This document shows positions 1 to 37,980 of a DNA stretch of 37,980 nucleotides, one piece after another; within the stretch, counting starts at the first letter, position 1; the number at the start of each line of letters is the position of its first letter. A program made the position numbers and the translations under genes. The notes beneath the pieces are model-generated. The model saw only the letters and a list, made by a program, of their open reading frames with translations. It had not been told where the DNA came from and did not search any database. Source of the stretch: a virus; the IMG/VR virus record IMGVR_UViG_3300014537_000008, one strand, 5' to 3'.

Positions 1-86
1 GCTACAGTGGATCGGCTGCATAATTTTCGTATAGCGGCATTGCTGGAGGGGATTCTGGATCGGCAAGCATTGGCGGGTATGATGGC
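1..86. repeat. 86-bp direct terminal repeat, identical to 37895-37980; assembly overlap of a circular or circularly permuted genome (unit 37,894 bp)
   Basis: Exact identity of window start and end read directly; a continuous ORF (37811..wrap..213) crosses the junction. Confidence 0.9.
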
Positions 87-213
87 AAAACATACGGTTA
101 GCATATACGATATGTGCATGAGTGGTCTGGAGTATCCGCTAGAACTATGGTTGGAGAAGATTACCGATCATATCAACTACCTACTGCTTTTATGGGCAAT
201 GTGCAATGATTAG
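1..213 (+). CDS. 3' part of the wrap-around hypothetical protein whose start is at 37811 (about 98 aa, all-alpha, function unknown)
   Basis: Reading frame is continuous across the terminal repeat; track ORF 7..213 is its C-terminal part. Confidence 0.5.
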   Translation, partial: ATVDRLHNFRIAALLEGILDRQALAGMMAKHTVSIYDMCMSGLEYPLELWLEKITDHINYLLLLWAMCND

Positions 214-291
214 GCAAGGGATATTACCTGCAAGAGTGCCTTAAATTTGACCGAGAAGGTGGTTCTAACGCAAAGTAGGTAATAAAATATA

Positions 292-486
292 GTGGTCAAG
301 GGAAAAAACGATTCTAGGGCAAATATGGAGGTCAAAATGGGTAAACGAGTCAGCCGCGCCTACGTTCGCAAATACACCGCAGATAAAATTGAGGATGACC
401 GGCGCAAGGGTAAGCTCGATCCGGAGGCGGCGCGATACGGGCGAGAGGCATATAGGCGATACAAAAAACGGGAGGCGGGCAAATGA
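292..486 (+). CDS. small basic (Arg/Lys-rich) hypothetical protein; alternative start at ATG 337 with GGAGG RBS
   Basis: 64-aa ORF; GGAGG at 327-331 precedes ATG 337; stop overlaps next start (ATGA). Confidence 0.45.
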   Translation: MVKGKNDSRANMEVKMGKRVSRAYVRKYTADKIEDDRRKGKLDPEAARYGREAYRRYKKREAGK

Positions 487-566
487 GTAGTATCTTATGT
501 TTTGTTGGTGGCGTGATATTGGGATTTATGGTGGCAGCGTTGTTGAGTGCAAATGGAGGGGATTAG
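483..566 (+). CDS. 27-aa hydrophobic micropeptide (MSSILCFVGGVILGFMVAALLSANGGD), single predicted TM
   Basis: GGGAGG RBS 6 nt upstream; ATGA start/stop overlap with upstream ORF; its TAG sits 1 nt before the GTG of the next gene. Confidence 0.3.
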   Translation: MSSILCFVGGVILGFMVAALLSANGGD

Positions 567-567
567 G

Positions 568-963
568 GTGACAAAAAGAGACCTGCAACAATACCGGGCA
601 TTGTGTGATGAGGCAAACACGATCAAGGCCGAGATAGAGCGATTGCAAACGTCTGTCCAAAGTCCGAGATTGACGGGGATGCCGCATGGCGGCGGTGATC
701 CGGATCGTGTAGGATCGCTCGTGGCAAAAAAGGTTGACCTAGAAAACCGGCTGATGGATAGGGTGGAGCGGCTGTATGAGCTGCGAAACAAGATCGAGGA
801 TGCCATGGAGCGATTGAGTCCGGATCAACGTCTATTACTGCGGTATCGGTATATCGAGGGGATGACCTGGGAGAGTGTCTGTGTCAAGATGCATTATTCC
901 TGGAAGCAGATACACAGGATTCATGCAAAAATTTTGCGAATCCTCGAAGATGACACACAATGA
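568..963 (+). CDS. phage late-gene transcriptional activator, ArpU/RinA/DUF1492-like (sigma-70 region-4-like HTH); track start 547
   Basis: Motifs GMPHGGGDPD and LSPDQRLLLRYRYIEGMTWESV typical of the family; GGAGGGG RBS before GTG 568. Confidence 0.6.
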   Translation: MTKRDLQQYRALCDEANTIKAEIERLQTSVQSPRLTGMPHGGGDPDRVGSLVAKKVDLENRLMDRVERLYELRNKIEDAMERLSPDQRLLLRYRYIEGMTWESVCVKMHYSWKQIHRIHAKILRILEDDTQ

Positions 964-1062
964 CACACTATTTTGTGCTATGATGGTAACATCAAAAAAC
1001 TAGGTACTGCCGGAGCGTGTCCGTGATAGTGGCGGACATAAATTTGAAAAGGAGAATTGTCA

Positions 1063-1265
1063 TGAATGAGCAAATTGAGAGGGCTTTCACGTATCATGCG
1101 CCCAAAGCCGGACAGCCGGAACAATACACCAAATTGAGAGAGACGGCAAAGGTTATGGCCTATCTTATCGAGGAGTTGTGTCCGAATAGCTGCGAAAAGG
1201 ATTTGGCTATGACCAGGCTTGAAGAGAGTGTTATGTGGGCTAATGCATCGATTGCGCGCAACTAA
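1063..1265 (+). CDS. hypothetical small phage protein (67 aa)
   Basis: AAAGGAGA RBS 7 nt before ATG 1063; track ORF 1017..1265. Confidence 0.5.
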
Positions 1266-1278
1266 AGCATACTATTAG

Positions 1279-1307
1279 GCCGTCCAGCAATGGGCGGCTG
1301 TTTTGTG
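1279..1307 (+). terminator. rho-independent terminator (GCCGTCC/GGGCGGC stem, then TGTTTTGTG)
   Basis: 7-bp stem with one G-U, T-rich tail, directly after the 1265 stop. Confidence 0.5.
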
Positions 1308-1334
1308 AAAAAAAAGAACGCCTTTTAGGCGTCC
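1308..1334 (-). terminator. rho-independent terminator for the minus-strand XRE gene (AACGCC/GGCGT hairpin; 8-T run on the minus strand)
   Basis: Hairpin encloses the XRE stop codon; A8 on plus equals T8 on minus. Confidence 0.6.
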
Positions 1335-1516
1335 TCTTCCATCCCTGCCAGCTGATCCAGCGATACATCTAGCGCCCTAGCTAGTTTTACGGCAATAGAT
1401 AACATACAGTCCCCGCGCTTTTCGATATCCTGAATAGTGCGGCGGGGAACGCCAGATAGTTCCACAAGTTTCGGGACAGATAGTCCCTTTTCAAGCCTGA
1501 TCTCTCGTAGTTTCAT
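1325..1516 (-). CDS. XRE-family HTH transcriptional regulator (Cro/CI-type, 63 aa)
   Basis: LSVPKLVELSGVPRRTIQDIEKG is a classic HTH_3; GGAAG RBS. Confidence 0.8.
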   Translation of the reverse strand: MKLREIRLEKGLSVPKLVELSGVPRRTIQDIEKRGDCMLSIAVKLARALDVSLDQLAGMEEDA

Positions 1517-1667
1517 GGCGGCTCTTCCTTTCGACGATAAGATTCAAAATTAGGCAAACCGCAAGGAGAGCAATATTAATCCAGCCCAACGCACCGTTTG
1601 GCCAACCATCAATAAGGTGGAGGACGACGAGCGCGATTAGAATAATGGTAATAAAGTTTCTCTTCAT
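1491..1667 (-). CDS. possible 58-aa two-TM membrane protein (MKRNFITIILIALVVLHLIDGWPNGALGWINIALLAVCLILNL...); no clear RBS and overlaps the XRE start by 26 nt
   Basis: ORF found by reverse-complement translation; below the 60-aa track cut-off. Confidence 0.2.
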   Translation of the reverse strand: MKRNFITIILIALVVLHLIDGWPNGALGWINIALLAVCLILNLIVERKSRHETTRDQA

Positions 1668-1698
1668 TTTTTGCGGTCAATGTGGTATACTATAGTCG

Positions 1699-1715
1699 CT
1701 CCCCCCGAAGGGGAG
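1699..1715. other. perfect hairpin CTCCCC-ccgaa-GGGGAG immediately downstream (minus strand) of the 42-aa peptide ORF
   Basis: Read directly from the sequence; no adjacent U-tract. Confidence 0.4.
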
Positions 1716-1725
1716 AAGAGGGGAA

Positions 1726-1854
1726 TTACTTCCCCTTCTTCTTGGACTTGGCTTTCCGCTTTAGGAGCTTCTTTATCAGTGTGATGGCTGTGAGGCTCAG
1801 GACTGCGGTTTCGGCCAGGTCCTTTATGATGGCGACTATATCTTGCCAGTGCAT
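1726..1854 (-). CDS. 42-aa membrane peptide MHWQDIVAIIKDLAETAVLSLTAITLIKKLLKRKAKSKKKGK (one TM plus a poly-Lys/Arg tail); toxin-like or holin-like
   Basis: AGGAGGA RBS 8 nt upstream; consensus promoter with operator just upstream; hairpin just downstream; hidden inside the low-complexity 77-aa track ORF 1664..1897. Confidence 0.45.
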   Translation of the reverse strand: MHWQDIVAIIKDLAETAVLSLTAITLIKKLLKRKAKSKKKGK

Positions 1855-1887
1855 TGACCATTCCTCCTTTCTTTTTAAGATGTATAT

Positions 1888-1916
1888 AGTATAGCACGTT
1901 ATTACGTGCTTGTCAA
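1888..1916 (-). promoter_or_regulatory. consensus sigma-70 promoter TTGACA-17-TATACT (minus strand) whose spacer is the 7-4-7 palindrome AGCACGT-TATT-ACGTGCT (operator, 1893-1910)
   Basis: Exact hexamers and 17-nt spacing read from the sequence; perfect inverted repeat inside the spacer. Confidence 0.6.
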
Positions 1917-1949
1917 TACCTTTTTTGCAAAATAATCCAAAAAATTTTT

Positions 1950-1973
1950 AGGGCCTTCTGAGGGTCCTTTTTT
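1950..1973 (+). terminator. plus-strand rho-independent terminator (GGGCC/GGUCC stem, T6) just upstream of terS
   Basis: Hairpin plus a T6 run; no plus-strand coding gene ends here. Confidence 0.45.
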
Positions 1974-2009
1974 GATGCTCGCAATACCGACGATAGGAGA
2001 TGATGAGAG

Positions 2010-2705
2010 TTGGCGAGAGCACCAGACGAGCGAATTGAGCAAGCAAAAGCCATGTATCTAAATGGGCAAAAATTAGTTGAGATAGCAAAGCAGTTGAACC
2101 TTCCGGAGGGGACGGTTCGGCGCTGGAAATGTACGAATAAATGGGAGAGCGAACGTTCGGAAAAGAATAGCGAACGTTCAAAAAGGAAGCGCGGCGCGCA
2201 GCCAGGGAATAAGAATAGCGCAGGCGGACCTGTAGGAAATACAAAAGCAGAAAAATTTGGTTTTTTTCGGAAGTACCTTCCGGGGGAGACGGTTTCGATC
2301 ATCGAGGAGATGCCGAAAGACCCATTGGATATCCTTTGGGATCAAATCCAAATCGCCTACGCCGCCATTATTCGGGCGCAGACGATTATGTATGTAAAAG
2401 ATCGGAACGACAAGACGATAGAAAAGGTTGGGGAGAAATCTGGGAAAGTTTTGGGGGAAGAATGGGAAGTCCAGCACGCTTGGGATAAGCAAGGGAGCTT
2501 TTTGCAGGCACAGGCAAGGGCGCAAAAAACGTTGGAAGGTATGATTAATCGCTACGAAGAGCTCCTGCATAAAAATTGGGAAGCTGCCAGCGAGGAGCAA
2601 AAAGCTAGAATTGGCAAGATCAAGGCGCAGACGGATAGATTAACTGGCGATAATCAAGAGGTCGAAGACCTGGACGAAATAGAGAGTGAGATTTATGGGG
2701 GTTAA
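2010..2705 (+). CDS. terS: terminase small subunit (N-terminal HTH, Gly/Asn-rich linker), TTG start
   Basis: HTH (GQKLVEIAKQLNLPEGTVRRW) plus GNKNSAGGPVGNTKAEKFGF motif typical of TerS; sits upstream of TerL; AGGAGA RBS. Confidence 0.7.
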   Translation: MARAPDERIEQAKAMYLNGQKLVEIAKQLNLPEGTVRRWKCTNKWESERSEKNSERSKRKRGAQPGNKNSAGGPVGNTKAEKFGFFRKYLPGETVSIIEEMPKDPLDILWDQIQIAYAAIIRAQTIMYVKDRNDKTIEKVGEKSGKVLGEEWEVQHAWDKQGSFLQAQARAQKTLEGMINRYEELLHKNWEAASEEQKARIGKIKAQTDRLTGDNQEVEDLDEIESEIYGG

Positions 2706-4047
2706 GCGAAAACGATCTATCCCTTTTCGCTTCTCGGAAAAACACAAGGAGTACATTCGTCGATGCGCATTTAACGCTTATAATGTCGCAGAGGGTGCCG
2801 TTCGTGCGGGAAAAACAGTGGATAATGTTTTTGCTTTTGCTCATGATCTCAAAACGACGCCCGATAGAATCCATTTGGCTACAGGCTCCACGATGGCGAA
2901 TGCAAAGCTTAACATTGGAGATGCAAACGGTTTTGGGCTTGAGTATATTTTTAGGGGACAATGCAATTGGGGTAAGTATAAAGATAATGAGGCATTGTTT
3001 GTTAAGGGGCCTGACACTAAAAATCGGCAAAAGATTGTAATCTTTGCGGGAGCCGCGAAAGAGGACAGTTATAAAAAAATTCGAGGCAATTCCTACGGGA
3101 TGTGGATTGCAACGGAGATCAATCTGCATCACGACAACATGATTAAAGAGGCGTTCAATCGGCAGCTGGCCGCCAACCGGCCTAAGGTTTTCTGGGATCT
3201 GAATCCAGATAACCCTAAAGCTGCAATTTATTCCCAGTATATTGACAAGTACAAGGACCAGGCGGAGGCGGGAAATTTCCCAGGTGGTTACAACTACATG
3301 CACTGTACCATTTACGACAATATTAATATTACGCCGGAACGGCTGCATGAGATTGAGAGCCGCTATGATAAAAACAGTATCTGGTATCTACGGGACATCA
3401 AGGGGCAGAGGATCGTTGCAAATGGGCTGATTTATCGGCGCTTTGCGGATGATACCAGCACAAAGCAATTTACCTATCGACTTGAGGATAAGCCAAAAGA
3501 CATCGCCGAAATCGTTCTGGGGATTGACTTTGGCGGGAACGGTTCTGGACATTCTTTTACAGCGACCGCGATTACGCGGGGATTCCAAAATGTCATTGTA
3601 TTGGCGTCGGAATGGATCAGCTGCCACGAGGAGGAGATTGACCCGGAGGAGCTTGGAAAACGTTTTTGTAATTTCGTGCAAAAAATCTTGAGCCGATACG
3701 GTTATATCACAATCGTTTACGCAGATAGTGAAGCGCAAACCCTGATTGTTGGAATTCGGAGTAGCCTGCGCAAGCATGGTCTGGGCTGGATTCGGGTAGA
3801 CAACGCTCTAAAAACCACGGTCAATGACCGAATCGATGCTACAGCCATCTTGATGGCACAAGGACGCTTTTATTATGTCGGAAACGACTGTCAAAGCCTG
3901 GTGAATGCGCTTTGCACGGCGGTTTGGAATCCCAAAGAGGTCACAAAAAATGAGCGATTGGATGACGGCACAAGCGATATTGACAGCTTGGACAGCTTCG
4001 AATATACCTTTGAACGTTATATCAGTCGCTTAATCAAATATGGATGA
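2686..4047 (+). CDS. terL: terminase large subunit, PBSX (XtmB) family
   Basis: Walker A GAVRAGKT; ATPase/nuclease layout; 453 aa; overlaps terS. Confidence 0.85.
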   Translation: MRFMGVKRKRSIPFRFSEKHKEYIRRCAFNAYNVAEGAVRAGKTVDNVFAFAHDLKTTPDRIHLATGSTMANAKLNIGDANGFGLEYIFRGQCNWGKYKDNEALFVKGPDTKNRQKIVIFAGAAKEDSYKKIRGNSYGMWIATEINLHHDNMIKEAFNRQLAANRPKVFWDLNPDNPKAAIYSQYIDKYKDQAEAGNFPGGYNYMHCTIYDNINITPERLHEIESRYDKNSIWYLRDIKGQRIVANGLIYRRFADDTSTKQFTYRLEDKPKDIAEIVLGIDFGGNGSGHSFTATAITRGFQNVIVLASEWISCHEEEIDPEELGKRFCNFVQKILSRYGYITIVYADSEAQTLIVGIRSSLRKHGLGWIRVDNALKTTVNDRIDATAILMAQGRFYYVGNDCQSLVNALCTAVWNPKEVTKNERLDDGTSDIDSLDSFEYTFERYISRLIKYG

Positions 4048-5504
4048 GAGGTGGTGAGATATTGACTTATACAAAAATGCTCTTGATGATCCAAAAAGCA
4101 CTGCAACATACGACTATTGACTGGTGTTTATCATCAGAAATGGCTAATCAAATTGATCTATGGACGCGAATGTTTGAGAATCGAGCCCCCTGGTTGAGTA
4201 AAACAGTTGAGAGTGCGGGGCTGTCAGCTGCAATCGCGAGTGAAGTGGCCCGACTAATCACGTTGGAACTAGTAACAGAGGTCTCTGGGTCTGCTAGGGC
4301 AACATATATCAACGATGCGTATCAAAAGACGGTCAAAAAATTACGACAATATGTAGAGTATGGTTGCGCAAAAGGCGGATTGATCTTTAAGCCTTATTAT
4401 ACGCATGATGGGATTGACGTGCAAATGTTGCAGGCGGATAGCTTTTTCCCGGTCACTTTTGATGGATCGGGGGCAATCTCGCAGTGTATCTTTCTGGAAC
4501 AGTTTCGGATTGGCAATAAGATTTATAGCCGCATTGAGATGCACACTTTGCAGGGTACAAAGTTGATCATCGAGAATCATGTTTTTGTGAGTACAAACGA
4601 TTTTAGCCTTGGTAGTGAGATTCCGATTACGTCGGTGAAACGGTGGCGGGATATTGCGCAGAGCCTTGTGGTTGACGGTGTGACACGGTTGCCCTTCGGA
4701 TATTTTAAATTTCCGCTGGCCAATACACGGGATTCAGACAGCCCACTGGGCGTATCGGTGTACTCTCGGGCGATTGGGTTGATCCGAGAGGCGGATCGGC
4801 GGTACAGTCAAATTAACTGGGAATACGAGGCTAAAGAAGCTGCCGTCCATGCTGCAACTAGCATGATGCGATATAATCCGGATACGGATAAATTCGAATA
4901 CCCAGGAGGCAAAGATCGTCTATATCGGACCGTCGAAGTCAACAGCGGGGCCACCGAGAAGCCGTTGCTGGAAGAGTACTCACCCGATATTCGGGATGCT
5001 TCGCTGTATAATGGCTGGAATCAGCAAATGCGGATGATCGAATTTAATTGTGGACTGGCCTATGGTACGCTGTCCGATCCAAACAACGTAGATAAAACGG
5101 CAGAGGAAATTCGTTCCAGCAAACAGCGATCCTATCAAATGATTTCCGACGCGCAGGGGGCCTTGCAAAATGCGCTTGAGGACCTGATCGAGGCAATTGA
5201 TTTTTATTGCACACTCTATGACTTGGCCCCTGCCGGGCGATATGCTACATCGTTTAAGTGGGATGACTCCATTATTACAGATACAAATGCAATAGTTGAC
5301 ACTAACATCAAATTAACACAAGCCAGTTTACGGTCTAAACTTAGAGCTATCATGGAAATCAATCGATGCAGCGAGGAGGATGCACAGTTGGAATTGGATC
5401 GGATCGCAGGGGAGGGACAAATCACGGGACAAGATATAGATTGGACAGAGGGCGATAAAGAAGAGGCTACAGATGAATCCACTGATGAATCAGACGGCAG
5501 CTGA
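4044..5504 (+). CDS. portal protein (SPP1 gp6-like); alternative starts at TTG 4062 or ATG 4077
   Basis: 486 aa, acidic C-terminus, position after TerL; ATGA overlap with the terL stop. Confidence 0.8.
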   Translation: MRGGEILTYTKMLLMIQKALQHTTIDWCLSSEMANQIDLWTRMFENRAPWLSKTVESAGLSAAIASEVARLITLELVTEVSGSARATYINDAYQKTVKKLRQYVEYGCAKGGLIFKPYYTHDGIDVQMLQADSFFPVTFDGSGAISQCIFLEQFRIGNKIYSRIEMHTLQGTKLIIENHVFVSTNDFSLGSEIPITSVKRWRDIAQSLVVDGVTRLPFGYFKFPLANTRDSDSPLGVSVYSRAIGLIREADRRYSQINWEYEAKEAAVHAATSMMRYNPDTDKFEYPGGKDRLYRTVEVNSGATEKPLLEEYSPDIRDASLYNGWNQQMRMIEFNCGLAYGTLSDPNNVDKTAEEIRSSKQRSYQMISDAQGALQNALEDLIEAIDFYCTLYDLAPAGRYATSFKWDDSIITDTNAIVDTNIKLTQASLRSKLRAIMEINRCSEEDAQLELDRIAGEGQITGQDIDWTEGDKEEATDESTDESDGS

Positions 5505-6732
5505 TGCTACGACAGGGCTCTATCAAGATTTAGAAGAGCGTTTGATGATGAATATCATTCGGCACTGCAAAGACTACAATCAGCCAATCGCTTCGGATGT
5601 ATGGCTAATGCGCAAACTGGCCGAAATTGGAAAGCTCAACCAGGAGAACCTCAAGATTATTGCGGACACGGCTGGATTGTCGCAGACTGTGCTAGAACGC
5701 ATGTTAGACGCTACGGCGCAGGAAGCGATTGCGGAAATGGAACCCGGAATGCAAAAGCTTGCTAGGCAAGGGCTCGCAGGTGAGGCGATTTCGGCCGAAA
5801 AAAGTAAGAATATCAAGCAGACCATGAAGGGTCTCCAAAACCAGGCGCAGAGCACTTTGAATCTCTGTAATACCACAATGCTGTACAAAGCAAAATCTGC
5901 GTATGAAAAGTTTGTGCAGGCAGTCGCCACATCAGCGGATGAAATCTCAAATAAGCAGTCATTTTTGGATCGCCTGGGGCATCATGCATCAGCATCCGTA
6001 GTGGGGGCTGAGTCGCGACAACAGGCAATGCGCAAATGCATCAAGGATTTCAATGAGCGCGGAATTCCGGCGTTTGTGGATAAAAGAGGGCGCGAGTGGA
6101 CGCCAGAGGCATATGTCAATATGGCGCTGCGAAATACGGTTAAAAACGTAGCAGATGAAGTTCAAACAGCACGTTGCATAGACTATGATATTCGACTGAT
6201 TGAGATTGATTCTCACTCTGGCGCTCGGCCGAAATGCGCAAAGGATCAAGGCAAAATCTACAGTTTGGACAACAAAAGTGGGTATACAACGGATGCATCC
6301 GGAAAAAAAGTTCGATATTATCCTTGGAATAGCACCAGCTATGGGGAGCCGGATGGCATCCTGGGAATCAACTGCACACATCACAAATGGCCTTTTGTTC
6401 CTGGAGTATCTATGCGGACATATTTCCCGGTTGATGATCAGGCGGCTAGCGACAGATTGTATAAAGAGACGCAGGTACAACGAGCCCTTGAGCGAGATGT
6501 TCGCAAGCAAAAACGAGAGTGCATGTTGCATGATCAAATTGGAGATAAGGAGGCATTTGAAAATGCTGCTGTCACCTTGAAGCAGAAGGAAACTAAGCTG
6601 AAACAATATGTTGACGGAAATCCGGATTTGCACCGTCGTAAGGATCGGGAACAGGTAGTTGGATTTGATAAGCGGATTAGCGCTCAAGCAGTGGCAGCGA
6701 ACAAAAAACATTTGACCGGGCCGAAGTCGTAA
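5473..6732 (+). CDS. minor head / head morphogenesis protein (SPP1 gp7 / Mu F-like)
   Basis: Position after the portal; 419 aa; conserved mid-region typical of Phage_Mu_F. Confidence 0.7.
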   Translation: MNPLMNQTAADATTGLYQDLEERLMMNIIRHCKDYNQPIASDVWLMRKLAEIGKLNQENLKIIADTAGLSQTVLERMLDATAQEAIAEMEPGMQKLARQGLAGEAISAEKSKNIKQTMKGLQNQAQSTLNLCNTTMLYKAKSAYEKFVQAVATSADEISNKQSFLDRLGHHASASVVGAESRQQAMRKCIKDFNERGIPAFVDKRGREWTPEAYVNMALRNTVKNVADEVQTARCIDYDIRLIEIDSHSGARPKCAKDQGKIYSLDNKSGYTTDASGKKVRYYPWNSTSYGEPDGILGINCTHHKWPFVPGVSMRTYFPVDDQAASDRLYKETQVQRALERDVRKQKRECMLHDQIGDKEAFENAAVTLKQKETKLKQYVDGNPDLHRRKDREQVVGFDKRISAQAVAANKKHLTGPKS

Positions 6733-6789
6733 AACTACGGAGCCAATGGGAGCGACCCCGTAAAAAGCGTATGGAGAGAGGAGATTAAC

Positions 6790-7326
6790 ATGCAGCGGAA
6801 ATTCTTGGAAGGATTAGGGTTGGAAAAAGAAGTCATTGATAGGATCATGGATGCCAATGGATCAGACGTGGAAAGAATGAAGGGTGAGCGAGACGAATAT
6901 AAGCGGCAGCTCATTGAAGCCCAAACAACGCTGAAAAGCTTTGAAGGCGTCGATGTGAAGGAACTGCAAGACAGAATTGCCAAATTGACTGATGATCTAA
7001 AAACAAAGGATGCAGATTATCAGCAAAAATTGGCAGATCGAGATTTTGCAGATATTTTACGAGACGAAATCATCGCATCCGGCGCAAAAAATGCAAAAGC
7101 TGTCATGGCTCTTTTGGATCAGGACATGCTGAAAGCTAGTAAGAATCAAAAAGAGGATATCCAGAAGGCGTTGGAAACGGTCAAGCAAGAAAACGACTAC
7201 CTATTTCAAGGCACAAAGCCAGTTCCACGGGTAGTATCAACGACGTCGGGACCCAACCCAGCAACAGAAGACAAAAAAACACAGGCAAATGAGGCTTTGA
7301 GAAGTCTCTTTGGGAGAGGAGAATAA
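6790..7326 (+). CDS. scaffolding protein (coiled-coil, acidic)
   Basis: Alpha-helical charged 178-aa protein directly before the major capsid gene; strong RBS GAGAGGAG. Confidence 0.65.
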   Translation: MQRKFLEGLGLEKEVIDRIMDANGSDVERMKGERDEYKRQLIEAQTTLKSFEGVDVKELQDRIAKLTDDLKTKDADYQQKLADRDFADILRDEIIASGAKNAKAVMALLDQDMLKASKNQKEDIQKALETVKQENDYLFQGTKPVPRVVSTTSGPNPATEDKKTQANEALRSLFGRGE

Positions 7327-7329
7327 TTT

Positions 7330-8523
7330 ATGCCAGTTGATATCACAAGACGTCAAGACGCGGAAGCAATCATCCGCGAACAGGTAGTGCAAACAATTTT
7401 TCAGGACGCACCAAAACAGTCTGCTTTTATGAGCATGGCGAAAAAACTGCCCAACATGACAAGCAAGCAAACTCGCATCCGAGTACTGGATTTTCTGCCC
7501 ACAGCGTATTGGGTTGACGGAGATACCGGGATGAAACAAACGACAAGACAGGCGTGGGATAATGTATATCTGACAGCCGGAGAGTTGGCAGTCATTGTAC
7601 CAATCTCGGAGGCGGTATTAGATGACGCAGAATTTGACATTATGGGAGAGATTACGCCGAGAGTCAACGAGGCTATTGGCCAAAAGGTTGATGCTGCTGT
7701 TATTTTTGGCGTTAATCGTCCACGTGAGTGGCAAAATGATATTATTACAATGGCGCGGCAGGCGGGGAATAATGTAGCTCCTGCAACCGGAAAAGATTAT
7801 TACGATTTCATCCTTGGCGAGGATGGTATTTTTGCAAAAGTTGAGTCGGATGGATATGGGGTGAGCGGTGCGCTTGCTGGCATGACGATGAAGGCAAAAT
7901 TAAGGGGGCTGCGGGACACAACAGGACAGCCGATCTTTAAGAGCAACATGCAGGAAAAAGCAACATATACACTGGACGGTGCGCAAATGTATTTTCCGGA
8001 AAATGGAGCTTTTGATCCTACGATTGCCCAGCTCGTAGTTGGAGATTTTAAGCAGGCAGTTTTTGCAATTCGACAGGACGTAACGGTCAAGATTTTAGAC
8101 CAGGGCGTGATTCAAGACCCAACGACAAAGGAAATCGTATATAATCTGGCGCAACAAGATATGATTGCCTTGCGAGTTGTGTTTCGGATGGGTTGGGCGC
8201 TGCCGAACCCGGCAACAAGGCTTAATGAGGATCGTACGGGATGCCCATTTGCTTATCTGGAACCAGGGACGCCTGCGACAACGCAGAAGGTTACATTTAC
8301 AGTTACGGATAATGCTAGTACACCAGTTGCTGTTGCGGGTGCAAGAGTCAATGTCAATGGCTCAATTTTGACCACGGCCGCAAACGGTAAAGTTGAATTT
8401 AATTTAAGGGCTGGAACTTATCCTGTAAAGGTTTCTAAGAAGGGTTATGCCGCAGTAAACGATTCGGTGGTAGTCGAAAGCGCGGCGGTCACAAAAGCTA
8501 TTACTTTGGCCGAACAGGTATAA
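7330..8523 (+). CDS. major capsid protein, HK97 fold, with a C-terminal Ig-like/decoration domain
   Basis: 397 aa; position; C-terminal TFTVTDNASTPVAVAGARVNVNGS...VKVSKKGYA beta-sandwich-like segment. Confidence 0.8.
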   Translation: MPVDITRRQDAEAIIREQVVQTIFQDAPKQSAFMSMAKKLPNMTSKQTRIRVLDFLPTAYWVDGDTGMKQTTRQAWDNVYLTAGELAVIVPISEAVLDDAEFDIMGEITPRVNEAIGQKVDAAVIFGVNRPREWQNDIITMARQAGNNVAPATGKDYYDFILGEDGIFAKVESDGYGVSGALAGMTMKAKLRGLRDTTGQPIFKSNMQEKATYTLDGAQMYFPENGAFDPTIAQLVVGDFKQAVFAIRQDVTVKILDQGVIQDPTTKEIVYNLAQQDMIALRVVFRMGWALPNPATRLNEDRTGCPFAYLEPGTPATTQKVTFTVTDNASTPVAVAGARVNVNGSILTTAANGKVEFNLRAGTYPVKVSKKGYAAVNDSVVVESAAVTKAITLAEQV

Positions 8524-8538
8524 ATCGGAGGCAGTGGA

Positions 8539-8925
8539 ATGCCATATGTAGACTATCAGTATTACTGCGATGTGTATATGGGGGAGCCGGTTGAAGAAAC
8601 CGACTTCCCTCGGCTCTGCCTACGCGCATCCGATATGGTTGAGCAATTGACGGTATATAATTTATCGGTTAGTACGTTTGCGAAGCTGCCCGAACAGATG
8701 CAGGATTTTGTTAAAAAGGCTGTATGCGCACAAATCGAATACATTGACGCAAATGGGCAAAGCGAACTGTACACAAGTAACGGAATTCAGAGTGCAGGAT
8801 TGGGAAAGTTTAGCTATACGACTGGTGGGGCAATGGGTGATTTAACAGGAGGTACAAGGTATGCGCCCCTAGCCGTCTCTTATTTGGCCCCGACAGGACT
8901 TTTATATCGAGGTGGGCGGATATGA
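8539..8925 (+). CDS. head-tail connector (gp6/gp15-like)
   Basis: Size and order after the capsid gene. Confidence 0.5.
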   Translation: MPYVDYQYYCDVYMGEPVEETDFPRLCLRASDMVEQLTVYNLSVSTFAKLPEQMQDFVKKAVCAQIEYIDANGQSELYTSNGIQSAGLGKFSYTTGGAMGDLTGGTRYAPLAVSYLAPTGLLYRGGRI

Positions 8926-9263
8926 GGCCAATACCAAAAAAATTGCTCATCCACACGGCAACTCTCCACAAGGTCATTGACAAGGATCGGTGGGGAAATG
9001 AGAGCCTGGATGATGGAACGGCATTGCGGTTTATCCGCATGGAGCCGTCGTCGAAAATTGTCCGCGATAAAAATAACGCCGAAATTCAGTTAGCGGCTAC
9101 GCTGTTTTACGACTGCCACAATAGTCAACCGCAGGGACTTGAATTTGCAACAGATGATATCATCATGTTTGGTGCTCAAAAGCACAGTGTACAGATAATA
9201 GAGCCTCTATATGACGAGGGGCGACTGCATCATTATGAGTTGGGGTTGATCAAACATGCCTAG
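8922..9263 (+). CDS. head-tail adaptor / head closure protein (Phage_H_T_join-like)
   Basis: 113 aa; conserved C-terminal HHYEL-type motif; gene order. Confidence 0.55.
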   Translation: MRPIPKKLLIHTATLHKVIDKDRWGNESLDDGTALRFIRMEPSSKIVRDKNNAEIQLAATLFYDCHNSQPQGLEFATDDIIMFGAQKHSVQIIEPLYDEGRLHHYELGLIKHA

Positions 9264-9663
9264 TGTAAAGGTCAAAATTAATTTTGCCAAAGCAGCGACA
9301 GTGGCAAAACTGAGGACGATGAATCAAGATGCGCTAACGCAAACAGGAATACAGGCTCTCAAGGACATTACGCAGCACGTGCCAAAGGATCAAGGCGATC
9401 TCCGAAATAGCGGAATTGCGCATAGCGATATAAAGGCTAAAAATGGAGTTTTTACGCTGCGATGGGATGAACCCTACGCACAGTATTTGTTCCATGGCGA
9501 GGTCATGCATGGCAATCCCACGAGTCGCACATATGGTCCCGAAAAGCTCAAATTTACAGCCGCGCTAGCCCGCATGGAATGGACAAAATACGCAGCCGAA
9601 GCATACGGGGATCGGTGGCAGACCGTATATCAGGCAGCCCTTAGAGAGGAGATGCGAAATTGA
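9256..9663 (+). CDS. HK97 gp10-like tail-component / neck protein
   Basis: DLRNSGI motif and size typical of the HK97_gp10 family. Confidence 0.6.
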   Translation: MPSVKVKINFAKAATVAKLRTMNQDALTQTGIQALKDITQHVPKDQGDLRNSGIAHSDIKAKNGVFTLRWDEPYAQYLFHGEVMHGNPTSRTYGPEKLKFTAALARMEWTKYAAEAYGDRWQTVYQAALREEMRN

Positions 9664-10049
9664 CTCCACAAGTCGATTTTATGCAGGAACTAGCCAAAGC
9701 GGCTGAACAAAACTGTGATTTGGATAGCAATATATCGCTGGAAGAGTTGTCACCGGGAAATAGTCTCTATGCAGAGTTGGGAGATGGATATACGGAAACA
9801 ACCTACTGGGACAAACAAACAGTACGGATGATACCCGTGCTTTTTTTGAGTCGTCATATTGACCAGACTCGATGCCTTGACCAGCTAGCTAGCATTTGTA
9901 ACTACTTCCAGCGGCTAAAAAAGTATCCGCAAGGGCAATCTTTTGCTTGGCTGGATGCAACAATTGCAAAAGAGCCATCCAAAATTGGCAGGGACGAGGA
10001 TGGTATGTATCACTACTCCTGTATCCTCAATTGCAAACTTTATTTTTAA
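9660..10049 (+). CDS. putative tail terminator / tail completion protein; TTG start
   Basis: Gene order (before the major tail gene); GAGAGGAGAT RBS. Confidence 0.45.
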   Translation: MTPQVDFMQELAKAAEQNCDLDSNISLEELSPGNSLYAELGDGYTETTYWDKQTVRMIPVLFLSRHIDQTRCLDQLASICNYFQRLKKYPQGQSFAWLDATIAKEPSKIGRDEDGMYHYSCILNCKLYF

Positions 10050-10070
10050 ATCAGGAAAGGATGATGAAAA

Positions 10071-10541
10071 ATGGCAGAGCCAACATTACCTAAGAATACA
10101 ATCACCCCAGAAATGAACTGGGAAACATCGGCCTATATCAACACATCTCCCGATACCGAAACCCCAGCATGGGCGGATTTGGGAGCTTTGACAAAAAACA
10201 TGTCCCAAAGCCTAAATGAGGTCCTATACCAGGCAACATATTGGGCCGATAAGGGCTGGGGCAGTACAGAGGTCACGGGTGCGCAGATGACATTGACGCT
10301 TACGGGTGACGTCAAACCTGGGGATGAGGCTAGCGCATATCTGTTATCGGATGATGTGTTGTATGGCCTCGGAAACGCACGAAAGACACACTTAAAACTA
10401 ACGAAGGGCGATAAGATTATTATTTGGCCTGTTACGCTTGCCAATATTACGCCGGCATATGGAGACTCCGGGGCGGTCAATGCGCTGACAGTCACAATCC
10501 ACGGCAACGGCAAGCCCGTAATTGGCACAACAGGAGCATGA
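10071..10541 (+). CDS. major tail protein (siphovirus type)
   Basis: 156 aa; order; followed by a strong terminator as is typical. Confidence 0.7.
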   Translation: MAEPTLPKNTITPEMNWETSAYINTSPDTETPAWADLGALTKNMSQSLNEVLYQATYWADKGWGSTEVTGAQMTLTLTGDVKPGDEASAYLLSDDVLYGLGNARKTHLKLTKGDKIIIWPVTLANITPAYGDSGAVNALTVTIHGNGKPVIGTTGA

Positions 10542-10566
10542 GAGGGGCTGTAATGGCCCCTTTTTA
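10542..10566 (+). terminator. rho-independent terminator after the major tail gene (GGGGC/GCCCC stem, T5)
   Basis: Read directly from the sequence. Confidence 0.65.
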
Positions 10567-10587
10567 AATTAATCAGGAGGACACAAT

Positions 10588-11010
10588 ATGGCATATCAGG
10601 CTAAGCGTGCAAAAAATCAAACAGAAATATTTGAACTTATCAACGACGATGGCGAGGTTGTCAATCATTTTGAGGTGCGAATTGATGCAGGTGGCTTTGG
10701 AAAACGTCTGTCCGAAAAATATGTTGAGCTCAGTCGGGCGCTGGCCGCGTGCCAACAAATACAAACAAAAACAATTGATCCGTCTGATGTAGATAGAGTG
10801 ATGGAGACAGTGGGGCTTGCAGTGACCGATATCCTGTATACTGTTTTCGGAGAAGCGGATGCCCGTAAAATCATCCAATTTTATGACAAGAACTATGTAG
10901 AGATGTGTCAAGAGGTGATGCCCTTTGTAACAGAGACCGTTTTGCCTAAGGCGCGCAAACTTGGCCAGGCGAATCGAAAACAAGCAATACAATCGTACAC
11001 AAAAGGGTGA
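10588..11010 (+). CDS. tail assembly chaperone (gpG-like)
   Basis: 140 aa, acidic, between the major tail and tape measure genes. Confidence 0.65.
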   Translation: MAYQAKRAKNQTEIFELINDDGEVVNHFEVRIDAGGFGKRLSEKYVELSRALAACQQIQTKTIDPSDVDRVMETVGLAVTDILYTVFGEADARKIIQFYDKNYVEMCQEVMPFVTETVLPKARKLGQANRKQAIQSYTKG

Positions 11011-11014
11011 TCCT

Positions 11015-11608
11015 ATGGGTTTTTTGACCGACCGGCAAGATACAATCATCCGGTATCGGCATCATAAATATCAGGTAAATCCGGCCTATGATATAGTCCT
11101 GCGTATGCAGCAAATGTACGAGGATGAACGCTTGGGGGATCTGGATAAGCTCAATACAGCACTGGCCATGCTAGTCGTTCGGCCTAAAAAAATCTGTCTG
11201 TCTATTGATGGTAAGATCGGCCTACTACAGGCAATAACAAACCACTGTATAAAAACGCCAGATCGCCCTATTGTGGGAAAACAGCAAAAGCTTTTTGACT
11301 TTGATCATGATGGGGAGTATATTTACTCTTCTTTTTTAATGGATTATGGGCTAGACTTGATGGCAATGCAGGGCCGGCTCTCATGGAAAAAGTTTATCGC
11401 TTTGTTTCAGGGGCTCTCGGATAAAACAAAAATCAAAGAGGTTATGCGAATTCGCGGGATGGAGATTCCGGCGCCAACCAAAAGCAACAAAAAAGAAATT
11501 CAGAACATCCTGGAACTAAAAGCCTACTATGCACTCCCTGCTAAAGGGCAAAATGGGCAAGGAGGCTTAGATGCGCTATTTGCTATGCTGGAGAGGGCCG
11601 CAAGGTAG
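11015..11608 (+). CDS. tail assembly protein (Gp15/GT-like); the ORF is open from 10961 in the +1 frame relative to the upstream chaperone
   Basis: AAGGGTGA RBS before ATG 11015; 50-nt overlap of the two open frames. Confidence 0.55.
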   Translation: MGFLTDRQDTIIRYRHHKYQVNPAYDIVLRMQQMYEDERLGDLDKLNTALAMLVVRPKKICLSIDGKIGLLQAITNHCIKTPDRPIVGKQQKLFDFDHDGEYIYSSFLMDYGLDLMAMQGRLSWKKFIALFQGLSDKTKIKEVMRIRGMEIPAPTKSNKKEIQNILELKAYYALPAKGQNGQGGLDALFAMLERAAR

Positions 11609-11614
11609 GAGGTG

Positions 11615-13969
11615 ATGGCAGTGGCAAAAGAGGGCGAAGTGATCTATGAACTTCGCGGCGATGACAGCAATCTGGAAAAAGACCTCAATGACGCAGAAAA
11701 AAAGGTCGAACAATCGGCAAAGAAAACTGGGGAGACGTCTGAAAAGTATGAAAAAGAGACGGGCGAAACTCAGAAAAAAGTCAAAGAGGACGTCACGCAA
11801 CACCATAAGCAACAGAATGATGAGCGTGAAAAAGACGATGAAGATTCTAGTCATCAACGTGAAGAGACCGCAAAAACGCATGGCGAGAAGCTGAAAAGCA
11901 TAGCTGCGGGGTCCGCAAAGGCTATTGGTGCTAGTATGGCGGCTGTAGGCACAGCTGCGGTTGGGATTGGTGTGGCTGCGGTCAAGGGCACAAATGATAT
12001 GGACCAGGCGATGAATGGTTATATCGCCGCGACGGGAAAAAGCAAAGAGGAAACCGAAAAGTATCAAAGAATTCTCGAAGACATTTACGCGAATAACTAT
12101 GGCGATAGCTTTGAAGATATTGCAGGTGCCATGGCCACTATGCAACAGCAAATGGGCTATATCGACGACAGTGAGCTTCAGGGTCTTGTTGAGTCGGCCT
12201 ATGCGTTGCGAGATACTTTTGAATACGATATCGCAGAGTCATCACGAGCTGCGGCAACAATGATGACGCAATTTGGCATATCAGGCGATGAAGCTATGAG
12301 CCTGATTGCGACGGGTGCGCAAAACGGGCTTGACTATTCGGGGGAGCTCATCGACAGTATCAACGAGTACTCCGTCCAATTTGCTAAAGTCGGACTTGAC
12401 GCGGACGATATGTTCAAAATTTTTCAAACGGGCGCTGCTACAGGCGCCTGGAATCTGGACAAGATCGGTGATGCCGTCAAGGAGATGTCAATCCGCGTCA
12501 TTGATGGGTCTGATACGACAGCGCAAGGATTTAAAGATATCGGCCTAAATGCGGATAAGATGTCCAAACAATTTGCCGCTGGTGGAGATAGCGCAAAGCA
12601 GGCATTCAAAGAGACGGTCAAGGCACTGGCAAGCGTCAAAGACCCGCTCAAGCAAAATACAGCCGGTGTCGCCCTCTTTGGGACCATGTGGGAAGACCTT
12701 GGGCCAGACGTCGTTACGCAGCTAGCCAATATCGAGGATGGTGCCTATGACGTAAATGACGCACTAGGCACAATCAAAGAGGTCAAATATGATGATCTGG
12801 GTTCTGCGATAGAAGGGGTCCAGCGGAATATTGAGTTGATGTTGCAACCTCTAGGGGAGCAGCTCATGCCGATTCTAAATGAGCTCCTATCCTCCGTCAT
12901 GCCAATGCTAGAGGAAAATGCACCAGTCATCATAGAACAAATCATGGGGATTGTAGAGGCATTGGCACCAGTCGTAGAGGCGCTGCTTCCCGTGATCCTA
13001 GACCTTATTCAAGAGGTTTTACCGCCGTTGACTCAGTTGATATCGGAGATTCTGCCGCCGATCATTGAGTTAATTTCGACTTTGACGCCTCTGGTGGCGG
13101 ATGTGATTAGTTCAATTTTGCCCATCTTGATCGAGCTCTTTGAAAAACTGATCCCGCCAATCATGCAGATTATCCAGGCACTATTGCCGCCTTTAATCGG
13201 GCTCATTGATGCGTTGATGCCAATTTTGCAGACGCTCATGGACCTATTGGACCCCATTATTGAGCTATTTATTAGTCTTCTAGACCCCATTGTAAACTTG
13301 ATTAGCGGGGCCTTGACACCACTCGTACAGGCGCTAGAACCTATTATCAGTGTTATCAAGACTGCGCTTATGCCGATTTTGCGCTCATTGGGGGAGCGTT
13401 TTTCGGAGACGTTTGGCGCAATTGCCGAATTGGTTGGAAATCAAATCAGCACTGTAAAAAACGTATTATCCGGGATTATAGAATTTTTGAGAAATGTATT
13501 CACAGGGAACTGGAGAGGCGCCTGGGAAAGCGTAAAAAAAATATTTGGAAGTATTTGGGAAGGAATTAAAAATGTATTTAAAGTCCCGATCAATTGGATC
13601 ATCGACGGAATTAACAAATTTTTAAAGGGCCTCAACAAAATTGAAATACCGGACTGGGTGCCATTAGTTGGGGGCAAGGGATTTGATATCAAATTGATTC
13701 CACGGCTCAAGAAGGGCCTGGATTTTGTCCCTGGCGACTATTTTCCGGCCTATCTGGATTATGGCGAACGCGTGTTGACTCGACAGGAAAACCAAATATA
13801 TACCGCAATGGGAGGACTGCGAGGAATTGAACAGATACTATCAGGTGGTGCGGGAAAATCTACACAAAATACTATGACTATTGAAGTTCCGGTCGTCCTA
13901 AACGGACGCGAGATCGCGCGCGTGACGGCAAAACCGACAGGAGAACGAATGATGTGGGAGGAATTATGA
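11615..13969 (+). CDS. tail tape measure protein, TP901-family core with a long LPP/IxxL periodic repeat region; alternative starts GTG 11612 or 11621
   Basis: 785 aa; Ala/Gly TM-like segment; conserved TP901 TMP core; repeats. Confidence 0.85.
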   Translation: MAVAKEGEVIYELRGDDSNLEKDLNDAEKKVEQSAKKTGETSEKYEKETGETQKKVKEDVTQHHKQQNDEREKDDEDSSHQREETAKTHGEKLKSIAAGSAKAIGASMAAVGTAAVGIGVAAVKGTNDMDQAMNGYIAATGKSKEETEKYQRILEDIYANNYGDSFEDIAGAMATMQQQMGYIDDSELQGLVESAYALRDTFEYDIAESSRAAATMMTQFGISGDEAMSLIATGAQNGLDYSGELIDSINEYSVQFAKVGLDADDMFKIFQTGAATGAWNLDKIGDAVKEMSIRVIDGSDTTAQGFKDIGLNADKMSKQFAAGGDSAKQAFKETVKALASVKDPLKQNTAGVALFGTMWEDLGPDVVTQLANIEDGAYDVNDALGTIKEVKYDDLGSAIEGVQRNIELMLQPLGEQLMPILNELLSSVMPMLEENAPVIIEQIMGIVEALAPVVEALLPVILDLIQEVLPPLTQLISEILPPIIELISTLTPLVADVISSILPILIELFEKLIPPIMQIIQALLPPLIGLIDALMPILQTLMDLLDPIIELFISLLDPIVNLISGALTPLVQALEPIISVIKTALMPILRSLGERFSETFGAIAELVGNQISTVKNVLSGIIEFLRNVFTGNWRGAWESVKKIFGSIWEGIKNVFKVPINWIIDGINKFLKGLNKIEIPDWVPLVGGKGFDIKLIPRLKKGLDFVPGDYFPAYLDYGERVLTRQENQIYTAMGGLRGIEQILSGGAGKSTQNTMTIEVPVVLNGREIARVTAKPTGERMMWEEL

Positions 13970-14631
13970 TGTTTATCAATGGGGTATCAGTGGAAGCGTT
14001 AGGGGCACACTTAAAGGAGGGGTATAGCGTGTCCGGCGCCCCCTTGACAAATGCATACCATAAAGGAAAAAATCGCACAAGTTTTGTCCTCCTGTCTAGC
14101 GAGATTGGGCTAAAAACGATTACTCTCCCAATAGCTATCATTGGGGACAATCAAGCAGAATTAACGCGCCGAAAGCTCACAATGGATGCAGGGCTTTATG
14201 GGAAAAATGAGATTTGGTTGCCTGATGGATACTTTTATACAACGATTTTGGAATCGATGGGAGAGCCAGTTTTTTTTGGCGAAACGGTCTTAGAGTGCAC
14301 CTATGTCCTCTCCGGCGTCCAGCATGATGCTAAGATACAAACAACAGGGCCAGTGGTCTTTTGCCAGTCAACAATACCGCGTACGGACTGTGTTTTGACG
14401 ACAACGGTTAAGCAGGCGGCCGCAAGCTATAATTTTGATGGAGCAATTTTTGCAAATGTCAAGGCGGGTGATGTACTCTGTTTGGATGGGCAAAATGGAC
14501 GGGTTTTGATTAATGGAGGTCCAGGGGCACAGCGATGTGATTTTGTTGAGTTTCCCTATCTTGTGCCTGGACAAAATGTTATATCTGCGCCGGATACGGT
14601 CATAGTTGAATATTACCCAACGTATCTATAG
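13966..14631 (+). CDS. distal tail protein Dit (Sipho_tail)
   Basis: 221 aa directly after the tape measure gene; GGGAGGA RBS. Confidence 0.7.
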   Translation: MMFINGVSVEALGAHLKEGYSVSGAPLTNAYHKGKNRTSFVLLSSEIGLKTITLPIAIIGDNQAELTRRKLTMDAGLYGKNEIWLPDGYFYTTILESMGEPVFFGETVLECTYVLSGVQHDAKIQTTGPVVFCQSTIPRTDCVLTTTVKQAAASYNFDGAIFANVKAGDVLCLDGQNGRVLINGGPGAQRCDFVEFPYLVPGQNVISAPDTVIVEYYPTYL

Positions 14632-14640
14632 GAGGCTAGT

Positions 14641-16770
14641 ATGATCAAAGTGTTTTCAGGGGACGTTGCCTATCCCCTCAATGTTGATGACTATCACATC
14701 GTCGAAAAATATAGCGGTTTGCACGAACTGTCCTTTACAATTCCGGTTAAAAATGAGGCCTATCGATATATTGCGGAAGAATCCCCGGTCTGGGATGATG
14801 AGCTAAATTTTTTAGTTAAAGCAATCGATGAAGGGGACGACGATGCGGAAATTTTGTGTCAAATTGATCTTGATGGGTTAAAAACGTCTTTAGTCACTGA
14901 GTACAGCAATGACAGTGATACAATTTATAACACAATACGAAAAACGCTGCCGAGTGGATGGACGGTTGTGGATCAGTCTGGATCGACAATCCGCCGAACG
15001 ATAGAACTTGAGTCTGCAACCCCCCTAGAAATCATTGAAGCATGTCGGGATGTTTACGACGTCACATATCGGTTTGATTCAAGGGCACGCAAAATTACAA
15101 TTCTAAAACCAGACTATAGCGAGACAACGGGCGCTTTCATGATTGACAGTCTCAATCTGACAGAGCTCAACTACTCCGGCAAATCATCAGGACTTGTGAC
15201 ACGCCTATATGCACGCGGGGCAGATGGGCTAACTTTTGCTAGTATCAATGGGGGCAGAGATTATGTGGAGGATTTTACGTACACGGATAAAATCATATGC
15301 TCTTATTGGTCCGATGATCGATATACTGACGCGGAAAGCTTGCTTGCAGATGCAAAGGCCAAATTACGAGAGGCGGCAATCCCAACGCGATCGTATTCGT
15401 GCAACGTGATTGATCTAGCAAAAACAAATCCTGAAATGTATGGTTTTTTAGATTTTAGCCTTTACAAAGTTGTGACATTGATCGATCGAAATAAACGCCA
15501 GCGACTTGAGCATATGGTTGTTGAGTATACGCGATATCCAAACTATCCAGAAAAAAATATTGTAACGCTTTCCGCCACAGCTCCAAAAATCCAAAACACG
15601 GTCAAAGCACTCCAAACTCAGATCAATGGGCAAAACGAGGAAATCCGATCCAACTATCAGGCCATGCAAAAGACAATTGAGCATTCTACCGCTCTCATTT
15701 GTGGCGGTTTGGGTGGGAATGTTATTATCGGAACGGATGCAGAAGGGAAGCCAAATGAAATCCTCATCATGAACACAGCCGACAAGGCAACCGCCGTCAA
15801 TGTGCTGCGGATCAACCAAAACGGTATTGGGTTTTCAAAATCAGGGTATAACGGGCCATTCGAAACGGCGTGGACTCTTGATGGTAGTTTTGTAGCAAGC
15901 TATATTGTATCGGGGACGTTAGACGCGGGAAAAGTCGTCATCGAAAACTTGACAGCTGATAGAATTAGCTCCGGGCGGTTACAGGGGACGAGTAACCCCA
16001 GAATCTATTTTGATCTGGATACAGGAGAGATCACAAGCAGTAAGCTGATCAACCCAACTGATACAACTACAAGTGTCAATATTGTGTTTGATACGTTTCC
16101 ATTGGGTTTTGACGGCAGCACCTTTTTAGATGGGTGTATGCTCAAATTTTTGTATAAAAATCAAACAACGGGTGGGCTCATCACAGGAAAACCACGAGGG
16201 GCCAACATTGGCCTGGGGACAATGTGCCTAGGACTAAAGGCAGGCACAAATGGATATGTTGGATTTAACCAATACGGCGGTGTTGAGCTGGCACCTCTGA
16301 TGGAATACGCCGAATCGGATGCCCTTGACTGTAACATCACAGTCAATCCCGATGGGATTAGCATGGCGGGCACAGTCAACACTTTAGATGCTGTATCCAT
16401 GGCTGGCACGCTAGATGTCTGGAGTTATGCGACATTCCACGGCGGGACTAATGTTAGCTCCAGCCGGACAATCAAGCAGGATATTGCGCCGATATCAACT
16501 TTGGCGTTGAGTCCGCTAGATATTGTTATGAGAACTCAAGTCTATCGGTATACCCTGAAAAAAGACCTGGAGAAACGTATAAACTATGGTTTTATCGCGG
16601 AGGAGGCGCCCGACGAAATTACGACGCCTCAAAAAAAAGAAATAGGTCTGATGAACGCACTGGCTATGGCCTACGGCGCAATTCAAGAGCTAAAGCAAGA
16701 AATTGACGAATTAAGGAGGGAGCTTTGTGATCAATCTAAACGCAACGCTACTTGCCAACCAACGAAATGA
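14641..16770 (+). CDS. tail-associated protein Tal (prophage-tail N-terminal domain) with a C-terminal peptidase-S74 intramolecular chaperone domain
   Basis: 709 aa; order after Dit; C-terminal SSRTIKQDI...GFIAEEAP...IQELKQEIDELR matches the S74 chaperone signature. Confidence 0.75.
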   Translation: MIKVFSGDVAYPLNVDDYHIVEKYSGLHELSFTIPVKNEAYRYIAEESPVWDDELNFLVKAIDEGDDDAEILCQIDLDGLKTSLVTEYSNDSDTIYNTIRKTLPSGWTVVDQSGSTIRRTIELESATPLEIIEACRDVYDVTYRFDSRARKITILKPDYSETTGAFMIDSLNLTELNYSGKSSGLVTRLYARGADGLTFASINGGRDYVEDFTYTDKIICSYWSDDRYTDAESLLADAKAKLREAAIPTRSYSCNVIDLAKTNPEMYGFLDFSLYKVVTLIDRNKRQRLEHMVVEYTRYPNYPEKNIVTLSATAPKIQNTVKALQTQINGQNEEIRSNYQAMQKTIEHSTALICGGLGGNVIIGTDAEGKPNEILIMNTADKATAVNVLRINQNGIGFSKSGYNGPFETAWTLDGSFVASYIVSGTLDAGKVVIENLTADRISSGRLQGTSNPRIYFDLDTGEITSSKLINPTDTTTSVNIVFDTFPLGFDGSTFLDGCMLKFLYKNQTTGGLITGKPRGANIGLGTMCLGLKAGTNGYVGFNQYGGVELAPLMEYAESDALDCNITVNPDGISMAGTVNTLDAVSMAGTLDVWSYATFHGGTNVSSSRTIKQDIAPISTLALSPLDIVMRTQVYRYTLKKDLEKRINYGFIAEEAPDEITTPQKKEIGLMNALAMAYGAIQELKQEIDELRRELCDQSKRNATCQPTK

Positions 16771-18661
16771 CCAGATAGGCCCCCCATATCAGCTCATCAA
16801 GGGAGAGGCCGAAGGCCGAAAACTGACAATGCAGCTCATCGATGCTGATGGCAGCCAATTTGATCTTACTTCGGCGTCGCTTGTGTCTTTGTTTTTCAGG
16901 AAAAGCGATGGCAAAGACGGACAACTTATCTGTACAGTCGAAAATGCAAGTCAGGGGATCATATCGGTTGTATTCACCTCTCAGTCAGGGGCTGTTGCGG
17001 GGCCATATCGTGATTGCGTTGTAAAAGTCACTTGGTCTGATAGTAGCAATAGCAAATTTGCAGGTCCTAAAATCATGGTATTGGATTCCGCTTCTGACGA
17101 CGCCCCTATAAGCAGCAACGAATACCAGATATTAGACCAGCTGATCACCGATCAAACAGACGCGACAGCGACAGCGGTGCAGGCGGCGGAAGATGCGACG
17201 GCGGCAGCTCAGACAGCGACCGATGCTAAAACGGCAGCCCAAACCGCCGCTACAACCGCTCAAACCGCCGCGATTACTGCCACAGAGGCCCAAACTGCCG
17301 CAGAGACAGCCAAAACCGCAGCCCAGGCCGCAAGCGCCAGCGCAACAGCCTCTGCTGCCAGCGCTGGTACAGATGCAACGCGGGCAGAGACGGCAGCGAC
17401 ACAGGCGGTAGCTGCGGCCACAAATGTAGACCAAATTGTGGCAGATGCGGCGGAGGCCGTGAGAGATGACATTCAAATCGGCGGCCGAAACCTCCTGGCA
17501 AACTCCAACATTATTGAGACGCGGACAAAAGATGCGACTGATACAAAGATGTACTCGCTACAAGTAGTAGACGGCTATGATCTGGATACCCTCATCAACA
17601 AGGAGTTGACGGTATCAGTCTATATGGACAGCCCAGGCGAACGCGACTGGAGTTTGGTAGAAAGCGTCGGTATGCGAAATCGATTTGGAATATACGTCTA
17701 TATCATGTGGGCGAACGATGCTGGAGGGACAGAGACAACCTCCCCTGATACGAATCTGCTCAGTCAAGCAGTTGACGGGAAGCGCATACACGCCACAATC
17801 ACAGCGACGCCACCAGAGGGTTATACCCATATGACCAAATGTGCGGTATATGTCTGTGTGTATGCACGGCCGGCATCGACCAACGATGCAACCTGGGTAC
17901 TGTCTCGTCCACAGCTCGAGATCGGGAATATGGCCACGGACTGGTCCCCAGCGCCGGAAGACCCCGCCCCGGACGCGCTCAAACTGGGCGGTGTGGATGC
18001 AAGCAGCTATGTGCAAAAAAGCGACTTGACAACCACATACTGTACAAGTATCGATGATGCCACACTGTCAGATGGTTGGTACTACACGGATGGCAATACC
18101 ACTGGGACGTTTCCGAGCGGATATAGCAAGGTCGGCGTACTCTGTGTCCGGCAGAGCGGAAGTGCGGGATATACTCAACACTATATGAGTCAAGAGGGCG
18201 AAGAATCAAGTCGTGGGTATTCTTACGGCAGTTGGGCTAAATGGACCAACGAGGTAGGTACGTGGACGCCAGTACTCAAAACCAATACGAGCGCAACAGT
18301 TGATGCAACCTACACGGTACAGGAGGGATACTTTTCGAAAAGTGGGCAACTGGTACATGTTAGTTTTAGAATGGGATTCAAGTTTAACGCCTCTTTGTAT
18401 GAAAATGCAGTGTATATAGGCAATATGCCATACAAGGCACGCGCAGATGAGTGGGGAGGCATATGCGCGATAAGTGGAGTTGATTCCACGCTCGGCATCA
18501 CTCAATTTATGCTACAATCGAGTACGGGCGGCACATCATTTATGCTGGCTCGCAAAGAGGTCGCCGCAATCAAGTATGAAGATTTTAATAACCAGACGAA
18601 TACTGACTTGGTTCGATACTTATATGGCTCAATATCATATATTATCGCAGCCAGTAAATGA
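16727..18661 (+). CDS. receptor-binding tail fibre / upper baseplate protein (BppU-like N-terminus, Thr/Ala-rich coiled coil, C-terminal head domain); GTG start
   Basis: AAGGAGGGAG RBS; BppU-type N-terminus; heptad-like TAAQTAx repeats. Confidence 0.7.
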   Translation: MINLNATLLANQRNDQIGPPYQLIKGEAEGRKLTMQLIDADGSQFDLTSASLVSLFFRKSDGKDGQLICTVENASQGIISVVFTSQSGAVAGPYRDCVVKVTWSDSSNSKFAGPKIMVLDSASDDAPISSNEYQILDQLITDQTDATATAVQAAEDATAAAQTATDAKTAAQTAATTAQTAAITATEAQTAAETAKTAAQAASASATASAASAGTDATRAETAATQAVAAATNVDQIVADAAEAVRDDIQIGGRNLLANSNIIETRTKDATDTKMYSLQVVDGYDLDTLINKELTVSVYMDSPGERDWSLVESVGMRNRFGIYVYIMWANDAGGTETTSPDTNLLSQAVDGKRIHATITATPPEGYTHMTKCAVYVCVYARPASTNDATWVLSRPQLEIGNMATDWSPAPEDPAPDALKLGGVDASSYVQKSDLTTTYCTSIDDATLSDGWYYTDGNTTGTFPSGYSKVGVLCVRQSGSAGYTQHYMSQEGEESSRGYSYGSWAKWTNEVGTWTPVLKTNTSATVDATYTVQEGYFSKSGQLVHVSFRMGFKFNASLYENAVYIGNMPYKARADEWGGICAISGVDSTLGITQFMLQSSTGGTSFMLARKEVAAIKYEDFNNQTNTDLVRYLYGSISYIIAASK

Positions 18662-18679
18662 CAAGGAGGAGGTGATCAA

Positions 18680-19051
18680 GTGAACTGGATTGCAGCATAT
18701 TTGCCCCAACTCATCTATTGGGCCGTGACAGGAGCATTAGCCGCAGTATGCGGAGCAATGGGGCGGCAAATCAATAAAGCAAGAAGGGGGGTGAATAATA
18801 TGCCGACAGAAATCATAGTTGCACTGTTGAGCTTGCTAGGAACGGCTTGCGGCAGTATCGTGGGAATCATGACGTCAAACAAGCTGACAACCTATCGCAT
18901 CGCACGGTTAGAGGAAAAAGTTGATAAACACAACCAGGTCATTGACCGCGTTTACAAAATCGAACAACGAAATGCCGTCATAGACGAGGATATCAAGGTA
19001 GCAAACCACAGGATTAGCGATCTGGAAAACAAGGTCGAAAAGAAAGAATAG
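18680..19051 (+). CDS. XhlA/BhlA-like lysis-associated membrane protein (TM plus C-terminal coiled coil); internal in-frame start at 18800 with AAGGGGGGTGA RBS
   Basis: Two N-terminal TM segments then a coiled coil; position in front of holin and amidase as in PBSX xhlA-xhlB-xlyA. Confidence 0.55.
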   Translation: MNWIAAYLPQLIYWAVTGALAAVCGAMGRQINKARRGVNNMPTEIIVALLSLLGTACGSIVGIMTSNKLTTYRIARLEEKVDKHNQVIDRVYKIEQRNAVIDEDIKVANHRISDLENKVEKKE

Positions 19052-19065
19052 GAGGAGGAAAGATT

Positions 19066-19347
19066 ATGGATTTTGGATTTTTGGCTGAATACCTACAGCC
19101 GGAGACAATCGCCGTTGCGGTAGGGCTGTATGTGTTGGGAATGATCCTGAAAGGATCAAAAAAGGTGATGGACTGGATCATACCCTTTGTGTTGCTAGGG
19201 TTTGGCATCGTACTATGTATCGCAATCTATGTGATACAGACACCAGGTCCAGAGGCAATCATACAGGGGTTTTTGCAAGGCGTTTTTGCAACAGGCAGTG
19301 CGGTGTTGGTCAATCAGCTGTACAAGCAGGCACAAAAGGGGGAATAA
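19066..19347 (+). CDS. holin (three TM)
   Basis: 93 aa, hydrophobic segments, charged C-terminus, directly upstream of the endolysin. Confidence 0.7.
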   Translation: MDFGFLAEYLQPETIAVAVGLYVLGMILKGSKKVMDWIIPFVLLGFGIVLCIAIYVIQTPGPEAIIQGFLQGVFATGSAVLVNQLYKQAQKGE

Positions 19348-19350
19348 CAT

Positions 19351-20367
19351 ATGGCATATAAAATTTGTCTCGATGCGGGGCACTACGGACAGTACAACCA
19401 GTCTCCGGTGGTGCCAGAATACTACGAATCGGAGATGACCTGGAAACTCCATCTGCTACTCAAGGCTGAGTTGGAAAAGTACGGGTTCGAGGTCAAGACC
19501 ACAAGAGCGGACCAGACAAAAGATATGGATGTGTACTATCGAGGATACGCGGCTCAAAACTGTGATCTATTTTTGAGTTTGCATAGCAACGCGGCAGACA
19601 GCGAGTCCGCAGACTATGTAGTAGCCTATCGCGCCTACGACAATAAAAACAACGCTGATACGCTAGGATTGGCACTCGCTCAAAAAGTGGCAGACATCAT
19701 GGGGACAAAGCAAAATCCCCGAACCGCTACTCGCAAAAACAGCTCCGGCAATGAGTGGTATGGCGTGATGCGTGGTGCAAGAGCCGCAGGATGCAAACTG
19801 TATTACATCCTGGAGCACTCATTCCATACCAACGCAGCGGCCACACAATTTTTGATGCAAGACGCCAATCTGCAAAAACTAGCAGAGGCAGAGGCAGCAA
19901 TAATCGCAAATTATTTTGGAGTAACGGCATCAGCAACCGAGTCAAAACCATCCGCATCCTCTCAAAAGCCGGCTGTATCCGGCCATATCGCAGATGTGCA
20001 GCGCTGGCTTAACAAAGAGTACGGCTTTGCCCTAGAGGTAGACAACAGCGCAGGGCCCTTGACCTGGACGGCGCTGCGAAAAGCCCTTCAAATGGAGATC
20101 AACCGGCAGAGCGGAGCAAGCCTAGAGATTGACGGGAGTATTGGCCCGAAGACAAAAACGGCGATCATCTACACAAAGCGCGGAACAAAAGGCAATATCA
20201 CAAAGCTGGTTCAGGCGGCGCTGTATTGCAAGGGCTACGATCCAAATGGCCTAGACGGCAGCTTCGGGCCAGGTATGGAGGCCGCAGTGCGCAAGTATCA
20301 GGCGGATCATGGATTGACGGTAGATGGTATGGCTGGACGAGAGACGCAGGTTAGTTTGTTTAGATAA
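19351..20367 (+). CDS. endolysin: N-acetylmuramoyl-L-alanine amidase (Amidase_3) with two C-terminal PG_binding_1 repeats
   Basis: KICLDAGHYG...LSLHSNAA amidase motifs; two LDGxFGPxTxxAVxxYQ peptidoglycan-binding repeats. Confidence 0.85.
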   Translation: MAYKICLDAGHYGQYNQSPVVPEYYESEMTWKLHLLLKAELEKYGFEVKTTRADQTKDMDVYYRGYAAQNCDLFLSLHSNAADSESADYVVAYRAYDNKNNADTLGLALAQKVADIMGTKQNPRTATRKNSSGNEWYGVMRGARAAGCKLYYILEHSFHTNAAATQFLMQDANLQKLAEAEAAIIANYFGVTASATESKPSASSQKPAVSGHIADVQRWLNKEYGFALEVDNSAGPLTWTALRKALQMEINRQSGASLEIDGSIGPKTKTAIIYTKRGTKGNITKLVQAALYCKGYDPNGLDGSFGPGMEAAVRKYQADHGLTVDGMAGRETQVSLFR

Positions 20368-20378
20368 GGGGGGATACC

Positions 20379-21206
20379 ATGCAAATAGCACGGGTATTTC
20401 CGCGGCGTACAAAGGCAACACCCGATGATGCCTTGGTCTTTACCGGCCCGCCTCCGAAAGACGGGCTACCCGATGTCGACGAAGTACATGTGTCGGTAGC
20501 CTTTACCTATGACCTGCCCAAAGCGTATGATTTAGCAGAACGCTGGGCTAAAACAGGCATTAATGTACGGATCGGCGGCCCGGCATTTGACTCCCCAGGC
20601 GGTGATTTTGTCCCAGGAAGATATCTTAAACAGGGCTACGTTGTCACATCTCGTGGTTGCCCAAACCGATGTCCTCATTGTGCTGTGCCCAAACGAGAAG
20701 GATACACGTTGCGGGAACTACCAATCACAGAAGGGTGGAATGTGCTGGACGACAATTTGTTAGCCTGCTCCGATGGACATATCCACGCAGTATTCGACAT
20801 GTTAAAGCGCCAGCCGGAAAAACCAGTATTCACGGGTGGGCTGGAAGCCCGATTGTTGAAACCGTGGCATGTGGAGTTGATCCGTGCGGTCAAAACAAAA
20901 CGTATGTATTTTGCCTATGACTCGCCTGGAGAATACGAACCCCTGGTAGCGGCAGGGCGTCTCTTGCGGGATGGGGGCATTACGCAGGCTTCCCATCGAG
21001 CGGCCTGCTACGTCCTGATCGGCTATAAAGGTGACACAATGGATGCAGCCGACAAACGTTTACGCGATACATGGGCGGCCGGATTTGTGCCATACGCTAT
21101 GTTATACCGGGATCGCGATGGTATAGTAGATTCGGACTGGCGAAAATTTCAGCGCGTTTGGGTACGACCAGAAATTGTTTTAGCGCGACTCAAACAATCA
21201 GTATAA
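20379..21206 (+). CDS. radical-SAM-like protein (CPNRCPHC = CX3CX2C), function unknown; accessory gene after the lysis cassette
   Basis: Single CX3CX2C cluster in a 275-aa ORF; GGGGGGA RBS. Confidence 0.4.
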   Translation: MQIARVFPRRTKATPDDALVFTGPPPKDGLPDVDEVHVSVAFTYDLPKAYDLAERWAKTGINVRIGGPAFDSPGGDFVPGRYLKQGYVVTSRGCPNRCPHCAVPKREGYTLRELPITEGWNVLDDNLLACSDGHIHAVFDMLKRQPEKPVFTGGLEARLLKPWHVELIRAVKTKRMYFAYDSPGEYEPLVAAGRLLRDGGITQASHRAACYVLIGYKGDTMDAADKRLRDTWAAGFVPYAMLYRDRDGIVDSDWRKFQRVWVRPEIVLARLKQSV

Positions 21207-21216
21207 ACAAAACAAC

Positions 21217-21250
21217 AGCCCTCTGGGAGACCAGGGGGCTTATTTTATTC
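21217..21250. terminator. bidirectional rho-independent terminator (10-bp stem AGCCCTCTGG/CCAGGGGGCT, GAGA loop, T-rich on both sides)
   Basis: Read directly; closes the late operon and the convergent minus-strand island. Confidence 0.75.
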
Positions 21251-21413
21251 GGTGAACATATCAGCCTTTACAAACTAAAAGGGAGCCATTAGACTCCCTT
21301 GTTCGCTATCTATGGAGAGGCAGGTCAAAGACCATCTCTCACATGCTTTATTATATGTCCATTTTTTTGTCAATCGAAAATATTTACTACTTTTAGTGTT
21401 CGTCTATCTCGCC

Positions 21414-21659
21414 TTAATATACAGACCAATCACCATAGTATCCAAAGTCCCCAAAATCAATAGGGTCTAGCTCCTCCTCGATCCCATCCCGGCAGCCGCA
21501 CCAGCCCCGAACAGCCACTACATTATCATCTGAATCAAGAATTGTAATGCTGCGTTGCGTGTAGGATGCGCTTTCGTCTGCAACTTCCATCGCCTCTTCA
21601 AGGCTGTCTGCATATCGATTGCCCGCTCCAGTGCCAAAATTGATGTAGTATCTCTCCAT
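21414..21659 (-). CDS. small very acidic hypothetical protein (81 aa)
   Basis: AGGAGGA RBS; high D/E content. Confidence 0.55.
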   Translation of the reverse strand: MERYYINFGTGAGNRYADSLEEAMEVADESASYTQRSITILDSDDNVVAVRGWCGCRDGIEEELDPIDFGDFGYYGDWSVY

Positions 21660-21673
21660 TGTTATATCCTCCT

Positions 21674-21898
21674 TTAAAAAATTTCGTAGTTTGTGATATC
21701 GTAATTGCGGTCTCTAATTTCATCTAAGATTGCTTCTGCGGTTTCTACGTCTACGTCGCCGTTCTCAAATACTTGATGCTGTCTATCATCCTCTGCGGAG
21801 ATATGGACCTGATTGTTGTCTGTGTTTTCAAAGCTCATTGTTCCCGTGTACTCAATTTCATCGTGATCCCATTTGACGTTGATCGTTGTGTTCTCCAT
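21674..21898 (-). CDS. small very acidic hypothetical protein (74 aa)
   Basis: AGGAGGA RBS; high D/E content; first gene behind promoter copy 1. Confidence 0.55.
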   Translation of the reverse strand: MENTTINVKWDHDEIEYTGTMSFENTDNNQVHISAEDDRQHQVFENGDVDVETAEAILDEIRDRNYDITNYEIF

Positions 21899-21946
21899 GT
21901 TGCATTCCTCCTGATATTTTATTTTGCTCCCTCATCTTGTAATCAT

Positions 21947-21975
21947 ATTATACATCAATCGGTCCGATTAGTCAA
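21947..21975 (-). promoter_or_regulatory. consensus promoter TTGACT-17-TATAAT (minus strand) with palindrome AATCGGtCCGATT (21957-21969) in the spacer; copy 1 of 2
   Basis: Exact hexamers and spacing; about 32-bp near-identity with 23421-23452. Confidence 0.6.
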
Positions 21976-22165
21976 GAGGTTTTTTTGATTTTTTTAAAAT
22001 TATTTTGTCGCTGTCAATCCCTAATAATATTTCGCGGTCCTCCGGGGTAATTCCTAGAGATTGCGCCCATGTGTTGGGAATGGTGACTCTATACGTTTTT
22101 GTCGTTTTTCCTGCGCCCCCACCGGCAGATGTGATGATTACTTTGCCCTTTCGAACTTCTTTCAT
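21968..22165 (-). CDS. AbrB/MazE/SpoVT-type swapped-hairpin DNA-binding protein (65 aa)
   Basis: RVTIPNTWAQSLGITPEDREILLGIDSDKIILKK resembles the AbrB-N/MazE fold; AGGAGGA RBS; ATGA overlap with the upstream gene. Confidence 0.5.
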   Translation of the reverse strand: MKEVRKGKVIITSAGGGAGKTTKTYRVTIPNTWAQSLGITPEDREILLGIDSDKIILKKSKKPLD

Positions 22166-23034
22166 TCTTTTTGTCCTCCTGTATAGGGTAGTCTTGACTC
22201 CCTGAGTTTTTGAGTCCAGCTAGCCCAGATATCTGGGTTGTGTGGATCGCCGTCAATCCATGCTATTATATCGCAAATCTCTGAATACGCAGTATAGGTA
22301 ATGTATGCGGTTTTTTGGTTGTGTACATACTGGACGGATTTTGGGTTGACATGCGCGTTTGAATAAAGTATAGCCTCGATTTGATGTACAATATCGACGT
22401 TACCAAAAATTTTTAGGCACAATCCCCGGTACCGCCCATGCCTCGTCCGTCTCTGCGAATACGTCATGCATCCGTGAATCTCAATCCATGCTCGCAAAAA
22501 ATCATGGTAGTCCACGAGCTCTGGAAGACGATGCTGATCCGCGCGCTGCCCATTCCATCCGGTAGTAGATGAGTTTTCGAGTCGGGTCTTGACGACATAT
22601 TCCGTTTTCCCGGATGAGTGGTTTTGCGTATATACCATATTCCCGGTATAGTCGGCTATTCGATCGACATAAAATCTATCAACACAACGTATGACAAATC
22701 TTGATTCCATAACAGTGCCAATGCTCCAAACAATGCCGAGGTCGTAAGCGGACAGATGCCTAAAATCCAATGCGCTTGTATCCTTTTGCAGATATCCAAG
22801 GTATTGCGTCACAGTGCTTTTTGAAAGATTCATACGTTGCGCAATCTCATCTGGAGAGGATCCGGCGCAAAACAGTCGTTGCGCCTCTCGAACGGTTTGT
22901 CCACCAAACTCTATGCCATGAGTGGCGAGTATCTTTTGAACGGTTGTCATACTGCATCCACATGCTTTTGCCGTCCCATGGATACTTCTCAAGCGGGAAT
23001 AAGTCTCTATAACAGCGTTGTCGCTAGGTCTCAT
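22162..23034 (-). CDS. tandem-HTH N-terminal domain protein (290 aa) with a C-terminal region carrying degenerate LAGLIDADG-like motifs (FLRAWIEIHGCM, IAWIDGDPH)
   Basis: Two HTH-like segments near the N-terminus; motif resemblance only; translationally coupled (ATGA) to the acidic 118-aa gene. Confidence 0.4.
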   Translation of the reverse strand: MRPSDNAVIETYSRLRSIHGTAKACGCSMTTVQKILATHGIEFGGQTVREAQRLFCAGSSPDEIAQRMNLSKSTVTQYLGYLQKDTSALDFRHLSAYDLGIVWSIGTVMESRFVIRCVDRFYVDRIADYTGNMVYTQNHSSGKTEYVVKTRLENSSTTGWNGQRADQHRLPELVDYHDFLRAWIEIHGCMTYSQRRTRHGRYRGLCLKIFGNVDIVHQIEAILYSNAHVNPKSVQYVHNQKTAYITYTAYSEICDIIAWIDGDPHNPDIWASWTQKLRESRLPYTGGQKE

Positions 23035-23387
23035 TTTCCAATCACTTCCGCACCTTCAAGGATAATTTCGTCTTCATCGGCTCCATACTCAAAGTCTGTG
23101 CCCTTGATGATAATCGGGGTGCCCCAATAGTGATACTTAGACAATACACGCTCAATTTCTGCGTCAATGTCCTCGTTGCTGTCATCGTCTTCAATGTTCA
23201 GCCGGATGCAACATGTTCCGTCAAGTTCGATTGGATTCTCAGTGTCAAAGGATGAGCAATCATTTTCATAGTCCCAGTCAAAAGAGGGGCGGCACGCGTC
23301 TCCGATCTCATACTGTTCGTCTTCTGTCATCCAGCGGATACCGATGTATTCTACGTTAGCTCTTAGTTCATCATGATTGTATGTCAT
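23031..23387 (-). CDS. very acidic 118-aa protein (about 30 percent D/E); DNA-mimic-like candidate; track ORF extends to 23510
   Basis: GGGAGGA RBS 7 nt before ATG 23387; first gene behind promoter copy 2. Confidence 0.55.
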   Translation of the reverse strand: MTYNHDELRANVEYIGIRWMTEDEQYEIGDACRPSFDWDYENDCSSFDTENPIELDGTCCIRLNIEDDDSNEDIDAEIERVLSKYHYWGTPIIIKGTDFEYGADEDEIILEGAEVIGK

Positions 23388-23421
23388 TTTATTTCCTCCC
23401 TTGATCAACTTTGTAATTAAT

Positions 23422-23450
23422 ATTATACACCAATCGGTCCGATTAGTCAA
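23422..23450 (-). promoter_or_regulatory. consensus promoter TTGACT-17-TATAAT (minus strand) with palindrome AATCGGtCCGATT (23432-23444) in the spacer; copy 2 of 2
   Basis: Exact hexamers and spacing; near-identical to 21947-21975. Confidence 0.6.
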
Positions 23451-23476
23451 GGGGGAAATAAAATTTTTTATTTTTT

Positions 23477-24538
23477 TTAGGATGCATCTCCAAACGTGCC
23501 AGATATGCATTGATCCAGATACTCGCTGATCAACGTTTTTGCGTGTTGTATATAAATTCGATTCAGGCGGTAACTTATCTCATTTTTGTTCTTTTTTGAC
23601 CTCATCCTAATGATGACCAGTTCATTGCATAGATCGTCAATACGCCTCAGCACTGACGATCTGGACGTATGTACAATATCGCACAGCTGTGATGCCGTCA
23701 TATCCTTTTTGCATAGTTGAGTGATGATATCAGTGCTCAATCCATCTCCTATGACATCCAACGCGCTTCTTGCAGTCATATAACTATAGTCAATTGATTC
23801 GCTCAGCGCCGCAATGCAATCATACCCTAATATATAGGCATAAATATTTTGTACGGGTTCGCCCTGTCTCATGACTAGGCGCTTGTTTATCATGGCTACA
23901 GAAAATGTAAATAGCTCTGCGCGGTCTGTGCCGGAACAGATTTTTTTCAAAATGGCCTCATTTTTGATTTTGACAAAATCTTTCGCGACATCGTATCTTT
24001 CTATGTGATTATTTTGGTACGCCTCTATGTATGGTTCCAAACGGTCAAAATACTCTATGAGACTGTCAACCATACTATCAAAATGATAAAACAGGCTTTG
24101 AAAGTCGGTAATGCGCACTCGCGGGACAAGCAGCGCCAGCGCATGACTGATGCTCTCGCTATCGCCATCGATAACGCTGTCAATAGATATTTGATCGCCA
24201 AAATCGGACAAGTAGTAAGTATATATGTATCGCCTAAACTCGACCGAGTTCTTTAGTCTCGCAAAGTATGTTTCTGGCGTGTCGCTAAAAAAATCAAATT
24301 CTGCGTCAAAATAATCCGACATTACAGACGCTCTCCCCATATACAGACAAAATAGCGGATATAGTTTAGGAGGTGGAGCAATGTGCCCGCATAACTCATA
24401 GACGGCCTCATAATCGTTAAAAAATTCGCTTGTCATTCCCACCGCCTGAAACTTTCGCAGGACTGCCTCCCTGTCAAAAAATATGATCGAGTATGTAATC
24501 ATGTCGTAAAAAATACCTGGCGTTTTTCTTATATTCAT
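23477..24538 (-). CDS. transcriptional regulator with a large N-terminal domain of unknown function and a C-terminal winged HTH (ArsR/DeoR-like); track ORF extends to 24613
   Basis: C-terminal LSTDIITQLCKKDMTASQLCDIVHTSRSSVLRRIDDL HTH; AGGAGGGA RBS before ATG 24538; its own promoter TTGATT-17-GATAAT at 24558-24586. Confidence 0.55.
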   Translation of the reverse strand: MNIRKTPGIFYDMITYSIIFFDREAVLRKFQAVGMTSEFFNDYEAVYELCGHIAPPPKLYPLFCLYMGRASVMSDYFDAEFDFFSDTPETYFARLKNSVEFRRYIYTYYLSDFGDQISIDSVIDGDSESISHALALLVPRVRITDFQSLFYHFDSMVDSLIEYFDRLEPYIEAYQNNHIERYDVAKDFVKIKNEAILKKICSGTDRAELFTFSVAMINKRLVMRQGEPVQNIYAYILGYDCIAALSESIDYSYMTARSALDVIGDGLSTDIITQLCKKDMTASQLCDIVHTSRSSVLRRIDDLCNELVIIRMRSKKNKNEISYRLNRIYIQHAKTLISEYLDQCISGTFGDAS

Positions 24539-24557
24539 TCTTGATCCCTCCTGTTTC

Positions 24558-24586
24558 ATTATCATGGATGTCTCTGCGAAAATCAA
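24558..24586 (-). promoter_or_regulatory. promoter TTGATT-17-GATAAT for the wHTH regulator
   Basis: Hexamers and spacing read directly. Confidence 0.4.
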
Positions 24587-24598
24587 CCGGGAATCGAT

Positions 24599-24624
24599 GG
24601 AAAAACCGTCCATGATGGACGGCT
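24599..24624 (-). terminator. rho-independent terminator downstream of int (8-bp perfect palindrome CCGTCCAT/ATGGACGG plus T5 on the minus strand)
   Basis: Read directly. Confidence 0.55.
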
Positions 24625-24853
24625 GCGCGCTTTAGTTTTGCATATTTGAGCCTATGTATTATACTGATTTGGTAGTCACACGCTAGTGACAAATTGTTCT
24701 ACGTGCCGCTGTTTATGCGGGTTTTACGAAGTATAAATTAATAAGCTGTTAATATTTATGTGAATAAAAATTACATAAATTGTTTAAATAAAGGACTTTG
24801 AGGCAAACAAATTCAATCTAAAATAATAAAAAATAATGCCTACTAGCGACAAA

Positions 24854-25927
24854 TTAGTAACAGAAGCCATCAATCGCGTCAAGCAAATTTTGCAAATTTT
24901 TGTGAATATACACTTGTTCATCGATATCCTTCCCAGCGTGACCTACAATCGCCTGCAAAACTGTTCGAGGCATTCCCAATTCATCCGCACGGCTGATGAA
25001 TGTGTGGCGACAATCGTGGGGCAAATGCTCAACGCCAATTACGGCCATCAGCGCATTAAATTGTTTACGAATAGTTTGTTGGGAAAAGCCGCATAAAACT
25101 GGTTCGTCCCTATCAAGGAGACGTTGTATGCAATCTGTGATCTCGAAATGAATCGGAATGACGCGATTTTTTCCAGCGGCAGTTTTATTCCCGCCGATCA
25201 TATATCGCTCGTCAAGATGGACATTCTCGCGCTTCATGGTCCGAACCTCATCGATGCGCATCCCGGTGTATAGCATGATCAAGGTATAGTCCGCAGCTAA
25301 TTCCCCACGATGCGATTCAAGCAATGCAATTTCATCTGCCGTAAAATTTTTGCGCTTACTTTTCGTATCCTGTTTGGTCAGCACAATGCCTTTTGAATAG
25401 TCTTTGTCTGTGATATCATACAGGTTGGCATATTCGTACATTTGCCCTATCAAGAGACGTATATTTTCCTGCGTTGCTCGTCCATGACTACAATTGTCAA
25501 GCACAGCCTGTAAATGCAATAGATTGATATTCACGAATTTCAAATTGTGCAGTGCCTCGCAATGGTGATAGGCCGCTCTGTACGCGCCGACGCCACTCTT
25601 CGAAAGCTTTTTCCCATTTTTGGTCTCACTAAATTTTTTCTTTGACCACATATCATATACATCTGCAAAGGTCAAAGACGCCTTTTCGAGATCGTATGGA
25701 TTACGATTGTAGTCAACTAGTGCCTCGTATCCCTCCATCCATGTTTCAAAGTACCCTATAGTCCGATAGATAGGATAGCCTGTATTTGTGTCAAATCCTA
25801 CTGTTTTCCGGGCCATAAAGGGTTTTCTGCGGTTGCCTGACAACGTGACGATGCTCCCAAATCCATTGGGAAGACGTGGTACGTTTCGTGGTCGCTTTGC
25901 TTTTTTGGTTTTTAATGCTGGTGCCAT
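24854..25927 (-). CDS. int: tyrosine site-specific integrase
   Basis: Catalytic residues in HDCRHTF, VGHAGKD and a C-terminal Tyr; 357 aa. Confidence 0.85.
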   Translation of the reverse strand: MAPALKTKKAKRPRNVPRLPNGFGSIVTLSGNRRKPFMARKTVGFDTNTGYPIYRTIGYFETWMEGYEALVDYNRNPYDLEKASLTFADVYDMWSKKKFSETKNGKKLSKSGVGAYRAAYHHCEALHNLKFVNINLLHLQAVLDNCSHGRATQENIRLLIGQMYEYANLYDITDKDYSKGIVLTKQDTKSKRKNFTADEIALLESHRGELAADYTLIMLYTGMRIDEVRTMKRENVHLDERYMIGGNKTAAGKNRVIPIHFEITDCIQRLLDRDEPVLCGFSQQTIRKQFNALMAVIGVEHLPHDCRHTFISRADELGMPRTVLQAIVGHAGKDIDEQVYIHKNLQNLLDAIDGFCY

Positions 25928-25959
25928 AAAAAAAAATCACTCCAATCTGCTAAAATTTG

Positions 25960-25988
25960 GTTGCAAACCAGAGCGCGCAATGATATAA
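25960..25988 (+). promoter_or_regulatory. consensus promoter TTGCAA-17-TATAAT on the plus strand, pointing away from int
   Basis: Exact spacing and -10; followed about 40 nt later by a GC hairpin plus U-tract. Confidence 0.45.
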
Positions 25989-25994
25989 TGAAAT

Positions 25995-26062
25995 TGTCAC
26001 GATCAAAGCGGCCTTCCGGTCTGCTTGCCCGCCTCCTGATGGCGCAGGGGCGGATTTTTATT
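25995..26062 (+). ncRNA. candidate sRNA of about 65 nt, from the 25960-25988 promoter to the hairpin (26028-26052) and T-run
   Basis: Promoter plus intrinsic terminator with no ORF between them. Confidence 0.25.
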
Positions 26063-26360
26063 TATGCTTTATACCCCCCCCCATGGGTGGTATCATCCGC
26101 GTCAATTTTTGAACTTTTGCGCGATTTTTTTGCATAGTCATTGACAACGCAAAAAAATAGACAAAATAGCATAAATACAGGGATCCCCCATTTCTGACAT
26201 TAATTGACAGTATGCATAAAATGCTAACATGTTACTCAAATTTGAAATTATTAGTCATGACTAAGGGAGTTTTTGCGCGATAAACCATTTTGTGGATTTG
26301 ACCACCTCCATTATCCGTGATACCATGTTGGTAGTAAATAAATTAGGACTTGCATTTTAG

Positions 26361-26531
26361 ATGAGTATCGTGTATGATGAAGAAAGAAAGAAGGATATCG
26401 GCGAAGTCGTATCAGTTCTACTGAATCTAAACGACTACAACCGGCAACTAATGCTGTATGGCGCACAGCTTTTGGAAAAGTCAGAACAGATGAGCAAGAT
26501 TCAGGAACAATCAGAAAACAAAAGCGCATAA
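26361..26531 (+). CDS. hypothetical 56-aa protein (no clear RBS)
   Basis: ORF below the track cut-off; weak support. Confidence 0.25.
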   Translation: MSIVYDEERKKDIGEVVSVLLNLNDYNRQLMLYGAQLLEKSEQMSKIQEQSENKSA

Positions 26532-26546
26532 AAGGAGGAAATCACA

Positions 26547-26705
26547 ATGAGAAACAAACGGAAACACATATGGGCCTATTTGGACGGCAAAAAGTTGGTC
26601 GAAGTGATTCAAGCGGCATTAGACAATAACATGTCAGTGGGCGACATGAAGCAACTCTTGATTGATGAGAATCCGGGCCACGAAGTAACATTTAAGGTTG
26701 CATGA
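26547..26705 (+). CDS. hypothetical 52-aa protein (MRNKRKHIWAYLDGKKLVEVIQAALDNNMSVGDMKQLL...)
   Basis: Strong AAGGAGGAAAT RBS; followed by a hairpin. Confidence 0.45.
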   Translation: MRNKRKHIWAYLDGKKLVEVIQAALDNNMSVGDMKQLLIDENPGHEVTFKVA

Positions 26706-26755
26706 AGGGCAGAGCATAGAAAAAGCCCTCCGAAGGGCAGTGGGGAGAATGAAAA

Positions 26756-27502
26756 ATGGATGAACTAATAAAGATCAATTACGAAAAATGACCGGCCCAC
26801 AGTATCGGCAAGAGAACTACATGAATTTTGGAGGTTGGAACGCCGTTTGATAAATGGTTCCCGAGAATGTGCGAGTATGGATTCTCCGATGGAGTTGACT
26901 ATTCGACATTTTTGTCGGATAGGTCTGACGGGCTACCAGGCAGACCGAGAATAGACGCCCAGTTAACCGTTGAGATGGCAAAAGAAATCGCTATGCTTCA
27001 GCGGAACGATAAAGGCAAGATCGCGCGGCAGTATTTCATTCAATTGGAAAAAGATTGGAACAGTCCCGAGAAGGTCATGGCCCGAGCACTGAGGATCGCA
27101 GAAAAAACAATTATCCGCTTAACCGATGAGAACGCTCAACAAAAACAGATCATAGCGGAATACAGCCCCAAAGCGAGCTATTATGATGTCGTACTACAGA
27201 CGCCGGATGCACTGTCTACCAGCCAGATCGCCAAGGACTACGGTAAATCTGCAAAATGGTTAAATCAGTATCTACATGCCCGTGGGGTGCAGTATAACCA
27301 GGGAGGTGTGTGGCTACTGTACCAGAAACATGCAGAGCAGGGCTACACACGATCTAAAACACATGTGTACTGTGGTGACGATGGCCAGCAACATAGCAAA
27401 CTCCACACATACTGGACGCAAAAGGGGCGGCTGTTTATTTATGACTTACTCAAATCAGATGGAATATTCCCGCTGATGGAGCTTGATGATCAACCAGCAT
27501 AG
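26756..27502 (+). CDS. phage antirepressor (AntA/ORF6N-like N-terminus, ORF6C and KilA-C/ANT domains); 5' region disrupted by two compensating homopolymer indels (A5 at 26784-26788, T4 at 26826-26829); the intact ORF resumes at TTG 26828
   Basis: GGGGAG RBS before ATG 26756; frame 1 gives MDELIKINYE, frame 3 gives NDRPTVSARELHEF, frame 1 resumes LEVGTPFDKWFPRMCEYGF; two in-frame TGA codons lie in the shifted 37-nt segment. Confidence 0.6.
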
Positions 27503-27526
27503 AAAAAGGCCCTCCGAAGAGGGTGG
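27503..27526 (-). terminator. rho-independent terminator after the CI-like gene (CCCTC/GAGGG hairpin plus T5 on minus); repeat copy of the 26711-26740 module
   Basis: Read directly. Confidence 0.55.
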
Positions 27527-27529
27527 GAA

Positions 27530-27745
27530 TCAATGTCTTGCTGGATCGTCAGAACGACCAACGAGGTAATCAAGGCTGACATCAAAGTAGTCGGCTAGGG
27601 CGATGAGAATATCAAACGCGGGCTTTCGGCGTCGGGATTCGTAATGCTGAATAGCCAGTTCACTCAAATGCATTTCTACCGCAAGTTGTTTCTGAGTCAG
27701 ATTTTTTGATTTTCGGAGCAGTACTAAGCGTTCAGAAAAAAACAT
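27530..27745 (-). CDS. CI-like XRE-family repressor (HTH only, 71 aa); track ORF extends to 27928
   Basis: LTQKQLAVEMHLSELAIQHYESRRRKP is an HTH_3 motif; GGGAGG RBS before ATG 27745; divergent from the Cro-like gene. Confidence 0.7.
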   Translation of the reverse strand: MFFSERLVLLRKSKNLTQKQLAVEMHLSELAIQHYESRRRKPAFDILIALADYFDVSLDYLVGRSDDPARH

Positions 27746-27776
27746 GACAATACCTCCCAAAATTTTAAATAGGGTA

Positions 27777-27833
27777 TTGACACATACAGATGTTAGTGTT
27801 ATTATAACATCATAACACATACAAATGTTAGTG
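27777..27833 (+). promoter_or_regulatory. rightward early promoter TTGACA-17-TATTAT overlapped by two 19-bp direct-repeat operators ACACATACA(G/A)ATGTTAGTG (27780-27798 and 27815-27833)
   Basis: Exact hexamers and spacing; repeats 35 bp apart flanking the -10. Confidence 0.6.
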
Positions 27834-27857
27834 CTAAATCCAGAAAGAGAGGAGCAC

Positions 27858-28067
27858 ATGAATATGGAATTACGGGCGGCCCGCGAGCAGTCCGGTAAGA
27901 CACAGGCGCAGGTAGCAAAGGAAGCCAAAGTGTCCGAAGTAGCATATCAGCTATACGAGTACGACAAACGGGAACCCGGTGTACGGACGGCAATCCGCAT
28001 AGCGCGGGCACTGGACAGCACAGTGGAAGACCTATTCGGGGCGGCAACCCCGACAAAGGAAGAATAA
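27858..28067 (+). CDS. Cro-like XRE-family HTH regulator (69 aa)
   Basis: GKTQAQVAKEAKVSEVAYQLYE is an HTH_3 motif; GAGAGGAG RBS; track ORF starts at 27825. Confidence 0.7.
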   Translation: MNMELRAAREQSGKTQAQVAKEAKVSEVAYQLYEYDKREPGVRTAIRIARALDSTVEDLFGAATPTKEE

Positions 28068-28122
28068 CACAATGGACGGAAAACGTCAAGCCAAAACAAA
28101 ATCGCATAAAGGAGGTGACACA

Positions 28123-28338
28123 ATGAAACTGATCATAGAAGGAAGCGGAAAAGAAATAGCCGACCTTGTACAGGAGACACAAAATCGGCCAAAGAGTTTC
28201 AATGCAATTATCGTTGACAATAAAATCCTCATTCGAGAACCGTATCAGCGAAACTATCGCGTTGTGGGCAAAGTTCGAGAGGATCAACGCTTGAAGCAAG
28301 ATAAAAATTCAAGGAGGAAGAAACAAGAAAGGAAATGA
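28123..28338 (+). CDS. hypothetical 71-aa protein with a basic C-terminus
   Basis: AAAGGAGGTGA RBS before ATG 28123. Confidence 0.5.
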   Translation: MKLIIEGSGKEIADLVQETQNRPKSFNAIIVDNKILIREPYQRNYRVVGKVREDQRLKQDKNSRRKKQERK

Positions 28339-28345
28339 AGAACCA

Positions 28346-29227
28346 ATGAAAATCGACAAAGAATTTCAAGGGTTAATCCCGTCTCTGACGGAAGATGAAT
28401 ACCAGCAATTGGAAGCAAACATCATTGCCGATGGATGCCGAGACGCGCTAGTGACGTGGAATGGAATCCTGATTGATGGCCACAACCGATATCGGATATG
28501 CCAAGAAAATGATATCCCGTTTGCAACGATATCAAAGGATTTTCCGGACCGAGAAGCTGTCATCGAATGGATTATCCGAAATCAGTTTGGACGGCGGAAT
28601 CTGACACCGTTTCAACGGGCGGAGTTGGCGCTAAAGCTGAAACCGGTAGTGGAGAGGAAGGCGAAAGAAAGACAAGAAAATACCCATCTTGTAGGACCTG
28701 GAATCCAAAAGAAAAATATGGTGGTGCAGAAATCTGCACAACCATCAAAGTCCCGCGACGAGCTAGCCGCTATGGCCGGAATCTCCCATGATACGCTTAA
28801 GCGTGCGGAAACAATCATGAAAAAAGGCACGCCAGAGCAAGTCCAGCGGGCAAGGGAAGGAGGAAATGGAAACAGAATAGGTACAATCTACAATGAAATT
28901 GTTACAGGGGGGATTGAGACGCAAGTTTGCTCATCATGTGGAAAAGAACTGCCGATCAAAGAGTTTTACGCCAACAAAAAGCAATGCAAGACATCCTATC
29001 GGGGCACGATATCGCAAAAGCCATGGCGGATTTGGATATGGAGGTTGCGAGATATGACACACCATGACCGCATCAAAGCTATCATCTGGACACCAGCGGC
29101 AATCACAGTCGCCCTGGTCGCTGCATACTGGTGCGGGACAGACCGTGTGGGCTGGATGGGGTTGGTCCTGTGCGGCGTGGTGGCAGCAATATGCGGAGTA
29201 GTAGAATGGGTTATAGAGAGGAGGTGA
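28346..29227 (+). CDS. ParB-like nuclease / DNA-binding domain protein with a Cys-rich segment and two C-terminal TM helices (an internal in-frame start at 29054 has its own GGAGAGG RBS)
   Basis: N-terminal ParB/Srx motif LIDGHNRY; HTH; hydrophobic C-terminal 57 aa. Confidence 0.6.
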   Translation: MKIDKEFQGLIPSLTEDEYQQLEANIIADGCRDALVTWNGILIDGHNRYRICQENDIPFATISKDFPDREAVIEWIIRNQFGRRNLTPFQRAELALKLKPVVERKAKERQENTHLVGPGIQKKNMVVQKSAQPSKSRDELAAMAGISHDTLKRAETIMKKGTPEQVQRAREGGNGNRIGTIYNEIVTGGIETQVCSSCGKELPIKEFYANKKQCKTSYRGTISQKPWRIWIWRLRDMTHHDRIKAIIWTPAAITVALVAAYWCGTDRVGWMGLVLCGVVAAICGVVEWVIERR

Positions 29228-29232
29228 CCAAG

Positions 29233-29427
29233 ATGCTATCAACCAGACGACCATCAAAAGCAATCCAGATAGCAGCCAAGTTGGTACAAAGGATCAGGGC
29301 TGAGTGCCCCAATACGGGCTGCGCAGAGTGCCATTTTTACAACCGGGACCGCCGGGAGTGTATGTTTGCAAAGCAGCCCTACGAGTGGGACATACCGACG
29401 GATTTGCTCAAAAAAATAGAGCCGTAG
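29233..29427 (+). CDS. small Cys-rich zinc-ribbon protein (64 aa)
   Basis: AGGAGGTGA RBS; CPNTGCAECHFYNRDRREC. Confidence 0.5.
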   Translation: MLSTRRPSKAIQIAAKLVQRIRAECPNTGCAECHFYNRDRRECMFAKQPYEWDIPTDLLKKIEP

Positions 29428-29479
29428 AGGCCCCAAAAATCATCCAACCTAACTATATCACAAAAAAGGAGATTTTGCA

Positions 29480-29803
29480 ATGGTAGAAATTAAAATCATC
29501 ACGGACACAATGCAGGAAGCGTTAGCAGAAATGTCAAAATTTAAAGAGCCAGCAGAGACCGTCACAGAAAAGCCGATAGAGATAACCACAGTTGAAGTGC
29601 CAGAAGTCGAGACATCAGAAGAAAAAGTTACAGAGGAAACCAAATACAGCCTAGCCGAGGTTCGCGGCACTCTAGCTGCCTTGACTAAGGCCGGCAAGCG
29701 TCAGCAGGTGCAAGACCTCATCAGGAGTTTTGGGGTGACAAAACTGCCAGAAATCCCTGAGGATAAATATGCAGAGGTCATGCAAAAGGCGGGTGAAATT
29801 TGA
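29480..29803 (+). CDS. hypothetical acidic protein (107 aa)
   Basis: AAAAGGAGAT RBS. Confidence 0.5.
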   Translation: MVEIKIITDTMQEALAEMSKFKEPAETVTEKPIEITTVEVPEVETSEEKVTEETKYSLAEVRGTLAALTKAGKRQQVQDLIRSFGVTKLPEIPEDKYAEVMQKAGEI

Positions 29804-30972
29804 TGCCTCATGCACTACTGTCCGCAAGTGGAGCAAAACGATGGATGATGTGTCCTCCATCAGCACTCTTAGAGTCTCAGGCGAAAGATACGGAGAGCGT
29901 GTATGCAGCGGAAGGCACTCTTGCCCACAGTTTAGCGGAGCTGATGCTGCGATATAACAACAACGAGATGACAAAAAGGACATTTACAACTCGTTTCGGC
30001 AAGCTCAAGCAGGACCCATTGTATAGCCAAGAAATGCAAGACCACATCGAAAACTATGCCACACAGGTATGGGAGATCGCCAACGAAACACGAATGACCA
30101 ACCCTGATGCACTAGTACTGTTTGAACAGTGTCTTGACTTTTCTGAGTACGTGCCAGAAGGGTTTGGCACAGGGGACGTAGTAATTGTAGCCGATGATAC
30201 CGTCCATATTATTGACCTCAAATATGGCAAGGGTGTCGGTGTTGTAGCGCAGAACAATCCACAGACAAGGCTATATGGGCTAGGCGCCTATCTAGAGTAC
30301 TCTATGTTATATAACATTGACCATATCCGTATGACCATCATCCAACCACGACTGGAAAATACTACGACGGAAGAAATGTCAGTGGACGAGCTGCTAGCCT
30401 GGGCAGAATCAGAGGTCAGACCAAAGGCCCAACTTGCGTTGACAGGCGAGGGCGAGTTTGCCGTGGGGGATCATTGCCAATTTTGCAAAGTCCGTGCAAC
30501 CTGCCGCAAACGAGCCGAGCATAACTTAGAACTGGCAAAATTTGAATTTGCGGACCCCGCGTTGTTATCCAACCTGGAGATTGGCGGAATTTTAGGGCAG
30601 GCCAATGCGCTAGCCCACTGGGTCAAGGACGTCACAGACTATGCTCTCGCAGAGGCGCTAAAGGGTACAAAATATGTCGGCTGGAAGCTAGTCGAAGGCC
30701 AAAGCCGGAGAAAATATGCGGATCAAACAAAAATCGCGGACGTGCTATCTAAAGATGGATGGACAAGGGAGGCTATCTACAAGCCGGAAGAGCTGATTGG
30801 TATCAACGATATGACGAGATTGCTAGGCAAGAAAAAATTTGATGAACTTTTGGGAGAGTACGTCATAAAACCCACAGGAGCGCCAACGTTAGCACCCGAA
30901 TCCGACAGCCGGCCAGAACTAGGTTCCACATCATCAGCAAAAAAAGATTTTACAATTGAAATCATAGAATAG
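29803..30972 (+). CDS. PD-(D/E)xK nuclease, Cas4/RecB-like (DUF2800 family) with a C-terminal Cys cluster
   Basis: GDVVIVADD...IIDLKYGKG nuclease motif; CQFCKVRATC cluster; sits beside DUF2815 and PolA as in known phage replication modules. Confidence 0.7.
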   Translation: MPHALLSASGAKRWMMCPPSALLESQAKDTESVYAAEGTLAHSLAELMLRYNNNEMTKRTFTTRFGKLKQDPLYSQEMQDHIENYATQVWEIANETRMTNPDALVLFEQCLDFSEYVPEGFGTGDVVIVADDTVHIIDLKYGKGVGVVAQNNPQTRLYGLGAYLEYSMLYNIDHIRMTIIQPRLENTTTEEMSVDELLAWAESEVRPKAQLALTGEGEFAVGDHCQFCKVRATCRKRAEHNLELAKFEFADPALLSNLEIGGILGQANALAHWVKDVTDYALAEALKGTKYVGWKLVEGQSRRKYADQTKIADVLSKDGWTREAIYKPEELIGINDMTRLLGKKKFDELLGEYVIKPTGAPTLAPESDSRPELGSTSSAKKDFTIEIIE

Positions 30973-30983
30973 GAGAGATAATC

Positions 30984-31529
30984 ATGAGCACAAAAGTTAT
31001 CACAGGAAAAGTACGATTCAGCTATGTCAATATTTTTAAGAGTCGGGCATTTCAACCTGGTCAAGAGGAAAAGTTTTCGATTTGCCTACTAATACCCAAA
31101 AAAGACAAGAAAACGATACAAGCGATCAAAGACGCAATAGATGTTGCAATACAAGAGGGAATCGCGGAAAAGTGGGGTGGCAAAAAGCCGGCAAACCTAA
31201 AACTCCCATTGCGTGACGGCGATGAAGAAAGAGCCGAAGAGGCAGAAGAGTACGAGGGTATGTACTTCCTAAACGCCAACAGCAACCAAAAGCCTGGAAT
31301 TATTGACAGGTACAAGAATGAAATTTTGGACCCAACAGAGGTTTATTCGGGATGCTGGGGGCGCGCGTCAATCAACTTTTTCCCTTTCAACAGCAATGGA
31401 AATAAAGGCGTGGCTGTCGGGCTCAACAACATACAAAAACTGGACGACGATGAGCCATTAGGTGGAGTCAGGGCTTCCGCAGAATCCGATTTTGACGATG
31501 AGTATGAAGATGATGACATGCTGGGGTGA
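30984..31529 (+). CDS. DUF2815 family protein (ssDNA-binding-like) with an acidic tail
   Basis: Conserved partner of DUF2800 and PolA; acidic DDEYEDDDMLG C-terminus. Confidence 0.65.
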   Translation: MSTKVITGKVRFSYVNIFKSRAFQPGQEEKFSICLLIPKKDKKTIQAIKDAIDVAIQEGIAEKWGGKKPANLKLPLRDGDEERAEEAEEYEGMYFLNANSNQKPGIIDRYKNEILDPTEVYSGCWGRASINFFPFNSNGNKGVAVGLNNIQKLDDDEPLGGVRASAESDFDDEYEDDDMLG

Positions 31530-31534
31530 GCTAT

Positions 31535-33484
31535 ATGACACTCAGTATAGATCTGGAGACCTATTCCAGCGTTGACATCAAAGAATCAGGGGTATACGCC
31601 TATTCGGCGTCCCCTGACTTTGAAATCTTACTAATCGGTTATAAGCTCGACAACCGGGACGTACAAATCATTGATTTAACTAGCGGAGAAGAACAACCAG
31701 AATTCTGGAAGGCGTTGTACGATCCGGCTGTAATCAAAACGGCATACAACGCCAACTTCGAGAGGACCTGTCTTGCGGCCTGGACAAAACGACCGATGCC
31801 ACCAGAAGAGTGGCGGTGTACAGCCGTTCGCGCCGCGACACTAGGGCTGCCTAGTACGCTAGGAGGTGTTGGCGCAGCTCTCGGGCTACCGGAAGATCAG
31901 CAAAAAAATGCCATCGGAAAACAGCTGATCAACTATTTTTGCAAACCCTGTAAGCCGACCAAAACAAATGGAGGGCGGACACGGAATCTGCCGGAGCACG
32001 CGCCAGAAAAATGGGCGCAATTTGTCGAATACAATCGACAAGACGTTGTTGCAGAGGCGGCAATACTGGACAAACTGCGGGTTTACCCCATCCCGGACAC
32101 AGAGCAAAAACTGTGGGAGCTAGACCAAAAAATGAATGATCGTGGTATCGCATTAGATATGGATTTGGCCGAAAAAATCATCCGGTTTGAACCACAGTAT
32201 CGTAGCCGATTGACGGCGGAAGCGGTACAGATTACTGGTCTGGAGAACCCAAACAGTCTGACTCAGCTAAAAGAATGGTATCAGCAAACTTACGGAATAC
32301 CAATCACAAGTCTGACCAAGGACACGATCCCGGAGATACGCGAGCAACTACCAACGGGGTCCGGACGAAGAATGCTAGAAATCCGGTCCGAACTAGGGAA
32401 AACCAGCGTCAAAAAATATCAGGCAATGCAAAACGCTGTCTGCCCGGATGGACGTTTGCGCGGCATCCTCCAATTCTATGGGGCAAACCGTACTGGGCGC
32501 TGGGCCGGGCGTATTGTACAAGTCCACAATCTTCCGCAAAACAAAATACCAGATTTAGAGCTGACCCGAGAGCTAGTCAAAGACGAAGATTTTGATACGC
32601 TGGAAATGCTGTTTGGTGGGCTGCCCTATGTTTTTTCGCAGCTGGTGCGGACCGCATTTGTGCCGTCTCCTGGTTGTCGATTCGTCGTATCAGACTTCTC
32701 CGCCATCGAGGCCCGTGTCATTGCGTGGCTAGCGGATGAGGATTGGCGGCTGAAAGTTTTTCGTACGCATGGAAAAATCTATGAAGCGTCAGCGGCCCAG
32801 ATGTTCCACGTCCCTCTTGATCAAGTTAAAAAAGGCAGCAAGCTGCGTCAACAAGGTAAGATAGCGGAGTTAGCGCTCGGTTATGGCGGAGGCTTTGGCG
32901 CGATTAAAGCCATGGACAAAGCGGGAGCAATCCCTGACGATGAAATCCCAATGATCATCACAAATTGGCGCAAGGCGAGCCCCAAAATCTGCAAATTTTG
33001 GTATAATGCCGAAGCGGCTGCAAAAACTGCAATCGAGGAGCACCGCACCGTCAAACTCAAACACGGCCTAAGCTTTTCCTACGCCAATAAAATTTTATTT
33101 ATAGGGCTACCATCTGGGCGCAAACTTGCTTATTATGACGCCCGAATAGAAGAAAACAAAAAAGGCAAGGAAGCCATTACCTACTCAGGCGTGGAGCAAG
33201 ATACAAAGCACTGGGGCAGATTGGAAACCTGGGGTGGAAAACTAGTTGAGAATATTGTGCAGGCGGTTGCGAGAGACTGCCTAGCGGAAACCATGAAACG
33301 AGTGTCAGCCGCAGGATATCAAATTGTAATGCACGTTCACGATGAAATCATTGTTGACGCACCAAAGGAGGATACATCCGCGCTAGATACGATCACGGCG
33401 ATGATGGCTGAACCAATCCTCTGGGCACCAGACTTACCTTTACGGGGGGACGGATTCGAAACGAATTTTTATCGAAAGGATTGA
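31535..33484 (+). CDS. family-A DNA polymerase (3'-5' exonuclease plus PolA domain); track start GTG 31526
   Basis: Exo I motif SIDLET; Pol motifs DFSAIEARV, KxxxLALGYGGG, HVHDEIIVD. Confidence 0.85.
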   Translation: MTLSIDLETYSSVDIKESGVYAYSASPDFEILLIGYKLDNRDVQIIDLTSGEEQPEFWKALYDPAVIKTAYNANFERTCLAAWTKRPMPPEEWRCTAVRAATLGLPSTLGGVGAALGLPEDQQKNAIGKQLINYFCKPCKPTKTNGGRTRNLPEHAPEKWAQFVEYNRQDVVAEAAILDKLRVYPIPDTEQKLWELDQKMNDRGIALDMDLAEKIIRFEPQYRSRLTAEAVQITGLENPNSLTQLKEWYQQTYGIPITSLTKDTIPEIREQLPTGSGRRMLEIRSELGKTSVKKYQAMQNAVCPDGRLRGILQFYGANRTGRWAGRIVQVHNLPQNKIPDLELTRELVKDEDFDTLEMLFGGLPYVFSQLVRTAFVPSPGCRFVVSDFSAIEARVIAWLADEDWRLKVFRTHGKIYEASAAQMFHVPLDQVKKGSKLRQQGKIAELALGYGGGFGAIKAMDKAGAIPDDEIPMIITNWRKASPKICKFWYNAEAAAKTAIEEHRTVKLKHGLSFSYANKILFIGLPSGRKLAYYDARIEENKKGKEAITYSGVEQDTKHWGRLETWGGKLVENIVQAVARDCLAETMKRVSAAGYQIVMHVHDEIIVDAPKEDTSALDTITAMMAEPILWAPDLPLRGDGFETNFYRKD

Positions 33485-35886
33485 TGCAAATGGACGTTGC
33501 CAGGCTATCAGATCACAAGCTGGATGTCAAGTACGATGGTAGTCTACAGCTTGCAATTGGGCGCAGCCGACGAGAGACGGAATGGAAGAATCAATCCTGG
33601 TCCTGGTCCCGACTGCTAAAACGCCTGACGCAACCTACCCAAACGGCAGAGACACTGGCAGAATATGACAAAATGTCCAAAGACGATCAAGACAAAATCA
33701 AAGATGTAGGCGGTTTTGTCGGTGGAAGTCTTAGAGACGGACGCCGACGAGCTGACACGGTGCTCAGCCGCAAGCTGATCACCCTAGATGCTGACTTTGC
33801 GCCTCCTGAATTGACTGATGATTTGACAATCCAGATGAACTGTGCTTACGCAGTATACTCGACTCATAAGCACACGCCAGCAAAACCCAGATTCCGTCTC
33901 CTGATACCTCTGGATCGCCCAGTGACGCCGGATGAATACGAGGCAATCGCCCGAAAGTTGGCAGACGATATTGGCATCGATTACTTTGACGACACCACCT
34001 ACCAACCCGCACGGCTGATGTATTGGCCATCCGTGGCCCAGGACGGAGACTATGTATTTACCTACGAAGATCAACCCTGGCTACAGGCAGATGCAGTTCT
34101 TGCCAAATACCCGGACTGGACGGATACAAGCTTTTGGCCGGAAAGCAGCCGAACCAAAGAACAGCGAATAAAAATTGCGAAAAAGCAGGGTGATCCCCGC
34201 GAAAAAAGTGGCTTGATTGGGGCATTTTGCCGGGCATATTCGATCGAAGACGCTATCGCATCCTTTTTACCGGAGGTCTATATCCCGTGCACGATTCCGG
34301 GGCGCTACACGTATGCAGAAGGCTCCACAGCAGCAGGTTTGGTTTTGTATGAGGACGGCAAATTTGCATATAGCAATCATGCAACAGACCCAGTTAGCGG
34401 TAAATTGTGCAATGCCTTTGACCTAGTACGCATCCACAAGTTTGGGACGCTGGATGAGGACATAGATGCGCCTACAACAAAACTGCCATCATACAAGGCT
34501 ATGATCGAGCTGGCGCGGGAAGATGACCAAACCAAACAGGAGCTGGCGCAAGCCAAGCGAGCGGAAGCCGCAGAGGATTTCGCCGAGGCCGAGTGGGTCA
34601 ATCATCTAACCTACGACAAAAGAGGTCAGATGGAAACCAGCCTGTCCAACGTAGTGTTAATCATGCAATATGATCCTGGGCTCAAGGGGATAGTGTACAA
34701 TCAGATGGCAGGCAATCTGGAAATCATCAGTGCAATTCCCTGGGCTCATCCAGGGGGATTTTGGAGAGACGCGGATGACGCACAGTTAGAAGTCTTTTTG
34801 TCATCGCACTATGCCGAGTTTCCAAAGGCCAGAATCATGACAGCCGTAACAAAGGTAGCGGATGACCGGTCCTATCATCCAGTGCGAGAGTACCTGGATA
34901 CCTTGCCAGAATGGGATGGGACTGAGAGAGTTGACACATTGTTGATTGACTATCTGAGCGCCGAAGACTCGGCATATACAAGGGCAGTCACGCGAAAAAC
35001 ATTGTGCGCCGCGATTGCACGAGTGCGCCATCCAGGCTGTAAATTTGACACGATTCTAGTCCTCTGTGGGCCGCAAGGAATCGGGAAAAGCACTTTAGTA
35101 GCAAAGCTAGGCGGGGAATGGTTTTCTGACGCAATTAGCCTCGCTGATACGCGAGATAAGACGGCAGCTGAGAAGGTACAAGGAAACTGGATCATCGAAT
35201 TGGGTGAACTGGCCGGCCTGCGCAAGGCCGACGAACGGGATTTGAAAAGCTTTATCACGCGTCAAGACGACAAGTATCGGGCCAGCTACGGCCGTCGAGT
35301 AGAATCTCATCCGAGGCAGAGCATTTTCATCGGAACGACTAACGAAACAGAAGGATATCTGAATGATACAACAGGCGGACGCCGTTTTTGGCCGGTCAAT
35401 ACGCCGTGTGTAGGGCATAAAAAAGTCTGGGATATGACGCAAGCTACGGTTGACCAGATTTGGGCAGAGGCGAAGTACCGGTACGACGTAGAAGGGGAAA
35501 AATTAATACTATCGGATGACGTACAAAGCGTAGCTGCAAAACAACAGCAAAACGCTACGCAAAACGATCCGAGAGCGGGCATGGTACAGGAATATCTTGA
35601 CAAACTTTTACCCGCTAATTGGTCTGATCTGAGTATCTATGATCGGCGAGTATACCTGTATGGGAATGATCTGGGGGAAGCCCCACAAATCGGCACAGAA
35701 CTGCGTCAGTATGTCTGCTACCAAGAGATTTGGTGTGAGTGTTTCAAACGACCATTAGAAACCATGGAAGCAAAAGACGCATACGCAATCCGGCGAATCA
35801 TGTCAAAGATAGAGGGATGGGATCAAACCCAAAAACGGATACGAATACCGCCCTACGGACAACAGCGAGTCTACGAAAGGGTGTGA
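33484..35886 (+). CDS. primase/helicase: N-terminal primase-polymerase-like domain plus a VirE / P4-type P-loop NTPase domain
   Basis: LCGPQGIGKST Walker A; virulence-associated-protein-E family pattern; 801 aa; ATGA overlap with the polA stop. Confidence 0.75.
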   Translation: MQMDVARLSDHKLDVKYDGSLQLAIGRSRRETEWKNQSWSWSRLLKRLTQPTQTAETLAEYDKMSKDDQDKIKDVGGFVGGSLRDGRRRADTVLSRKLITLDADFAPPELTDDLTIQMNCAYAVYSTHKHTPAKPRFRLLIPLDRPVTPDEYEAIARKLADDIGIDYFDDTTYQPARLMYWPSVAQDGDYVFTYEDQPWLQADAVLAKYPDWTDTSFWPESSRTKEQRIKIAKKQGDPREKSGLIGAFCRAYSIEDAIASFLPEVYIPCTIPGRYTYAEGSTAAGLVLYEDGKFAYSNHATDPVSGKLCNAFDLVRIHKFGTLDEDIDAPTTKLPSYKAMIELAREDDQTKQELAQAKRAEAAEDFAEAEWVNHLTYDKRGQMETSLSNVVLIMQYDPGLKGIVYNQMAGNLEIISAIPWAHPGGFWRDADDAQLEVFLSSHYAEFPKARIMTAVTKVADDRSYHPVREYLDTLPEWDGTERVDTLLIDYLSAEDSAYTRAVTRKTLCAAIARVRHPGCKFDTILVLCGPQGIGKSTLVAKLGGEWFSDAISLADTRDKTAAEKVQGNWIIELGELAGLRKADERDLKSFITRQDDKYRASYGRRVESHPRQSIFIGTTNETEGYLNDTTGGRRFWPVNTPCVGHKKVWDMTQATVDQIWAEAKYRYDVEGEKLILSDDVQSVAAKQQQNATQNDPRAGMVQEYLDKLLPANWSDLSIYDRRVYLYGNDLGEAPQIGTELRQYVCYQEIWCECFKRPLETMEAKDAYAIRRIMSKIEGWDQTQKRIRIPPYGQQRVYERV

Positions 35887-36162
35887 CACGACCTATTGAC
35901 AACCCCTATGACAACCCTGTGACAAGTTTTTAGATTTAAAAGCTGTCACAGGGCTGTGACAACCTGAAAAATAGTTGTCACAGGGTAATTACGGGGTTGT
36001 CACAAGGTTGTCACACTGATAAATAGAAGGCTAGAGCCTATTTGTGACAACTGTGACAACTATTTATCTAAGGACTTTAAAAAGTAAGGTTTTACACAGA
36101 TAATAGTGTTAAAACACGCATATATACTCATATACGCGCGCGCGCGCGCGCGCGTGTCACAC
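35883..36162. repeat. iteron array: at least 11 copies of GTTGTCACA(G/A)G / CCTGTGACAAC in both orientations; putative origin of replication
   Basis: Copies at about 35898, 35910, 35918, 35944, 35955, 35974, 35997, 36008, 36043, 36052 and 36156. Confidence 0.65.
36135..36154. repeat. (CG)10 alternating dinucleotide tract
   Basis: Read directly; lies inside the putative ori, 22 nt upstream of the VRR-NUC start. Confidence 0.9.
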
Positions 36163-36176
36163 ATGGGAGGTAAAAG

Positions 36177-36470
36177 ATGCTAGAGAAAGATATTGAGTCC
36201 TGGCTAGGGAAGCAGGTTGAATCTCTAGGTGGGTTGAATTTAAAATTTATTTCCCCGGGGAACCCTGGTGTACCAGATCGAATTTATATTTTCCAGGGGG
36301 GTCAAGTTTGGTTTGTAGAACTCAAGCAGGAATTGGGTCGGCTAGCCAATATCCAAAAGTGGCAAAGGGAGCGACTGATAAAGCTCGGATGTAACTATCG
36401 TTTAGTACGTGGCATGGCAGATGCTAAGGTCTTTGCGGAGGGGGTGCAGCATGATATATTATCCCCATAG
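36177..36470 (+). CDS. VRR-NUC domain nuclease
   Basis: GVPDRIYIFQGGQVWFVELK motif; GGGAGGT RBS. Confidence 0.75.
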   Translation: MLEKDIESWLGKQVESLGGLNLKFISPGNPGVPDRIYIFQGGQVWFVELKQELGRLANIQKWQRERLIKLGCNYRLVRGMADAKVFAEGVQHDILSP

Positions 36471-37830
36471 CTATCAGCTGTATGCAAAAGATAGGATCAT
36501 TGATCTCAAAGCATGTGGGCTATTTTTGGAGCCTGGCCTCGGAAAAACATCGATTGCGTTGACAGCAATTAACGAATTGATTTATGAAAGGTTTGAGGTA
36601 TCCAAAGTCCTAGTCATCGCCCCAAAACGCGTAGCGGAGGACACCTGGACGTCGGAAGCTGAAAAATGGGACCACCTGCAACACTTACGGATATCAAAGG
36701 TTTTGGGGTCGGCTTCCCAGCGAATTGACGCGTTAAAAATGGATGCCGACATTTATGTGATGAACCGAGAAAATGTCTGTTGGCTGATCGAGTATCTGGG
36801 GAAAAACTGGGATTTTGATATGTTAGTGGTCGATGAATTATCATCGTTTAAATCCAACCAGGCAAAACGTTTCAGAGCCCTTCGCAGGGTTCGGCCATTG
36901 GTATCCCGTTTTGTTGGTTTAACCGGAACGCCTGCGCCTAATGGATTGATGGACCTTTGGCCGGAAGTATACCTGATTGACATGGGGGAGCGCTTAGGTA
37001 AGACGATTTCTGGGTACAGGGAGCGATACTTTTATCCTGCAAAAAGTAACGGATACGCAGTTTATAGCTGGGAACCAAAGCCTGGAGCTCAAGAGGTGAT
37101 TCACCAAAAAATATCTGACGTCTGTATATCCATGCGAGCTGGGGACTATCTGGGTCTGCGCGAGCCGATTATCCGGGATGTCAAAATCCGACTCAGCCCT
37201 GATGAGGTGCAATTATACAAACGTCTTGAAAGAGAGAAGCTGTTGTCGATTGGTGAATCAGAAATTACGGCCTTTACCGCGGCCTCCGTCTGGGGCAAGC
37301 TCTTGCAGATGGCAAATGGAGCTGTTTACGACAAGGGTGGTGATGTGGTTGAAATCCATCAAAAAAAGTTGGAGGCGTTGGAGGATATCGTTGAAGAGGC
37401 TAATGGCAGTCCTGTTATGGTGGTGTACAATTACAAGCATGACTATGACCGTCTAATGCGTCGGTTTGCGGCATACAGGCCCCGAACGTTACAAGGGCAA
37501 CAGGATATCCGAGATTGGAATGCGGAGAAAATACCATTGCTGCTAGCGCAGCCGGCCAGTATGGGTCATGGCCTAAATATTCAGGACGGGGGGCACATTA
37601 TTGTATGGTTCGGGCTTAATCCTAGTTTGGAATTATACCAACAAACCAATGACCGATTGCAGCGACAGGGACAAAAGGCGCTTGTGATTATCATCCGGCT
37701 GATCTGCGAGGGTACAGTGGATGAAGATGTGATTCAAAAGCTTAGTGCTAAAGACGCAAACCAGTTGAGCTTGCTGGAAGCAGTCAAGGCGAGAATACGG
37801 AGGGTAAAAGATGACAACGGAACAGTTTGA
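36451..37830 (+). CDS. SNF2-family DEAD/DEAH-box helicase; track start 36409
   Basis: GLGKT Walker A; DELS (DEAH-like) box; helicase C motifs; GGAGGGGG RBS before ATG 36451. Confidence 0.8.
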   Translation: MIYYPHSYQLYAKDRIIDLKACGLFLEPGLGKTSIALTAINELIYERFEVSKVLVIAPKRVAEDTWTSEAEKWDHLQHLRISKVLGSASQRIDALKMDADIYVMNRENVCWLIEYLGKNWDFDMLVVDELSSFKSNQAKRFRALRRVRPLVSRFVGLTGTPAPNGLMDLWPEVYLIDMGERLGKTISGYRERYFYPAKSNGYAVYSWEPKPGAQEVIHQKISDVCISMRAGDYLGLREPIIRDVKIRLSPDEVQLYKRLEREKLLSIGESEITAFTAASVWGKLLQMANGAVYDKGGDVVEIHQKKLEALEDIVEEANGSPVMVVYNYKHDYDRLMRRFAAYRPRTLQGQQDIRDWNAEKIPLLLAQPASMGHGLNIQDGGHIIVWFGLNPSLELYQQTNDRLQRQGQKALVIIIRLICEGTVDEDVIQKLSAKDANQLSLLEAVKARIRRVKDDNGTV

Positions 37831-37980
37831 ACAAATTATAGGGAGCCAGTTAGAGCATTGTCGATTGGTACTTTGTCAAAAAGCAGAGGAGTATGCTACA
37901 GTGGATCGGCTGCATAATTTTCGTATAGCGGCATTGCTGGAGGGGATTCTGGATCGGCAAGCATTGGCGGGTATGATGGC
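37811..37980 (+). CDS. 5' part of the hypothetical protein that continues at 1..213 across the circular junction
   Basis: ATG 37811 overlaps the helicase end; frame is continuous into the terminal repeat. Confidence 0.5.
   Translation, partial: MTTEQFEQIIGSQLEHCRLVLCQKAEEYATVDRLHNFRIAALLEGILDRQALAGMM
37895..37980. repeat. terminal copy of the 86-bp direct repeat (identical to 1-86)
   Basis: Exact identity. Confidence 0.9.

Follow-up and report, generated by a model that had tools for sequence, protein, structure and literature searches.

Several type I toxin-antitoxin pairs are carried by prophages of Firmicutes, including bsrG/SR4, txpA/RatA and yonT-yoyJ/SR6 of Bacillus subtilis. The mRNAs of many type I toxins have 5' structure that restrains translation and, to our knowledge, no repressor is co-transcribed in the classical systems, nor do they encode a further membrane protein. 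In the case of tisB/istR-1 of E. coli and other LexA-controlled type I toxins, a repressor operator is located in the promoter of the small amphipathic membrane toxin and antisense RNA provides a second layer. Antisense control is also found in the immI region of phage P22 (Pant-arc-ant), where the sar RNA acts on ant, the downstream gene, at its ribosome-binding site, and in the prgQ/prgX system of E. faecalis pCF10, whose regulator PrgX is a large peptide-binding protein of the RRNPP family, with its gene on the antisense transcript. Prophages of C. difficile are well established as carriers of small hydrophobic toxins that have a lysine-rich C-terminus and are paired with cis-antisense RNAs, for instance the type I pairs CD0977.1/RCd11 and CD0956.2/RCd10 (PMC7699646, PMC6563280).

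The locus described here occupies positions 1308-1975 (minus strand) of the window, i.e., the whole stretch of 37,980 nucleotides of viral DNA that was analysed. It is a mobile cassette of three genes located between a promoter and a terminator in the order P1, ORF2 and XRE, with the following features.

1308..1334, minus strand: terminator of the cassette operon, formed by a hairpin (1334..1316) and T8 (1315..1308), with the XRE stop codon in the loop
1325..1516, minus strand: gene for a putative autorepressor of 63 aa, an XRE-family helix-turn-helix (HTH) protein (Pfam HTH_3)
1667..1491, minus strand: ORF2, a two-transmembrane (TM) protein of 58 aa without Shine-Dalgarno, its 3' end overlapping the XRE start by 26 nt
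1663..1691, plus strand: convergent antisense promoter, with a -35-like TTCATT (1663-1668) that overlaps the ORF2 start codon and TGTGGTATACT at 1681-1691
1686-1691, plus strand: -10 of the antisense promoter within TGTGGTATACT, an extended -10 (TRTG plus -10)
1699-1715, minus strand: hairpin CTCCCC/GGGGAG with a UUCG-type loop
1714-1742, minus strand: hairpin around the P1 stop codon, with a GUAA loop
1854..1726, minus strand: P1, an ORF of 42 aa preceded by AAAGGAGG
1861..1871, minus strand: Shine-Dalgarno of P1, GAAAGGAGGAA, near-perfect and 8 nt 5' of the ATG
1916..1888, minus strand: main promoter TTGACA-17-TATACT with TGn, of consensus sigma-A type (score 11/12)
1893-1910, core 1894-1909: operator AGCACGT-N4-ACGTGCT, which fills the spacer of the main promoter
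1950..1974, plus strand: intrinsic terminator (stem 1950-1968 plus T-run), 36 nt 5' of the terS start codon
1698..1974, plus strand: predicted cis-antisense RNA of ~270 nt, deduced from promoter and terminator

All of the features that an earlier note had listed for this interval are present, and they recur beyond chance across ~58 related cassettes.

These ~58 distinct versions come from viral contigs and from metagenome-assembled genomes of Bacillota. Dozens of uncultured Clostridia phages have the cassette, most commonly in the slot directly upstream of the terminase genes, and the phage with the version described here occurs in many metagenomes (e.g., contigs of SRR35113993, ERR13993839, SRR21869932, and ERZ27334077). 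This phage is temperate, as it encodes an integrase and an antirepressor, and has its endolysin gene at 19351-20367. The cassette is flanked in the window by terS and Acb2, and lies backwards with respect to the late-regulator/Acb2 genes and terS. At other loci the genes found upstream of it belong to three terS families or encode HNH endonucleases, a holin or tail proteins, and the flanking sequences of the window, L001 and L002 are unlike one another. When the terS-upstream slot was compared across phages, the cassette was absent from all 43 terS relatives examined. With its own promoter and terminators, its absence from terS relatives and its unrelated neighbours elsewhere, the cassette is a phage moron, self-contained and horizontally mobile. 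The comparative data bear out the insertion that had been proposed between late activator and terminase, and show the interval to be an autonomous insert with the late activator and Acb2 genes on one side and terS on the other. A megablast search of positions 1-6000 against phage records gave no match. The sole named phage record with the cassette is the UNVERIFIED 'Mycolicibacterium phage J1', which has no useful annotation; mis-assembly is suspected, as this record is classified in the Microviridae yet comprises 24,953 bp.

By gene order, P1 shares an operon with ORF2 and XRE in ~56 of the ~58 cassettes. The promoter of this operon, with the palindrome as its spacer, was confirmed at 1888-1916 of the minus strand and is the only match without mismatch to TTGACA-17-TATACT in the window (0.13 expected at up to 1 mismatch). 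The description of it as the third promoter of the same design was not reproduced, since at ≤1 mismatch only the main promoter and one intra-coding site fit the pattern. The core of the operator, GCACG-N6-CGTGC, occurs once in the window; an action of XRE elsewhere in the phage was ruled out on the lack of a second operator there. Among loci encoding this XRE subfamily 61 of 63 have an operator-in-spacer promoter, which precedes the start of XRE by 200-630 nt (in most cases 310-420), and in related cassettes the arms of the operator do not vary whereas its centre does. This co-inheritance of XRE and operator supports the earlier reading of the operon as operator-controlled; XRE would repress its own operon through the cognate operator that travels with its gene.

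The XRE protein matches HTH_3 with 34.7 bits (gathering cutoff 23; E=1.8e-8) and, in PADLOC, generic regulator models only. It has no ligand domain. Across cassettes the XREs are 51-79% identical to that of the window, and the recognition helix RRTIQD is unchanged in 12 of them. The operon terminator is kept in L002 and L003 with two changes in the loop (an A-to-G substitution and one additional C, alignment A1). The XRE gene with its own terminator, as first read from the letters, holds on both counts. The solved proteins closest to XRE are C.BclI, CylR2, and C.AhdI. C.BclI and C.AhdI, controller (C) proteins of restriction-modification systems and its closest relatives by sequence, are small autoregulators that bind to palindromes in their own promoters and set the time at which a dangerous cargo is expressed once a new cell has been entered, as is proposed here for the cassette. 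The cassette differs from them in its operator and in having the regulator gene last instead of first, and it holds P1, ORF2, and XRE only, without restriction endonuclease or methyltransferase genes.

All three genes are under purifying selection (dN/dS 0.05-0.26). Relative to L002, dN/dS is 0.05 for P1, 0.09 for XRE and 0.26 for ORF2, which also shows an in-frame indel; values in other cassette pairs are similar. The 58-aa ORF, at first considered only possible, is by this measure a real gene.

The 42-aa ORF with a strong ribosome-binding site was confirmed at 1854..1726. P1 starts with a region that contains an IIKDL motif, continues with a single hydrophobic helix and ends in a polybasic tail (charge +8 in the last 12 residues), and I9, K11, D12, L13, T22, A23, and L26 are invariant in the subfamily alignment (A6). 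Its maximum 19-residue Kyte-Doolittle average is 1.68, a borderline value for a TM helix (the family mostly lies above 1.6), and the helix includes the charged residues K11, D12, and E15. ORF2 reaches 2.47 by the same measure and shows a conserved loop, DG.F..P..LD (alignment A5). Family-wide both proteins are hydrophobic and cationic, their types co-vary pairwise across cassettes, and inactivation of P1 is rare.

Both genes largely escape annotation. Only two called homologues of P1 were found among 5.8 billion proteins; the 21 homologues of ORF2 are all hypothetical, and ORF2 is uncalled on the six contigs read that encode the XRE of this phage. Neither P1 nor ORF2 has a family match in Pfam, PHROGs, NCBIfam, or PADLOC, holin models of Pfam and PHROGs included. 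P1 gave nothing at E≤10 in a tblastn search of 50,697 phage records, and has no detectable similarity to the known families of type I toxins or to sequences of C. difficile phages. A search for related loci with the P1 alignment matched 162 patterns, none of which was confirmed, the query being too short. P1 had been likened to type I toxins and small holins. The physical part of this likeness stands (a small, hydrophobic peptide with a charged end), although its TM character is borderline, and no sequence kinship to either group accompanies it; as P1 and ORF2 lack homology to known toxins, holins or defence proteins, we can only infer that P1 is toxic.

The pairing of ORF2 with XRE recalls the cytolysin locus of E. 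faecalis, where a small multi-TM gene abuts the gene for a ~65-aa XRE HTH repressor (CylR1/CylR2) that binds an inverted repeat in a promoter. Here, however, the cassette regulates its own promoter and the similarity of its regulator to CylR2 is generic to XRE proteins. ORF2 was also considered as a CylR1 homologue and rejected (hhalign probability 0.1 between the ORF2 family and CylR1). This likeness underlies an account that we regard as unlikely, closely paralleled by SdpC/SdpI/SdpR of Bacillus subtilis, in which P1 would be a toxin or signal and ORF2 an immunity protein or membrane sensor that relays the status of P1 to the sensor-less XRE. It would explain why a regulator free of a ligand domain is encoded, in nearly all cassettes, right next to or in overlap with the gene for a small membrane protein, a layout found also in L101, where cylR1 (94 aa, 3 TM) abuts cylR2 (66 aa). 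The place of CylR2 among the closest solved relatives of XRE and the joint variation of P1 and ORF2 types agree with it, and L039, which lacks P1 and retains ORF2 and XRE, resembles an orphan immunity/regulator pair. On the other hand, the CylR2 match is no better than those to the restriction-modification controller proteins, ORF2 has no kinship to CylR1, P1 lacks an export signal and the cassette a transporter. Furthermore, XRE stays within the above range of identity while ORF2 becomes unrecognisably different (from 1-TM proteins of 30 aa to 2-TM proteins of 58 aa), which argues against a specific ORF2-XRE contact.

The region between P1 and ORF2 hardly varies: relative to L002 the 58-nt intergenic stretch shows 1 substitution and 1 indel, as compared with a synonymous dS of 0.5-1.0 (close to saturation) in the flanking genes. 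Family-wide, the hairpin at this position has a mean dG of -16.6 kcal/mol, and its sense-strand loop is GAAA, UUCG, GCAA, or GUAA in 30 of 44 cases. The CTCCCC/GGGGAG hairpin reported behind P1 is present at 1699-1715, and yet it is not a canonical terminator: with a mean of 3.1 T in the 10 nt after the stem on the sense strand, an ordinary intrinsic terminator was rejected.

The extended -10 (1681-1691) and the terminator (1950-1974) claimed for the plus strand were both found. The antisense motif TRTGnTAnnnT is found in the P1-ORF2 interval of 42 cassettes out of 53, against 1.8 in shuffles and 0/53 on the sense strand, and some cassettes have instead a full antisense promoter (TTGACA/TTGACT-17-TATAAT). 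With the shorter pattern TGnTAnnnT the counts are 46/53 antisense versus 8/53 sense. A sense-strand internal promoter for ORF2 was rejected on these counts. From the antisense -10 it is mostly 6-7 nt to the base of the hairpin. At +90 to +300, an antisense-strand terminator is found in 34 of 43 cassettes (sense strand, 2/43; shuffles, 3.1); in L002 and L003 its stem changes keep the pairing while the gene beyond it differs. Hairpin and antisense promoter are both missing from the variants without P1 (L039 and L020), and in L039 ORF2 has a Shine-Dalgarno.

It is against these counts that one may ask whether the matches to a promoter and a terminator on the antisense strand have no function and merely arise from AT-rich intergenic DNA and terminator-rich phage junctions, the XRE-regulated operon alone being real. 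A consensus promoter scan of the window by itself would allow this, as its 4 promoter-like sites are at chance level (4.3 expected). Across independent lineages, however, the strand asymmetry of promoter and terminator, the conserved hairpin spacing and the loss of the antisense motif together with P1 make such an origin extremely improbable.

The conserved promoter and terminator, and the absence of hairpin and promoter where P1 is lacking, thus provide in silico support for the predicted antisense RNA of ~270 nt, which would span the P1 ORF, its Shine-Dalgarno and the main promoter. Both GC-rich hairpins sit at the base of its predicted 5' end. Its fold has a z of -4.1, possible earlier ends lie at ~1744 and ~1929 and, in cassettes with a polybasic-tailed P1, a hairpin and pyrimidine tract at ~+36 could stop it early. 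No relevant Rfam family was found in the window at the gathering threshold or in 1250-2050 at E≤10. A plus-strand protein was rejected: the ORFs at 1682-1894 and 1671-1784 are simply antisense to P1, whose frame shows the signature of synonymous change, as the earlier reading of no credible ORF on this strand had it. That reading of an antisense RNA over the peptide gene stands as a predicted transcription unit conserved family-wide and gone in L039 and L020, an antitoxin action of the RNA being hypothetical.

The terminator requires a separate reading, since it also precedes terS by 43-60 nt in 28 of the 43 terS relatives without the cassette. As a lineage feature of cassette-less phages too, it is not specific evidence for an RNA gene, and it probably insulates terS besides ending the predicted RNA; the suggestion that it is a plain insulator is to this extent partly right. 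The same observation would suit a leader of the late (terS) operon in the style of lambda PR'-tR', with promoter and terminator read through by an antiterminator or late regulator and the overlap with P1 incidental. The terS gene starts too close behind the terminator for a canonical promoter, the antisense promoter is the nearest one of sigma-A type 5' of terS, and the arrangement is kept in most cassette-bearing loci. Nevertheless, this promoter travels with the cassette to sites beside holin, HNH endonuclease, tail and same-strand genes, is missing in L039 in spite of a terminator and a divergent neighbour, and does not accompany the terminator in the cassette-less relatives. A late leader is therefore considered very unlikely.

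Two of the described systems share this convergent geometry. As in prgQ/prgX of pCF10, promoters face each other ~200 nt apart across a small-peptide gene with a hairpin behind it, an XRE-type repressor is assigned to the peptide promoter and control would involve antisense RNA and transcriptional interference; the cassette XRE, in contrast, is a bare 63-aa HTH protein encoded on the sense transcript. With P22 immI the cassette shares an accessory operon autoregulated by a small repressor and an internal convergent promoter for a short antisense RNA, although this RNA crosses the upstream gene and the products are membrane peptides rather than an antirepressor.

The account that we favour, to which we assign about an even chance, is that P1 and the predicted antisense RNA form a unit akin to type I toxin-antitoxin pairs, inside an operon and moron under autorepression by XRE. 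The host sigma-A promoter, of maximal strength, would transcribe P1, ORF2, and XRE in this order; a dimer of XRE on GCACG-N6-CGTGC in the spacer would then silence the operon, and the convergent extended -10 promoter would fire through the hairpins, P1 and the main promoter up to the terminator ~270 nt away. Because the antisense unit crosses P1 only, it would be a second lock (antisense RNA and/or transcriptional interference) on P1 and not on ORF2 or XRE. A burst of P1 would be expected solely where the repressor and the antisense RNA are missing or have disappeared, as upon entry into a naive cell, prophage loss or transcription shut-off, and the resulting membrane damage might serve prophage addiction, abortive infection or exclusion.

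Compared with the type I pairs of Firmicute prophages, the cassette has the same kind of prophage-borne peptide (<60 aa, with a hydrophobic helix and lysine-rich end), a predicted convergent cis-antisense unit starting just past the peptide ORF (predicted RNA ~110-285 nt) and GC hairpins in the overlap region. As to differences, no sequence similarity to P1 was detected in these systems; P1 is the leading cistron of an operon whose other products are another membrane protein and a repressor dedicated to it, i.e., more than a toxin mRNA with an RNA antitoxin; and the antisense RNA of the window would span the whole gene and its promoter, not the 3' end only. Also against a type I reading, the family Shine-Dalgarno, GAAAGGAGG(TGA), lies 22-34 nt downstream of the -10, so that the P1 leader is very short, and it is unstructured and has a perfect Shine-Dalgarno. 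tisB/istR-1 resembles the cassette in the operator in the promoter of a small membrane peptide and in the predicted antisense layer, and the charged residues K11, D12, and E15 of P1 recall TisB; the cassette, for its part, encodes its own autoregulated repressor, its RNA would be cis-encoded and convergent, and there is no homology.

The same anatomy would also accommodate P1 and ORF2 as non-toxic membrane effectors of superinfection exclusion or lysogenic conversion, expressed early on entry and kept at a low autoregulated level in lysogens, with the antisense promoter trimming the dosage of P1 or resolving the clash with late transcription and the terminator insulating terS. At nearly all loci the genes on either side run opposite to the cassette, which is equipped with a promoter and terminators of its own, a classic moron design, and negative autoregulation with a consensus promoter and perfect Shine-Dalgarno suits a product that is made fast and then held steady. 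Co-variation of P1 and ORF2 as a pair, the rarity of P1 inactivation and the occurrence of the terS terminator without the cassette fit as well. Yet a strand-specific antisense promoter that is lost with P1 seems over-elaborate for dosage trimming, no known exclusion protein is similar, and the physicochemistry of P1 is that of pore-forming small toxins; we see non-toxic effectors as a serious contender, if on the improbable side. The moron design raised in the earlier note is borne out (own promoter and terminator, patchy occurrence), and sequence does not separate an exclusion role from a type I one.

More broadly, and tentatively, these cassettes may be a widespread but so far unrecognised kind of hybrid module carried by phages, in which a nested type I-like pair, XRE autorepression and a co-evolving membrane partner act as an entry-pulse or dead-man switch for abortive infection, exclusion or addiction in gut Clostridia phages, with XRE and its operator as a platform for diversifying P1/ORF2 cargo. 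Layouts of type I kind are known; what the cassette appears to add is a repressor of its own (XRE) and a second membrane protein. Small phage genes are usually missed, P1 and ORF2 being cases in point, and a precise, testable anatomy is now available for a recurrent cassette of Clostridia phages. Should P1 not be toxic, the locus would offer a clean natural case of convergent-promoter control, compact enough to be reused as a regulatory part. A toxic P1, on the other hand, would mean that the cassette adds a repressor-plus-antisense design to the toxin-antitoxin repertoire and a new candidate function in prophage stability or phage defence in gut anaerobes.

Its gene content suggests that the window is a complete temperate phage genome of siphovirus type, with the following features.

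568-963, plus strand: late-regulator-type protein (Sigma70_r4/DUF1492; phrog_36, E=8e-32)
1063-1265, plus strand: Acb2/Tad1-hairpin-domain protein, 67 aa (Pfam PF24729, E=1.5e-19; phrog_1454)
1278-1299: terminator after the Acb2/Tad1-domain gene
2010-2705, plus strand: terS (phrog_509, E=3e-80)
2686-4047, plus strand: terL, with the portal gene next
19351-20367: amidase endolysin
24854-25927, minus strand: tyrosine integrase
26828-27502: antirepressor

The plus-strand order is late regulator, Acb2 gene, cassette (itself on the minus strand), terS, terL and portal. The Acb2/Tad1 hairpin domain belongs to a family of phage sponges for CBASS/Thoeris signaling nucleotides, and its gene is a separate small unit with the late regulator on one side, the cassette on the other and a promoter-like TGTGCTATGAT at 974-984. 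Just upstream of the late regulator lie two tiny plus-strand ORFs without a family match, encoding a 49-aa highly basic protein (337-486) and a 27-aa hydrophobic peptide (483-566; MSSILCFVGGVILGFMVAALLSANGGD). Elsewhere, the Rfam GP20-b RNA motif (RF03003; 58.1 bits vs. a gathering score of 36.2) occurs at 6713-6771 (plus), just 5' of an ORF among the head genes (6790-7326), and a (GC)n tract about 22 nt long (GCGCGCGCGCGCGCGC...) at 36136-36157 in the early region.

A re-scan of the window located every cassette element that the earlier note had listed. The main promoter, TTGACA-17-TATACT (1916..1888, minus strand), scores 11/12 with a TG and is the sole exact match in the window. Its whole spacer is occupied by the palindrome AGCACGT-N4-ACGTGCT (1893-1910), whose operator core GCACG-N6-CGTGC is present in a single copy, with 2-mismatch matches only at chance level. 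The same strand carries the ORF of the 42-aa peptide P1 (1854..1726), preceded by GAAAGGAGGAA, two adjoining GC hairpins (1714-1742 and 1699-1715), the two-TM protein ORF2 (1667..1491) and the HTH_3 repressor gene XRE (1516..1325), whose own terminator (hairpin plus T8, 1334..1308) ends the operon. On the plus strand are an extended -10 (TGTGGTATACT, 1681-1691) and a terminator at 1950-1974.

P1 has just two called homologues in 5.8 billion proteins. Their contigs can be aligned to the window between the plus-strand terminator and the XRE terminator but diverge outside that stretch, and one of them is a phage whose terS belongs to another family. A search with the operator/promoter DNA pattern yielded another 19 loci, from viral contigs and from MAGs of Oscillospiraceae, Ruminococcaceae, Clostridiaceae and Sedimentibacter, and an XRE alignment search gave 80 more viral loci, with about 58 distinct cassettes after removal of duplicates. 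The window's exact XRE protein is recorded in 144 blocks of a public assembly collection, on contigs of up to 20-50 kb, so the phage is common in metagenomes. Among named phage records, the cassette occurs only in MZ417522.1 (L102, 4791-9973), an UNVERIFIED "Mycolicibacterium phage J1" that is filed as Microviridae yet has 24,953 bp, and mis-assembly or misattribution is suspected.

The arrangement TTGAC(a/t)-(a)GCACG-N6-CGTGC-TATAAT lies 200-630 nt (mostly 310-420) 5' of the XRE gene in 61/63 loci. The operator arms are invariant and the centre variable, the half-site centres being 11 bp (one helical turn) apart; the recognition helix of XRE, RRTIQD, does not vary either. XRE is an ordinary HTH_3 protein, nearest to restriction-modification controller proteins and CylR2; family members are 51-79% identical to that of the window, while P1 and ORF2 types switch together, and the XRE gene overlaps or abuts the membrane-protein gene upstream. 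A peptide/immunity-or-sensor/repressor module resembling CylR1/CylR2 would have a similar gene arrangement, but ORF2 is no CylR1 homologue and XRE does not co-vary with it, and this reading appears improbable. In L020, a P1-less variant from a Sedimentibacter MAG (JAHDLA010000011.1), the same promoter/operator stands about 630 nt upstream of XRE and a 91-aa soluble-looking protein replaces P1 and ORF2 between them, which suggests that XRE and its operator are a platform for exchangeable cargo. Two tandem operator copies (AACAGCACGTTACAACGTG.., then AGACAAGCACGTTTAAACGTGCTATAAT) precede a long leader in three large phage contigs of 90-110 kb (L004 242-265, L012 1068-1091, L014 8021-8044), with no P1/ORF2/XRE layout downstream; the operator/repressor pair seems to serve in other regulatory settings as well.

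Across the family, P1 has 27-47 aa and begins behind GAAAGGAGG(TGA), just 22-34 nt after the -10. It is hypervariable, with a hydrophobic or amphipathic helix throughout and, in most members, a polybasic run at the C- or N-terminus; I9, K11, D12, L13, T22, A23, and L26 are invariant in the window's subfamily. The GC hairpin that follows averages -16.6 kcal/mol, its sense-strand loop being GAAA, UUCG, GCAA or GUAA in 30/44, and 3' of it is a membrane protein of 29-64 aa, mostly without a Shine-Dalgarno sequence, which in the window's P1 subfamily has a common TM-DG.F..P..LD-TM design. Neither P1 nor ORF2 matched anything described in Pfam, PHROG, NCBIfam or PADLOC, nor did P1 in tblastn against phage records. 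Substitution patterns show purifying selection on each of the three ORFs: in the comparison of the window with the related cassette L002, dN/dS is 0.05 (P1), 0.26 (ORF2), and 0.09 (XRE) at dS 0.5-1.0, and other pairs are alike. One closely related cassette group (L029, L031, L026) has a broken P1 beside intact ORF2 and XRE, two contigs having a nonsense codon at position 5 (TAA for AAA) and the third an A-run +1 frameshift; either selection against a harmful peptide or sequencing error could be the cause.

In the interval from the hairpin to ORF2, T[AG]TGnTAnnnT occurs on the antisense strand in 42/53 cassettes and on the sense strand in 0/53 (shuffles, 1.8). It is the motif of Gram-positive promoters in which a -16 TRTG element accompanies the -10. 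Members without TRTG carry a full -35 (L027, TTGACT-17-TATAAT; L040, TTGACA-17-TATACT), which overlaps the ORF2 start codon. An intrinsic-terminator-like site follows 90-300 nt downstream on the antisense strand in 34/43, as against 2/43 on the sense strand and 3.1 in shuffles. Chance matches to a promoter and a terminator are hardly credible given these strand asymmetries. The antisense -10 is usually 6-7 nt from the hairpin base, so the predicted RNA would start with a 5' stem-loop. In some subfamilies its terminator falls within P1 (+110 to +137), with the stem kept despite base changes in L006 and L075; the window's subfamily has it about 55 nt past the main -35, at +271 (1950-1974), and weaker stop candidates are found at +38 and at +222, where the stem is the operator palindrome. 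Folding compared with shuffles gives z = -4.1 for the predicted antisense RNA (1698-1976) and z = -3.4 for the P1 mRNA, and the 58-nt P1-ORF2 gap differs from that of L002 by one substitution and one indel, though nearby synonymous sites are half saturated. In the P1-less variants L039 and L020 the hairpin and antisense promoter are gone too, and ORF2 of L039 has gained a strong Shine-Dalgarno sequence; it is thus P1 that the antisense unit accompanies, rather than ORF2/XRE or the neighbour.

The cassette is nearly always antisense to both neighbours. At the main promoter the divergent neighbour is terS in at least 17/39 cases, with three different Pfam families represented, and in others HNH endonucleases (4), a holin, tail proteins and lysis proteins; the far side holds DUF1492/sigma-r4 regulators, methylases, holins, and others. 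These non-terS contexts, together with L039, speak against the plus-strand promoter and terminator being a late leader like lambda PR'-tR', an explanation to which very little weight is given. Of the 43 distinct loci examined that have a relative of the window's terS, none has the cassette; 28 of them have a plus-strand terminator 43-60 nt upstream of terS and, after it, a conserved leader, CAAAAC(C/A)GACGAA...GAGGTGA, of which the window retains the remnant CAATACCGACGATAGGAG, and a terminator just before terS is thus a lineage feature. In L103-L166, loci of this kind, the hairpin lies about 40-60 nt before terS, often as GGAG[TC]CACC...GTGGCTCC, with the leader TTTTCTATACCCAAAAC(C/A)GACGAA..GAGGTGA. 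The cassette-borne terminator of one subfamily (arms GCATCTG/CAGGTGC) and its spacer to the -35 are identical beside terS and beside a holin. The proposal that the terminator simply insulates the late operon thus stands in part: shielding of terS agrees with the cassette-less relatives, but the cassette carries a terminator of its own. It is best read as having two jobs, ending late-strand transcription leaving the cassette and shielding terS or the holin. In the window (1975-2010) terS starts 36 nt past the terminator, too short a distance for a canonical promoter; late transcription might get to terS by reading through, by antitermination, or from an unusual promoter that the DUF1492/sigma-r4 regulator would serve.

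No description of the cassette turned up in literature searches. Its layout resembles that of a type I toxin-antitoxin locus, but by homology and by the two-component definition it falls outside that family. An XRE dimer would sit in the promoter spacer and block RNA polymerase, so that P1, ORF2, and XRE would be under negative autoregulation; the RNA from the convergent promoter would be complementary to P1 with its Shine-Dalgarno sequence and to the main promoter, and P1 alone would be silenced by this RNA or by the act of its transcription. Entry of the DNA into a cell lacking XRE, or loss of XRE and the RNA, would allow a burst of P1 from its consensus promoter and perfect Shine-Dalgarno sequence, during which sense transcription over the antisense promoter would suppress the latter. 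P1 and ORF2 may instead be non-toxic membrane effectors under identical regulation, a possible though unlikely alternative. P1 is taken here as membrane-damaging by analogy with Clostridioides difficile prophages, whose type I toxins are hydrophobic and lysine-tailed (PMC7699646, PMC6563280), and with such a peptide the cassette could act in prophage addiction, abortive infection or exclusion.

Follow-up and report, generated by a model that had tools for sequence, protein, structure and literature searches.

We lean towards reading the core of the island described here as a two-operon, self-repressed anti-defence regulon of the acr-aca type, made up of proteins from uncharacterised families. 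The carrier is a temperate siphophage of the gut, and the island is its att-proximal accessory region. The likeliest repressor is not a helix-turn-helix (HTH) protein, as the first-pass annotation had it, but g65, a small protein of AbrB/MazE fold encoded by the last gene of one operon. The whole stretch of DNA that was analysed (37,980 nt) is called the window.

Gene layout, promoters and operator

The island consists of the minus-strand operons g118-g290-g65 and g74-g81, and is flanked by the lysis genes and by attP/int. The features, with positions in the window, are as follows.

21217-21250, plus strand: terminator of the late/lysis genes, hairpin and T-run (hairpin also placed at 21217-21240)
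21272-21300, minus strand: intrinsic terminator of the island transcript, downstream of g81; stem 21300-21279, then TTAGTTTGTA
21414-21659, minus strand: g81, 81 aa, 22% Asp+Glu, net charge -13; follows g74 in operon 1
21674-21898, minus strand: g74, 74 aa, 27% Asp+Glu, net charge -16; opens operon 1
21947-21975, minus strand: promoter P1; -35 TTGACT 21975-21970, -10 TATAAT 21952-21947, operator AATCGGTCCGATT at 21957-21969 in the spacer
21968-22165, minus strand: g65, 65 aa, AbrB/MazE (SpoVT/AbrB) fold; closes operon 2
22162-23034, minus strand: g290, 290 aa; middle gene of operon 2
23031-23387, minus strand: g118, 118 aa, 28% Asp+Glu, net charge -25; opens operon 2
23386-23464, minus strand: inverted repeat around P2 (arms 23451-23464 and 23386-23399), from repeat search and RNA folding
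23422-23450, minus strand: promoter P2; -35 TTGACT 23450-23445, -10 TATAAT 23427-23422, operator palindrome AATCGGTCCGATT at 23432-23444
23477-24538, minus strand: g353, 353 aa, weak C-terminal winged-HTH signal
24558-24622, minus strand: control region of g353; conserved hairpin and T-run 24622-24601, then conserved TTGATT-17-GATAAT promoter 24586-24558
24757-24853, no strand assigned: region with the attP core; sequence agreement with the integrated prophage L001 ends at about 24756-24768

The two operons of small acidic proteins announced in the first-pass annotation were found in place, including the ATGA overlaps at the g118/g290 and g290/g65 junctions, and all six island genes have GGAGG-type ribosome-binding sites. 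Every island gene is indeed on the minus strand; this does not set the island apart from the rest of the genome, as had been claimed, since this strand carries further genes: int, one for a 71-aa HTH protein and a mini-operon at 1325-1916. The mini-operon is built like the island operons and encodes small membrane proteins and an XRE regulator. In the related phage L015, positions 4644-4690 and 5732-5775 both match window positions 21193-21246, so that copies of the late terminator flank its cassettes.

P1 and P2 lie in a 50-nt direct repeat (21945-21994 and 23420-23469, 82% identity), which agrees with the two near-identical elements first noticed there; its core, ATATTATACA(T/C)CAATCGGTCCGATTAGTCAAG(A/G)GG, is the same in both copies at 32 of 34 positions. 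Both carry TTGACT-17 nt-TATAAT, an 11/12 promoter match, and the same palindrome in the spacer, again as first described. They are the top two promoter matches within 21-26.5 kb, and only five sites in the whole 38-kb window score at least 11/12. The palindrome covers 13 of the 17 spacer bases; the window holds only these two exact copies, and a window-wide search at up to two mismatches gave no further site. The stop codon of g65 falls within the -35 element of P1. Spacer palindromes with arms of at least 5 were present in 11 of 12 tabulated cassette promoters, against a background of about 3% in random 17-mers, and absent from two control promoters.

Operators and island are 99.8% identical between phages whose immunity HTH proteins share no more than 58% and 34% identity. 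Since the operators stay constant while the immunity repressors differ, and occupy two of the five best promoters, the operator is best seen as part of a logic encoded by the island. The island's own regulatory logic, as first proposed, is thus upheld: one operator in two strong promoters.

In RNA reading through from g353, the inverted repeat around P2 pairs the Shine-Dalgarno sequence and start codon of g118 with sequence upstream of the -35 element. The predicted fold has -29 kcal/mol (z -5.5), and none of 200 shuffled sequences was equally stable. A weaker analogue, with CCUCUUGAC pairing with GUCAGGAGG, is present at P1 and at promoter Pb of L015.

Variable cargo and the acidic proteins

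Related phages carry different cargo between the lysis genes and g353. In L015 this slot is filled by Abi_2 and by a DUF4160/DUF2442 pair that has a promoter of the same type. The promoter of L014 is a hybrid, with the upstream part of P2 and the downstream part of P1, and the phage is missing operon 2; such a hybrid is expected from recombination between P1 and P2, and the loss of the regulator operon therefore looks recombinational. In L014 and L015, homologues of g353 (83% and 70% identical) stand beside the host junction or int and are followed by different cargo. By sequence comparison, g353 belongs to the conserved att-proximal core of the phage group and not to the variable cargo. The variable hotspot proposed at first thus holds for the slot from g353 to the lysis genes and not for g353, which every variant has retained beside attP/attR. 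The few positions at which the hairpin upstream of g353 differs in L014 and L015 still allow G-U or G-C pairs. The promoter ascribed to g353 is present; its description as a winged-HTH regulator goes back to sub-threshold Pfam matches only (E 0.003-0.03).

Searches with the window proteins gave no match to a known family of Acr, Aca, Ocr, ArdA or PADLOC, which counts against the anti-defence reading. In L014 and L015 the operator-promoter is followed immediately by homologues of g74, 86% and 78% identical; going by these alignments, g74 is the most conserved cargo of the phage group, and it had no family match in any search made (Pfam, PHROG, others). No Pfam or PHROG family was found for g81 either. 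A g81 homologue is gp6 of Bacillus phage Mgbh1, located directly after ArdA (gp4; PF07275, E 3e-18) and the 'ocr-like' gp5 and co-transcribed with ArdA. Another lies in an early small-gene array of phage Amboise, and homologues are found on 55 Bacillus plasmids. Judged by eye, one is next to a likely RHH-type gene (L046), and another appears to have an HTH-like segment fused to its N-terminus (L051). Operator-bearing promoters precede homologues of g81 as well as of g118. We regard g81 as a candidate anti-defence effector from an uncharacterised family.

g118 is a candidate enzymatic anti-defence protein with a possible ADP-ribosyltransferase-like fold; its invariant residues are R18, S35, C59, Y87, D104 and E107. 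The likeness to the ADP-ribosyltransferase AcrIF11 is weak, and a Foldseek search does not recover AcrIF11. At six other independent loci a g118 homologue is the first gene behind a consensus promoter with a spacer palindrome, and the genes after it encode HTH regulators or small proteins resembling RHH regulators. HTH_3 proteins adjoin the homologues in L011, L030, L034 and L042 (with Pfam support in L011, L034 and L042), and probable RHH-type small proteins do so in L033 (weak, sub-cutoff Pfam match) and in L038 and L044 (by eye only). L038 also has an LPD29 polyvalent-protein domain in the neighbourhood, while AP2-domain homing-endonuclease-type DNA-binding proteins occupy the slot after the homologue in L030 and L031. 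In the phi29-like podophage L013, the homologue is part of a phi29-like small-gene array adjoining structural genes. An AcrIC5-like gene follows the homologue in L034; this match is borderline (E 1.4e-5, 25.6 bits against a Pfam cutoff of 27) and falls in an acidic, possibly composition-biased protein, two points that count against the anti-defence reading. The homologue contexts favour the acr-aca-like character first proposed for the island, of which the HTH autoregulator did not stand.

The island may instead be cargo for lysogenic conversion or defence ('morons') that the prophage expresses for superinfection exclusion, toxin-antitoxin function or abortive infection, with g65 as AbrB/MazE-type antitoxin and autorepressor. 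The location between the lysis genes and attR is the classic moron slot, the Abi_2 and DUF4160/DUF2442 cargo of L015 is of defence type and speaks against our own reading, and the mini-operon at 1325-1916 is a third minus-strand unit of similar build. g65 matches MazE_antitoxin (PF04014, 30.4 bits against a cutoff of 24.7; phrog_2329) and is named a PrlF-type antitoxin by JGI. However, g65 has no C-terminal toxin-binding tail and no toxin-like neighbour, g74 being acidic and only 74 aa long, and PADLOC gave no meaningful matches. The homologues of g118 and g81 in a phi29-like podophage, beside ArdA in Mgbh1 and in acr-aca-like operons suit genes directed at the host and not genes that protect a lysogen, and we consider the moron explanation rather unlikely.

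The operator-binding protein

AbrB/MazE-fold proteins bind palindromes in their own promoters. L015 has a 52%-identical AbrB protein at the position of g65, and both of its promoter copies carry a different palindrome, ATTCG-TGA-CGAAT. Because L015 retains the AbrB gene, two promoter copies and g74 together with another palindrome, and does so without g290, g65 is the best candidate for the binder. Phages that differ in operator resemble each other more in the recognition helix of g353 than phages that share one; that this helix does not track the operator also counts for g65. From these comparisons g65 is likeliest to bind the operator and to repress P1 and P2 in an Aca-like manner. The HTH autoregulator assumed at first gives way to an AbrB-fold protein that stays with the duplicated operators, while g290 is absent from L015 despite the kept architecture. 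Against g65, the covariation of operator and AbrB has two phages and one deletion derivative as its whole basis, and L014 has the operator, yet no AbrB gene within its 9.6 kb.

The other DNA-binding protein of the P2 operon is g290. The tandem HTH recognised initially is present at its N-terminus, with an HTH_23 Pfam match above threshold, but describes only part of the protein: the last 190 residues are predicted to form a double LAGLIDADG fold (AF2 pLDDT 92). Foldseek against the PDB gave I-Tsp061I (E 1.7e-8) and I-OnuI, I-SmaMI and I-AniI (probability 1.0). The positions of the catalytic acids are Ile105 and His187, non-acidic as in the family consensus; on the structural model, g290 is thus a LAGLIDADG homing-endonuclease fold without both catalytic acids. 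Its family (phrog_6640) comprises mostly stand-alone proteins of about 200 aa, and other members are fused to many HTH types. Among 5.8 billion proteins no close relative was found other than g290 itself, which is identical in at least 53 contigs. With homologues absent from L015 and L014, g290 is optional cargo and would be a second regulator that binds DNA or else a relative of homing endonucleases that has been domesticated.

The same anti-defence regulon could be controlled by g290, through its HTH pair, its nuclease-dead scaffold or both, with g65 in another role. The HTH motifs and high-confidence DNA-binding scaffold are consistent with this, as are the fusions within the family. At locus L032 a family member is encoded in an operon whose consensus promoter carries a 7-6-7 palindrome and which has no other obvious regulator. 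CapR of PLE is a precedent for a domesticated homing endonuclease as repressor (PMC8096241). On the other side, L015 has two operator-bearing promoters and no g290 homologue, close relatives of g290 are lacking while the AbrB-promoter-g74 module is conserved, and the perfect 13-bp palindrome is better suited to a symmetric dimer than to a pseudo-dimeric monomer. We find binding by g290 doubtful.

It is still less probable that g290 has no role in the island and is the gene of a free-standing homing endonuclease, selfish or degenerating, that was inserted between g118 and g65. Its fold, the otherwise similar modules of L015 and L014 without it and the AP2-domain proteins at the same position in L030 and L031 would agree with such an origin; the non-acidic I105 and H187, the tight translational coupling to both neighbours and the unchanged sequence in at least 53 contigs argue against it. 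A further reading takes all the acidic proteins, with g118 among them, for stoichiometric DNA mimics like Ocr and ArdA that are controlled by an HTH autorepressor. This would account for their extreme net charges, the co-transcription of a g81 homologue with ArdA and the AcrIC5-like acidic protein after a g118 homologue, but is quite unlikely, given no Pfam match to Ocr or ArdA and a non-HTH protein as the regulator that tracks the operator; g74 and g81 by themselves may still be mimics.

Proposed mechanism and comparison with known systems

In the anti-defence regulon that we favour, the anatomy, the folds of g65 and g290, the variability of the cargo and the contexts of the homologues are shown; the operator-binding protein, the timing and every effector activity are predicted. 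When the DNA enters the cell, the sigma-A RNA polymerase of the host would fire the near-consensus P2 and P1. g118, which may be a small enzyme of ADP-ribosyltransferase-like type, would then be made in a burst together with g74 and g81, and the three would target host defence or other functions of the host. g65, the last product of the P2 operon and presumably a dimeric DNA-binding protein, would accumulate, bind AATCGGTCCGATT in both spacers and block the polymerase, so that both operons fall to a low level, which may also be their state in the lysogen. Hairpins between the region upstream of the -35 element and the ribosome-binding site of the first gene could keep read-through transcripts, e.g., from g353, untranslated. 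g353 would be a separate, weakly expressed core gene, and the duplicated promoter may double as a recombination point for gain and loss of cassettes.

With canonical acr-aca loci (autorepression of the Aca1, Aca2 and AcrIIA1 type) the island shares a strong promoter, presumed here to be early, an inverted repeat overlapping the -35/-10 region, and small putative effector genes placed first with the proposed repressor gene last. It differs in that the operator lies wholly within the spacer and in lacking Acr or Aca family membership. Aca14 of Pasteurella multocida, an RHH-type, non-HTH DNA-binding protein of roughly 65 aa encoded last in its operon, represses its own promoter and that of the immediately downstream operon, both of which carry similar inverted repeats (PMC13551039); Aca11 and Aca13 likewise regulate downstream operons (PMC12282945). 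Gene order and operator duplication are the same in the island, whereas its proposed regulator has the AbrB/MazE swapped-hairpin fold instead of RHH or HTH, its effectors are unrelated, and binding and repression are predictions. A literature search for AbrB with anti-CRISPR and Aca returned no AbrB-fold regulator of that kind.

AcrIF11 is an ADP-ribosyltransferase anti-CRISPR (PDB 6KYF, 8DWQ; PMC12421852). At 118 aa, g118 is the smaller protein and by far the more acidic one; it has no sequence similarity to AcrIF11, and its six invariant residues do not reproduce the H-F-H-D set of that protein. Like ArdA and Ocr, the acidic island proteins are small, highly acidic, proposed to be early and located on mobile elements, and a g81 homologue shares an early operon with ArdA; unlike them, g74, g81 and g118 have no Pfam ArdA or Ocr match.

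WhiA combines a nuclease-dead LAGLIDADG scaffold with an HTH. By predicted structure, g290 resembles WhiA and CapR in its architecture of a homing endonuclease turned DNA binder (HTH and double LAGLIDADG without catalytic acids); its domain order is reversed relative to WhiA, with the HTH N-terminal, and no sequence relationship to WhiA or CapR was found. With autorepressors of the MazE/PrlF/AbrB antitoxin type, g65 has in common that it passes the Pfam MazE_antitoxin threshold. Unlike these antitoxins it consists of the DNA-binding domain only, no cognate toxin gene adjoins it, and it appears to control effector operons and not a toxin.

Layout of the island and its promoters

The window is a temperate siphophage genome in which six genes, all on the minus strand, lie between a radical-SAM-like gene and the tyrosine integrase gene (int). 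An integrated prophage (L001) ceases to match the window at about 24756-24768, a short way upstream of g353, which puts attP between the g353 and int genes. Once integrated, the island therefore forms the attR-proximal end of the prophage, 3′ of the lysis genes, and reads back towards them. This position behind the lysis genes is a classic accessory slot in temperate Firmicutes phages. Island genes are named after the length of their products in aa.

Features of the island and its surroundings (positions in the window)
19066-19347, plus strand: holin
19351-20367, plus strand: amidase
20379-21206, plus strand: radical-SAM-like 275-aa gene
21414-21659, minus strand: g81, operon 1
21674-21898, minus strand: g74, operon 1
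21947-21975, minus strand: P1, promoter of operon 1
21968-22165, minus strand: g65, operon 2
22162-23034, minus strand: g290, operon 2
23031-23387, minus strand: g118, operon 2
23422-23450, minus strand: P2, promoter of operon 2
23477-24538, minus strand: g353
24586-24558, minus strand: weaker g353 promoter, TTGATT-17-GATAAT, 3′ of the hairpin, conserved in the related phages L014 and L015
24622-24601, minus strand: hairpin and T-run (CCGTCCATCATGGACGG TTTTT) between attP and g353, conserved in L014 and L015
24854-25927, minus strand: tyrosine integrase

The gene coordinates, ATGA overlaps, ribosome-binding sites and acidity reported in the first-pass annotation were all borne out on re-examination. 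Net charges are −25 for g118 (28% D+E), −16 for g74 (27% D+E, pI about 4) and −13 for g81 (22% D+E). The exact g290 protein was present in 95 blocks of the assembly collection, and 10 of 10 places among the matches listed for it have the same six-gene island with the same two operators. A search of the island DNA against 50,697 phage records gave no match. The radical-SAM-like protein between endolysin and island belongs to phrog_9298 and has a CxxxCxxC region at residues 88-122.

Duplicated TTGACT-17-TATAAT promoters with a palindrome in the spacer had been proposed from the sequence, and this was confirmed. The repeat copies at 21945-21994 and 23420-23469 share a core that is identical at 32 of 34 positions, and the minus-strand promoter in each is one of the two best promoter matches of the region; the 38-kb window has just five sites that agree with the consensus at 11 or more of 12 positions, and P1 and P2 are two of them. 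The window contains exactly two copies of the palindrome AATCGGTCCGATT, an inverted repeat inside the spacers of P1 and P2, and no further site was found there at up to two mismatches. Among the tabulated cassette promoters, 11 of 12 have a spacer palindrome with arms of at least 5 nt, versus a background of about 3%; such a palindrome is missing from the two control promoters of the window. A search of IMG/VR with the operator-promoter gave no match. The exact operator was also seen at 3037-3049 of L014, in the bacterial flank of this prophage (chance expectation about 6e-4 per 9.6 kb), where an ABC-permease operon and a 783-aa AraC-type gene diverge and the operator falls between them, in a context that is not promoter-like.

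The hairpin with T-run upstream of g353 may well be an insulator that stops transcripts coming in across attR from the host DNA. No terminator was found between g353 and P2. Read-through RNA over P2 (23386-23464) is predicted to fold with −29 kcal/mol (z −5.5), the sequence just upstream of the −35 region pairing with the Shine-Dalgarno sequence and AUG of g118. A weaker equivalent, CCUCUUGAC pairing with GUCAGGAGG, is present at P1 (21900-21980; z −0.8) and at the L015 promoter Pb (4330-4410; z −3.1). From these predicted folds we infer that the hairpins may confine translation of the first gene to transcripts starting at the cassette's own promoter.

The leaders just 3′ of the −10 region in loci L030, L011 and L032 share the motif ATACATAAG(A/G)TAA, of which P1 and P2 have the version ATTACAAGATGAGG. 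The motif spans otherwise unrelated cassettes, and could reflect a preference in the initially transcribed region or a regulatory RNA motif; such RNA motifs have reportedly been found for Aca2 and Aca1. Searching genomes and metagenomes with the leader motif as a DNA pattern returned chance promoters only, all unrelated.

A similar promoter design was observed elsewhere in the window. A minus-strand mini-operon (1325-1916) starts from the near-consensus promoter TTGACA-AGCACGTAATAACGTGC-TATACT (1916-1888) with its own 6-4-6 spacer palindrome, and its different cargo looks more like a lysogen-expressed moron:

Genes of the mini-operon
1726-1854, minus strand: 42-aa hydrophobic protein with a Lys-rich tail
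1491-1667, minus strand: 58-aa membrane protein
1325-1516, minus strand: 63-aa XRE/HTH_3 regulator (Pfam E 1.8e-8)

Candidate binders of the operator

Operon 2 has the order of a candidate effector gene followed by a small DNA-binding regulator gene, with ATGA overlaps joining g118, g290 and g65. Genes for HTH_3 proteins or for small RHH-like proteins stand in a corresponding order behind g118 homologues. The product of g65 belongs to the SpoVT/AbrB (MazE) DNA-binding superfamily, with a match to PF04014 (SpoVT/AbrB, MazE_antitoxin) above the curated threshold (30.4 bits, cutoff 24.7, E 3.7e-7) and to phrog_2329 (E 3e-15). Its stop codon lies inside the −35 region of P1. Searches with g65 against IMG/VR, and by tblastn against phages, gave no match.

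Both promoter copies of L015 have another palindrome (ATTCG-TGA-CGAAT) in the corresponding part of the spacer, and the AbrB protein of L015 is 52% identical to g65 and differs in the N-terminal DNA-binding part. The operator thus co-varies with the AbrB homologue (AATCGGTCCGATT with g65 of the window, ATTCGTGACGAAT with its L015 counterpart), and in both phages the duplicated operators are accompanied by a g65-type gene.

A main rival is that g290, encoded in the same operon and carrying two HTH motifs, is the true operator binder. It is missing from L015, although L015 has two promoter copies, and judged by this gene content g290 is dispensable for the two-promoter architecture. The first-pass annotation had described it as a tandem-HTH protein; the HTH pair stands, and the HTH-only picture has to be replaced, as in the AF2 model (pLDDT 92) residues of about 90-280, C-terminal to the two motifs, form a double alpha-beta-beta-alpha-beta-beta-alpha (LAGLIDADG) fold. 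Foldseek against the PDB retrieved I-Tsp061I (E 1.7e-8, TM 0.65 normalised to the target) and dozens of LAGLIDADG enzymes at probability 1.0, including I-OnuI, I-SmaMI and I-AniI. The Pfam LAGLIDADG profile did not match g290, and a PDB sequence search found nothing significant. That g290 is a selfish insert is a further main rival. The equivalents of the LAGLIDADG motifs read YDLGIVWSIG and FLRAWIEIHG, with Ile105 and His187 instead of the catalytic Asp/Glu at the helix ends. The family consensus is the same, and g290 is therefore probably not a nuclease. Its family comprises 164 representatives at E ≤0.001, mostly stand-alone proteins of about 200 aa. Because some members are fused to various HTH types, and one, in L032, belongs to an operon whose consensus promoter has a 7-6-7 palindrome, a regulatory role of this family may be considered.

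Binding by g353, which gave sub-threshold winged-HTH matches only, is unlikely, since its recognition-helix region does not covary with the operator: the window protein is closer in this region to that of L015, with a different operator, than to that of L014, with the same one. With g353, a PDB sequence search found nothing significant and an alignment search of GTDB genomes no match. Phage CI/Cro immunity repressors are unlikely as well, because the immunity HTH proteins of loci L002 and L003 are only 58% and 34% identical, yet the islands including the operators are 99.8% identical, and the switch region has no copy of the palindrome.

With the immunity repressors and g353 unlikely, g290 dispensable, and g65 travelling with the duplicated operators, we infer from two phages and one deletion derivative that g65 is the putative repressor of P1 and P2. 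The HTH autoregulator that had been proposed for the island would therefore be retained as a regulator encoded in its own operon and revised in its fold, as it is the AbrB-fold g65 that tracks the operator in L015.

The acidic proteins and their relatives

The island proteins g118, g74, g81, g65, g290 and g353 had no profile match to known Acr, Aca, Ocr or ArdA families in Pfam, PHROGs, PADLOC and NCBIfam, in agreement with the earlier statement that the acidic proteins fall into no nameable family.

For g118 we found 17 homologues, 35-53% identical, in metagenome contigs, GenBank phage records and IMG/VR; tblastn against plasmids gave no match. In six other independent loci the homologue is the first gene behind a near-consensus promoter with a private spacer palindrome, and L037 and L038 have direct-repeat operators in place of palindromes.

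Spacer palindromes in promoters of g118 homologues
L030: CCACTC-GAT-GAGTGG
L031: GCCCA-A-TGGGC
L034: ATAGCGCACA-A-TGTGCGCTAT
L035 / L036: CATACTTG-CA-CAAGTATG
L040 / L041: GTCGCA-CA-TGCGAC

The neighbours of the homologues differ in type. HTH_3 proteins are found in L011, L034 and L042 (Pfam-supported) and in L030 (weak precomputed match only). Small proteins resembling RHH regulators are found in L033, L038 and L044; these were called largely by eye, as Pfam gave a weak sub-cutoff ParG/RHH match for L033 and none for the other two. Further neighbours are AP2-domain proteins in L030 and L031 (sub-cutoff Pfam matches), a ParB_N protein in Dulem virus 36 and an LPD29 polyvalent-protein domain in L038. 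In L034 a 61-aa acidic protein matches Pfam AcrIC5 just below the 27-bit cutoff (25.6 bits, E 1.4e-5) and is followed by an HTH_3 gene. A phi29-like podophage has its g118 homologue within an array of small genes that adjoins the structural genes. In Dulem virus 36 the g118 homologue and the ParB_N protein stand in one row with a 'PA0069 family radical SAM protein' (L018, 4970-5755), which has no mutual BLAST similarity to the radical-SAM-like protein of the window. Two homologues, in Caudoviricetes sp. vir215 and an IMG/VR relative (L019 and L043), lie close to the integrase in viruses assigned to Methanomassiliicoccales, which are archaea. The family therefore appears to cross the boundary between bacterial and archaeal viruses.

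Eleven residues (R18, S35, W38, D39, D43, G57, C59, Y87, D104, E107 and V115) are invariant in the g118 family. The structural model has R18 at the end of strand 1, T58/C59 within strand 2 and E107 at the start of strand 5. This pattern loosely recalls an R-S-E ADP-ribosyltransferase. In the E105-x-E107 element position 105 is variable (E, D or P), and R18, S35, T58/C59 and E107 are invariant or nearly so. OspC3, Tpt1/KptA, PARPs, the pertussis and diphtheria toxins and DarT are later entries in the comparison list for g118. A Foldseek search of the model against the PDB and a PDB sequence search with the profile found nothing significant, and sequence profiles gave no match to ART families; the ADP-ribosyltransferase assignment is a weak lead from the model. 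Reading the acidic proteins purely as DNA mimics, as the first-pass annotation did, is another main rival. For g118, the conserved polar constellation points towards an enzyme, or at least towards a site for a particular ligand, and away from unspecific DNA mimicry.

Neither g74 nor g81 matched any protein family. A homologue of g81 is gp6 of Bacillus phage Mgbh1, which overlaps the end of gp5 (labelled 'ocr-like') downstream of gp4, a genuine ArdA (PF07275, E 3e-18). Further homologues are located in a small-gene array of Clostridium phage Amboise, in IMG/VR locus L046, where a 60-aa protein resembling an RHH regulator (by eye) follows, and on 55 Bacillus cereus-group plasmids with uninformative contexts. 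In another IMG/VR phage (L051, 2294-2743) a 149-aa protein, judged by eye from the ORF translation, apparently combines an HTH-like segment at the N-terminus with a g81-family domain, which recalls Acr proteins with a built-in regulatory domain. g74 is known from this phage group only: tblastn against phages, a search of IMG/VR and an alignment search of JGI metagenomes gave no match. The two proteins are not paralogues by sequence similarity, and have one 90% database cluster in common only via a fused gene call.

Cassette exchange and the anti-defence reading

Only two distant relatives of g353 were found (83% and 70% identity), in the contexts of L014 and L015.

Gene orders in the related phages
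L015: int, g353 homologue, 138-aa gene (opposite strand), promoter Pa, DUF4160, DUF2442, AbrB-like 63-aa gene, promoter Pb, g74 homologue, terminator, Abi_2, terminator, amidase
L014: host genes, g353 homologue, 75-aa HTH_3 gene, 138-aa gene, promoter, g74 homologue (start codon ACG), 124-aa gene

From these orders g353 is a conserved att-proximal core and g65, the promoter and g74 together form a conserved module, all else being exchangeable cargo. The suggestion of a variable hotspot thus holds for the cargo and fails for g353. The sole promoter of L014 is P2-like in its upstream and P1-like in its downstream part, and operon 2 is missing; recombination between the two promoter copies would leave exactly such a deletion. 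In L015 a DUF4160-DUF2442 pair (3454-4157) stands under the same type of operator-promoter, and the Abi_2 (abortive infection) gene (4872-5732) has on either side a copy of the terminator found behind the late genes of the window. This layout suggests that promoter and terminator repeats are the places where cassettes are swapped.

As judged from sequence comparison, the island fits an acr-aca-type regulon and would be a candidate Aca-type self-repressed anti-defence locus made of new protein families. An anti-defence effector role may be suggested by association, with ArdA beside a g81 homologue and the borderline AcrIC5 match beside a g118 homologue. The strong promoters P1 and P2 would give an early burst of g118, g74 and g81; the AbrB-fold g65 would then build up and fill the palindrome in both spacers, and its occupancy would shut down both operons.

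A main rival to an anti-defence function is cargo that protects the lysogen (a moron) or forms a toxin-antitoxin system; the genomic slot, the presence of Abi_2 in L015 and the antitoxin-like fold of g65 support it. However, no toxin is present: the neighbours of g65, g290 and g74, have no toxin-family match, so that a MazEF- or PrlF-YhaV-type pair was not found and a toxin-antitoxin role of g65 is weakened. The contexts of homologues, among them a podophage of the phi29 type and operons that contain ArdA or Acr-like genes, also weaken this rival. Returning to the anti-defence locus, a joint reading, which we regard as unlikely in its entirety, would be that g118 founds a family of minimal, highly acidic ADP-ribosyltransferase-like enzymes of about 110 aa that act as catalytic anti-defence or host-takeover factors of Firmicutes phages and apparently also of archaeal viruses. 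Every member would be driven by a near-consensus promoter that has a palindromic operator of its own, and the repressors, which would belong to at least three folds (HTH, RHH and, in this phage, AbrB), would be interchangeable. One AbrB-fold repressor would run the two-operon regulon, and hairpins pairing the −35 region with the ribosome-binding site would block read-through translation.

To our knowledge, few Acr or anti-restriction proteins have been described from gut Firmicutes phages, and g118, g81 and g74 represent three uncharacterised candidate anti-defence families from this source. With 17 diverse homologues, archaeal-virus records among them, g118 is widespread enough for follow-up, R18, C59 and E107 being obvious mutational targets. 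The combination of a consensus promoter, a palindrome in the 17-nt spacer and a conserved leader is easily searched, and since this promoter design already picked out unrelated cassettes, it could serve to find anti-defence cargo without protein homology, as was done in a search of this kind for archaeal viruses (PMC11065993).

A literature search for AbrB together with anti-CRISPR and Aca retrieved no description of an AbrB-fold Aca. If g65 is an Aca-type regulator, AbrB would become the third fold among Aca proteins, joining HTH and the RHH fold that was reported recently for Aca14. This 66-aa RHH protein is encoded last in its operon and, via similar inverted repeats, represses the promoters of both this operon and the following one, which makes it the closest documented case to the two-operon regulon proposed here for g65 (PMC13551039).
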